A stretch of DNA of 64,000 nt from Trichosphaerium sp. ATCC 40318 (Eukaryota > Protista > Tubulinea), in the NCBI GenBank assembly GCA_038496445.1, contig JALMLS010000255.1, positions 248,001 through 312,000 on the forward strand, given 5' to 3'. Positions 1-64,000 of this stretch are shown one piece after another (position 1 is the first letter of the stretch; the number at the start of each line of letters is the position of its first letter). A program made the position numbers and the translations under genes. Under the pieces are notes generated by a model that saw only the letters and a list, made by a program, of their open reading frames with translations, was not told the DNA's origin and ran no database searches.

Positions 1-751
1 GCAAAGGCGTCTGCGCGATCAAAAAGCGGTTTTAGTTGTGAGGCGTTGCGTACCGTAGCTGGATTGTATTTTTTCGAGTAGAAGAAGAGGAGTGCGGCCT
101 CCACACAAAAGTAAATCGGTCGGTACTTTTTGCTCTTTGCAGTATCAGCTAAAAGGCTTCCTTTTACGTTAATAAGACCTTCTTTGTGACCCTATGGCGT
201 GTAAGTTAACGTGGCGCACAATTCATACGCACATGCTGCCACAGCATGTTTTAAATTTTTGATAGTATTTTTGTCGTTTAAAAAGGAGAGTGAGGCTGCT
301 TTTGCTCATGTTTTTTTCAATCATCACACGTCAAGCGTGGTTATCGACACATGGCGCTCGAGAAAACTCAAAAATAAGCAAAAAGGCGACACCCGTTCAA
401 AAAAAAAAATAAAACGGGTCACATGTTTTTGAGAAAAAACGTGCGCGATCGCTATACCAAAACCAAGGTGGACGTTTTTGCAACGAAGAAAAAGAAGATG
501 AATTAATTAATTTTGAGATCTATCAAAGTTAAGGGTATTTTGGGTACCATCCACTCTCTTCCTGACACGCTGTAATTCCAAATCTCTCCATCTATTGATT
601 TTCTCTGGGCTTTGAAACTCTTTCCAGCGTCCGTTACGCTTTTGGCTTTCCTTGTCTGCGCGAGTGCCGGCCTTGATTTACCCAATCGTTTCTCCCCTGT
701 AGAATATGAGGTAGCTCTTTGATGATTTTTGTCGCCCGCCTGGTCTGACAT
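1..751 (-). CDS. Probable multi-exon gene running off the left edge, product unknown
   Basis: 82-aa ORF from ATG 751 with a GTACCC donor. Further open stretches bounded by GT/AG lie near 60-190 (GHKEGLINVKGSLLAD...). No recognisable domain. Confidence 0.35.
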
Positions 752-927
752 TTAACACGTTACGTTTGGGTACAAATGGGGGATCGCTGTTTGACTGTAC
801 CACAAAAAAAAAGCACCCAACAATATTACTTGACTGGCTTTTCACTTTTCTGTAACTGAAGTTGATCCTCGCTGTAGTTGTTCGTTTGTATTATTTTTAG
901 CAAGTTGTGGTCATAGTTGTGGTGTAA

Positions 928-2335
928 ATGCACGGCACCTATCCTATAGATTTAGTTTTGGTTCGTCATGGACAGAGCGAGGGCAACCTGGCGCAGGAAT
1001 GTAGCATGAAAGTGAGTAACAAATGGTGTACTGCTTTTTTTTCGAATCTAATGTACCGAATTTCGTGTAGGGAGACGATTCGCTATGGACTCAGGAGTTT
1101 TATCAACGTCACACATCGAGATACCGTCTTACAGATAAAGGCATAGCGCAAGCAAAGTCAGCGGGCGAATGGGTACGGAAATACGCCATAAAGGCGCTAA
1201 CGCGGTTCGTAGATACGTCAAAACATTACAACCAAGTTTGATCGCTATTACTGTTCCGAGTACATACGTGCCATGGAAACGGCGTCGCTTTTATCGCTAC
1301 CAAAGGCGAAATGGTTTTGTGGTGTGTCATGCAACTGTTAAGACTCATTTGTAATTCAAAGTGTAGAGTTCTATTTGCGTGAACAGGATCAAGGTGTATT
1401 TGCTGGTAAATCTAAAACTGAACGTAAACGCCTTTACGCAGAAGAATTGAGGTATGTTTTACAACAACTGCCATTATCATGTTGACACTTCGTAGGCGGC
1501 GCAAGCTTGACAGCTTTTATTGGGCACCTCCAGGAGGCGAATCAATAGCGAATTGTTGTTTGCGCGTTGATAGGTTTTTGGCGCAATTGCGAGAGTCGTG
1601 TTCAGGCTTTAGGGTTAGTCCGTGTTGCAGGCGCGTATTAGTAATCTAAATATTTGTTGCCGCAGGTCATAACTGTCTGTCACGGAAACATTTTAAAAGC
1701 AATGCGGATCCGCATTGAGCGAATGAAGCAAGTTGATTGGGCTAACATGAGAAGCAAACCGCACCAGGTAAATTGCACGCGCTTACAAATTATTTGTTTT
1801 TCAATAATGATTATAAGACGTTGTATTAACCTACGTCATCATTGCCCATAGAGAACTTATAATTGTCAAATATTACACTACACGAGACGTGACCCTGTTA
1901 CAGGTGTCATACATCCTCACTTGAAATGGTTTAGATCTGTTTGTACGTACATACATTAACAACATAGTATATTCTTTATGTTAAAAAAACCTATTTGACA
2001 AAAAACCCGTTCTAATATTTAACTTCGTACAAGGTCCTTGGGATATGTCACGCTCTAGTAACAAATGGCAAGCTATACAAAGGCCAGTGTGGACCAATGA
2101 AGGTGCTTGTAGTTTTTCTTTGTACTGTTATTTAATGTCGCCTCTAGGCCTTATGGACGTTGTAAGGACTGTACCACGGGTGATTAACAATGAACCCAAT
2201 GACCGAGTGGTTAATGTTGATGATCCAATTACCAAGGTGGGTCAAGATACGCCCACCAAAGAGGAACGCCCCAAGAAAGAACCAACAGAGGCGATAAAGA
2301 AACCAATAGAAAAACCAACAGAAAAACCAACGTAG
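928..2335 (+). CDS. Histidine phosphatase / phosphoglycerate mutase-like protein
   Basis: LVLVRHGQSEGN motif, LTDKGIAQA, SEYIRAMETA, LREQDQG, PPGGES, VITVCHG, joined through canonical introns. C-terminal KP(T/I)E low-complexity tail. Confidence 0.88.
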
Positions 2336-2551
2336 GGATTGATTTAGAGTGCTGAATATGTTGACAAACCCTGTAATAATCCTTGTAAAATTTTTTGACA
2401 CCATCTCATTTTGTCTATTTGGAATCCCAGTAGCGTATTTCAATGGCGAAAAACAAAAGTAAATAGATAGTTACACATGATTTTTTTTTTCGCAGTAGTT
2501 GCCAAGTCAAGTAGCGTCAATAACAAAAAACGTTTTTCTGCTTTGTACGCG

Positions 2552-4032
2552 ATGTTGTCCCTGATAAAGTGGCAAAACCGCGCATATAGGCGTCGTACAT
2601 GTACGAGATTAAATACACGCGTAAAACAAGTGACTAGGCTAACATCCACTGCTCTGCCCTCGTACACCATATCAGATACACAGGTTATGCTCACTACGTC
2701 AGATGCTCTTGTAAACCCAGCACTTGTTGGTTACTTTTATGAAGCATTCACTATATTGACATCTTCTACTACTATCCCCAAGACAGAAATACGCAATCGC
2801 GTTGCAGGGCACAAATTTTGGACGGACATGACAAAAAGGCTGAGGGAAGCTAACACCGAGAGGGATTGCAAGGACTTGGTGCTAACAATTGGTAACGAAG
2901 ATCCTTGGGAACTTGCATTCACGTTGGCCTTTCCGAACAAGGAGGTGCCGACAAGGCCTCCAAAGTATAAACCATCGCGTGTTTTCAATGGATACATGAT
3001 GGCAGCGCTTGTACAAACTGGCTACCACACGCGCCAAGAGGCGTGGAGAGACATCTTGCATTTATATGGTGTCAACAAAGAAGGTCACGCCACAGTAGGA
3101 GAGGATCATTGGCATGGTTGTGTCTACACTGATTCTATAAAAATAAGTCAAGTGCGCTCACTGTTTTTTTTATTGGTGTCATCAAGCACAGGGTTTGCTT
3201 CTTCCAAGCCCATCACATAAATATACAAAAACCGCAAGACAAACTTCTGACACCCCTGTAGAGCGGTATATTTAGGCGAAAAGAAGGTGTATTCGTCACA
3301 GCGAACAGCCCTGGTGCCTTCTACACTACAGCTGATCCTGAATTAGGTGCGTGGACAACAGCACAGCTACTCATTTGTTTTCTGTTTTTATGTTTATGCA
3401 AAAATGATTATGCTTGCTTTTTCACTTTTGTTCTGAATCATTTGTATTGTAGCGGAAGTTGCCTCGACAATACAATCTGTCAAGGAGAGGCAAGAAACCG
3501 CCAACCTAGTGTATTTTAGATGGGACTTGACCGAGATGCTGAGAAACAACCCAAATCTCAAGTGGAAAACGTTTTCATCGCTGGAGGAATGGAATGAATT
3601 TTGCCTCAAATGCACAAAAGGTGGTAAAAAGGTACCCCCATGCACATATACTACTTATACAAAGATGGCTAACGTTTGCTACCAAAACAGGAAAAGAATC
3701 ACCCATATGATATTGTAGAAGGACCGTGGGCGATTCACGGCGCTGACGACACCCAGTTAATACCAGCATTTTGGCACTTTGCGTTTTGTACACCACGGGC
3801 TTGCAACGCGCTTAAAGTTTTACAACAAACGGACTGGAAACAGGTATGTTAACTGTCTTGAGAGGCACAAGCACGTTTTTTGGATTTACTAACACGTGCC
3901 TAGACTGACAAGGATAATTCAAATGATGGTGAATTCGAGCCTCCTCCAGAAGAACCTCGCCCAGGGCAAAATAGACCTGTTGCTACCACCGAAAGTAACC
4001 CAACTGGTGAATTTCAGCCCCCACCAGAGTAA
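2552..4032 (+). CDS. DUF3990-like (ADP-ribosyltransferase-fold) protein
   Basis: Spliced product reads HWHG...SGI...GAFYTT...LKWKTF..EEWNEF...HPYDIVEGPWA...FAFCTPRACNAL, matching the DUF3990 motif order (YHG, GFYxT, EEWxxF, YDIVxGP, FxTxxAxxL). Confidence 0.6.
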
Positions 4033-4150
4033 GGAGCAGTCTTGTGGCGTTGTAATAAAGGGACGTTGTGTACACAATCGAATACTACATTCTACGGTTA
4101 TTTTTAATGGTACAAAAAACATAGCCATAAAAACCACAATATTTTGTGAC

Positions 4151-7100
4151 TTAGCATTCGCTCTGGAACAATAGAATATCAACTTCTGCGACGTGCTTGA
4201 CTGCATTCTCAATGTCCGCCAGCCAAGCATCAGCATCGGCGGAATCGGTACATTTCAAGGTTATCGATCCTTCTTCGAACGTAATGTCAACTGCGCAATC
4301 ATCTATCCCTTGGTGTTAGCGGCTGTGATAGTAAGAGGTATGGATTGCGTGCCATCGTCTGCAATGCACGTCTCTTCGACAAAGGCTAGCGGATAGTATG
4401 TTTCGAATATTAGAGGGAACTTCGTTTTGTCCTTGGCTTGGTTGTGTGATGCAAACAAAAGGTAGTCACAAAGTAGGAATGCCTGAGAAAAGATTAACTT
4501 GATGTTCAAAAAAAAAAAAAGTAGGTACGCACCATGCCATCAATGGCTTCACACTCTTCTTCTTCTTCACTTTCACTGTCCTCGTCGTCTCCTCCTTGAT
4601 CGTCGCTGTCTTCCTCATCGGAGTAGTCTTCATCAGTGTACTTGAAGAGAAACGCCGTGTTAGAGTAACCAACTCAAACTTTAAAGTGGGTACCTCCTCT
4701 TCGTCTCTTTGTATCAACGTCACAGCACCTTCCCTCACAAACTTGCGTTTTGGGTGTATCAAGTCCTAAGCATGGGTTATTTAGTGAAGGCACGCATCGC
4801 ATTAATTCGGCGTGTACTCCGTCCGTACATCAAAGTCCTTGAGCTGTTTTTGTAGCTCGATCAACTTGTGCATGTCTGAAAACGTTTTTTCAAACTCGCG
4901 TTGCTTCTCGTTCAGCGTATCAGCACATGTTTGTAGGTGAGACTCCGCCTTTGCAATCACATCTTCATCTTGTTTGGGTACGTTGGTCCTTAGCTCCTAG
5001 AATTTTATCAACGTAGAGACTGATACTGGGCCGCATACTCTGAAGAGCAGAACATATCTTCCCACACGCTGGACGGGCATAATCAAGAACGATAGCAGAT
5101 CGAGGCCAGCACCGTAACTGGATTCGAATCCCTGTAAGGGTACTCAGCAAAAGACAAGAAACAGGCAAGCGCCGTGTAATGTGTGTACCTCAATCAATTT
5201 ATCCAAGCCTTGATTTTCCCTACGTAGTACCTTTATGGAGTAGTAGTTTGCCTCGTAGTTGTTCAAGTATGCTGAATAGTTCAAAAGAAATTGTGTCTAA
5301 AATACGTGATCAGTTGGTTAACTGTATCTTACATGGCGCACGTGATTTTGGAAAACGTGCGCAAGTGCCTTGTAATCCTCTCTTTGGTCTTCTTTACGAT
5401 TTTTCTAAAACGCTCATTGGTTTGATTGGTTGCTTATAACACTTTCTTTACCTTGATGCGTTCTATGAGTGCTTTATGTTCTTCGCATATATCAAGTAAA
5501 TCTGGCAATTTCTTGATGTAGGGTTGTATCGACTGCAATGAAGGATCGCTTTGGAACGGCTTAACAAAGTTCTATTCATTTCAGTAAGGTACTCATCCAT
5601 TTAGTGGCGTGACTAGTAACACTGTGTGAGTGTGTACCTGGCATAGAATAGTGAGGTAATTCAAGTAGCTCTCTTCGGATTCTATGATCTCTTCAGTTAT
5701 CTTGAGACAGCGTGTGTCTTGTTTCACTACAATCCGAATATTACGTTAGCTTTGAACAACAAGAAAATATTCTAAAGATTGTACGTGATTTAAGGTAGTT
5801 GTCGCGGTCGAGGTGTTGCATCATGAATTGGAGAAGTTGGGCAAGAGCATCTCTATTGCCTAGTACGACATCTACACTGGGTTTAGCAATCGGAGTGATG
5901 CAGCATGACAGGATGGTCTATGTACCTTTGGCTTGAACCGGAGGAGGCTTCATCGTAATCTGTGTGACTGATCGATACACTTCCATTACATTGAGTATAC
6001 CAGTTTCAGCTTCCGAATTTAAGAAAACGCCAGAGTCTGAGATGTCTTTAGATCCACCATAGCTGTAAAAAGTGTTTTAGTTTTGCTGGATTCTCACGAG
6101 GAAAAAAATGATAGTGTGATTATAGCGCACGTTATCAATTCGGTTCCACTCAGATTCTCGCACAACTGAACCAGAATAGAGCCTCGTTTGCATTGGCCAA
6201 CTTGATGATGGTGAGTCACACGTGAAATACGTAGTAGGTAAGTATGCACGTACAAGACTGTACTTTGTTTTCTTGAGTGATGTGCTTGTTCACCCACACA
6301 ACCAATTTCTATGTATTGTCAGAGGCTATGAATGTGCTACATTTCCAAGCGTACCTTCTCTTCTTCTGTGTCTGGTGTCTAATTGCAAATGTTAGTACAC
6401 CGTAATAACGCGTAGAATCAAGGAAAAAACCCTTGTGCTTTGTGGGTGCAAGAGAGAAGACGTACTGAATCATGATCGTCTTTGTGATCCTGTGGCAGGC
6501 CGTACAGGTGCTTATTCGTTGAAGCCTCATTCTCAGGCTGTATTGTTGGTCCTTTGTATCCAAGTTTGGCGGCTTTGTCAGCAATTGAATAGATATTGAT
6601 GATGACGCGCATCAGGTTTTGTTCTGGACTTGGTATTATGAAAACGGCACGTTTTTACATCGTATAAATTTTTGGGCACGTGCCTTCATACAAGTCATTG
6701 GTGTCAAAGCTCTGAGACATGCCAATCTTCTTACAAAATGCGAGGTACTTGGCAATGTTTTCCTGTACAAAGGTGTGAATAGAACACACCCCTTTTTCAT
6801 TTTTGCGTTTTGTGTACCCTGTGTACAAAAGGATTTCTGGCGGTTTGAACGCCGTCAATGCTTCCTGGAATGACAGCGTTTGCCAAGTTGCACAGTATCA
6901 CTCCTGATTTTAGGAATGATGCAAACGACCCTTCAAATTTGGTGTCAAGCACGCTTTCAATCCACTTTCTTGTTGCCTGTTCAAGGCCTGAATCGTGCTT
7001 TAGAGCTTCTTTGGCTTGCACCGATTTTTCTAGAGATGGAACCTGAGGGTAGGTGAGCTATCAGTAGACTGTGCAGCATACAGAGCCACTGCTCGACACT

Positions 7101-8018
7101 TACTGAGATTTGTACTCCCTTGGCGGGGCCAGCAAACCAACTCATTGGCCTCACTCTACGAATCCTGTTAGTGTGCTGCATGGCCTAAAGTGTATCGATT
7201 ACCATACCTTTTAAATCTTCTCTTAGGTTTTGGTGTGGGTTCCTTTGGTATCTCGGCGACTGTAAGTTCAAAGGGGCTACAACAACGCCAAGAAATGGCT
7301 TACCGTGGCAGGCTTGACATTGATAGCAGGAGCGATGGATTGAGGCGTTTCTTGAGTTTGGCGTCTCAAACCTCGCTTAGGTCGCTTTTCGCTCCTGCGC
7401 TTTTCGCTCTTCCGTTTATCGCTCTTTCGTACTTGATGCTGTTTAGCGATGGCAATTGAACCACCCCTTGATATGAAGGGACCACAGTACCTACAAGATT
7501 GTTACACGTGATATCATTGCCCTCGAGCTTTGCTTGGTGCAGGGCTGTGATTACTCACCCAGGCGCTCTCTTTACGCGTTGGCCAAAGGAGTACAAGTGC
7601 ACAATAACAGAGTATAGATCCCTGCCTTCAGAGAGACTGATGGTATCGAAAACGTATATCCCAAGACTCAGTTTTTTAAAACCGTCAACGTAGCTGTTTA
7701 TGTTATCCTAGCACGCGTTTAATGCTTGTTGTACGATACCCGTTTGCTTACTACTTGCTTTAACTTATGCTTTAGGTTTACGCCTTCATTGATGCGCCTC
7801 ACGCTCCCGGACTTTATTTTATTCAACAATCTAATGCCTGTTACGCTGACACGCACTCAATGTGCAAAAGAGTTGATGCTAAACATAACAACGTACCTAC
7901 AAAGAAGCACGCCGTCGCCGAATAGTGATTGGAAGTCCTTGGCGGGGAGTTTCTGTTCAAGTACGGCGCCTACCCACTCCAGAACTTTGCGTTCTAGTAC
8001 CTTGTAGGATTTTTCCAT
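4151..8018 (-). CDS. RhoGEF with multiple N-terminal calponin-homology domains plus DH-PH
   Basis: CH motifs (WVGAVL..FGDGVLLC; WIESVL..FLKSGVILCNLAN; calponin-like GYKGPTI). DH motif FLIMPVQRVGRYVLL. PH: KRKFVREG...AFLLCDYLLFA...ADAWLADIENAV. Confidence 0.85.
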
Positions 8019-8250
8019 ACTGCTACTATACTGGCGAGCCACTACCTAGGTGTAGGCGGCAATGTACACTGTTTTAAAGCGAAATAATAAAGTGTCGCTA
8101 CAAAAAAAAATGACACGTGACTTAAACCGTTACCCTGAATTTTGATAAAAATGCAACGGCGACTCATTTATTTTTAATCATAATAGGAAAGTGATACAAA
8201 TGGTTGTTGAATGTGGTTGTTACAAGTGTTGTTTGTGGCAACTACCCATC

Positions 8251-10532
8251 TCAAGCGTCCAGTAAAGCATCCATGTATGTCCATGTTATCTCTTTGATGA
8301 GACCCCTAGCGCATAGGTATGTCAGGTATTAAACAAATAAAAATGAGATAGTACCGATCTGGAAGAGATGCGCACATGCCATAGACTGGTGCACTGCCAT
8401 TCTATGTAAAAATTAGTGAGCTGACTTTACTCCACAAAAAGAGGTAATAAAAGAAAGTGGCGGTTAAGTACTTTGACAGTAGGGTTCTTCTTAACGAGTT
8501 CTATGGAGTCCTTGATATCCGCCAAGAATTTGTCTACTTTACCAACTTGGCGTAGAGTAACGCAAAGATGCAATCTACACAGACGATTATGGTGATATAA
8601 CGGTTAGGTAATATAGTAGACTTACCCTTTTGGTTTGTGCAAGGCACTCAGGTTCCAGCCCTTTTCTGACATGTAGTCATTGAGGTTGTAAATGTTTATC
8701 GAGTCAATAGTATCCCATGCTATTATTGGCGAGAGCGAATCGCCCATCAACTTAATTTCTCTAATGGCTCTAAGGCCTTCTTTGATGTCCTTTGCGGTCT
8801 GCATTATCTTGTTAGAGGCGTCAAGATACCCTTTTTTGCCGTTAACCATCATCACTGCCCATGCCGCTGCAATAGCTCCACCTGGCCTAAACGCGTATGT
8901 GAGACAGAGATATTGGCGTTTAGATGTTAATTACCTCGAGCCAGGCATGGTTGGACTTGGGTAAATACCACCTGGCCACTCAGTCGCTACAAAAAACATG
9001 TAGTGGCGAATGTCCTACACAAAACGTCAACGCTTGGCAGGTGTGCGATGCAACTACATACCTTGTTTCTGAATAGAAGCGCAGATGTACCTTTTGGTGC
9101 AAAAGCGTACTTGTGTGTATCAGCTGAGATGGATGTGACACCCGGTAGACTAAAGTCAAATTCTGGAAGGTCCCATCCTTCTCTTTTTGCCCATGGTAAA
9201 ATGAACCTGTTGCCCATAAATAATTAGTGAACCTGTAGTTGGTGAAGAAACATAAAATTGTGAGGCGCGGTTGTATAACCTGACAACAACAAAAAAGAGT
9301 AAAGCGAATACATAAACAAAACTTACCCTCCAAGGCACATGTCTACATGTAGTGGCACACTATACTTGATGGCAAGGTCCGACAAGCCTGAAATATCATC
9401 TATGGTCCCGTGTGGATATCCAGGTGCTGATCCAATAAGAGCTATCGTATTCCTAGGAGCGCACATTCAGGAAAAGGCATAATTGGGGATGTTCTTACTT
9501 GGTAATAGCGCCTTCAAGTGCAGCCATGTCTACTTTGAAATCGGATTTGACTGGTATTTTAACTAGTTTAATGCCAAAGTAATGCGCTGCCTTGTCAAAC
9601 GCACAATGTGCCGTAACGGGCAAAACACTAAAGCAGATGTTTGTAAACAAGAAAAGTCTTAAACTCTGACCAAAAACAAGTTTTTAGAAAAGTCATCATC
9701 GTACATTTCTGGATGTTTGATGCCTTTCTTGGCCAATGCTTGATCTCGGTATGCCTTGCATGCCATCAATAGGCTAGGTACGAAAGTAAGATGACAACAA
9801 TTCTGGTAACAAAAAAAAATACCTCTCCGTGCCACCAGAAGTAACCACACCACAAACTCCCTCGTCGCCGTTGAGCATACTTCGCGTAAAGCGCACAATT
9901 TCGGCTTCAAACTTTCTTACGGCTGGGAACAAGTCCAAATGCAGCGGGTTCGCCAAGCAAAACAGTTCGTACGCCTTGTGCGAAGGGTAGTTAGCAGCTT
10001 ACAGAGAAGGGGATGCAAGCACCTTTGCGGAGAGTTGAACAAGATCATCTGCACCGCTGTAGACGGCTCCTGACACGTAACCATCCTTCCACGTGGTGCC
10101 TTCTTTCTCTTTGAGCTTGGTCATGACCTGTATTACGTCTGCGTGTGAAAGGCCTTCCTAGTTGTTCAATCAAAATGAGCCGAAACGTTCCGTCAGCAAA
10201 CAAAACGGGAGTACCTCTGGTAAATCGCTCAATGGATTGTCGTCGAAACTAGACACGGTTTGGCGTATCTTTTGGGCAATTTTGACATGTTCATCCTGTA
10301 TTTTCCCTGACACTCCCGGAATATTACGTATCTGCTTGAATAGCGCGTCCTTTAAGTCTTGCGTAATTTTTAGCACCATTTTGTACGAAATGTATTACGA
10401 ACCCAAGTCAGCGAAGTAGTGGTTGTATAACGCTACCCCAGCGAGCGTAACACCCGCACCGCCGACTACTAATTTCCACGGCTCGTACGTTGCTAAACGA
10501 GCGTTTATATCTGCAGTTATGGACGATAGCAT
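8251..10532 (-). CDS. SGPL1: Sphingosine-1-phosphate lyase (PLP-dependent)
   Basis: [64 protein letters not shown] (PLP lysine), [21 protein letters not shown]. Confidence 0.95.
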
Positions 10533-10979
10533 GCTGTAGAATCCTTTTTAAGACAGAGCCAATTGCAGTCAGTCGTTTTCAGCGAGGACAATCTTTTGCC
10601 CGAAACAGACACTTACCACGTGGTATATTTGAAGGTGTCAAACAACACGACTTTTCAACACTTATTTGACAAAGACATAAATTAAAATGTCAAAGACGAA
10701 AATTGATAAGTAATTTTGGTGACAATATCTACAACATATTTTCTCTTGCAAACCTACATTTGTTTAAGCTGTTAATATTTATTTCACCTTAAACTAGTGA
10801 ATTAATAATGTTATAGCAGTGGTGGAATTGGACGACACACGAATTGCACATTTTGGGCACATTTTTTTCCACACAAAAGGCACGTTTCTCTTCCACAAAT
10901 TGCACGTTTTGGACACATTTTGGGCACGTTTATTTTGCACGTTTTGGGCATGTTTTAGGCCTGTTTATTTTCCAGATAT

Positions 10980-12300
10980 TTATTCATAAAAGTCTATTTT
11001 TTCAGTTAACAGATTCAATGTTTCTCTGTCTCCATTGTTGTATCTGATGTGCCATTTTTTTGTACAGGCTATATACCTTGATATCACACCATCAAAGTAT
11101 GCCCTTTTCAAAGGCCAATAAACACGAATCTGGCTTCCTACTAAGTTGCAACCCCATGGCAGTGGTGGAGCTTCTTTTCTTGGTTTTTTGTTGTTTGGAA
11201 CTCCTTTCAAAGTTGTGATGCTACTAAACTTGTGTTTTGCTCCCTTCTGAGTGTTAGACAATTGTTTGTATTCAGAACAAGTCAAACCAATGAGTACTGC
11301 AATGACATGAGCACATGTGCCAACTGTTCTAGCTCCAGCTGAACATGTGCAGTAATGAACAACATCTACAATGTCATTTGTTGGCAAGTGAAGAAACACA
11401 GTGTGTCCCTTTGAGCTTTTTTTCCTTGAGTAAATTGAGATTTTAAGCCTACTATCTTGTAGACTACATGAAGCTTTATAGCATTTTCAACCCTTTGTGT
11501 AACATCATAGTACTTTTGCTTCATCACTTTAAAATTGATGGCTTCTTCTTCATTGTGGACATGGTAGGCTTTGGCAAGATCTATAGCCATACTCCCCACT
11601 GCAAGTTGATGTATATTTATTTGAGAGAAAGTAGGTAGCTTTAAACTATCTGGTTTTATGGTTGTTCATCCAGATCTCATTGTGGCGGCTTCATGTAAAT
11701 AGTTGTTACTTAATCCACTTTTAGCAAATATTGTGTTTTTATCCATCTCATCTGTTGGCTGATTCTTCATGATTGGTTTAAAAAAACAGTTAGTAAGAGC
11801 AACAAGTACACGGATTAGCTGGTGAAGTAGTGGAATGAGATTGGTGTCTATTGTGTTGTATAAAATCTTCCATTTTTTTAACATGCCAAAAGCTGCTTCA
11901 ACTGCAAATCAACTAACACATCCACTTTCATTGTGATGTGTTTAATTGATCAATTTGGCATCTTTTGAAACAGGTGTGTGTATTTTAAAGTTGTGTAGTT
12001 GCATTTTGTTAAAGCCATGATCACCCATAAACTGATCAAAGGAGCTATCAAATTCATTACTAATATTAAGTTTGTTATTTGATAATATATTGTCCATCAT
12101 GTCACCATCTCCATGGTTGCCATCAGAAAAGTACAACTCACTAAAATCCCAAAATTTACCATCTGGACAGACAAATCCCATAGATTTAAGAAGATTACGT
12201 CCTTTGTATGAAAAGAAACTATGTTTTTGGTGTAAAAAGTAAGATGACTTTTGGCAATACAAATTAGCCATCAAAATCAATTGTACATAAGGGAATACAT
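10980..12300 (-). pseudogene. PIF/Harbinger-ISL2EU-type (DDE_Tnp_4) transposase with SWIM zinc finger and C-terminal Tudor-like domain, disrupted
   Basis: FSYKGRNLLKSMGFVCPDG...YFSDGNHGD...GDHGF (DRGF)...*FAVEAAFGMLKKWKIL. SWIM YCTCSAGARTVGTCAHV. Tudor-like LVGSQIRVYWP...YFDGVI...WHIRYNNGDRETLNL. Contains stops and frameshifts. Confidence 0.8.
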
Positions 12301-12519
12301 CTGCAAACAAAGATGGAGTGTGATCTGCTATCACACCCACTACAACAAAACCACATGAATGCAGAAAAAAAACCAGGATGTGACTGTAAACGTACAATTA
12401 AATAAACGAACAGTCTCATCTGCTTGTAGGTCATACCCTGTTTTATACAATGTATGTGTACACATATATCACATGTGTGCCAAAACCACAACCATCAGTA
12501 TACACTTGCAATCAAAAAA

Positions 12520-13885
12520 AAAATTTGGCCATCAAATTTTGTTTGGATTTGACAATCAAAAAATCCAAAAAAAAATTACTGCAATTAAATGACAGCTTGT
12601 AATCATAAGGTACAAAAACATGTATTATTAATAGATGAGGGTGTTTTAAAGTTATTAGGGCATTTACTTAAAAAGTAGAGGAGAAAACTTAATAAAGTGC
12701 AAAATGTAGCTTTTTGCTGAATTTTGTTGTTTTATTGCATAACTTTGGTCTGACTGTATGAACTGCTCAGAAAATGTAGCATTAGGTATATTTAGGTATG
12801 ATGCATGGTTTCATGGTGGTTTGGGGATCAACTCACCATTTTTAGGCAAAAACAACAGAAAATATGTATTTGGAGTAGTTTAAGGATATTATGGCCTAAT
12901 AGCTCTATTAAACCACTTTTTAAAGGCGATTATGGGTTTCAAGCATTTTTCTGAAATAGTTGTTAAGTTGTGGATATTAAGTTGGGTTTTAGGACAATTA
13001 AGGCATGATGTCTAAAATATCTCCTCAAACAGGTCAAAAACATGGTCATTTAGTGGTAATGGGGTTGTAATGTAATGTAATGTGATGTAATGTAAATGTA
13101 CTTGTAATAGTTAAGAAAACAATAAACCAATCCATCATTTTTACTATTTTGTGTACACAATTATAACTGCCAACACATATTTTGACCCGTACCTAACCGT
13201 ACGGGTTCTGTACTTTTGACCCGTACAAAACCCGTATGGAACCCGTACTTTTGACCTGTACGCAACCCGTACAGAACCCATACTTTTGACCTGGATTAAA
13301 CCTGTACGTAACCCGTACTTCCGACCTGTACGGGATCCGTACTTTTTGACCCATACTCTATCCATACATTATCCGTACTCCCGATTTTACTACTGTGGCA
13401 TCACATACTACTTTAGAGTTGTTTATCCTGCCTTATTGTAAATACTTAAGCAAGAACTTACCTAATTAGGCAAAAAATCTCAAATCCAATAATTGTCTTT
13501 AAAAAGAGGTTTAATGGAGTTATTGAGCCATAATATCCTTAAACTATCCTAAATATCTATTTTCTATCATTTTTGCCTTAACAAGGGGCACCAAACCCCA
13601 AACCACCACAAAACCATGCATTGTACCTAATAGTGGGCCATACTTTGTTTTTTAAAGGATTCGTACTAGTAGACCTGAGTTATTCACAAAAAATAGGAAA
13701 ATCAAGAAATTGTTGGTTTTTGGGTATTTTTAGATTTTTTCACCTACTTTTAAAGCCATGCCGATACAAACCTAACTACTGCTTACTTGGGTGAAAATAC
13801 ATGTTTTATTGTTAACAATTGGAGACATGGTTGAGTTTTGAGTTTGTCAATTTTGTTATTTTGAATTTTTGGCCAAATTTCTATT
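12520..13885. repeat. Diverged ~400-bp inverted repeat (arms ~12520-12945 and ~13475-13885); third partial copy at ~17030-17165
   Basis: Reverse complement of 12795-12940 aligns by eye with 13480-13630 (ggtttaatrgagytatt...ccataatatccttaaacta...ccccaaaccacc...aaccatgca). The same block recurs at 17030. Confidence 0.8.
13180..13378 (+). repeat. Subterminal tandem array of ~35-bp units built from three ACCCGTAC subunits; decayed copy at ~14885-14975
   Basis: ttttgacccgtac-nnaacccgtac-ngaacccgtac repeated about 5-6 times, ending at terminus tcccgattttactactg (13379-13395). Confidence 0.85.
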
Positions 13886-14149
13886 AAAGACAAATCATGG
13901 TTAAAACACACAAATGGCACATTTTGGACACATTTATTTTCCACACAAATGGCACATTTTAGGCATGCATATTTTGTCTGATTCCACCACTGTAGTGTGC
14001 TGATGATAAATACTGCAATATGTAAATAACAGTGGTGGAACTGTTTTTGGCCAAAAAAATGAGCAAATATAAGGCATGTTTTGTAATTTTAGGCTTTAAA
14101 ACCTTATATTTAGATTGAATAGCTAGCAACTGGTCATTGATTAACCTTA

Positions 14150-14640
14150 AAAAAGCCAATGTTAGTCCAATAATGCTTCATTTTAGTGCAACAACAAGAC
14201 ATTTTACCTTTACTTTTGAATGTGGCCAAAACACCATATACAAGGCTTTATATAAGCATACAATAGTGATTCATTTATTAAAGTACATTTAGTTTGAAGG
14301 TATTTTGATTTCAAAATATTCTTGTGCTGTGGATGTTAGAGGGAAGAGTGCACTTTTAATTTGTTTCTTTTGCTTTTCAAATTCAGTGTGACAGCTGGAT
14401 GAGTAACTAGAAGTTGTATGTAGTTAACACATTTGAGATTTTGAAAGGTTTCGCTTTGTTTAAAACCCACACTACTAATTTCTTGTCAATCTTTGCTTGT
14501 CCTGCTTTGGACAAAGGTTTTGAATGCTGAAATGAACTAGTGGCAGCTGAATGTACATGACCCAGAGTAAACACTGGAAAGTGTTTTGTTATTCTCCAAT
14601 TTGGCTTTGGTTGATTACTTTCTGGTTTTGCCATCAAGAT
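14150..14640 (-). pseudogene. Possible hAT-like transposase fragment
   Basis: QAKIDKKLVVWVLNKAKPFKI resembles the hAT 'I...PF..V' segment, followed by many stops. Lies inside a CAGTGGTGGAA terminus at 14030. Confidence 0.3.
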
Positions 14641-15396
14641 TACAATTAATGATTTATTTTACAAACAACTTAAGCCAAATAAAAACTTATTGGTTTTTAC
14701 AAAAAAACAGTGAGCTGAATATTGAGTCATTTCTTTCCCACCTCTACTCAGGTATATGGGGTAGATTAAGGATATCATGGCTCAATAACTCCATTTTCAG
14801 CACACACTGCAATGCAAGTTAGAACATGATTTGATTACACCCAGACCAGACAGATTCAGACTTATCACAGTACTGGAATCGGGATTTTGACCTGTACTAA
14901 ACCCATACAGAACCTGTACTTGCAACCCATATAAAATCTGCACAGAATCCTACTTTTTGACCTGTACTCTACCCATCATTTTCTTGAAACTGGTGTTTAG
15001 TTCTGGAGACACCATTCTCTAGCTGTTTTTTAATGATATTTGTGATTCTAACAAGTGTGTCCATATTTGCACTTGAACTTATCTACTTTAGACATATTTT
15101 TATGTCTGTCTATGAGTTGTTTAGATCCTAACAAGTCTGTGACTTAATAATATTAAGCTCATCAAGTGACGCTTTTACAGCTAGTTCTATGGCTTCAAGT
15201 TCAGATTCTGTAGAGTTGTCATAAAACATTGTAGCTGCTTTAGTGCATGTTTTTATTACATGCAAAAGCCATTGCTGATGATGCAACCTTATCATCCACC
15301 ACACTACTGTCAGTACCTATGACATAGTGCATTTGACCTTTTACTTCTACTGAATATACAAAGCTTTGAAATGCTTGTCTTGTATATTTGCCTATC

Positions 15397-16458
15397 CTAG
15401 GTTCTACCTTCAGACTGTTGTAAAATGTCCAACAGTTTCAGACTTACAACATGCATACAGTGCTCATAGTGCTTTGTCATCTGTTTTCTTGTGATTGCAC
15501 AAAGTCCTTCCATTATTTCAACATAAAGTGGTGCACTTTTACATTGTTTTTGAATGTACATTTTAACATCATGAAAAACCAATTTGCAAGGATTAGTTTC
15601 TGGTGAGTACTCAGGAATAAACAGTATTTTTACTATCATAGGAGTCTGAGCCCCAATGAACTCCAGCATTGTCCATAGCAGATAATGGTCTTTTCACAGG
15701 TGTCCTTTTTGTAACAAAAAAACCTCTTACCATTGTGGATTTCAAACAATTCGAAAAATGTATTGGTTTCTATAAAAGCCATCATGGTAACTGTCATAGT
15801 AGTTGCTAGCTGTGTTTTGATACATATTGAAGTCTTTTGCCTTTTTTTGCAAAAACTTGTTGTTTATGCAAATCTAAAACAAAAATCAAAAAATAACAAA
15901 TACAATCAACTTGCACCACACTGAAAATGATGACTCATCCAAACACTTCACCAGTGAGATGTCAATGTTTTGTATGCCCAATAGTAATTATAAATATTAT
16001 GACATGTAAACTTGGCAATGTTGGCTCGAGTTGCTGGCTGGTGATAAGAGTTCCAGCTGGCAAATAAACAACTCAAGTATGGCTCAGTTACTTCCAAACC
16101 AGTCTCCTCCTCAACTAACTTTACAGTATTCAAGTAAAGTTCTACCAGGATCTGTAATCACATTATTGGTGATAATTAAAAGAAGTAGTATCCAAGAGTG
16201 TTTGGATGAAAAGTTATTGGATTTTTCATTTTGTTACTCCAGTATGCTCAAGCAGTTCCAACATAGCACTTATGTATTAATTGGTATTGTTATTGATGCT
16301 GGATTGTAAAGTATGTACTTAGATCAGATAGCTTTGCTCTTTCACATCTATGAGCACATGGATCTTGCTGTGATCTTCAAGCCATTTTTAAGTCTCTTAC
16401 TTTCCACAAAAAACTCACTTGCAATGTCAACAGCATCAGGAGATATTTACTGACCCAT
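15397..16458 (-). pseudogene. IS630/Tc1-mariner (DDE_3) transposase relic
   Basis: ILFIPEYSPETNPCKLVFHDVK matches the LPxYSPxLNPIE..F..xK motif. Upstream HTH-like VEEETGLEVTEPYLSCLFASW. Frameshifted. Confidence 0.75.
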
Positions 16459-17441
16459 GTTGATTGTACACCCTGTTGTAACCTTTGAAAAAAAAACAAC
16501 ACAAAATCTGAAGCAAGACAGGATCAACAAACTTGTGCAACTTTCTGAACTATGAAGTGAGCAAAGAAATGACTGTTGAAACAATCAATCAAGAAATGTG
16601 ACAGCTTGACCAAATTCACAGTTAAAAACATTCAGCCAAAGATGATAAGATTGTTGCTGAGCATCCAAATAATGTTGTAAAATTGACACAACACCCAATT
16701 GATGCCATGGACATTGACAAGATACCCAATAGCACTGTGAATGCCAGCAAGACAACAAAGTGTCCAAATGATGCTGCAAATGCCACCGAACCAGAACTGT
16801 ACTGATCTTCATAAAGATTTTGTAGTTGTTATTGATCAATAGGCCTGTAATTGTCCAATAAACTGGGGTCATTTTTTTATAAAGAAAACATATGATACCT
16901 CTTTCAAACCACTCATGAGGAGAACCACACATTGGGGCTTTGTATGAAATGGTGAACATTTTGACTTTTTAGGCATGTGTTAGGCATTTTTTTAACAAAA
17001 AGCAGTTTTTTTTGACATTTTAGAGTCACTCAAATCCAATAATCATCTTTTCAAAGGGTTTAATGGAGTTATTGAGCCATAATATCCTTAATCTACCCCA
17101 AATACCTATTTTCTATCATTTTCACCTAAAAAAAGGACACCAAACCCCAAACCACAAAACCATGCAGCTAACCCATATGAATTCTGTAGTTTTGATCCAT
17201 ACTTAACCTGTTGAAGGTTAAATGTACAGGCAAATCCTGATTTCTATACATAAGCAATATTTGTTCTTTTTGTTATAGTCATTGGTTAACTTTGATTGTT
17301 TTTCCATTGTTATCTATTAAGTAAAAAAAGAAGATAATACATTAAGATTTATTGTACAAGGTATTTAAAGTGGCAAAAAAGGATTAGATATTGCAGGAAA
17401 TGTCCTAAAACATGTTAATGACAAAACAAAGACAAATTTCC

Positions 17442-19017
17442 TTACTGTGGATACAATGATGGAGGTGCATAACGACTATCAGATGTGTTGTCTTGAGGCA
17501 CAAATACACGTATACCACTACGTTTTTTTGGTCTGGGAGAATCATGTACCCAAGTGTGTCCTTGTGACATGTTTATTGTTGTGTCTCTGTTCAATTGGCT
17601 GTACTCCTCAAATTCTGAACCACTATCCTTTTCTATTGTTGGTTGCGCCTACAAATTATTTGAACAACACTAAAGCATAAATTCCAAACCTTGCAAAAAA
17701 TAGAATACATGTCACAAGCTGGCTCTTCAGTAAACAGGCTGTCACCACTACCCTGCGACTTGAGGAGACTTAAACAACCACCTGCAAGCCTGCCATCACA
17801 GCAACATACAATGTAGGACAATACTGCCACCATAAATACCAAGACAAATAATACGTTTCTTGGCACTAATTGGAGGTCAACTGAAGCAATCGAGTCAGTT
17901 GATGGATCTAGTCTCGTAGTTAATCAATATAAAATTAAGTTAAAAGACATACTCTGTACTATAAAGAATTGTGTAGAACCTAGACCCAACATTGATTCAA
18001 AGGAACCATAAAAAATATCCTCTGCTTTGGCTACATCATGTTGAATCTATACAACTTGTAAGGCACAAGAAGAATGTACTAGCACAGGCCATAAACTAAG
18101 AACGTACAAGGCTAACATTAAATGTGGCATTGCCATGCAAAGTGTGTGCAAAGGAATCATGGTCGCTAACTAAACTTTAAGGTGCTGAAAAAATATCTGA
18201 ATTATAAGCATACGCCTTTGGATTGTAAAGTATGACATAGTGATCTCCAGTTTCACGTGCTTCCACTGTGTACCTGATTTTTAGAAGGCGAACATTAGAA
18301 CCACCTACACGTGGCGTGCACACACAACGTACTGTATGCTGGTGGTACCAGTGGCTTGAGGCTTTCTAGCAGGCGACCGCACCCACTCCTACGATCACAC
18401 ATGTGAGAGGCGCAGAAAAAAAACCAGTCATGTGACTGTAAACGTACATCAAGGCTATTTACAACGAACAGTCTCATCTCTGCTTGTAGGTCTACCCATG
18501 TAATATGCGTGTTTATGGTGGAACCTTTGACCAAGTGCCTGGCCCAGTACTAACCACACCGTTACAAGGCAATCATCAAAAACTACGAAACAAATGCAGA
18601 AAACGTACTTGATAGGCTCCTGAGGGTATCGTCCATTCCTCGACTGCGCTTATATTGAGCTTTGCAGGACGGATATCCGGGTGTTGAGGGAACCAGAAAG
18701 TCTGAACAGTTCCACCGTTATTTAGCACGTGCATTGCACTGTACGCCAAGGTGTTTGGGTTGATCAACCTCGAGGGGTTTAGACCATTACAAAACTGGAA
18801 CAATACCACATGTCTCGTACGCACCTAGTTTCTTCGGCTGTAAGCTGCAGGTGAACAACGCTATGCTGAGCCGTTCTGTAGGCTGTCACCGCCAGAATAA
18901 TTGCAAAAACGCAAATTACCGCACTGTGCAACCCCAGGGCGCGTAGGTTTCTACAAAAATGAGTCCAAGGTACGTGGTAGATGTCGGTTTTTTTTTTAAC
19001 AGACGCGAATTACGCAT
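17442..19017 (-). CDS. Membrane protein with APD1-4-like (DUF4792/4793-type) luminal domain; no RING seen
   Basis: Splices to an open frame: N-terminal hydrophobic segment, ETRLINPNT, YQYWARHLVKGSTIN, HYVILYNP, TM VLFVLVFMVAVLSYIVCCC, cytosolic tail. Start uncertain. Confidence 0.5.
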
Positions 19018-19272
19018 AGCTTATAAAAACGCTTCACTCACACGTTATTTGATCCCAATTTCGCGTTTGGGTCCTGTTGTGGCACAAACGAACGCATGAG
19101 CACGGCCTATTATAAATGATGTACTTTACTATATCGGCATGTCCCCTAGCAACACTCTACCTTTCAAAAAAATGCTGGGGTTGTGTGAACGTTGACTTAA
19201 TCAAAACCATTGGAATAAAATTTTTTTTTTCTTTACATTTTATTTTATCCATAGTGCGTAAAACGGATTACA

Positions 19273-21335
19273 TCACAATATGTGACAACAACATCCAGAA
19301 CTATCGTTCTTGGGCCGCAATAGGGGCGTTTTAGTATCAAGTTGAGCTAGTGAGAGGAGGATGAGCGACATACAAACAAAAGAAAACGGCCGAAAAAACA
19401 AAAAAAAAAAATCCCACAATCCACGTACCTTCAGAATGAACACTTCTATACGCAGGAGCATTTGTGGAAACTTGCAAAGTTCTAACCCTTGCTCGTTCTG
19501 CCTCCTCTCGTATGATGATACTCTATAGGTACAATCATGTGAGCAATCCAAAAAAGAAAAAAAAAGTGTACACTACACTTGAAAAAAATAACCGGTGCGT
19601 ACATTTCGTCCGTGTCTGTCGTACTCTCCCGCTTTGTACGTGAAAAACCCAAAAAACCAATCGCCCACTGCATTACGCTCTGTGACCTTAATACTGGTGG
19701 CTCTACGCGCGAGGAGATCTGGATTAAGTGCAACAAGGTTGTCAATTACTTTGTTCAACGAGCTCATCCACATTAGTTTTTCTTTGGGCGTGTGCGTGAA
19801 CACTGTGTACGTCTATAAATGGGAGAAATGAATAAAATGTGAGGGGTACAGCTTGCAAGTTACCTTTTCCTTGCCAACTATCTGAAACGCGTTTTGTAAC
19901 TGCTCTGTGTCCGGCAAGTCACGTACCCAAGCAGTGCCCATCTTGATAGTGCCTTTGTACTTGAAGCACGAGCTCAAGGATTTAAAATAGGCATAAACGA
20001 GAATGTCTGAAAACAGGAAAAAATTGGTTTCTTTAACAAACCGAGATGTAATCTTCATCACTAACCCTTCGCAAATAAACTTGCGTGTTGGGTCAATAAG
20101 CTCCTGCACAAAGACGAATTAGCTTTTGTAAATTATTTGAAAGCTATGACAGTTTGTTGTGATTGACATGGCGTTGTCCTTGTGTGCACACATACCAAAG
20201 TAAACCCGAAACGTTGCTCCAAGGATAATAGCTTATTCATCCGCTCTGCATCTTTCATACTCTCATTCAAATGTATTGCTACATCCTAATGGGAACAGAT
20301 TTAACGGACATGCACTACAAGGTGCGCAGAAAAGTGTAACATGAGACATACTTCTAATATATGGTGGCCCTTCAAAATGTTCTGTTTGTCAGGGTGATTG
20401 TCAGGCGTCAAATCATACAATGTCTTAAGAAGCAGTACATAACGCTTGTGGACATGTCAATTTCGGGTTATTGAAAGAAAGGGAAAATAGCGTACCGGTA
20501 TGCGTTGTATTGGAAGAATCAGAAACGATGGTAAATCTAACTTATCAGCATTCAGTACCACAGTTTCATTCTAAACAAAAATAAGAATGTACAACCTTGA
20601 CTTGAGGATTTTATGTTGGAAGCCGTATTGCATGCTACCACCATGAAAATATTTTAACGGGAAGTAAAACACGTGCACCTAAAAATTCACGAAAGCTCGT
20701 GTTTTTGTGTGCTGCTTCTTTATATACTTGCATGGCCTGTTCGTAATTGTTGCAATAAATACTGTAAATCTTAAAGTAAGAACCCAAGTTCGAAAATATG
20801 TCGCCAAGCAGCTGCACTTGTGACCAATCTTCAGTTCTAGTTTTCAACGAGTTTAGCACTTCCACACTTAGCGTGTAAATTGACTATCAAAGTTGGTTAG
20901 TGAAATATACGCCAAAAAAAGGGATTGCAGCTGCAAGAAATAAATTCCTCAGAGTTTTTTAGCTAACCTCCACGTTTGAAAACAGTGCAGATATCTCCCT
21001 CTTGCTGATTATCTCTGTCTCTGTACCGACGGCACTCTTTAGCGGATCCAAATAACGCTGAACCCAAACGTTAGTGCAATGCGCCGTGGAGGCAAAGAGC
21101 GTACTGAAATTAGATTTGACAGGCTAGAAACGTATGTTTCTTCACTCGAAAAAATTTCTAGAGCAGCTTTACCCCTCAGGCCCAACCGCTTCAAACTAAT
21201 GCGTTTTTGTTCCTGAAATGCTTGTTCTTGTGACCTAGTGTTCAAGTTGGTTATTCCGCGCTTGTTAGACACTTACCATCTCCTAATTGAGGTTTGGAGC
21301 GCTATTGCAGCATTTTGTTGCGTAGAATCATCCAT
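19273..21335 (-). CDS. IQ-DH-PH RhoGEF ending in a CaaX box
   Basis: IQ-like AAIALQTSIRRW. DH: ALEIFSSEETYVSSL, YSIYCNNYEQA, FLILPIQRIPRYVLLL. PH: RKFICEG...FFLFSDILVY. C-terminus GCCCHIL*. Confidence 0.9.
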
Positions 21336-21503
21336 GACGCTTTTAACTCGTTTTAGCTTGTTGTTATTGCTTCCTTATAACGAGTGATGCATTTACCACC
21401 CAGAATCTTCGTGTATATTTGGAATTTCTTTCGCTAGCGAGTTTGGGTAGCAAACTCTTCCAGCTTTTTTCTTGTCATCTAAACACTTTCGCAACGTACC
21501 ATC

Positions 21504-22335
21504 ATGATTATTTACAAGGACATTTTTACTGGTACGTAGAGTGCTACACAACACGAAAAAAAAAACCACGTTTGTTGTAATTACAGTCTCTTTTTCTCGC
21601 ACCACGCGCGTGCGGCTTGCTCCTCACCCGACACACTAACTGTACTGTGTTTACTGACTCCCTGTACAGGCGATGAGCTCTGCTCCGACTCGTACACACA
21701 AGAAATTGTTGATGATATTGTTATTCAAGTCCAAACAAAGGTACGAAGCGAATTACTCTGTGGTTGTAATTAAAATTTCTAGGCTGTAACCAAAAGCGAA
21801 GGAGACTACGTCCCTTCCAACGACGAAGACGGTCCTCTTGACGCCAATGTCGAGACTGTAAACAACGTCGTCGATGCCCACAGTTTAGTGGAGACCGGTT
21901 TCAAGAAAAAGGAGTTTATCACCTTTATCAAAGATTACATGAAGAGAGTTGCCCTCCACTTGAAAGAAAAGAACCCAGGTACACCCAAGTTTCTATTTTT
22001 TTTTTTCAAAGTAGCCGAACCAAAACAAAAAAAACATAACTCTTTCGGTCCAAGCCTAATCTAACGTGCTGTTTAGAGCGTGTCGCTCCTTTCAAGAAGG
22101 CTGCCAGCCAATTCGTATCCAAGAAGCTCCTCCCTATGTTCAAGGAATTGCAATTGTACGCAAACGCCATCAAAATAGTTGTACGCTTCCGATTTAATAT
22201 TAACACGTTTTTTGTAGCTTCACCGGAGAGTCCATGGAAGAAGGTGGTATGATCGTCATGATGTTCTACAAAGAAGGCGCTACTCACCCATGTATCTGGC
22301 TCTGGAAAGACGGCATCGAAGAGGTAAAATACTAA
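21504..22335 (+). CDS. TCTP: Translationally controlled tumour protein
   Basis: Five exons: MIIYKDIFTGDELCSDSY...FKKKEFITFIKDYMKRV...FFTGESMEEGGM...WKDGIEEVKY*. Confidence 0.95.
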
Positions 22336-22509
22336 AAGAAATGCGAAAATGCATCATGTCTAAGTCCCCTTGTACCCCTCTTGTACCCCCAATCGTCGTT
22401 TAAAGACGTCAGTAAACGAAATGTCAAAATCACTTTAAAAAAAAAGAGCAGTGTCCAATTTTTTTATAATTACATCTTATGGTTCTTGTGTATACCCTGG
22501 GTGCGGTAT

Positions 22510-23579
22510 TTACGCTTCATAAAATTTAGGCAATTTGTCACCTTCCAAAACACGCCTTTCTACCCCGTTTTTGTCGATAATAGCAGTACGGATAATACCG
22601 CCTGAGGAACCATCGCGAGACATGGCCAATGACACGGCGTTAAGAACAAATTGGTGACACTCCTCTTTTGACATACCAGCGCGGTAGTTGGCGTCACAGT
22701 ATCCGTAGATAAAAGTAGAACCAGAACCTATCAGTAGTGAGTTTTTAATTAGAGAGCGACAGGAGGCATAGTCAGTTCAATAGAAAAATGTTCAAAAAAA
22801 TAGAAAAAAAAGTGAAAAAAACAAATTTGAGTGTTCATTCGTGTGCATACCTCCAATTGCGTAGTCTTGGTGTACAAGCGCTCCTCCCAATGGGACAGAG
22901 AATACTTGACCTCCTTTTACAGGATCCCAACCGCCAATGATCATGCCGGCGAGGAGCCTGTCTTTATTCTTGTAGATCATTGATTGGACTAATTTTGCTG
23001 CTGTAGCTACCAAAGGTACTTGTCCAAGTTCTACGCTGTAACAACAGTCAACAAAACTACCTTAGCTCAGAGTGGACAGTACCTGTGCATATCCAAAAAG
23101 TACGTGACGTAGTCTGCCACGGCTACAGATACTGTAAGCAAAACTCTGTTCGTTTGTAAAACTGAAAAAACACGCAATTTTTGAACGATTGTTTCGTGTT
23201 TGTTTAAAACAAAACCAAAAGTTTACCAAGTGTATCTGCCGCAGACCCTGATCTGCAACAATAAACGTTGTCGTGTAGGCGTGTAATTTTATCAGTGACC
23301 CTGTTAGCAATGTATGCGCCAGTTGTAGTTCTAGAATCGGCACCAACGATTACGCCTAGTAATTGTTAGCCGTATGCGTGCCAGTAATACGAGTTACCTC
23401 CATCAAACTCAACGGCCATGATGGTTGTCTTTTTAAATTAGTGAGTTGGTCGTCAAAAACAGGGTACAATAAATGTAAACACGCACTCCCAACATCACTT
23501 CGTTTTTACCAGCGCCAGCCTTTGGCATGGCGTCTTTATTCGTCAAATGCTCCATATGGGAAGGCACAGCGCTCATCAT
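22510..23579 (-). CDS. PSMB6: 20S proteasome subunit beta-1
   Basis: Propeptide, then G|[66 protein letters not shown]. Confidence 0.96.
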
Positions 23580-23835
23580 CTTGCTCATCTCTGCAGTGTA
23601 AAAGTTGGTCAGCACACCAAAAAAAAACCCCAGCACCGAACGTCAACGCGCTTCTTGGTTGCCTTTCGACTTTAAGTGACCTGAACTCACCCCAAGGTCT
23701 TATTATTCACACAACGGAGGTTAGTACTTTTTTGATTGCGTAAAATTAAATTCTCAAGGTGTTCTCACTTGAATTGTACCTGTTACGTGGTAGTGAGTAC
23801 TCTATTAACGTTTTGTAGCCTCTACACCCTTTACA

Positions 23836-25951
23836 ATGCAAGTATTGTACAGAGGAAAATTAGCGTGTACAGCAACCCGTGTGGAGCGATGTGTTAGGTA
23901 CGGGACTGCGTCGGTAGCATTTACACGGTTTTTGAAAAAATTGTGACTACTTTTGTATTTCTTAATGTCAACTAAAACGTGTATACAGAACGCAACGCCC
24001 ACGCGATTGCTCAGTTCGTAAATACCGCACCTCTGCTTTTTTGCGTGCCCGAGACTATTACCAAATTCTTGGTGTGGATAGGAACGCGTCCAAGGATCAA
24101 TTAAAGAAGGCCTACCGTCAGATGGCCATGAAATATCACCCAGATAGAAACAAAGAACCTGAAGCACAAGATAAATTTAAAGAAGTGTCAGAGGCCTACA
24201 GCGTACTTTCAGACGAAAACAAGAAGCGTATGTACGATCAATTTGGTGAAGAAGGTGTACAGGGTATGGGTGGCGGTGGCGGTGGACCAGACGTTGATCC
24301 AGTACGCTTCTTTCTTTTTTTCTTTTTTTTGCAGGATTCTGACAACCCACAAAAATGTCCAAATATTCTTTTTGTACTTGCAATGAGCGCCACCTTCTGA
24401 TACATCTGTGAAATAGTCTGAACTCTTCTCTGAAATATTTGGACAGTTCGGAGGTGGGATGGGCGGCAACCCGTTCGGATTTGGAGGAATGGGCGGCGGG
24501 ATGGGCGGTGATCCCTTCGGTCAACAACGGAATGAGCCAACAAAAACTCCAGATTTGAACCACGAAATTGGTACGGCAGTCAACTGTTGCACGGTTTGTG
24601 TATTGTTTTGTTGCGCGAAGAAGAGTGTAGTTGCCCCAAAAATTATTCTTTTTTTTCAATTCATTGTTTGTTCCCACTAATTGATTTTGATTCAAGTCGT
24701 CACCTTGGAAGATGTTTACAAAGGCAAAGTTGTCAAAATGAGTTTTACACGTGACACGATATGCTCCGCTTGCGATGGGTGCGTGATTTATAGTTCTAGT
24801 GTTGTTATTTTGCATGTGTGTATCCAGTTAACAGTTTGATGTTGTAGTACTGGTTCGCGAACAAAGCAAAGACAGACTTGTCGTCAGTGTAATGGCAGAG
24901 GTGTTGTCATAGAGACGCAGCGCATGGGTGGTATGATACGCCAAGTTCAGAGTAATTGCCCAGCCTGTAGAGGTAGCGGTAAAGTAAATAACCCTGCTGA
25001 TACGTATGTTTCTTTTTTATTCAACTGTTACTTACCTCTCTCTACCTCGATTCCCAATACTATTTGTTTTGTTTTGTTTTCTTTCACAACCACACACTTT
25101 AAATAACAATCCAACTGTAGGTGCCGCACTTGTAACGGAGCTATGACGGTTAAACAAACAAAAGTGATTCCAGTCACCGTTGATAAAGGCATAGAATCAG
25201 GTGCAACACACGTCGCAAGGGGTATGGCGCACGAACGTCCCGGTTTGCGCTCTGGCGATATCAATTTTACAATCCGCGTAAAGGAGCACGCCGTATTCAT
25301 GCGCAAAGGTCTCGATTTGCTTGTCAGAAAACAAATTACATTGGCAGAAGCTCTTGGCGGCTATTCCTTTAACATACAACACCTCGATGGCCGTACGTTG
25401 AAGGTAGAGCCACCTGCTGGTGGAAAGGTTGTGCAGCCAGGAGAGTTTAAATACATTCACGGCGAGGTACGGGTCACCTTAAAATAGGCTTTTCTAACGC
25501 GTCGTTAGGGCCTTCCAAACAACCACGGCAAAAGAGGAAATCTACACATTGAATTCAGTATTGAGTTCCCTAAAGGTCCATTTTTATCAGAGCAAGTCGT
25601 ATCGGTACGTCACCAACTGTTTTAAGACAAATTGATTGCTGTATGTGGTATCATCACATGCCATGACTCTATCCCTTTTATTTTGTTGTTGTGCTTATTG
25701 TTCTGGTTTCTAACGTTGTATAACAGCAATTCGCAAACACTGTCGGCATGACGTACAACAAATCCGCACAAGCCAACCAAGGAACACCTGTAGCGTGCCA
25801 GGATATGCCTCCTGGTCACAGAATCTCTGTTTCCGATTTTCTACCCAAGGCAAAGAAGGAGAATACTGGGAACACAGGTAAAAAGAAGAGGAGACGCGCA
25901 AGGGGTCCAGGCCCAGAGGATGGTCAAGACGTTCAGTGCGCACAGATGTAA
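23836..25951 (+). CDS. Type I DnaJ (DnaJA) co-chaperone with N-terminal extension and CaaX
   Basis: J domain with HPD, G/F region, four CxxCxGxG-type repeats, DnaJ_C, C-terminal CAQM. Nearest in-frame ATG is via an intron at 23836. Confidence 0.93.
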
Positions 25952-26047
25952 CTCGTGTAATAATATTATTCTATTTGTCAGTGTGATCCATGTGATCAAC
26001 ATAAAATACAGGGCAAATTGTATTCACCAAAAAGTGACAAATGTTAT

Positions 26048-29000
26048 TTATTCTACTCCAAAAAGAACATACTGAACAAAGAAGTTCCAACAGTCAGGTA
26101 CAGACCTAGGCCAACGTGTCAATTCTTTCTGTGACATGCAGTGGACACCATCTGTGCCATCACGCGTACCTAGCAACGTTGATAAGAACTCTGACGATGC
26201 TTCAAAACCCAACAGTTTTATAGGTTCTCTAGTCTCCCTTTGCCAAAGCGTTAACGTGATAAAAAGGAATGCTGCGCACTTGATGTTGTATTGCAAATGT
26301 GTTAAAAACTCTGAGAGCCTCAAATCCTGCTTGCTATCAATGGTGTTAGTTTACAGGTCAAACTTTGAGTTACCACTTTGATTGGGGTTCGTCTTCCCAC
26401 ATGCTCTCCTGGGTGTACAGTTCTAACTGCACCTTTGCTAACTTGCCAATGTATTCATCCTCTGCAGCGTTGATAGTGGATGCCTACTCAATATAAACGC
26501 TTAACCGAGCTTTGAATTGGGTTGAGGTGGATTGCGTACTTGCCTGAACGAAAGTTAGCAAGTAGTTGATAAAAAAAATCACGTGTCCCGTGCGTACCAA
26601 ATGATGACAGCGAAGAGCAAAAACACTATTGTAACGGCTGTAGTTCTTAGACATTAGTGAGGTGTTAAGCTGTCTACGAACGTGCCTGTTGTTGACTGTA
26701 TTATAAGGTAGTGCGTGCTCGGTAGCACTGTAAACAATTCACTTGAAGTAATAGTTAGGTGTACGGCATTAACATTGGGGATGTTGAGTACCTGATAATC
26801 ACGAACATCATTAAGAAAATGTGTGGCACGCATATCACGACCTAAACGCATTGTAAGCGATTCAAAGTATGATAAACAACGCTATTTCTTGACGTGCGAT
26901 TGTTGCTGCTGTTTCTCGATCCAGTTTTTCCTGCCTATGACTCGGGTTGGCATAAAAGTTCAATGCCTATTTTTGTGCAAAAAAAAGATTTTATAGCGTT
27001 GTATAAAACGGTACCAGATGCCGTGAATCCCTTGACGAAGTACATTCCACATGTTCAGGTTCTATTTTTGTGTTGGTGTGTAATGCAGGAGTGGTGTCAG
27101 GCGCACCTTTGGATCTCGTATGTTGAGGCGTGGGAATTTTGCTTTGTCCCAGCCATCTATGTTACTCTTGTTGCCTTCAACCAGTTTAGAAAGCCAGCTT
27201 CGCTCGTGGTTTCCAAAAGCACTTCTATTATCTTCTACCATCTCACGCACACCCTGAGACAACAATCAGTTACGAATACCTGTGATCACGTGTTGGGAGG
27301 GCTTACCGGTTTTGTATCGATACTCATGAAAATCGCTATGACTCTGCGGTACTGTCCAAGCACAGTTGTTATCATCGCTAATTTACCTAATAGGTCTAGA
27401 TATGGGTCAGGCGGGTTTATTAGTAATTGTGGTGTGGTGGGGCTTACACGTGTATCCAGCCGTCGTGCAAACGATGCCTATTCCCGCATTAGTGCCTCTT
27501 TATAAATGAAAAAGAAGGACGCTGTGTACCAACTAATGTGATGACTCTGCCAAGTACAGAAGAACCCAAGAATGGTTTGCCCTAAATCACCTTTTTAGAA
27601 ACAGTTGCTTTGTACCATTTTTGGTATGTCTTAGACAACCACACACCTCCAAGTACCGACTAAAAAACATGAGAAAGTGAATGTTTTGGAGCTTTTGTAC
27701 CTTCCAGCAGGTATACAAGCAAATAAGAGTGAAAGTACAAACGCCTGTAGTAGCAAGTAAGTCATGAGCATAAAAACACTTCTTTGTTTGTTTCTGTCAT
27801 CGTCATTGTTTTGGCCGCAAGCAATTGCGTACAGTTGAGTAGTTGCGTATGTATGCAAGTAGAAATCCACTCTGTCGGACAGCTATAGCTTCCATGCTTT
27901 GGTACAGTTTCCATCCGTCAGTCTCATTTTCGAGCTGTTTTTCGATTTGGTTAACAAACGTTTCAATAGTTGTTACCCCCTCTTGGGATTTCTAATTACG
28001 TCCAAAATTTACCGTACCACGTGAAATTCACTCTCCTTCAGATTGGTGCCAAGCGTGATAGATACAGTAGAAGAAAGCTTATCTTCCCCAGCGTATTGCG
28101 CTTTGGGAGCGGTGAAGAAGTTGAGGGTGGGTATGTATCGCCTGCACGTGGGTGTCAGTCAAATTGAAACAAAAATGCTGTTTCATCTCACCAGTCGTAG
28201 CTTTGCAATTTAGCTTCCCACTCTTCTCTGTTAGCGTAAGGATAAAAGTCTAGTACAAATATTTAGCAGTTGTGGCAAACACATTAAAGTTACAAACCAT
28301 TTTCTTCATAGTACTTGGAGCAAGCCAAAACTGTCACACACAATACGAACAAGACGAGAGGTTGTATTGCCTCAGATGCGTGTGTTTCTATGCCTTTCCC
28401 AATTATAGAGTACAGGATGATATTGGCAACAGGCGGTGCCGCTGTGATTGCCCTAACATGGTCCGTCAAGGTTAGTTTATCACCAAAGCACACGAGTCTA
28501 TGCTGGTGCCGCGACTTTCTTACCACAATAATACCACCAATGGCCACCACTTTGACACGCCCAAGCAATACTAGTAGTGTGTTTTTTGGCAATCTTATGG
28601 CAAAAGAACAGGATGAAAAAAAGTACATACCCTGAGTTTGGGCCTCCATCCCGCCTCAGCATTTAGGTTTGCCTCAATACACGGCCAAATAAAAGGAGCA
28701 AGCAAAATCTGGAAGAAGAGCTGCACAAATATAACAAAAGAGCTTCTAGAGGCCTGCTCTTTTTGCGCACTGACAACCAGTTGGATTGAATCAAAAAATA
28801 ACAATGGAAAAAAAAAAACCATAAATAATAAATTTGAACTTACTTCTTGTAGTCAATGTACGTGGACCGTCTGTAACTGGAAAGATTGAGCGCGTTCGAA
28901 AACTTATCAAGAACTATAGAGCACATGGTGAGTATGACGGTGTGAGGAGATATGTACCAAAGACTGGAAAAGATACAAGCTTGTGAGCACCTACAAACGT

Positions 29001-30771
29001 GCTGTGCTTATACGTTTCATCAGGATCTGGCCGTGGCACATATGCTTCCGTATATCTCTATTACAATTAAGATTGCCTGTATAGATCATTCTTTGTTTAA
29101 GTTACCTGGAGGCAAATGTCTGTGGACAACCCTTGAGAACTGTGTTCCAATTTTAAATTCCGTGGACCAGCGGATATGAGTTGCTTGACAAATATGCATT
29201 AGAAACGCCAATGTAGATATGTGTACTCTTTCTAGGCGAGTCATGGATTCTTTAAGCTCTGCAGGAACACTACATGGATAGAGAGTAAATTTTTGCGATG
29301 ATTGCGAGGTATGGAGGAGCGTGCCTCATTGCCACTGGTATATCTTCGCTAGCGAAAGTAATTAATCAGCAAATGATACATGGAAATACAAATCTTGTTT
29401 GCTACGTACTCCCATGCATGTATGGATGCGGGCGCTGTACCCTTGCTTACTAAACAATCCGGGAGGTTGAACACTAGACAAAAAAAGATTTGACTTAGCA
29501 ACTACCCAAAACCATCCGTGCCTTACCCCACTTGGCCTACAATTCGTAGTGTTAGCAATTAGTCCTTATTAATAACACGTGCGTACCACGTGCTTTTTAG
29601 AATCTTTTTTGTGTAGAGAAATCTCGAGTCTGCCTTTGATCGCGTACAGAGGAATCACTGCCTACACAAATATGTCAAAACAAGGTCCGTACCATCGTAT
29701 TGTATGTACGTTAAAGACCGACCGGTTGGTAGCAAGGTCAGTCTTATCCTTAGTTAACTTAGCGACCTAAACATATGTGATGAGACCTTTCCACTGCCTA
29801 TTTTTTTGTTGACCTGAGTGTTAACGCGTTGGTCATTGTACTTTATGTCAAAGTACACGAGATCATCACTGATTAGCATGTTATTCTGTGCTAACAGTTC
29901 ATGCACTTCTAGTACATAGAATGGTTTTATAACAGAAAGGACTTTAGTCCAACACTACAACTTGTGAGGGCGAGCTCTATACTTAAAATCATGATGTATG
30001 TAGACGTGCCTCAGACCACGTCTTTGTTGCTTGTTTTGGGGTCCTGTTTGAGTCAGAAATTAGTTTGTACTGTTGACACATGAACAGTTACCAATTTTTG
30101 GTGTGGTTCTTCTTCGCGCTCGCTATAATGCACGACAACACCTGAGCAAAATCCTTCGCCGACAAGAGACTAACGTCGATGTAATCAAAGAGCGCTATAT
30201 ACATATCTATTAAAATAAGAGTGACATTATACTGACAGACGTGAAAACCACTTGGAGTTGTTCATCTTTGAGACGTCTTTTACATCCTGCAGAAACAAAA
30301 CTCAGAAATAAATCATGTTGCAATTTCACAGATACCTCATTGCTCTGTTTGGTTTGCTTCAAGCAAGCTGCACCTAGATCTTCAAGGCCTTGTAGCAGCT
30401 CGAACTTGGTAAGATTCCCGCTACACCAGCATTAACAATGCTGTTACTGCACTTTCGTGTACCTAGCGTCGCCGTCGCAATCATCAAACAAGACCTGCAT
30501 GTCCAGCTCTGAAAAATATTAGAACCCTACTCACGCGCCGTTTTTATTTCTTTTGGGTACGTGTGAGCTTGTTGTTGTATGCGTTTTCCGTCGACGACTT
30601 GTCTGTCGAGTTGTACGATGATACAGTGGCATTGATGCTAAACGTAATGTTAAACTACGCGATTTGGTTTCTACTGCCCCGCGAGGCGTTTCGACGAGGT
30701 AATCCTCGGTTTCTGTACCCATCACGTGTTTTGCTTAACAGCGGCGTTGAAGCGTTCAACTTGTCGGCCAT
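26048..30771 (-). CDS. Large EF-hand-containing multi-pass membrane protein, unknown function (possibly two genes)
   Basis: EF-hand DDCDGDASGNLTKFEL near the N-terminus. Many short exons. Several hydrophobic segments between 26.1 and 28.9 kb. Confidence 0.5.
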
Positions 30772-30880
30772 TACTTCTGGTGGCGAAGATGTTAACACTT
30801 GTATTCAAAAAAACGGTATCTGGCTATGCGTGACTTAGTACGTTCCTTCCTGCACTTGATCCCAAAAAAAAAAAAGTTGA

Positions 30881-31411
30881 CTGCTTCGATGTGCCTTTAA
30901 TCATTTGTTTCTGACGTTGGCGCTATTTGCGGTAGTATGTGTGAGTTTACCAACCATTGGTAACCACTAAACACTTGAATTTTTACAATAATCGGGCCTA
31001 GGTTACAATGTAAATGCCATGAACCTGCAACCTGGAAACACTCAGGTACTCGAATTCGAGTGCCCTTTCGTACCTAAAATTGATGCTAGGTCCTACAATA
31101 CACCATTGACATTTCAGTGCGTCGCTAGAGCGTGCTCAAAGTTTTACTGCTAGCGCATTAAATCTGTTTGTTAGCCTCAGCTCATGAGATTTCCTGGCGG
31201 CACAGTTGGCATGTACTGGGACTGGTACACCTTCCTACCGCTTGCAAATGAGCTAACACATCTCTAGGAGCAGTGGATGGCTGAATGTATCAAATCCTTG
31301 GACTTTGAAGCACTATCCAGGCAAGCTTCTACTCTCACCACAGGCATGCTTTAGCGGTGTACATGACTAGTTACTATTAAGGCGCAGACCAGAAACATCA
31401 CCCTACATTAA
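30881..31411 (+). CDS. Small multi-exon, probably secreted protein absent from the ORF track
   Basis: Six short exons splice in frame: LLRCAFNHLFLTLALFAVVCYNVNAMNLQPGNTQVLQYTIDISPQLMRFPGGTVGMYWDWSSGWLNVSNPWTLKHYPVTIKAQTRNITLH*. Start codon unclear. Confidence 0.45.
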
Positions 31412-31813
31412 CGCTTTCTGAATGGAAGCAGTTTTTAGTGTAGCCAATACTGAATTTGGGCACGACAGGTTATGCTCTTGATACAACAAAAATCGGTTCT
31501 TCACCAGAATTTTTATATTTGCAATTGAGCCGTGGACGTTTTTTGGTAGTGCAACACCACCCCTGCAAAAATCGGGAAAGGTGTCAGGTCAAAAATTGAT
31601 TTTGCCTCCGACTCCATGACCTCGTTGACTCGGTTCACTGTCAGCGGCTACCACGACAGATAAACAATAAACGCAGAATCCTCACTACCTTGTTGTCTTT
31701 TTTAGAGGCACTAAGGAGGTATGGAAGGCATAGGCTATTTGTAAAAGATTATTTACTGAGCGAGTAGTTGGATACACAAATTGTAAAAAAAAAACCAAAA
31801 AGTTCACTTGGAA

Positions 31814-32579
31814 CTAAGCGGTAGGTGCCGTTGGCACCATTGGAGGCATTGTCGTTGGCGCCATTGGAGGCATCATCGTTGGTACTAGTGTAGTTGGAAC
31901 CACTGGTGCCAGTGTTGGAGGGAGTGTAGTTGCAGTTGGTGGCGCACCAGAAGGTGAGGAGTTATTCTAAAACCATGTTAACATGTGGTAGTGTTTGATT
32001 TGCACATTTTCAACTAAAACTTTTACAATGTCACGCACATTCTTTTTCTTAAAGGCGCCTAACTGCCAGGCAATGATAAAGCCGGCGACGACAACAATTA
32101 TACAACAAATGACCGAAATGATGGCAATCAACTTCCTACGACTAGCTTGATACTTTGACGCTTGCTTCAGTTCCTTCCTCGCCTCGTTAACGCTATGCGC
32201 GTGCGTTAAGTAACTTTCTCGTTAGTTTGGGAATGGTACCTTGTATCTGCCTTCTCGACGTGTGTTTCTACTTGTTCTAGTTCCTCTCCTTGTTCAACTA
32301 CCTAAAACGGCTGCTTAGACACATAGCGCAAAGTATAATCTTACCAAGTCTTGTACATCATCCATCACATCCTTTAGGTCGCGTAAATCGCGTTCTAATT
32401 TAAATTGAGTACAAATAGCGCTGAACATGGGTAAAGCATATGCGTTCGTGTCATAACACCCAGAGCAACGCTAGAGTACCTAAATTGAGCAAATCTAGAT
32501 TTCGTTCATTGATGATAGCCTCGTCCGCGTTTTCTTCCAATAGAGGCTCTTGTAGTTGGGCAAATCTATCTTCACTCAT
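31814..32579 (-). CDS. Short syntaxin-like Qa-SNARE with luminal Pro/Thr tail
   Basis: IINERNLDLLNLERDLRDLKDVMDDVQDLVVEQGEELEQVETHVEKA...ELKQASKYQ, then a TM helix, then PPTATTLPPTLAPVVPTT. Confidence 0.88.
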
Positions 32580-32788
32580 TGTGTTGGCGTTTATGGAAAA
32601 TATTGTTTAATGTTCAAAAAACGCGAAATTTCAGCTATCGATTTAATACTAATGCGTACAGAAACCGCACGAACATGGAGAATTAAGACGTGTTTAGACA
32701 TAGAACTGGGAAGGAGAAAATGTTTTTTTATGATACAAGGGAAAGCGCGAGACGATGAGAATTGTGTCTAAAGTACAAGCTATCTAGT

Positions 32789-34274
32789 TTAAAAGTTGAC
32801 CAAAGAGATTCTGGCAACAGCTCCAAATCGATTATCCGAGTATTTTGTGCGAATAGTTTTAAGGCCAGACTTCTGGATCTTGTGTAAGATGGTGTTCAAG
32901 TCGCCAACGCAATCCATAAGATCTGTGTCTTGCAGTTTTGTATAGTGTTCCAAAGTGCGTGTCTAAACAATCCAAAAATGATAAGTACTTGGAGGTTGCA
33001 TTCACTTTCAGGTAAAAACGAACGTACCCAAGCAGGATGCACATCGAGCATTGTTCGCGCAACATATACGGCAGAAGCGGCCCACACAGAAGGAGGGTAC
33101 TTGTCAAATTTGAGGTCAAGAAGAGGAAGTTCAATCAAGTACTTGGACAACGTATGTGTTCGCCAATCTAAAACATACATGTTAGCAACGTCATCATTAT
33201 TCACATGTTTGCAAAAGCGTGGTACCTGACATGGCTGCTTTGCTGAACCGACGGAGAAAGTGAATTGCGGTAGGTACAGTAAGATTAAATTTGAGCTGAT
33301 TTAATATACTGCATTCCATCGTTAGTATTTGCTCCTTAGTGTACGCTCTAAAAAGTAATTGCAAGTTAGCCTTAGGGTTTTACTAGTAAACAAAAAAAAA
33401 GGTATCTGCGTACTTGTCGGATATGTAGACAAAGTCATCACACTCTGGAGGATAGATCTCCTCGTATTTAGCGGCTATAAGCATGGAGGTTACAGCAACC
33501 AATTGAAGTTTGCCTCTGGCAATAGGTCTGGCTTGCAAGAAACGGTCCATGATATTGACTGTTAAAAACAACGTCTCCGGCAATAGCTTGAACTTTAGGT
33601 GGACTGCGACTGCCCAATCAACAAGGATGGCACGCATGCGCTCGTTGATGTCTGGCTGGTTCTTCATGTACGTTGGATCAATAGGGGCACAATTCTAAAG
33701 GCCGAATCAATAAGAGAAAACGAAAAGGAGTTGGTGAGATGCAAATGACAACCAACCTCACGAGCAAACAACACTTCATAGATTTCGTCTACGTATCCTG
33801 TCACAGCTTGAGGATCGTCGCCATCGGTGCAGTCAATGTTTTGATGACGTGGTTGGGGCTTGTCTATGACCATAGGCGACAGTGGTACTAATTCAGCCTA
33901 AACACTCTTAGCACGTACGAAGCATTGACGCAGCGTACCTGAGAAGGTTTGTTGTACGCATTGTTTGGTTTTTTGGAAATTCTTTGTGGTTTTGCTCCTG
34001 GCCATGCATTTATTAGCCGTTTTTTTCCGGCGGGCTTCTTAACCTTAGAGTCTGTTAGATATGGTAGGGTCCGGGGTTGTTTGGCGCGTAACGGGCCGAA
34101 ATGTATTTGTACCTTATCTTTGAAGTTGTGAGTTTGCCCTCTGAATGTATTGGTGATGTTAGAGAACGGCGCATTTGTATTTTTGCGCGTAGGGTTCGTA
34201 GAGTGGCAAATTTCGCGGTCTGAAAGTTGCTGGTTTTGCTGCTGGAAGGGTGCCCTATTGCGTATGCCGTACAT
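32789..34274 (-). CDS. B-type cyclin
   Basis: [12 protein letters not shown] cyclin box, [48 protein letters not shown]. Confidence 0.95.
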
Positions 34275-34467
34275 AGTTGAGATATGTCAAAAAGAAGAAG
34301 ATGCGAGCTTAGAAGTGTAACGGTAAAGTTGGTTTATCAAATTTAAACTGTTAAGGCAACCAATGCGTAAACCGTCGGTGCTTAATGCGTAGTGCGCCCA
34401 CGGAGGTCCCTTACCAATACTAAGGCTGTATATTGGTGCTGTTCCCTTTCAGTAAATATTCAAAACA

Positions 34468-35274
34468 ATGTCTGAGCAATCCGCTGCTACGCGACAGAGT
34501 GACAATAGTGAGCTACGTACAAGCGTTATAAAACTATTAAAGTACGCGAGTGGTGAGGTAGTACCGACGTTTAAACTCGAGGCTCGAGCTTCTGAGATAT
34601 CTGGTGCTGGACAAGGAGTGTTTTTATCGTCTGGAAGCGCAAATAAGGGAGATGTCATAACTTTGTACCCTGGTGTAGTTTATAGCCCTACAGACATGCT
34701 TTTCATGCATCAAAAGGTGTGTCCAAGCAACAGTTATCTTATTTCGAGGCGTAGAGACAAAATAGTGATTGACGGCAATACACAAGGTAAGTTGTCCAAA
34801 TACTCTTCCAAAGTCTCGTCATTGTGGTTAAAGGGGATTCATTACGCATCTTTTCAATGGTGACAGCACGAGAAAATGCGTATATGAAATCGGTTGGATT
34901 GGGCAGTATTCAACAACACCCTTGGGCTATCGGCCACTTGGTTAATCATTCATCTCAAAACGCTAACGTGGAGGCTGTTGATTGCGACTTTGAGGTAAAA
35001 ATAGCCACCTTGTAGCTACTTGACACGTGCCGTTGTAGGGCATTGACGATAATCTAAAACAGTACATACCAAACGTGACATTTCAAGCAGTAAATCCGAG
35101 CCAAAGGTAAGTGCACTTGAACCACCCAACATTAACCAAAGTAGAGCGACTAAATGGATACCAAGTATAGTGTTTGTAGCCACTAGAGCAATAGCTTTAG
35201 GTGAAGAGGTGCTACTGGATTACCACTTTTCATCCAGCGACAAAAAACAACTGCCTGACTGGTATACCACGTAG
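34468..35274 (+). CDS. SET-domain protein, SETD9-like
   Basis: SEISGAGQGVF, LYPGVVY, VIDGN, AIGHLVNHS, FVATRAIALGEEVLLDY. Confidence 0.85.
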
Positions 35275-35429
35275 TAGCGACCCTCATTTGAGCGTGTGTT
35301 AAGGACAAAACTTGTAAATAACATGGCTTCTCAGTCTGGTGTTAGTTGTTGCACGGCGCTCATTTTTTGAGCGGTTAAATGTTAAGTGTACCAGACATGA
35401 CTTGACAACTGTCAAAACATTGTAAAACA

Positions 35430-36625
35430 ATGCTCCGTAGCGCTAGGTATTGTAGAGGGCGCTCTAACCGCTTAGTGGTAAACGAAAGCCAAGTGTTTGA
35501 GGCTGTTGCGCGTTCATTGGGCGTTAAAACGCTCGATGGCTGCTACGATCTAACTGCTGGCGATCTAAAGACTGCTGGTGCCAAAAAGCTACTGTACAAG
35601 TAAGTATAATTCGTTAAACTGTTTGTACGCATTATTTTCAGGTACAATGACTCTATATCGACGACACTCAAGAGTGTGTACCCGCACTACACATGGGAAC
35701 ATTGTAAATTCAAGTAAGGCTCCAAACGTCGCTACGACAACTAATGCGCTTAGATGGGTTCCAAAAGGCCATTGGGATGCAGTGTCAAATCAAAGGGCGG
35801 AGTTGAATGACATGAGCGCAAAATTAAACGTAAAAACGCTGGACGACTGGTACACGGTTACGTGGCGGCAGGTTATGCGGCTTGGTGGTGGTGGCTTACT
35901 AAAGAGGTGCACATAACGCCAAGGTGCTGACAGCTCAAGTTTTGTCGTAGGCACCGCTCGTCACTGCATAAGACACTTGTTGCGTTGCATCCATCTCACA
36001 ACTGGGATACTCTACGATTCAAGTACGTACAGATTGCTAGCTGGGGTGCACTAACCGCCACTAAAGTCGACCAAAGCGATTTTGGCACGATGAAGACAAC
36101 GCCTTGGTGTTCCTCAAACGCGTCGAATCTAATCTCGGCATCGCTCATCCGAAATCCTGGTATTGCAATCCAAAATATGTGCATTTTTACGCTTACAGTT
36201 TGCGAATAGGACTCAAGTATCACACGAACAACTTGCACGATTGGGTGGTCGTGGTGTAGTGCCTCATGTTTGGGCGTATCTAGGGGCAATGTACCCGTTT
36301 TATTCGTTTCCACCACGCCCACCCAGAGCCTCTAAACGAGCGGAGCAGATGTATGTAATGTAGATTTGTATGACGCCTTGGTTAATGTTTTATTTTTAGT
36401 CTGTTGCGGCGTCTTCTTTCAAACACTTTTACCAAAACGTGATTGATTAACGGCTATGTATTTGACAACGCCAAAGAGAAGAACAAATCAAAATGACTGA
36501 ACCTACCAGGTTACCCGAACAGCGCATCCGGTTAGCAGCCTTTAGTGAAGTGCGCCCCAACACGGACATGGGTATGTTATTTTATACTCTTGTCAATCCT
36601 CTACCTTTTCTCGTTGACAGATTAG
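35430..36625 (+). CDS. LDDWY-type repeat protein, paralog 1 (3 repeats, no nuclease domain)
   Basis: Repeats such as WVPKGHWDAVSNQR...LNVKTLDDWYTV...GGGGLLKRHRSSLHKTLVALHPSHNW. Confidence 0.75.
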
Positions 36626-36805
36626 TATTAGCCCTGATGGATGATATGGCCAGTAGGTGTAGCTCAGACGATAGTTAATTGCATCAGTCAATTTGCGTTG
36701 CTGTCGCGATTAGCAGTGGGAATATACTTTATTGACACGCGGATTTGACATTACAGCCGCCACTACTGTTTAATCCCACCAAGAGTTATGTACCTTGTTG
36801 AACAA

Positions 36806-37940
36806 TTAGATTGTAATGTGCTGCAGCGCATCATTAGTGTATTTACAATGTTCTTTGATGCTGCCATCATCTGTCCATTTTTTATAAACGCCGTGTTTTT
36901 TGCCTTCTTTCATAAAGTAATGGGATTCCAGTTTTTTGTTCTTGTACCATGACTTGTATTCTCCATCCAAATCGCCTATACGCATTACTTACGACAATGC
37001 AATGTCGTGTGTACAGTAAAATCCACAAAAAAAAACCCAATTGTGAATCACGTGTAAATGATTTAAAAAAAAATAATTCTCGTACCATCTTTGCAAAAAC
37101 ATTGAATGTGAGGTGTGCCCTCGCTGTGCCACCTTTATATGTGTTATTATTAATTGAGTAATGTAATTCAACTTGTAAACGTCATTTAATAGCCTTTACG
37201 CACGATTTATACTCGCCATGCAGCTTATCTTGCTTATAATTAGCTTCAACGTGTATTTTCCCGTTAGGTAAGAAGAACTTGTACAAGCCATCTTTCTTGC
37301 CGTGTTTGAAATTAATTAAAGTTCGGAGTTTCCCATCACTAAACCATGCCTTATATTCTCCATGGTATTTACCATCCTGCAAGTAACAATGAGTTGGTGG
37401 GCGATCACGTGGTATTCGAGTGTGGTTTTTTTTTTTCTCATTTGAAATAAATGTAGATAATAATAATGACTCTCAACAGAGAAACGAACGGACATCCTAA
37501 CACTAACACGTACCTTATACCAACATATGGATCGTGGAACCTTATTAGAGACGTACCAGGCTTTGCTTATACCATTTTGTAGGCCTTTATCCCAGTGTGT
37601 TTGTTTGACTAAGGTATTATTATTCCAGCATTTCCAAGTGTTGCTTTTCTTGAAATCAGCGCTGAAGCGTGATGTTAGCGCAGCGCCAGCGCACAACAAC
37701 GGCCATAGAATGAATACGTCTTTATCCATTGTGGTTATCATGTATTGTAACTCTAACGGCAAGTCCAGTATTTGTTTGGCACTAACAAGTCAATTAATAC
37801 CAGACCATTTTGTTTCAAAAATTCGGTACAAAAATAGCATAAATCGTTACAACACTGTACCTCACGGAGTATCTGTCATCAGACTTTCGAGTACGTTTAA
37901 CTGGCATTTGATTGGCTTTGTCAGATAATTTTGCCATCAT
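36806..37940 (-). CDS. MORN-variant (YwqK-like) repeat protein with possible N-terminal F-box
   Basis: ILDLPLELQYMI, then repeats GKYHGEYKAWFSDGKL, GKKDGLYKFFLPNGKI, GKKHGVYKKWTDDGSI. Confidence 0.78.
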
Positions 37941-38323
37941 TGTTTACCAACACTCCTCTCGTTCGCGATGTAAAATAGTGCGTTTTAATTACAATAGTCT
38001 GGGGATAATTAATTGACAGTTGCTTCTAAGTTGGGTGAGTACATAACAATGATAATATCAATCAATAAGCACATTTTCCACAGATGACCCTCATGCTACG
38101 AAACGTTGCCTTCTGTGGTTGTATGGCGTTATTATTTCGCGTGTACGCTACGAAGTAAAAAAAAAAAGTCAACGGGTGTATCCAAAGTTGACCCGTTACT
38201 AAATGGTGACGATACAGTCCATCTAATCACGAACTCAAGTTACACAATAGCACAGTTGGTTTTATTTGGGCTAGCGCTTGGCTTTTAAATAATTCTTTTT
38301 TTTTTTTTTGGTTTCGAGTTTGT

Positions 38324-41300
38324 TCACGTGTCTCCAGGCGTCACCTTGCGTCGTTTCTTTTTAAGACTTGCAAATGGGCCACCTTTTTGACGATTGTTAG
38401 TCCACACAATATTGGTTTTTATAACAAACAATATGCGTACTTAGTTTTTGGTCAGCGTGCTTTCTAGCAACGCATGTTTTGGCTCGCGCAAAGCTTCCTC
38501 GTCGGTAAAAAAAGTCACAAGAGTGCGTGTCATAGACAAGTTTGTAATTGTCCTGAGGTCTAATGAATGCCTTCAATCCATTTCGCACAAACTCCTTTTT
38601 TCGGGAGGTCTTGTTATTCTTCTGCTGGTACAAGACCCGTTTATTTCTAAACCCAAGTCAAAACGTGTGCAATGGTTTACACTGTAAAAACCGAATTTAC
38701 AATGGCTTACCTGTTGAGAAATACACGCCTTGTGCTCGTACTCAGGGTGTCATCAAGTACGTACTGCTTTACGTATGATGTCCACTTGAGTTGATCAACG
38801 TTCAAATCTGCTTGTCCAGGTTGCAATGAAATTTCCATAACACGTCTTTTCTAATTGCCAGAGTTTTAACAAATGGAAAGCGCAAGTGATTTACCAAAAA
38901 AAAGAAAAACTTTCTATGCGCGTACTGGGTTGCATTCTAGCCTAATTATAGGAGCCTTTACCCCAATCACATCTCGACATTCTTCGAAATACGCCAGTTC
39001 GGTCTTTGTGTTAGAAGCAGTGTAAGCCTCCAATAGAGTCTTTACATCGGGGTCCAACATGAGCCTCTTGGCCTATAAGTGCGGGTTGTCAGAGTGAGAT
39101 GCTCTTGAAACAAATTATACAGCTGCACGTACGTGTTCTAGAAAGCGTTGTAATGTGCGTTGGAAGCCATATAGTACAAACGCTTCCGGTCCAAAATAGC
39201 GCAAACATCTGTCCTCAAACAATGCAGATTCCAGTTCTCCCTAGGGTACTGTTAGGCTCATTAAAGGCGCCATGCGACGTACATCAATAAGCTGGTTTAT
39301 CCAATCCAAAAACATGCCGTATTTGTCTGTTGAAGATATGCACATGCCTTCTTCCTTCTAAACGTACTGTCAAAACGCACCCAACTGGGTAGACAAAATA
39401 TTAATGTAGGTACCTCATAATCAGATTTCTCTTCCTTATTGCCGTTGGATTGATCTTCAGCAGCCTCTTTAACAAGCTGATCTTCACTTGAAATAACAGA
39501 AATCGTAGTCTCGGAAGGCTTTGGTCTATTTGGAGGTTAGTATGCTAATGATTGCAAGCGTATTTTGGGTACCTGTCTATATTGGTGTAAACCCAAGTCT
39601 GGGAATTGTATTTTGACCAGGTATACGCTTTCTCAAGCACTTCTTGACAAGTCTACAACGTCGACTGTAAGTCATTTGTACTAGGAATGTAGTGGAGTGG
39701 TACCTGGTAAATACGATACAAAGTGTACATTTGTACGCTCAAAAATATTACATGGTTTCCTTCTTTAACCTGGGCGGTGTATGCTTGGCGTTCGAGATGT
39801 GGTAGAGTCCGAACAAATGGTTTTGGCATATTTTTCCGCCGCCTCTTTGTGTTGCTTTGTTGTGTCTGGTGTACGTTGTCCTGTGAACCTGCATCATCCA
39901 TACTTGCGTCTGCACTCGCAGCACTGGTGCCATTTGGTATCGCTATGCTGTGTGGAGGCGTCATGAGACAACCGACAAACCCTTTACAAAATGCCAAGAC
40001 CTACAACCGCAATAACCGCCTTAGTTCAGTTTTAAGGTACAAAAAATAAGGCGTACCTCATCAGTTTCGTTGATGGGAAATATCTTTGAAGTAAATGAAG
40101 TGAGAATAGCGAATAAATCAGTTGTGAAGTTGTTATCCCCTAACTTAAATTTGAGGTGGTGATCAGGGTTAGTCGCCGATTCTGCAGTCATATGGTACGC
40201 CTTCATCACTTCTGCAAGTACTCCTATTGCCAAAACGGTTAAACAACAATTGAGTAGATATTAAGGCTGTATGTACCTTTGGGTCGCCGTAATTGTTTTT
40301 GTGTTTCGCGATAGAGAAGACTCGCTTTGTCTTTAGACAGATGATGAAATCGCCTATATTTCTCGCTCCACGTTTTGGCCCATGCACGCTTACACGTTTT
40401 CCATTCAGTAAGTCTATTCGTCATGTCTACAAGTGGTATGAGTGCCCTCATGGTGAAGAGCTAAGTGTACCTTGAAGTAGTTTAGGAACAGCGTCTATAG
40501 GATTGTTCTTTAACGTGTTTATTGTCAGGTGTGCTTTGTCCTTGTAAACACGCCTTATCAACCCGACGTGTATTTCTATGTTGGAACAGTGTTACAAGTT
40601 GGCAAATGGACATTTTACAAATTATCCGTGTAAAGACGGTATAGCGTACCATGAAGGCAACTCACGTCCATTTCTGTGTTATGTGGATTGGCTTTAATTG
40701 CCAGTTCGAGCTCTTGAAGAATAGTAATCAAGGACTGCGATTGGTTTATCAAAATGTCCATCTCATATCTACAACCCTCAGTCAGTTTTCAGAATAAATA
40801 AAATGGGTTTGTGTACTGATCTTCCTCTACGCGGAATAATACATCCTCGTATGGGTTGACTAGATTGTCCTTGAATGATCCTTCAGCACCAGATGGGACA
40901 ATCATATACCGTGAGTTTAGAATACCTTCTTCAATCGCTGTTTGTTGAGACGAACGTTGATTGCGCCGAGCCTACACGGTAAATGAGGAACGGCCAAAAG
41001 TACTTGTTGTATTGCTAGCGTACGTATTCAGGCAGTATGACGTAGCTGGGGCCTAAGCGTTTTAAACTGTCCAAGTCTAACTTTGATACATCAATGTCAC
41101 CTAACAACGTAATTCACTCAGCACATTGCTTTCAAACAACCAACAAAAACTGGAGTGAGTGCGTACGGGTGCGCTTTTGTCTTTTAGAATTTTCTCGGCG
41201 CATTTTGTTGGCTAGATCTATAAACTCTTGTGACTTGGTACCCCTATTACGCGTAAATTGTGTTGCACATTGCAAAAAAAAAAAGGGTTGGGCGAAGAAG

Positions 41301-42500
41301 GCTCAGGCATTAAATATAAAACGTACTTCACCAATTTGGACATGTTATGAATCATCTCAGGGTTGTCAGCGAATAGACTGGCAAGTTTACGTTTGAGGTC
41401 CGCAAAGGTAATAGAGTTCATTACATATTTCATCATGTGGTCCAGAAATTTTTTGTACACGTCCTCTGCGTAGTGTGCCTTTGGTTTACGTTACAATTTT
41501 TTTTGGTTGCAGTATTATTGAAAAACAAATTCTGGTGGTACCCGCAGTTGTTTAATAAATTCTCCTGTAATCTTCTGAAACTCTGGGGAACCGAATGGCA
41601 TGTCTCTATCCTACAAAAAAAGTTATAACCTTAAATAAACTCCAAACAAACAAAAAAAATTTAACGAGTTTGTTGCGTGCCTTCTTGGCTCGTTTCCTTG
41701 GCCTGCCTTCCTGCTTTGGTCTTCCATTTATATTTACATTACTCATTTTTCGCTTCTCAAGGGTTCTACGCTGTTGCTCTTGTTGCTGTCGCTTTTGAAA
41801 ATGCAGAGTATGCACCTTTTTACCGCATAAGTTATAATTCAACATGTCAAAGCGCATTGCCGGGTACTGGCGAGGAAATGACGCACTGGTATTTGGCTCT
41901 CGTTCGGCAAAAATTGATTAAATCCCTCTAACAAATCAAAATGATCCCAAAACAATTTGATGACATTGTTTACCAAGGCAATGATTGTCAATCTAGCACA
42001 AAGAAATATTTTAATAAAAGCCATTTTTCAGTTTAGACATTTAATATTCAAAATGTCGGCCTGTACCTCGATTCCTTGTATTGTTTTATCCAGTTTATGA
42101 ATAAATAATATACACCTTTCCGTTCAGGGGTACTGAAGCGTTGTCTAGCTGCAGCGAGATAAAGTCGTCGGCGCTTTTCGCTTGGCACTGTTTGGCACGC
42201 GTAAAATGCGACTTGTTCGGCTTTTCTAAATGTTGTAAGTGTTTTGTAAATGAACTACTGTCAAAATCTTCCTCCAAACAGATAATTGGTCTCCAAAATG
42301 ACTCAGAAAAGTAGTAAAATGCTCAAATTACACGATTGGGCGACTTACGTTGGTAGCTGTTCAAGTTTCTCAACAGCGTGGAAAGGAACGGTCGGTGGGC
42401 GAAGTAGCGGGAAGACTGACGGTATTGGAGCTTTTTGCAATGTGAAGGGTACGCTTTCACCTGTTTTGACCAAATCTTGCGTGTTAGAGTTAGAACTCAT
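38324..42500 (-). CDS. SIN3: Sin3-like corepressor (PAH + HDAC-interacting domain)
   Basis: PAH VIKLFWDHFDLLEGFNQFLP and YKKFL..LASLFADNPE. HID LGPSYVILP, NPYEDVLFRVEEDQYEMDILI, VPKLLQ, WAKTW. Confidence 0.82.
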
Positions 42501-42616
42501 GGCGCACCCTCGTGTATTGTTCTCTGCAACAAACAAGACAAAATTACACGCATTTAGACTTAACGATTTTAAGTTTGGCTGATAAAACAAACACAAATGT
42601 GCGACAACTACTTTAT

Positions 42617-43408
42617 TTACTGTTTAATGTCGAGAAGAATGCCCAAGATTTTGCCGAGTCTATGATAGTGGTTAGGCATTGCTGTGATAGTGTAGCACGT
42701 ACGAGACACCAGATAACTCGTATTTCTTTTCATGCCAGAATTTTATGAGATGCTTAAAGTCGGTGGTAAGGTCTTTGTTGTGGCGGAATATGTTGACACC
42801 TTCTTCGACAATGACCTATCACAACTTTAAATCCAGTGAATCATAACTGTAACTGCTTACCTTTACAATTGCAAGTGGACCAGAGGAGAGTTCTTTACCA
42901 ATCCTTGCAATGTCTTCAACGAGTACGGTGATACCACATGCCTGTCAGTCAAAATGTTAATAAAAACTCATCTAAATGTGTACGAACGGTTAGAATTGGT
43001 TTGGTAGCTGTAATGGCGACACCAAGATCTAGCGTGGCGTAAGTGAGATGTTTGCTACTAAAGAAAAGTCGTGGTACCTTTCAAACCGTCTGCAATAAGT
43101 CTGATGCTCCTATCTTCAAACCCTCTCTTCAATTCGTGTATTGCGTGGTCGTAAAGGTGCAATACGCTTGTTTCGTCTTTGGTGCATTCTATAGCTTATC
43201 GTGAGCGGGTACGTGACATTATTGTCAGTTTGTGTACCAGTTATGTTACCGAAGTCGGTTTCTAATCCAACAGAAACGCCTTCAAGGAACCTTAGGCTAA
43301 CGTTAGAGCTTTACCTTGCATAACGGCCATTTACCTGCCCAAATCACCTGGGTTGAAGGCACTAGTAGCTACAAGCAGAGCAACGAAAACAAAGATAACC
43401 TTGAACAT
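42617..43408 (-). CDS. Small secreted alpha-helical protein
   Basis: Signal peptide MFKVIFVFVALLVATSA, then FLEGVSVGLETDFGNITECTKD...YELSGVSLGKILGILL. Seven exons splice in frame. Confidence 0.7.
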
Positions 43409-43668
43409 GTAGCAATTATCAGTTAAAAGAGACTGATTTGGTTCGAGCTCGCTTAAAACACTACAATAAGCCAACACGGCACAGCACGTGTTGTTCATTT
43501 AGTGTACGCTCTTGGTTTAGAAAGAACAACTTCCACAGTAACAAGCTAACAATTCAGTGTATGTAAATTGTGAGTCAGTTACAATAATGACTACTAATGC
43601 CAGTGACGGCCGGGCGATTTGGGGATTGCATAGTTGTTTAGGTCTGCATTTTTATGTTTACAAGATTG

Positions 43669-45904
43669 TTACTTTTTGGCATAAGTCTTTGCCCGCAGTT
43701 TGTACGTTATCACGGGACGTAATATAGCAACAATGGTAACTAAACCATGAGAAACGAGATCATTGACTACAGCTTGAATGTCCTATTACTAACGTTAGCT
43801 AACATTGTATCAACTCTTTGGTACCTTGTAGGCGTCTGGCATCTCCTCGTAGAGCAAGTCCGAATCTTCGCAGATAACTTTACTGCCAAGGGTCGTGGTT
43901 TTAAGGTTGTGTGCATTCATGTTTTTTCCGCGTTCACGGCATTTCGCTACAAAACCATCAGACAATCGAAAAGGTAATGAGATTGAGGTAGGTACGTACA
44001 CCTAGTCCATCGTCTGCCAGCGCCATGAGCAAGCGAGAACCCTCCTTTTTGGAGGGCACCTTGAAGTCCATTAGTGTGCGGCTAATCTTTGAGCATTGAC
44101 GACGTACTTGTATCTGAAACAGGTTGCACTAGATAGCTGAATGCACCACGACTGCCTGGTATTACTACGACTGATTTAATACCATGCGCAGGTGTATTAT
44201 TACTTTGTTATTCGCGCACCTACTAGACCCTTATCGCTTGGTGCTGCTCCTTTTCTATGAAGCCACAGTTCATCTACTTTCCCGTCTTGCGTTGCAAATT
44301 GCTTTGGTATCACACAATTGTGCCACACCTACAGAATCCAAGTTAGCTAGAATATCACCTAACTTCGAGAGCAAGTACGTCAAGGATACGTCTTGATCCG
44401 TCAGATATTTGATCATCTACAGGCATCTTCCGAATATCATGATCGCCGATATTCTCGGCTACTTGTTGTGCTTGCTCTTCTTCTACATTCAACATACAAT
44501 TTAAGAATCGGCGAGCAATCAGAGCCCTACATATTAACGTTACTACCTTTTTGTTTGCTGGTGCTATATGAGCAACCATCATTCATACCTATTGCATCTA
44601 GCCCAGCACATAGCATGGTTGTGTTTCTTCAAGTACGCTTTAGCTTCGTCAGTGCTGTCTACAATTCTACAGATCTCAAGTTACTAGCCGTCGCCAGCAC
44701 AAATATGAATGTCTTTAGTAGTACCCTTTGTATCCATGTTCAATCGAGTAGTCTTTTAGAATCTTAGCACCAAACCCTCTAGATCCAGAGTGTACACACA
44801 AATATAGGCTGTCATCATCTAATAGAGAATTGTGTTATTTATAACATCTAATGCAACAAAAAATAGTAACTGAGACTTACTTAATTTGTATGCTTCAAAC
44901 AGTTCAGTATCTACCACTTCCTCTATCTTAATGCGTTAGTGATGTTCTAGCTATGACAAAGGGAGGGAGGTACTTGTTGAAGTTCAGCAAAGTGGTTTCC
45001 GCCTCCAATAGAGCCAAGTGACTTGGCATCAAAATCAGTGGGTTCTACACCTCTCGCAGCCAAGAATTGTTTTGTGTCTCCATTCCACGGATCATCTAGT
45101 CCTCTCAACGTCTTAGCCCACTTGTCTAACTTTATATTCTTGGTTGTAAGCGATGTGTGATACAAACTCATGCCACAGCCTAACAGAAGATTAAATGCGT
45201 TTAATTGTGGAATGTGGTTGTGCTTACCAATGTCATTGCCCACAAGCGCTGGATAGAACACTCCACTGCTCGCGCAGGCAGCACCTATTGCACAACCTTT
45301 TCCGGGGTGCAAGTCTTGAATTTCAATTAACGCACGTGTTGGATAGGACAGTTTGTGTACCTGGCATGCCCACTACGTATTTCATACCGTGCATCTTGCC
45401 TGTCGCAGTTAACTGCTTCATAGCGTCGTTGGTTACCCTAATGGGTTTGTTACTAAGGCGCGGACGTCGTATGCGTACTGGCTCTCTTTTGCAATAACAC
45501 TAACGGCACAACCTTTGTTTACAGCTTGACCACCTTCCAAACCAACTATTTGCTGCGTATTCTTTACCTTGGGCGTATGTGCGAAGTCCTCACCTAATAA
45601 CAAACGAATAAACTATTGCTACACTTTAAAACGCGCCATACCTTTGGAAACATATATGACCATATCGTTTTTTACCTTATCTGGGTCTTTAAAGTCTGTT
45701 TCGAGCAATTCATCTCCGTACTCATTAAAAAACCTGCGAAATCACTTATTTACGCGTGGGCTATTGATTTTACCTCTTCGGTTTGATTCGTAGCTTGTTA
45801 GTGGCTAGTTTAAAGAAAGTCGCATAATCGCCGACCTTGAACAATATTGGCGATCCCCTGGAATCACCAGCGTTTTTTTGTACTGTTACGCGTATTTTTG
45901 ACAT
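43669..45904 (-). CDS. RtcB2-type (release factor H-coupled subfamily) RNA ligase with N-terminal DCX/ubiquitin-like domain
   Basis: VVGMPDLHPGKG, LVGNDIGCGM, SIGGGNHFAELQ, VHSGSRG, VWHN, LHRKGA, PGSRG, SLAHGAGR, EEMPDAYKDI. Confidence 0.92.
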
Positions 45905-45995
45905 GTACAGGTTGCGTAAATATGAGTTTGGATTAAGTATGGATAACTGAACGAATCACGGGAATTTACCAACTTTCAAACAATCTGTGTGCTAA

Positions 45996-47467
45996 CTATT
46001 TTAATAAGTCACTATACAAAGCTCCATCTTGCTCGAGTACTTCACAAGCAATTCTTATTTCTTTCAAGATAAAGTGTTTCAATGAATAAAATGTCACTTG
46101 ACGTGTCACATTTTGGTAAGGAGTTCGTGGCCTAATACGGGTTAGTTTGAGCATTTCTTGAAGCACATACCTTTCAACGCAAAACACTGTGGAATCTGTA
46201 AACTTTTCAGCCTCCTTTAGTGTTATACCACAGTGGCGTATGGATATTCTGTGTGTCTTGTATTCAAAATCAAGTACCCACTGTAGAAAACCTTTCAGTA
46301 AATCTCCAATCGGTGTGGTGTTAGTAGTTTTAAAGTCAGATGTAAGGTCGTCAATATTAGGCACAACGCCTAGTGTTTGCAAGTAGGCAACAACCATTAC
46401 AGTCCATCCAAATGAGTTGATTTTACCAGAGTAGGCGTCATTAATGCCTCGTTTCTTTGACCAGTGGCGCACTGCCCACAACAATGGTGCCACACGGTCG
46501 TCCATCCTAGGCAGTATTTAGGCAATGTAGACGTCCAAAGAGTTGATTAAAGTACTGTATAAAGTTACGGAAAGTGGTGCTAATCTGCAGTTTGTCCAGC
46601 TTCCATATCGATAGATCAAGCTGTAGTTTCGAAAACGAGTCATCTATTGTAAGTAATGGAATACGTGCCAGCAACACCCGCTTGACACTACAATCAAAAT
46701 AAGTTTATGGTAAAAAGAAGCAAGTAGGCAAAACCTGAGTATTGGAGACTCAACGCTGTCAATAGCATCAGCGATGCATGTGAGGAGTTGTTGTTCTGGT
46801 ACTTTACTAATGATGCTCACATCAATGTCGCTGGTTTCATCATCTAGCCCACTTTGTTGTGTTAGGTAACGGTTTGTTTTGTGTTTGAACTGAGGTCATA
46901 CTGTGGAATTGAGCCGTATACTTCCAGTTTTGCTTCAGGGAAAAGGCGTCCTACAACCTACAACCACGTGTCACAAATTGGAAAGACTCTGACCACTTTT
47001 TTTGTACCTTCTTCACAAATTTGCAGAGGCATTTGCGCCGTCTAACAACTAAAATTGTAAAACAGGTTAAATATAAAAATAGGCAAAATAAATGTCACAT
47101 ACTTAGTTTACGTGGTCTGCTATTAGCGTAGTGAGCGAGAATAGATTCTGTAAGTGTTTTGCAAGGTTCAGGTGCTCGTTTAGGCAGTGGCTTATTTAGA
47201 CTGAACATAGCGTTGTGAAACTCTTCAGATAGCGTAGAAAACTGTTCTTTGTACATCTCTCGCATTTGTTCCGTTCTCTTTTCTAGCTGTTCGCTTGAGA
47301 GGCGCTCAGCCTCTCTGTCTTGTCTACCAACCTCCGCATAATGATGGGTGATGGATTTGAGATGCTTTTGGTACTAATAGCGGTTTAACGGACAGAAGCC
47401 GAGTCCAGGTTTGTACATTTTGTTCTTTATCGAACTTCTTATCACATACTCCACAATGGAGCTCCAT
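45996..47467 (-). CDS. Cid1-like terminal nucleotidyltransferase (TUTase / non-canonical PAP) with N-terminal C2H2 zinc finger
   Basis: MELHCGVCDKKFDKEQNYQKHLKSITHH. YGS...SDIDV, ARIPLL, VRHWSKKRGINDAYSGKINSFGW, PAP-associated LLKGFL..FEY..ISIR. Confidence 0.9.
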
Positions 47468-47541
47468 TGTAACGTTTTGTGTTTTGTATTTTCAAGCGAT
47501 TTCTTGATTTATTGAATCATTCACCTTCATTTTACAAAATA

Positions 47542-48692
47542 ATGTTTAGTGTTGAGGGAAAAGTTGTAGTTATAACTGGAGGTACAGGTGTATTGGGTTC
47601 TGCGATGGCTAAGGGTGTCGCTGCTAAAGGAGCCAAAGTTGGTACACTACAAACATTAAACATGTTTCTGTAACTGTCGTAGTTGTCATTGGCAGAACCG
47701 AAGCGAAAGGTAAAGGGGTTGTAACTGAAATTGAGGCCGCTAAAGGACAAGCAATATTTGTCAAAGCTGACGTGGTACAAGAAGACCAGTTAGAAGCTGC
47801 CAAGAAGGTATACTTTGAGTTTGTGTTCGTGTTCCCAACATTTGATTTTTAACCAAACGCCTTAGGCCATTCTCGCCAAGTGGAAAACAATCGACGTACT
47901 CGTTAATTGCGCTGGAGGAAATCAAGCAGGCGCAACCATAACGCCAGATAAGACCTTCTTCGACCTTGAGATACCGGCGTTTAATAGCGTTGTTAATTTG
48001 AACCTATTAGGTACCAACAGTTTCTTGGTCACGTGACACCACACATGTTAATTTTTTGAAAAGGGACCGTTTTACCAACAAAAGTTTTTGGCAAACAAAT
48101 GGCTGAACAAAAGACTGGCTGCATAATCAACATCTCGTCAATGGCGTCACAACAAGCCATAACCAGGGTAGTTGGCTATTCGGCCGCAAAGGCTGCCGTG
48201 GACAACTTTACACGCTGGATGGCTACTGAAATGGTGACCATAAACCGAACTTTCACTTAGGCTTTGCACTAACCGCATATAAGGCACTCAAGTATGGTGA
48301 AGGTATTCGCGTGAATGCGATAGCTCCTGGTTTCTTCATAGGTACGGCATTAACATAAAACAATATTCTAATGTTCCTACAATAGCTGAACAAAATAGAA
48401 GCCTATTGACGAACACTGACGGAAGGTACTTAATTGGGACAACGCTCGCTCTTGCATACAATCTTACACATTGTAGTCTAACAGACCGAGGTAACACTAT
48501 TGTTACAAATACACCAATGAAGAGGTTTGGAAAAGCTGAAGAACTGGTTGGTACGCTCATCTATCTGAGTAGCAACGCAGCAAGTTTTGTAACAGGTACT
48601 CAAAACTATTTTGCCATCCCATCCGTAACTCAGTATTTCAAGGTATTGTCATACCTGTCGATGGCGGATTTAGCGCCTTTAGTGGTGTATAA
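47542..48692 (+). CDS. SDR oxidoreductase, D-mannonate oxidoreductase (UxuB-SDR)-like
   Basis: TGGTGVLG, NCAGGNQAGAT, NISSM, TRVVGYSAAK, IAPGFFIAEQNR, TPMKRFG, PVDGGFSAFSGV*. Seven introns. Confidence 0.9.
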
Positions 48693-48733
48693 TAAACCCT
48701 TGTGTGGTATTTTGAATTATGCTTAATCTTGCT

Positions 48734-50757
48734 TTATTTCTTGTCAACAGCCTTACCTTCTTCTGAGGCTAAATATTGATGGTACAGAGTACCAAATTTA
48801 TCATTCGCCTGAATGATTCTTTGTTCTACCGACATGGTGTTATCCGTCTTGACAAGATTCATCCACCATTTTATAAATCCTCTTCCCATGACAGACCACT
48901 CTTGGTGGTGCTCTTTACACCCAGGCACATGGTGTAACGTACTCATACCACGTCCAATGCGCCCACAAGATTTAGAAGTGAGGTCTTCAATAGCTATTGC
49001 CAGCATTAGTAACATTGCAATCAAAAACTACTAAAAGTTGCGTGCATATGGAGTTGGCCTTTTGTCCCTGTTTTGGTTTTTTGGGACCATCAATGCCAAT
49101 CACTAGATTTCTTTGTATTGGGTTTACAATTGTAGAACGGAAAGTTTCTCTGATGCGTCTCCAGATGACATAAGAACTCGCCTTGATCTTGATCAGACCA
49201 AGAACAGCGTCGTTTTCGCCCAAAACGTATAAGACGGCTCCCTCAGTTCCCTTGGTGTCTCTTATATCATTAACCTATCCACAATTAGCTATATTACTTC
49301 AAGATCAATGCATGGACGTACCTGTGCGTCTAATTCAGCAAAAGGGTGCTCAGAGTGCTTAACACATTGTAGAGTATGTTTTGTGAAAAATCCAAAGGCT
49401 ACAGGGTTGGTATTAATAATACACACGTGCATTTGGATAAACATAGTTCTTGTTGGCTATTACCTTGTTTTGGGTGGATAGGGCGAGCTGTAATCTTATC
49501 TAACACAAAAGCGTTAGTACTTGCAGATTAATGGAGTTTCAAAAAGAGGCATTATTCAAACTTACCGAGTACGCTATAGAATTCAATGTAAGTTTCCTTG
49601 ATTGGGAAAATGTGTTCGTGGCACTCCAAGTTGATCTCACCCATCATGCTCCCATATTCTACCGCACCTTCCAAAAATGCTATGCACAGTAATTAGTTGA
49701 GCTACCTAACAAATCATTCTACCTTGCTGCTTCGCTTTGTCGAGCGCCAAGAACCACTCCGATACTGCCTTTGCCACAAATGGACCCGGTAACGTTTTGT
49801 TGGCACATGAGTAGTATTCTGTAGAAGGTTTGTATGCTGGCCAAGCTAGGCAGGTATTTTTTGAGCCTGCAAGAAAATAGAAGGAATCTAAAGACTACTG
49901 TTAACCCTCAAATTGATAACTCAAAAATTTAAAAAAGAGCCACCTTTAACTTGGATCACGCGACATTTGGCGTTTTCACCGTTGGACTTTTCTGTCCGGT
50001 AGAAGGTCTTAGCGTCGCTTAATTTAGCACCTAAGAGGATCAGTATTGTACGTTGTATTTGTAGTATCACAAACCATTAAAAAAGAAATTGGCTTGTGAG
50101 GAGTTGCTCTCCTCATCCTCATCACCAGCTGTCAGTCCTGTAAATTTTGGAATCCCGGTAAACTCCACACTGTAGAAGGGTAGTTATAAAAAACCGCGTG
50201 GTGCTGACGCTTACCTTGCGAGACATTGACCTTGTTTGTCAGTAACAGTCACATGATGAAATCCTCGTGGCAACAACTCCCGCAATAGTGGTGACAACGT
50301 GTAGAGCCCTTTTTTGAGTGAGACCAAGCGAGAACTAGTGTACTTACCATCATCACTAACGCCACCAGCAGTTTTCTTGTACTTTTTGCCCGTAGGGTCT
50401 TTTTGAAGCCATTTCTTGAATCCCCAAACATCTAGCGAGTACCCCTAAGCGCGTTGGTACACAGGTAGTGTAATTGGAACAACTGCCAAGGAAACGTCGT
50501 ACAATCGCTTTAAACGCGTAGCCGTCAATATTCATCTCCAGTGGGCGTGCTAATTTCGCGAACTTGTGTTTTTCAAAAATAGATGTTTTAAACGTCGTTT
50601 TTTCCCACCCCGTAGCGTTGGTGTACTTAGCGTATAACTCATTGATATCTTTGCCGTCTTCTACGGTTGGAATTCTAAACGATTGATCTGTGTAAGCGGC
50701 TGTTTCTTTTGCGTCAGGTGCTGTTGTATTCGCCATTGTGTTATTGATGTTCTGCAT
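48734..50757 (-). CDS. Stand-alone ATP-dependent RNA ligase-like protein (T4 Rnl1 / Trl1-ligase-like)
   Basis: LPRG, GIPKF, motif I TEKSNGEN, GSKN, GEI..HEHI, motif IV EGAVLY, motif V LIKIK, then YVIWRRIRE. True start may be ATG 50736. Confidence 0.72.
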
Positions 50758-50763
50758 TCGGTG

Positions 50764-53283
50764 ATGCAGAAAACTCCTTTTATTTCAAATGTACTGCCAA
50801 ACACCTCATTGCTATGTAATATGACCAAAAACCTCTCATTTGCAAATCGTACGCGTCAACGTCGCCTGCAAGAGGCATTGAAAGAAAAAAAACGTAGAAA
50901 GGATAAGCAGTGGTGGGCAGACACCAGAAATCAACTACATTTCGTAGAGCATGTTGTAGCGCCAAAGCTTGAAATAAAAACACTAGATGAATTTTATACA
51001 AAAGGAACGACAGATGACATACGTACCCTAGGCGGGCAGACACTACTAACTAAGTATGAAACTCATTTAAAATAATACAAACAATTTTTTGAGGGGTTGG
51101 GTCAATAAGCGCGATTTTCTGGCTAGATTGTATCCCAAATACTCCTGGGACTTCAGGCTCTTAGTTTCGTACGTTGTGTCCATGTATAGCTTTATTTAAG
51201 CAAATGGTTAGTACACCACACTGCCATTGGGATAGCCTGGCGAATCAACGTCGTCGTTTTGACTACATAGCAGAGCAATTACAACTAAAAACATGTCAAG
51301 ACTGGTACACAATAACACGCCGTCAAATCTCGAGCACTGGAGGTAGTGGCATAATACGCAAGTGCGTGACGTTATTACAGTGACCGATTTTTTCTTTCTG
51401 ACATTTGTTACAAGGTACGACTCGGTACTGGCTAGAGCAGTCAGCTCCATTTATCCACATTATACATGGGATTCTTGGCGCTTTAATTTCTTCGATGCAG
51501 CCGAAAGAAATTGGCTTGAAGTTGCTGCAGCACATTTGAATTATAAGATACTGGATGATTGGCACAATGTCACGCTTGAAAAGCTAAATCACCCTACACT
51601 ATCCAGCTTAAAGTCTCCCACGTAAGACACTGTGCAACATGCTTTTGATTTATAATAACGTTGCAGACAAGCAGACACCATATTGGGCGCTCTCCAAGCG
51701 CAATATCCGGAGCACAAGTGGGAACTGTGGCGATTTGAGTGCGTCAAAACGGAATTAATTGAGAAAATGCATTCACACTCTTTCATGCAGGTGCGCACCT
51801 GCAGGCTATTGGGACGACGTCAACATGCGCAAGGCTTATTTCGATAATGTGGCATCTGAAGAGCTGGAAGTGTACACTCTTGATGATTGGTATGACATCT
51901 CCATTTTCGAGTTTGGGAAAGTAGGCGGTTATGGTTTGTTAGCAAGGTGCGCCTACAACACTTGTAATTCATTTTTAATAGTGCAACAGGTATAATGGTT
52001 CAATTACTCTTGCACTAGCATCTTTATACCCTGAATATGAGTGGGTCATGTGGAATTTCAGGTACGCTTAACGAAGCATCACCCCAGCTGATAAGAATAG
52101 GTCTGTACCTAATAAACACTGGTTCGACATTGAGAACCAACAAAAGTACTTTGATGCCACAGGCAAAGTGATGGGTATAAAGACAATGGAAGGGTGGTTT
52201 AGAGTAACTGCCAAGATTATTGCAGAGCATCACAACGGAGCAGGATTGCTCAAAAGGTAATAGTGGTTGTAATTTAGTCAACTTAGTGGAGTAGGTATAA
52301 CTTTTCAATACACGCGGCTCTGGAGGCTGTCTATCCAAACTTTGATTGGAATCAACGACGCGAAGTGTACGTTGTAACTAGATTTAACTACCTAATTTAA
52401 TGCTTAATAAGGATTGATAAACCACGTGGATACTGGTACCAAAAAGAGAAGGTGGTCAATTTTCTATCGCTGGTTGAAGGCAAAATGCGCATTTCCGCTC
52501 CGGAAGATTGGTACCCGTGGTATTAGTTCGCTTCTTGCAAACAATTGATTTAGGTATCGTGTATCTATGGCACAGATTAGAGAATTTGGCGGTGCTGGAC
52601 TATTGCACAGGCATTATCCGCGCGCATTGAAACATATGTATCCCAACCAACATTGGGTGTGGAACAACTTCAAGAGCTTTGACAAGCGCGCAGCACAGAG
52701 GTATCTTATATACCCTGTTTTTTGTTTCTGAACTGGTGCTAGGGCACTTTATGATAGAGTAAAGGAATTGTTTCCAAACACAGCGATTGAAGAAGAACAC
52801 AATATTGGTTTTAGCGACATTGTTGCAAGGAGTCAACTTACTCTGGATCTCTACATACCAAAGTACAGTCTCGCACTTGAGTATCAAGGTACACGCTTTG
52901 ATTACATATCGTTGCTCAGTAGCGTACTAGGCGAACATCACTTTGATGATATCATGTCAATGACTGGGCCCACGTCCGTCTATAGAGCTAGAGATGAAGA
53001 GAAAGCAGCAAGGTGCAAGGCCATTGGCATCAACCTCGTACCTGTACCATATTGGTGCGTCTAAAGTACCGTTAACAGTGCCTGACTCGGTAAACTTAGG
53101 TGGACAGGAGATCTTGCTTCGCTTGCAGCTACGATTATACACTACTATCCTCATACACAGATCGCGCTTCGTTTCAATCCCCATACTCCACCGTTGGTAG
53201 GCAAACCACACTCGATACGTACGCACTTTGAAGCCATTCAACAATCTAAGACTACTCTACAGCTACTTTTAAACGCAGCATGA
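50764..53283 (+). CDS. LDDWY-type repeat protein, paralog 2 (6 repeats + C-terminal PD-(D/E)XK/DUF559/RAP-like domain)
   Basis: Six repeats, then LTLDLYIPKYSLALEYQGEHHF...RDEEKAARCKAIGINLVPVPYWW. Confidence 0.8.
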
Positions 53284-53600
53284 TGCAACCAGAAGCAGAT
53301 CTAAACGTAGTTCATCCCGCCAGTAGGGAAGTGACTAGCCAATTACGATCTCGAGAATCTTTCCATTAATACAGCTTGCTGAATAACCAAATGTATCAAA
53401 GCACTACACACGAACATCACGTGAACGCAACAAGCACGTGGTAACAAGACATGCGCTCATTCAATAATGTGACAATAATATCTCACTCAAGGTACTTCTT
53501 TAACTTCTACTGCAAAATACTGTACAAAGCAAAGCGTGCTAGCGTTTCGGAGAGCATAAGAGACTTAACAATTTTTAGATATTTCAGAAAAACGGGAACA

Positions 53601-55203
53601 ATGAAGCTTATCCTCTTAATAACGCTTGCGTTATGTTCTTGTATGGCAAACGAACTGGTTTTAAACGAACAAGGGTTCCTCAAAGACTGTATTGAAGCAT
53701 GGCACTCCCCTCCTGAGTCTTGGCGTTTGGACGACCTCCCTAACGCGTGCGGCTGGGAAGGTATCATTTGCTCAGCACGTGGTTTACCTGGCGAGCACAG
53801 AATTACCACACTGTAAGTACAAGCACGAAAGTTGAGCCCTCATATTAATTTTTATGTAGGAGTTTAGATAAATTTGAGCTACTTGGAGAGATACCACATT
53901 CTATCAACGAGTTAACGTTCATTGAGACATTGTAAATAATATTATCACGCTAGAATTAATTGCTTACGGATTGTAGAAATTTATGGCACGCAAAGCTACA
54001 AGGAAGTATTCCGCAAGAAATTGGCTTCCTACCTCACTTGCGCTACATGTACGCTACATAAAATATTTTCTCGATCAGTCTGCAAATGCTGTAATTGTAA
54101 CAATCATTAATAGGAACCTATGTTGCAATGAGTTATCCGGCGAAATACCACAGACACTTGCTAATCTAAAGAGATTACGATTTTTGTATGTTACATAACA
54201 TAGCAAAGCGCTGGATATTAGCAATAAACTAACACGTGATTTTAGACGCTTACACGAGAATGATCTTTCTGGTGAATTACCCGCAAATCTAGGCGAATTG
54301 CATGCTCTAGAAGTACTGTACGCAGTGTACTATTCACCAAACAAAAAACTAAAAAAATTGTAGTATTTTGGAGCGCAATGTGTTTTCCGGATCTCTTCCG
54401 TCATCACTCTCTGACTTAACTCGTTTGCACTGGCTGTACGTACTACAAAGAGTCATGAAATTGATTAAGTGCCCTTTAGCGATGTCCGTGCCAACCCGAT
54501 GACAGGCTGCGCTCCAAAGAAGCTCAACCATTTTATGGTATTTTGGTAACAACGCGTTTCTTATTTGTTTATAATTCTTACTCAACGTAGTGGGCTTGAG
54601 GAGACAGGTATCAAGTGTGCAGATGAATGTGGTACATTGGATCTACCAGATCACTGCTTTGCTCAGTGCAAACACAACCTACATGGTAGCACAACAGCTG
54701 CTCCGGTAATTGCTCAAGTGATTACAGCTCTTTGTTGGCTAACAACTTTATCTAGGAACCAGTACAAAATACGACCGTTGATGTTACACCAGAACCAAAG
54801 ACACAAAGTACGTCCACAATGTCACCTGAATCTGGTATTAATCGTATGTAGTTGAAGTTGTGGAAGTCCGCAACCTAGTTGCTCCATACTGCCTCGCCGC
54901 TGCTGGAGGATTCCTTGCTCTTTTAATGTTAGGTTGCTTGATTTATGTCATACGAAGACGTCAACGTGCTCGCAAGTCTTCCTACGCTTCTGTGTACGCC
55001 TCACCGAAAAAAACAGTAAAATTCGAATGAAATATTTCCTTTTTCTGCATATTCCAAAAATATGTACTGAAATACTCTACAGGGATAGCTACTCCGACTA
55101 CGATGAGGAAACGAGCATGACAGACCCTGACTACTACGAGAGCGACTCATGGGATGAATTTGAAGAGGAAAGCTTTGAGGACTTGGAAGAAGATGACCAA
55201 TAA
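53601..55203 (+). CDS. LRR receptor-like type I membrane protein without kinase
   Basis: Signal peptide, LRRNT ACGWEGIIC, plant-type LRRs (NELSGEIPQTLANL) at about one per exon, S/T-rich stalk, TM, acidic tail. Confidence 0.82.
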
Positions 55204-55560
55204 TTCCACTTTGAAGAAGAGTCCTTGTATTACTTGGTGGAATTTAATCAGCCAATACCCATCTCTTTTTGTAAATTTACAAAATAAGTATTAAATTTTT
55301 AGCGTTATATTACATGACTTTTACATTTTTGTACTTTTACGCGCGCAGGATGGATAGCAAGCACTCCCGAAATCTCGATCACTTAAGTCCTTCTTACTGT
55401 TTTTTTTTTTTTTGTGGTGATTTCGAAAAACGAGTAGCTACTCTTACTCCTTGTTGCTACGTTTAAACTAGCAGCCCATTCTTTACCTTTCACGAATTTA
55501 TCCAGTTCGTACGCTTTTCTGTAGTGTACACCGCCACTTATCTTTTACAACTAGGAGCCT

Positions 55561-57503
55561 ATGAGCACCAACAGTGGTAAACGCGATGAAAAAATACCAG
55601 GTTAGTGTTTAAACCAGGCACACAACAAGCCCACCTACTGCAGCTAGTTCTCGCGTTTACAATGAAAACCAAGCACCGAATCATTATTTTAGCGAATTTG
55701 TTCGCTAATACACCCACAACAAGCGTTTTTATCGCTGGGTGATAATGTTTACGTATATCAAACGAGATGTTACGGCTGTCACAAAAAAATTACGTGTTTT
55801 GTTGCTGAGCTGAATATTTTTAGTGCAACCATCTGGCAACAGTTTCTTGGTTGACTGCTTAATAATGGCATTACCAATTTTACAGTCTGTTTTCAGTACA
55901 GTAAACGATCCGAACGAAAAGTATGACATGTTGTTGACGTACAACAAACAATCTAACCCGAATGCCTTTAGAAATGATCTTAAAACAACACCATTGACAA
56001 GATGGTCTGCTATTGACGAGAGAGAACAAGTTCCAGATAGAATGCTTTCCTACTCTGGTTTCGACTCTATTTTAAAAGGTACAAAAACAATAAAATAACT
56101 CTTTATTGTTTGAACAAAAAAAAAAAAAAAAGAATGTGCTAATAATTTTCTGGCAGTGCCTCTCATTAATGGAGAGTACGATCTTATTTTCGTAAAGTGC
56201 CTAATCCTTATAACTGCACTACTCGCTCCATTGTTTGTTTGCTGTTTCATGTATGATCTACCATGGTACAAACTACACGCATCTTTTTTTTTTTTTCACA
56301 TTTTTGTTTTGTCAACTTGCAATGCCTAAGAATCTTGGTAGGTATTATGGTCTATTGTACGCTATTCTCGAAATAAGGCTTAAAGGAACATTTATCTCGC
56401 TTATGCACTGCTCCTCACATACCCCAATATTTAAGGCAAGTTTTTCCGGCCACGCTTTTTACCTGAACAGCCTCTTGTACTTGTAAAAACATGTTTGTAA
56501 CACTACTCTTTATAGAAGTCATGGTGGCCTCTAAACTACTATGTGCCTGTATTGGGTATCCTTCTTGGACAGCCGCCATACACGTATCAAATGCATCACC
56601 TTAAAATGCATCACGTTGAGAATAATGGATTAAATGATCTCTCTTCGACTCTCCTTTATGATAGAGACTCAATCCTTGGCTTTCTTCACTATTATTTCCG
56701 CTTCTTGTTCTTTATTATCTTTGAGCTCACGTACTACTTTGTAGTAACCAAACGTACGCGTTTTTATTATTGGATAAATTTGCTTCAGAGTTATTTTTGT
56801 TTTACAGCTAACGTTTGACTAGGCCAATTAAAACATGCGCTTACATCTCTAGCTGGAGAACTTTCATACTACTTTATTGCGTACCAACTGTGGCAAATCA
56901 ACCCTGTAATAACTAACCGAACAAAATCCTTTTCATAATTGACTGTTTTATGCAGGTAATGACCATCTTCACCATGTTTATTCCTTTCAACACGAGCCGA
57001 TTTGGTATGATGTCTGGTAACTGGGGTCAGCACGCTCTCATCGATAGAGCCAGCCCGTTGTCTGACTGGGGATCGAGCATCACAGTATCGAACAATCACT
57101 ACAACAAGGAATCCTTTATGGACGGCTATCACACGTCTCATCATCTCAATCCACGAAGGCATTGGTGCGTTGACACAATTACCTTTTTCCACAAGTACTC
57201 ATAACAAACGTAGGCGTGACCACAGGAGATACATGCTCGACAATGAGACTAGATTCATTAAAAAAGGTGCTCTTATCTTTGAGGGAATCGACTTTCACGG
57301 CGTGTGGTTTTACCTCATGACAAAGAATTACAGCAAACTCGCTGATCACGTTGTTTACATTGATGGTGGTATGTACTATTTTTTTTTATTAGTTACGTGT
57401 TTGATTAGTAACACTGTTCGCAGAGCAACCAGACAAAGCAATCGTCATGGCTAAGCTAAAGGCTAGAGCTAGAAAATTCACCAAGGAGGAACTTACACCT
57501 TAA
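55561..57503 (+). CDS. Membrane fatty-acid desaturase-like protein
   Basis: His boxes HCSSH, HHLKMHH and GYHTSHH, GNWGQHA motif, hydrophobic segments. Confidence 0.85.
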
Positions 57504-57787
57504 CTTGTCTTGTACTACATAAGAAACAATTTAACTTGTCATTTCTAAACGTGTCAACTTGTTTTTTAAAAGCAGACATTAATGATATGAGCTTGGAGTG
57601 ACTACGCTTGACTATGACTTACCATCTCAACAAAGCGTTATCCCGAGCGTTTCAACCAAGCAATTACCTACGTTCATAACGCTACAATAGCGAGTGTTAC
57701 AGTTAGGGCGAAATACACGCTCTTAAGCAAAATTAGCGTGCGTATGGACCCAATTTACGTTGTGAGAGGTGTTTTGGGTTGTATTTG

Positions 57788-60516
57788 ATGCGAACAAGGT
57801 ACAAGAGCCCGCAAAATTGTAATTGACCCGTTCAGCCGCTTAATAGCACGTACGAGCGAGCGTGCTTACACCGAGCACCATGTATTGCACTTTAACGCAG
57901 TAGCGAAAGATCTAGGTGTTAAGTTACTGAGCGGTTGGTACACTGTGGCTACAAAAGACTTTGCTCTCCACTCTAGCCTCCTGCGCAGGTAAATGCAATT
58001 TTTTTTTGACAGGTGTCACAATCCGCGTCATGACTCCTCTTGCAGATACAACAATTCTCTCCAGCGCGCATTAATACACAATTTCCCACAGTACGAGTGG
58101 GAAGCTTGGCGCTTCATGTACGCAAGTGTCGTTTGGTTTGAAGCGTAACAATCTTGCAAGAAATACACGCTCAGGGTACTGGAATTTCGTTAGCAATCAG
58201 CGTGACCAGTTCGACTACTTTGCGGAACTACTGAATATTAAGTATTTGGATGGATGGTACAATGTAGTGAACGATGACATTCTACATCTGCCATCCGGCG
58301 CAAGCATTTTGCAGAAGTACGGCCACCCCTTCGAGAAACTCGTTTTGTTTTGTTTTGTCTATTTGCTCAACCTGTGTGCCAGGTACAACTTCTCCCTTTC
58401 AACTGCCTTATCGACTATTTATCCTCAATACTCTTGGCAGATGTATCGGTTTCTGTAAGCAAGTATCCATGAGATGGCGCTCATATTTATAATTAGGAAT
58501 GCTCCAAACCAGTATTATGACTCTGTAGACGCACAAAGATACAAACTTGAGTACGTCGCAGAGGCTATAGGTGTTGCTACCCTTGACGCTTGGTACAATG
58601 TATCTTGTAGCCAATTCATTGAGTATGGAGGTGGTAGTTTGCTGCAGAGGTACCAATGATTTTACAACACTTCAAAGGTTGACGAATATTTGCAGATTCA
58701 GTAGTTCTGTAGAGTTGATGCTTCAAACTCTTCTTCCTTCTTACAGCTGGCAGTTTGTACCGTCTGTTGCAACTCAAAAAACTAAAGCTCAGATGAACGA
58801 TATAGCAGAGTTATTGAATGTTACAGAGGTAACTGAATGGTATACCACACTAGAATCCCAAATCGTTGAGCACGGTGGAGCTTCAATAATCAATAAGTAT
58901 GGGTCATATTTCAAGTTACTTGTTGCTTTGTATCCTCAACACAACTGGGACGAGAGCAGGCTAACGTACGTGCTCTAACTCATATCACTTGTAGCACCAC
59001 TAATCGCATCTATCCAGTAAATCTCAGCGGTATACAGAAGCCATCACCAAGGAGAGAAATACACTAATAGACATTGGCAAAAAATTAGGCGTCTCAAAGC
59101 TTGAAGATTGGTACAGTGTGCCAAAACGCAAAATACGTAAAGTCAATGGCAGCTTCTTTAGAAAGTACAATTTCAATCATCACCCAATACAACGCGCTAA
59201 TGTTTGCGCCAGATACCATTATTCTTTGTTGTATACTTTGCAAGTTGTGTTCCCAGAAGTGAAGTGGATACCCACTAAGTTCACGTGCGTTTGTAGTTTT
59301 TTACAACATTAGTTAACGACAATCAAGCGCACATAGCCTTCGCACGATGACAAGGCAACAACATGAAAAGACACTACAGACTTTGAGCCGTAAAATGGGA
59401 TTGAAAGTTTTGGATGACTGGCGTATTGTTAGCACAAAAAAAATACAACACGCTGGAGGTGCAGAAATACTTGCAACGTACTTCTGTTCTCTGTGCGACA
59501 CGCTGCAACTTATTCTGTTGAAGGTATCGAAATTCAATCTCCACTATGTTACGTGTTGTGTTTCCTTTCCATGAATGGACGTTTGACAAGTACCCCCATG
59601 GCTATTGGCAAGAAGAATCTAATCAAGTGGCGTTCCTTCTAGATGTCACCAAAAAATTACACATTACAGAGATGGCACATTGGTACTTTTTCACCAACAA
59701 CTTCAACAATTGCTTTTGCTCTAAACACATATGCAGGTATCGGGTATCTGGTAGTCAATTAGTGCAGCTTGGAAGTGCTACGATCGCAGCCATGTTCCCA
59801 CGTATACTACAACGGCTTGACCCAACTTTCAACTGGGATTGGTCACGCTTCGCGCCCTCCAAAGCAACACAACAGTAAGGCCACCACGAACGTATGTAAG
59901 ACCTAATATCGCTTTTTTTGCAGTTTGCTTGTGTCTCACCTCAGATCATTACTACCATACTGCTCCATTGAAGAAGAAAGATTTATTGATATCCGGGATC
60001 CTACAAGCGGCAACTTGTCCGTTGACATTTTCATCTCAGAATACAATTTGGCGATAGAATACCAAGGTACGATAGTGATAAGCACGTGATTTGCGGAGGT
60101 GCACCTCTTAATGTTAGAGTAGGAGAACAGCACTTTCATGACTTGATGCCCCAGGGAGCTCCGTCTTTATCAATTCTTGCGCGTGATGCTGAGAAGGCGC
60201 AGCACTGCAGCGATGCAGGTAATCTTAGTTCTACGTAACAAAACTCTCATATTTTGAAACATAGGCGTCAGACTGTTGATTATACCGTACACATGGAAAG
60301 GTGACATAGATACCATTGCCGCCACATTAAATTGGTACATTCCTGAGATAAACTTGCCTGTATCCAGCGCTGTAGTGCCACTGTCAGCGGTGCCACCAGG
60401 TCTTAAAGGTACAAAGCCTATCACAATGATTTATTTATGTTAACAACATGTTTACAGATCAACAGCGATTCATGTCACCGAGATCTTGCCTAGTTTCTTC
60501 GAGCACAACATCATAA
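57788..60516 (+). CDS. LDDWY-type repeat protein, paralog 3 (~7 repeats + C-terminal nuclease-like domain)
   Basis: Repeats, then LSVDIFISEYNLAIEYQGEQHF...RDAEKAQHCSDAGVRLLIIPYTW. Last exon uncertain (stop at 60443 or 60516). Confidence 0.8.
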
Positions 60517-60703
60517 ACACCCTTTGTACATTCTCTTGTATTGTAATCTTTAAACGAGACTCCGAGTTTCACAGTTTTTTTTCACTTTTTTTTTGTATCT
60601 GAGAGTTGACTTAGTTACTTTTGCTGAGTTAGTTGCGAATTAAGCAAACTTAGTAAGTCAAATCCCAAAACGCAAGTTACCGATTTCGTTACGCTCAGCA
60701 CTG

Positions 60704-63700
60704 ATGACCTCCTGGCGAGTGTCAGAAGGAGTTGTAGTGGGTACGTGCCAAATAGACGTTGTTTTCGTTTCTTTGTTCCTAACAGAGCTGGCTAGTTGTG
60801 TACCCGTACAAGGGCGAAAAAACACACCACATTGCACTCAAATTTGGGGACCTAGTGCGCCTTCAAGAAGAAACCGCCGATGGCGGTTGGTACAAGGGCG
60901 AGGTCATTAAAACCAAGCAAAGGGGTGTATTTCCTGCAAGTTTTGTTCAACGTACACGGAAGGTAGAACCAGTAATGGTCGAGCTTAGGGAAGCTATTCG
61001 CGAATGGAACAAGTTAATGAAGGATTTGTTTATGGCACGCTCCATTTCAAGCACTATGCATAATTTTGGCCAAATCCGCAATTAAACGCTTATTCAACGT
61101 AACAGGCACGAAAAACAGCAAAATACAAGCAAGTCAGTCACAGAATTGGCGTACTGCTCACTTGGTATCGGAAAATGACAAATACACCCAGTGGCGTAAG
61201 GCACATGCCATTTGTATTATTTTCTTATCATTTAATAGCGTGAAGCCGAGCGAATAAAGGCGTTAGTGGCTGATAAAATAGAAGAGGCAACTATTTTTTT
61301 TTTGTTTCTCTTTTTCTGCTGGCCATCAGCCCTCCAGTTAACAATCCTATAGGGTAGAAGACTTATGGGATTAGACATGATGGTACGTACGCCATCAGGA
61401 GATGCTGCAACAGAGGTGAACACGCCCATCATCGAGTTGTACAAGCTGGTAAGTGCCGATCTATCAATATCATAATTTTTTGCACATGTCAATCTTTTGT
61501 TCTCTATGTCAGTACACTGATATAAATTTTTTTTATAGCATAGGACATTTAAAGAAAAAGCGTCTCATAGTTTAAACCAAGAGAAGCCTGAAATCAGTGC
61601 GTGTTGTTTTAGTGCGTGAATTCAAATAATAATTCATTTTCCCTTTGTAGCACCTACATCAATACGTCACATGTTCTTCCATCGACTTGTGTTAAATAAG
61701 AAAAACTCCAAAAGAAGTAAAAAGACTAGGTTTGGTGGACCTAGGAGACACTTGCTGTTGGAACTGAAGACGCTTATGTTCAAAGCCGGAGAACCTACTG
61801 AACAGACTGAACTTTTTTTCAGCTTGTATAGCCTCTCCAAAGCACAAATGCTAACGGAGCCATACCAATTAGTGTTGACACAACAAGGTATGCCCGTAGA
61901 CGAGAACAAACTAAACAATATGCGAACTATCTTTGAGGTACATAGCTCCTTCCTTCATAAAAAGAGCATGAGAAAAAGGTAACATTATTATAGGACGTAA
62001 CGCACAAAGAACTTCTCTCAGATATTTGGATTGTATGCCGTGTTGTAAGGGCAGGGTCACTGCTAGGTAAAAGTACATCGAAAAAGACAAAAGAGTCAAA
62101 GCAAGCACTAGTGCGCATGCCGTTTGCATGTGGTGTACTCAATCTAGGAACAGGTAATGACATATTTTACTGAGTACATTCATCCAACTAAAGGACATTG
62201 TAGCATCACTAAAGCTCAAAGAAACAGAGAATAATATCGGTCTATATGCCTGTAAAGATGATCAGTTCTGGAATTTGCATGAATGTACGACCCAAAGTGC
62301 TTGTTATCAGCGCATTCAAGGTTTGCTCACATTTATCCTAGTTATTATAAAGAAACAAAATACAGCAACACAAGGAAACAAAACACAACGCAGCAAAGAA
62401 CCAAAAATTACAGAGTTACCAAATAAGGTATATAGAGCGCACTTTATCAGAACAGGGAAAACAGATTGCTAAACTATGGTTTAGGGACTATGCCTTGGCT
62501 TGACTATAATAAACGGAGAGCTTAGCCAATGGAAGGGTGCCAAGGCCAAAATATGCACAACAAGAAGGCTCAGTACGTTTTTTGTTTATGACTTCTCTTA
62601 TGTTTAAATAACAACTAATTCAAAAAACCAGAGCCTGTTTTGAATCCAGAAGGCTATGTTGGTCGTAATGATCTGTATGTTTCGGTTCCTGAGGTAGTGT
62701 TTGGTGCAAGTGGTGCTCCTAGAAACATTGAATTGACGATTCAAGTCAGACAAGCCAATGGCAAGGTAAGATAAGATTGAATCTGACATGATCTGTTAAT
62801 GGTGACTAATTTTACTGGCAGATTGTAGACGGCGCAATCGTTACTGGAGTTGGGGAAGCAAAATCCTCAGAATACAAATCGTGGATAGTGCATCACAGCA
62901 ACCAGCCCAAGTGGGGAGAGGTTGTTCGTATAACCATACCGCCTTCCATGTTTCAACATTGCCATCTATTTCTCTCTTTTCGCCACTGTACATCCCATAA
63001 AGGCACGTTACATCCTTTTATCTAGATTATGTCTAACGTATTGAACCAGATAAGGAGAAAGATAACTTTGCGTTTGGTTTCATTCGTCTCACCAACCCAG
63101 ATGGCCATGCCCTTGAGGTACGAAGTTACAACATCCTCTGCTATCCATAACCAGTATGTAGGACGGCGTGCGCAGTGTTGAGGCGTACAAATTTGCAAAA
63201 GGGGTAGATGCTAACTCCAAATCAAAAGCATTTTGGTTGAATGCAAAGGCACTTACTGCTAGTACGCTCTAATGGTAAATACCTACACGTGTGTTTATTT
63301 TTTTTATTAGATGATGATAAAAAAGGCAAAGTTCAATTGCGTAAGGGCGATAGTATCTCTATACAAACAAAACTTGTGTCTGCCTCAATCACGCAAAACA
63401 GTACGCTCACATATATCGATCAGTATTGTATGCTAATTGGTTTAAGATTGGCTACACTTGCTCTTACGTTGGGAAACATTAACACCTGCCAAACTCGAAG
63501 TTGTTTTGGGTAGGCTGACATTTATAGGCATCAATGAGATTGTCAAGGTGCGTAATCAACTATTAATCGCATAGTGAAGATTAATCAATGTATCCATAGT
63601 TCCTACCTGACGTTTTCAACGCAATGTTTTCTATTTTAGAGAAAGGACGAAACAAGTTTGCCTCATTAATGTGCGATCACAGCCACTCTTTAACTTCAAC

Positions 63701-64000
63701 TCACCTTTTCTAAAGCGTCACACCACTTACCAATATTATTGGTATTTTGGTTGACACAAAAAAGAATGAAGTGTCCCAAGCAAATCGCCTTGCACTAGAT
63801 GCATATATTCAACACATCTTCCCTGGAAAGGAGGTTCATGCAGATAAGCTAGTGCGCGCATTGGGCAGTACATTTGCTGGCTATACTCAACGAAAAGTGG
63901 GAGACATAATTAAGATGATAAAGGCCTTTGAGTATATCATTAGATTTATTGTGAGAGCACGTTCTTTGACGAACTCTCTGCAGTCTGCAGGTACAAAGAT
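60704..64000 (+). CDS. DOCK-family GEF (SH3, DOCK_N, C2/DHR-1), partial
   Basis: SH3 GGWYKG...GVFPASFV, LREAIREWN, GRRLMGLDMMVR, RNDLYV, ARNIELTI, HHSNQPKWGE, HLFLSFRHC, EIVKFLPDVFNAMF. Confidence 0.92.

Follow-up and report, generated by a model that had tools for sequence, protein, structure and literature searches.

Three clustered RNA-end enzyme genes form a candidate RNA-repair neighbourhood in the protist Trichosphaerium

The genome of Trichosphaerium sp. ATCC 40318, an amoeba-like protist with an unusually large RNA-repair toolkit, carries within 7,089 bp the genes of three genuine and probably active RNA-end enzymes: an RtcB2-class 3'-phosphate RNA ligase, a Cid1-type terminal nucleotidyltransferase, and an ATP-dependent RNA ligase of a divergent clade with a predicted Rnl1/Trl1 fold. 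The proximity of the three genes is non-random and statistically unusual. Because the enzyme assignments hold and the clustering is unusual, a shared role in the repair of RNA breaks is a reasonable hypothesis, and we give close to an even chance to the locus being a neighbourhood, loosely tied by function or regulation, in which cut RNAs are mended; the activity, substrates, and cooperation of its enzymes we infer.

The locus lies in a window of 64,000 nucleotides (contig JALMLS010000255.1, positions 248,001 to 312,000 of the forward strand), the whole stretch of DNA analysed here. An earlier annotation made from the letters alone (the sequence-only reading) had proposed five consecutive genes: three co-oriented ones acting on RNA ends, a short-chain dehydrogenase/reductase (SDR) interrupting their run, and a gene with a nuclease-like domain head to head with a ligase gene. 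Five consecutive genes, real, intact, and intron-rich, do stand at these places (Table 1), as spliced models confirm (GT-AG splicing, exon borders set by hand from the sequence, 0 internal stops); the earlier coordinates, 43669-53283, are those of the outer stop codons. All three RNA-end genes are on the minus strand, and their family identities, which come from exon-by-exon searches with the spliced-model exons and not with joined proteins, agree with those proposed: the RtcB2 class is borne out by collinear profile matches and motifs, the Cid1-type nucleotidyltransferase by exon matches to GLD-2 and Cid1 and by catalytic motifs, and the Rnl1/Trl1-like ligase by a family profile, invariant residues, and the predicted fold of a relative. 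The SDR does break the run: four ORF pieces are collinear with adh_short and adh_short_C2 (profile positions 1-30, 71-112, 110-168, and 192-228), marking an ordinary SDR that sits inside the run of RNA-end genes as an unrelated neighbour. The start codons of the head-to-head ligase and repeat-nuclease genes are 63 bp apart.

Table 1. Genes of the locus, with positions in the window
Gene	Feature	Coordinates	Strand	Remarks
1	RtcB2-class 3'-phosphate RNA ligase	43669..45421	-	12 exons, 393 aa
2	Cid1/GLD-2-family terminal ribonucleotidyltransferase	45996..47467	-	8 exons, 379 aa
3	short-chain dehydrogenase/reductase (SDR)	~47542..48700 (ends approximate)	+	adh_short matches
4	Rnl1/Trl1-fold ATP-dependent RNA ligase (predicted fold), divergent clade	48734..50757	-	10 exons, 494 aa
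5	repeat-array protein with C-terminal Vsr/DUF559-type PD-(D/E)xK nuclease domain (predicted fold)	50821..53283	+	14 exons, 631 aa

Gene 1 codes for a short but complete RtcB that falls in the bacterial RtcB2 class. Its exons follow positions 48-376 of NF007153/TIGR03073 in collinear order, in exon searches and, in agreement, in a six-frame search of the genome; six of them match NF007153 at 48-75, 77-143, 161-187, 238-267, 305-344, and 346-376 (about 206 bits summed), and 10 of the 12 have matches in uninterrupted RtcB2 genes of bacteria or viruses. The exon translations hold the metal-ligand and nucleophile motifs NDIG-CGM, GGGNHF, HSGSRG, WHN, and AHGAGR, which align with their counterparts in bacterial RtcB2 in an alignment (A3) that is scattered overall and was not used for database searches; the roles of these residues (metal-binding Asp/Cys/His, GMP-accepting His) we take to be those assigned from E. 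coli RtcB. The 5' end may extend to an ATG at 45639. The nearest uninterrupted relatives are bacterial RtcB2 genes, one of which lies directly before PrfH in a mobile-element context with an integrase. The bacterial RtcB2-PrfH ribosome repair module (E. coli ATCC25922; PMC9304027, PMC9223846, PMC13166195) has the same short RtcB2 class, and the catalytic motifs are all kept here, whereas the Trichosphaerium gene is eukaryotic, with 11 introns, has a Cid1-type nucleotidyltransferase and an Rnl1-type ligase as neighbours instead, and has no PrfH partner in the window or the genome. The single genomic match to TIGR03072, on contig C1, looks like a mitochondrial release factor of RF1 type and was rejected as a PrfH. 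Even if the three enzymes do not cooperate, an RtcB2-class ligase in a PrfH-less genome is of interest to those who study RNA-repair enzymes.

Gene 2 had been called a TUTase; its membership in the Cid1/GLD-2 family, as judged from its exons, holds, and "TUTase" should be read as a family label only. Searched against the PDB, exon 7 matches GLD-2 (E 2e-10) and Cid1 (3e-8), as well as CutA, URT1, and TUT7/4, and the exons carry the Pol-beta motifs YGS...SDIDVS...LDLS (G[GS], DxD, and the third Asp), with a C2H2 finger (C-x2-C-x12-H-x5-H) at the N-terminus. Pfam PAP_assoc is matched weakly (20.8 bits, just below the cut-off of 22.6), as are trypanosome TUTases (RET1-type, E 3e-5; TUT4, 5e-4; MEAT1, 0.24), with GLD-2 and Cid1 outscoring the editosome TUTases in the PDB search. 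The best matches mix A-, U-, and C/U-adding enzymes, and the PDB alignments end after the first stretch of the PAP-associated region, the position of the Cid1 His336-type residue for UTP selectivity lying beyond what single exons can place.

The ligase of gene 4 is placed in a clade with a predicted Rnl1/Trl1 fold, read from a relative, P0009. Its exons 2-6, 9, and 10 are collinear with the family profile A1 (about 327 bits summed), exon 8 falls in the correct order with a non-significant 2.7 bits, and tblastn of 28 relatives corroborates the exons. All invariant columns of the family alignment are kept, and nucleotidyltransferase motifs I (KxNG), III, IV, and V are present, the motif I lysine lying within TEKSNGEN, followed by GEINLECHEH, EGAVLYV, and IKIK..Y..RR.RE. 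The AF2 model of P0009, a protein that shares about 45% identity with the window's ligase over the stretches aligned by exon-wise tblastn, has a pLDDT of 86 and the Rnl1/Trl1 fold with its helical C-terminal domain, and its ten best Foldseek matches are the ligase domain of the fungal and plant tRNA ligase Trl1 (four species) and phage T4 Rnl1 (E 3e-7 to 6e-6, probability 1.0), which have motifs I, III, IV, and V in common with the clade. In contrast to Trl1 and T4 Rnl1, the clade is very divergent: RNA_lig_T4_1 (PF09511) has no match in the window's exons and is matched by 3 of 10 relatives (one above the cut-off, at 28.5 bits), and the seven places that it matches in a six-frame search of the genome, on seven contigs with four above the cut-off, all lie outside the window. 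PDB sequence searches with exon 9 and with the family profile gave nothing useful. Fusions of some relatives with a polynucleotide-kinase-like domain, or with the kinase and CPD domains of tRNA ligases, mark the clade as one of healing-and-sealing enzymes. Unlike Trl1, the window's ligase has neither kinase nor CPD domain, and the relative P0018 has the order kinase-CPD-ligase, the reverse of that in Trl1. This clade, whose predicted fold Pfam mostly misses and which also occurs in chlorarachniophytes and on giant-virus-like contigs, is likewise of interest to such enzymologists, cooperation or not.

Eukaryotes seldom have functional clusters of non-homologous genes. When the supposed clustering of RNA-end enzymes was compared with random placement, the triple proved unlikely by chance, with P between 1e-5 and 5e-3. 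Under uniform placement, a triple within 7,089 bp has P = 7.5e-5 with 27 RNA-end enzyme loci, the number counted in the genome and a lower bound, and 5e-3 if there are 100 loci; with one of each family required, P is 1e-5 to 5e-5. These values are post hoc, many functional themes being possible and the cluster having been picked out of many scanned windows. Set against them is chance adjacency, to which we give a substantial though less than even probability: the three enzymes would serve independent pathways (for instance the repair of RNA under stress, its tailing or turnover, and a separate route of healing and sealing) and lie side by side in a compact genome rich in such genes. Neighbours are cheap in this genome because genes are packed about one per 2-2.5 kb; there are at least 27 RNA-end enzyme loci to be placed, the cluster was chosen after the fact, and the SDR lies inside the run. 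The linkage, which might have been conserved were the genes a co-regulated module, was not found at paralog loci or at 40 loci of relatives in low-power tests by exon-wise tblastn: the other two enzymes are not near the ligase paralog (C31), the nucleotidyltransferase paralog (C81), or the other RtcB loci (C71, C98), and the 29 loci (213 kb) with ligase relatives and the 11 with RtcB relatives yielded only the query's own family. Nor do the three upstream regions share a 7-10-mer, again in a test of low power. Chance accounts less well for the low genome-wide probability of the triple, for a second pairing of an RNA ligase with a Cid1-type nucleotidyltransferase in the same genome (on contig C5, where 2.4 kb separates the two on the same strand), and for the recurrence of the same combination of enzyme classes in bacterial operons (PMC12776372).

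We consider it improbable that the adjacency reflects ancestry instead of function, a bacterial-type RtcB2 and a giant-virus- or protist-type ligase having entered at or near one place as foreign DNA and been intronised later. The mobile-element context of one of the RtcB's nearest bacterial relatives is consistent with such an origin, as are the giant-virus hallmark genes (PolB, RNR, and dUTPase among them) on contigs of ligase relatives, but RtcB and ligase point to different donor types, and no viral or bacterial locus examined carries both. Genes at the locus also have 7-13 introns each, base composition is even across the region, and the nucleotidyltransferase is of a eukaryotic-type family, of which a search of viral contigs turned up no relatives.

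The fifth gene can be separated from the others. Its nuclease domain, preceded by five or six repeat units of about 75-95 aa, has no Pfam or PDB sequence matches in searches with the window exon and a paralog, and an alignment of 14 paralogs gives the invariant residues E..D..EYQG..H..D..K. The fold model that this alignment yields for one paralog, L035, has a core of pLDDT 80-91 in the order alpha-beta-beta-beta-alpha-beta, with the acidic residues conserved, and Foldseek matches it to PvuRts1I (E 3e-4), AbaSI, Vsr, I-Bth0305I (TM 0.68), and NGO0050. The domain of gene 5 is accordingly modelled as a Vsr/DUF559-type PD-(D/E)xK nuclease, a fold of the DNA-endonuclease type. More than 1000 candidate repeat units and at least 150 significant matches to the nuclease domain occur genome-wide, and the window holds three copies of the family, so the adjacency to the ligase means little. 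The nuclease-like domain that the sequence-only reading had seen head to head with the ligase is present, while its membership in an RNA module falls with the DNA-enzyme fold and the size of the family; the repeat-nuclease is a bystander, its adjacency no more than chance, and this removes the editing-like reading. The kinetoplastid editing core complex has RNase III-type KREN endonucleases, the KRET2 TUTase, and Rnl2-type KREL ligases. That the Trichosphaerium locus encodes an insertion-editing machine of the kind at work in kinetoplastid mitochondria, with cleavage by an endonuclease, addition of U by a TUTase, and resealing by a ligase, is very improbable: what it has in its favour is the abstract cut-add-seal logic, a Pol-beta-fold terminal nucleotidyltransferase, and weak trypanosome TUTase similarity, and two of the three parts do not fit the analogy, the nuclease being of Vsr/DUF559 and not RNase III type and the ligase Rnl1/Trl1 and not Rnl2/REL type, with a nucleotidyltransferase closer to GLD-2 and Cid1 than to editosome TUTases and no mitochondrial presequence seen on inspection of the N-termini.

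The module for RNA repair or processing that had been proposed for these genes retains its enzyme classes and its clustering and loses the nuclease and the editing analogy, and the searches for conserved linkage and for a shared upstream motif found neither. For a neighbourhood that mends cut RNAs, the closest analogy would be a bacterial RNA-repair operon and not kinetoplastid editing. In bacteria, genes for RlaP nucleotidyltransferases occur within RtcB operons and 5'-phosphate ligase operons (PMC12776372, citing Burroughs and Aravind 2016). These operons bring the same classes close together (a 3'-phosphate ligase, a Pol-beta-fold nucleotidyltransferase, and a 5'-phosphate ligase) under the same proposed logic, in which lost 3' nucleotides are rebuilt and the break is then sealed. 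The Trichosphaerium genes, by comparison, are separate, monocistronic, and intron-rich, in a eukaryote and without an operon, the nucleotidyltransferase is of Cid1/GLD-2 and not RlaP type, and RtcA and RtcR are absent. RlaP itself (PF10127) has no match near the window and matches in the genome on contig C253 only.

The RNAs to be mended might be tRNA, rRNA, or mRNA harmed by a ribotoxin or by stress. RtcB2 would reseal clean breaks directly, joining a 3'-phosphate or 2',3'-cyclic phosphate to a 5'-OH using GTP. Where nucleotides had been lost, or ends healed to 3'-OH and 5'-phosphate, the nucleotidyltransferase could extend the 3'-OH to rebuild or mark that end, after which the Rnl1-type ligase could seal 3'-OH to 5'-phosphate via a lysyl-AMP intermediate. 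Bacterial RtcB-RlaP and ligase-RlaP operons have been proposed to work by such a logic. A stronger version, which we think rather unlikely although worth stating, is that the locus does in a eukaryote what an RNA-repair operon does in bacteria, combining a PrfH-free RtcB2, 3'-end restoring or marking of Cid1 type, and Rnl1-fold sealing of giant-virus or protist type, with the genes kept together for joint deployment against ribotoxin or stress damage. If the enzymes do act together, the locus would offer a compact, testable model of how ribotoxin-cut RNA is mended in a free-living protist, and the bacterial pairing of ligase and nucleotidyltransferase would have a eukaryotic parallel.

A large set of RNA ligases is also on record for another amoeboid protist, Naegleria gruberi, with many Rnl1-, Rnl2-, and RtcB-type enzymes (7 Rnl1, 5 Rnl2, 1 Rnl5, and 2 RtcB; PMC4408790), a different organism for which the portion of that paper considered here makes no mention of clustering among different enzyme classes. 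The Trichosphaerium genome has at least nine Rnl1-like, at least six Rnl2-like, and three RtcB loci.

The genome is eukaryotic (70.3 Mb, 642 contigs; the window is C14:248001-312000), and open frames in the window are short; the GT-AG introns that break them are some 37-95 nt long and often have a CTAAC/T branch site. The gene run seen in the sequence-only reading is confirmed by intact models and family assignments: with exon borders placed by hand on the printed sequence and then numerically checked, the RtcB, nucleotidyltransferase, ligase and repeat-nuclease models each keep an uninterrupted frame between ATG and stop, all introns being canonical, and the proposed limits of the run are the stop codons of the two outermost genes. 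Family searches were run exon by exon for every model. The SDR, matched collinearly by adh_short in four pieces, is on its sequence an ordinary gene. Packing is extreme, with head-to-head start codons 63 bp (50757/50821) and about 75 bp (47467/47542) apart, tail-to-tail stops about 35 bp apart (48700/48734), and several introns of just 37-45 nt in the repeat-nuclease gene. Sampled flanking genes are listed in the table; the long open frames on either side showed no additional RNA-related gene.

Features of the window and related sites elsewhere in the same genome (G000)
Feature	Position	Strand	Details
RtcB	stop at 43669	-	12 exons, 393 aa
Nucleotidyltransferase		-	8 exons, 379 aa
SDR		+	
Ligase		-	10 exons, 494 aa
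Repeat-nuclease	50821-53283 (stop at 53283)	+	14 exons, 631 aa
Repeat-nuclease family copy	~35569-36206	+	
Repeat-nuclease family copy	58075-59875	+	
Cyclin	33386-33694	-	flanking gene
PAH-domain (Sin3-like) protein	41221-41490	-	flanking gene
SH3 protein	60783-61082	+	flanking gene
Ligase paralog	G000:C31:~303950-306400 (L019, L024)	-	intron-bearing; 50% identity in exon 9
Ligase-nucleotidyltransferase pair	G000:C5:113605-116363 (L074:2235-5117)	+	ligase first, nucleotidyltransferase downstream
TIGR03072 match	C1:158270-158557 (L013:1342-1968)		
PF10127 match	C253:1821-2504	+	
PF10127 match	C253:8053-8736	-	

Since single exons of the ligase gave no Pfam or PDB sequence matches, exon 9 (motifs IV and V) was used as the query for an exhaustive protein search, which returned 29 relatives. 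Searched against the window with tblastn, relatives recovered exons 2-10 in order; exons 2-6, 9 and 10 are collinear on a profile of 13 full-length relatives (about 327 bits summed), on which exon 8 falls in the correct order at a non-significant 2.7 bits. Every invariant column of the 13-relative alignment is kept in the window's protein, among them the TEKSNGEN lysine, EG.V.Y and K.K...Y..RR.RE. PF09511 is matched by 3 of 10 relatives, one of which has a tRNA-ligase kinase domain and a CPD domain as well; an AAA_33 kinase is present in another relative, and the ten best Foldseek matches of an AF2 model of the relative P0009 (pLDDT 86) are fungal Trl1 ligase domains and T4 Rnl1. Kept motifs, relatives' domains and the P0009 fold thus make "Rnl1/Trl1-like ligase" the right label, for a divergent clade. 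The named relatives are from chlorarachniophytes, and others lie on contigs with giant-virus hallmark genes. Among the relatives on giant-virus-like contigs (P0018, P0033, P0021; L022, L023, L047, L048), some are fusions with an AAA_33 kinase, with tRNA-ligase kinase plus CPD, or with a Sortilin-Vps10 domain; kinase and CPD lie N-terminal of the relative's ligase, the reverse of the order in Trl1. In the C31 paralog, exons 1-6, 9 and 10 are recognisable.

Pfam matches only the first large exon of the RtcB gene, and in the NCBIfam search six exons are collinear on the models of the short RtcB2 class, NF007153 and TIGR03073. A six-frame NF007153 search found this class only at the window's gene; canonical RtcB occupies two or three loci on contigs C71 and C98 (C421 duplicates C98). 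All metal-ligand and histidine-nucleophile motifs are kept, and the gene may plausibly extend a little further upstream (MARFKVVIAKESQ..., with an ATG at 45639). Uninterrupted RtcB2 genes on prokaryotic viral contigs align with 10 of its 12 exons, and immediately after one of these genes comes a genuine PrfH (250 bits). RtcB2 usually partners PrfH on colicin-E3-cut ribosomes (PMC9304027), and one account describes overexpressed RtcB2 alone as partly protective (PMC13166195). PrfH is absent from this genome: the single match to its model TIGR03072 looks like an RF1-type release factor, probably mitochondrial, leaving the RtcB2-class ligase without a PrfH partner in this eukaryote.

Exon 7 of the nucleotidyltransferase (111 aa) matches GLD-2 in the PDB at E 2e-10, with further matches to CutA, Cid1, URT1, TUT7, TUT4 and trypanosome TUTases. 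The PAP_assoc score is slightly below the Pfam cut-off, the GS/DxD/D catalytic motifs are kept, and the N-terminus holds a C-x2-C-x12-H-x5-H finger. The earlier term "TUTase" serves here as no more than a family label.

The repeat-nuclease protein carries five or six repeat units, each about 75-95 residues long, in which DWY, GG.GLL and other motifs recur, and a C-terminal domain with invariant residues E..D..EYQG..H..D..K; no Pfam model covers the repeat and nuclease family. The family's repeats of about 75 residues are Trp-rich and helical. A structure model from the paralog alignment has an alpha-beta-beta-beta-alpha-beta core, best matched by PvuRts1I, AbaSI, R2 endonuclease, Vsr, I-Bth0305I and NGO0050; these matches to a predicted fold are all DNA enzymes of Vsr/DUF559 type, in agreement with the ESM Atlas lead DUF2726. 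Genome-wide, first-look candidates number more than 1000 for the repeat unit and 371 for the nuclease domain, at least 150 of the latter significant (150 of 150 scored). Because the family is so large, with three copies in the window, adjacency to the ligase carries no weight, nor does a similar gene 7 kb from the C31 paralog, and the nuclease cannot be kept as part of the proposed module.

Lower-bound counts gave 27 loci: 3 RtcB, 7 PF09511 plus 2 of the window's ligase clade, 6 PF09414 and 9 Cid1-type. When they are placed randomly on 70.3 Mb, the fraction of trials with three inside 7,089 bp is 7.5e-5 (5e-3 assuming 100 loci); for an RtcB, an Rnl1-like and a Cid1-like locus together it is 1e-5 to 5e-5. 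By this test, which was framed after the fact and takes placement to be uniform, the triple is unexpected even against hundreds of alternative functional themes. On C5 a ligase and a Cid1-type nucleotidyltransferase form a second such pair, sharing a strand and separated by 2.4 kb, and the stretch between the two matches includes coding sequence; the ligase has EKLDG, EGYV and KVK motifs and a PF09511 match, and the nucleotidyltransferase an SDVDL motif and PAP_assoc at 47.6 bits. With no opposite-strand gene inside it, this pair is tandem or fused.

We tentatively read the three genes as a loose functional RNA-repair neighbourhood, at a little under an even chance. That they are adjacent by chance is a serious possibility, if not the one we prefer: the random placements argue against it, and it is favoured by the lack of linkage elsewhere and of a common upstream element. 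The other two enzymes were not found at paralog loci (C31 ligase, C81 nucleotidyltransferase, C71/C98 RtcB), nor at 29 ligase-relative and 11 RtcB-relative loci, mostly viral or short and thus of low power, and the three upstream regions have no 7-10-mer in common. Adjacency as a relic of foreign DNA is improbable, and editing machinery scarcely credible, as the kinetoplastid likeness breaks down for both nuclease and ligase. The initial interpretation is partly supported: the enzyme classes stand and the triple is unexpected, and no support was found for the nuclease's part, the editing analogy or, at the loci covered, conserved linkage.

The neighbourhood reading has a counterpart in bacterial RNA-repair operons, which have a like enzyme combination: RlaP nucleotidyltransferase genes are described inside RtcB operons and also beside 5'-phosphate ligases (PMC12776372), although the window's enzyme is Cid1-type. 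Among eukaryotes, Naegleria is described as having a large RNA ligase repertoire (PMC4408790). RlaP (PF10127) is absent from the window's contig; the genome has just two matches, arranged as an inverted pair on the small contig C253.
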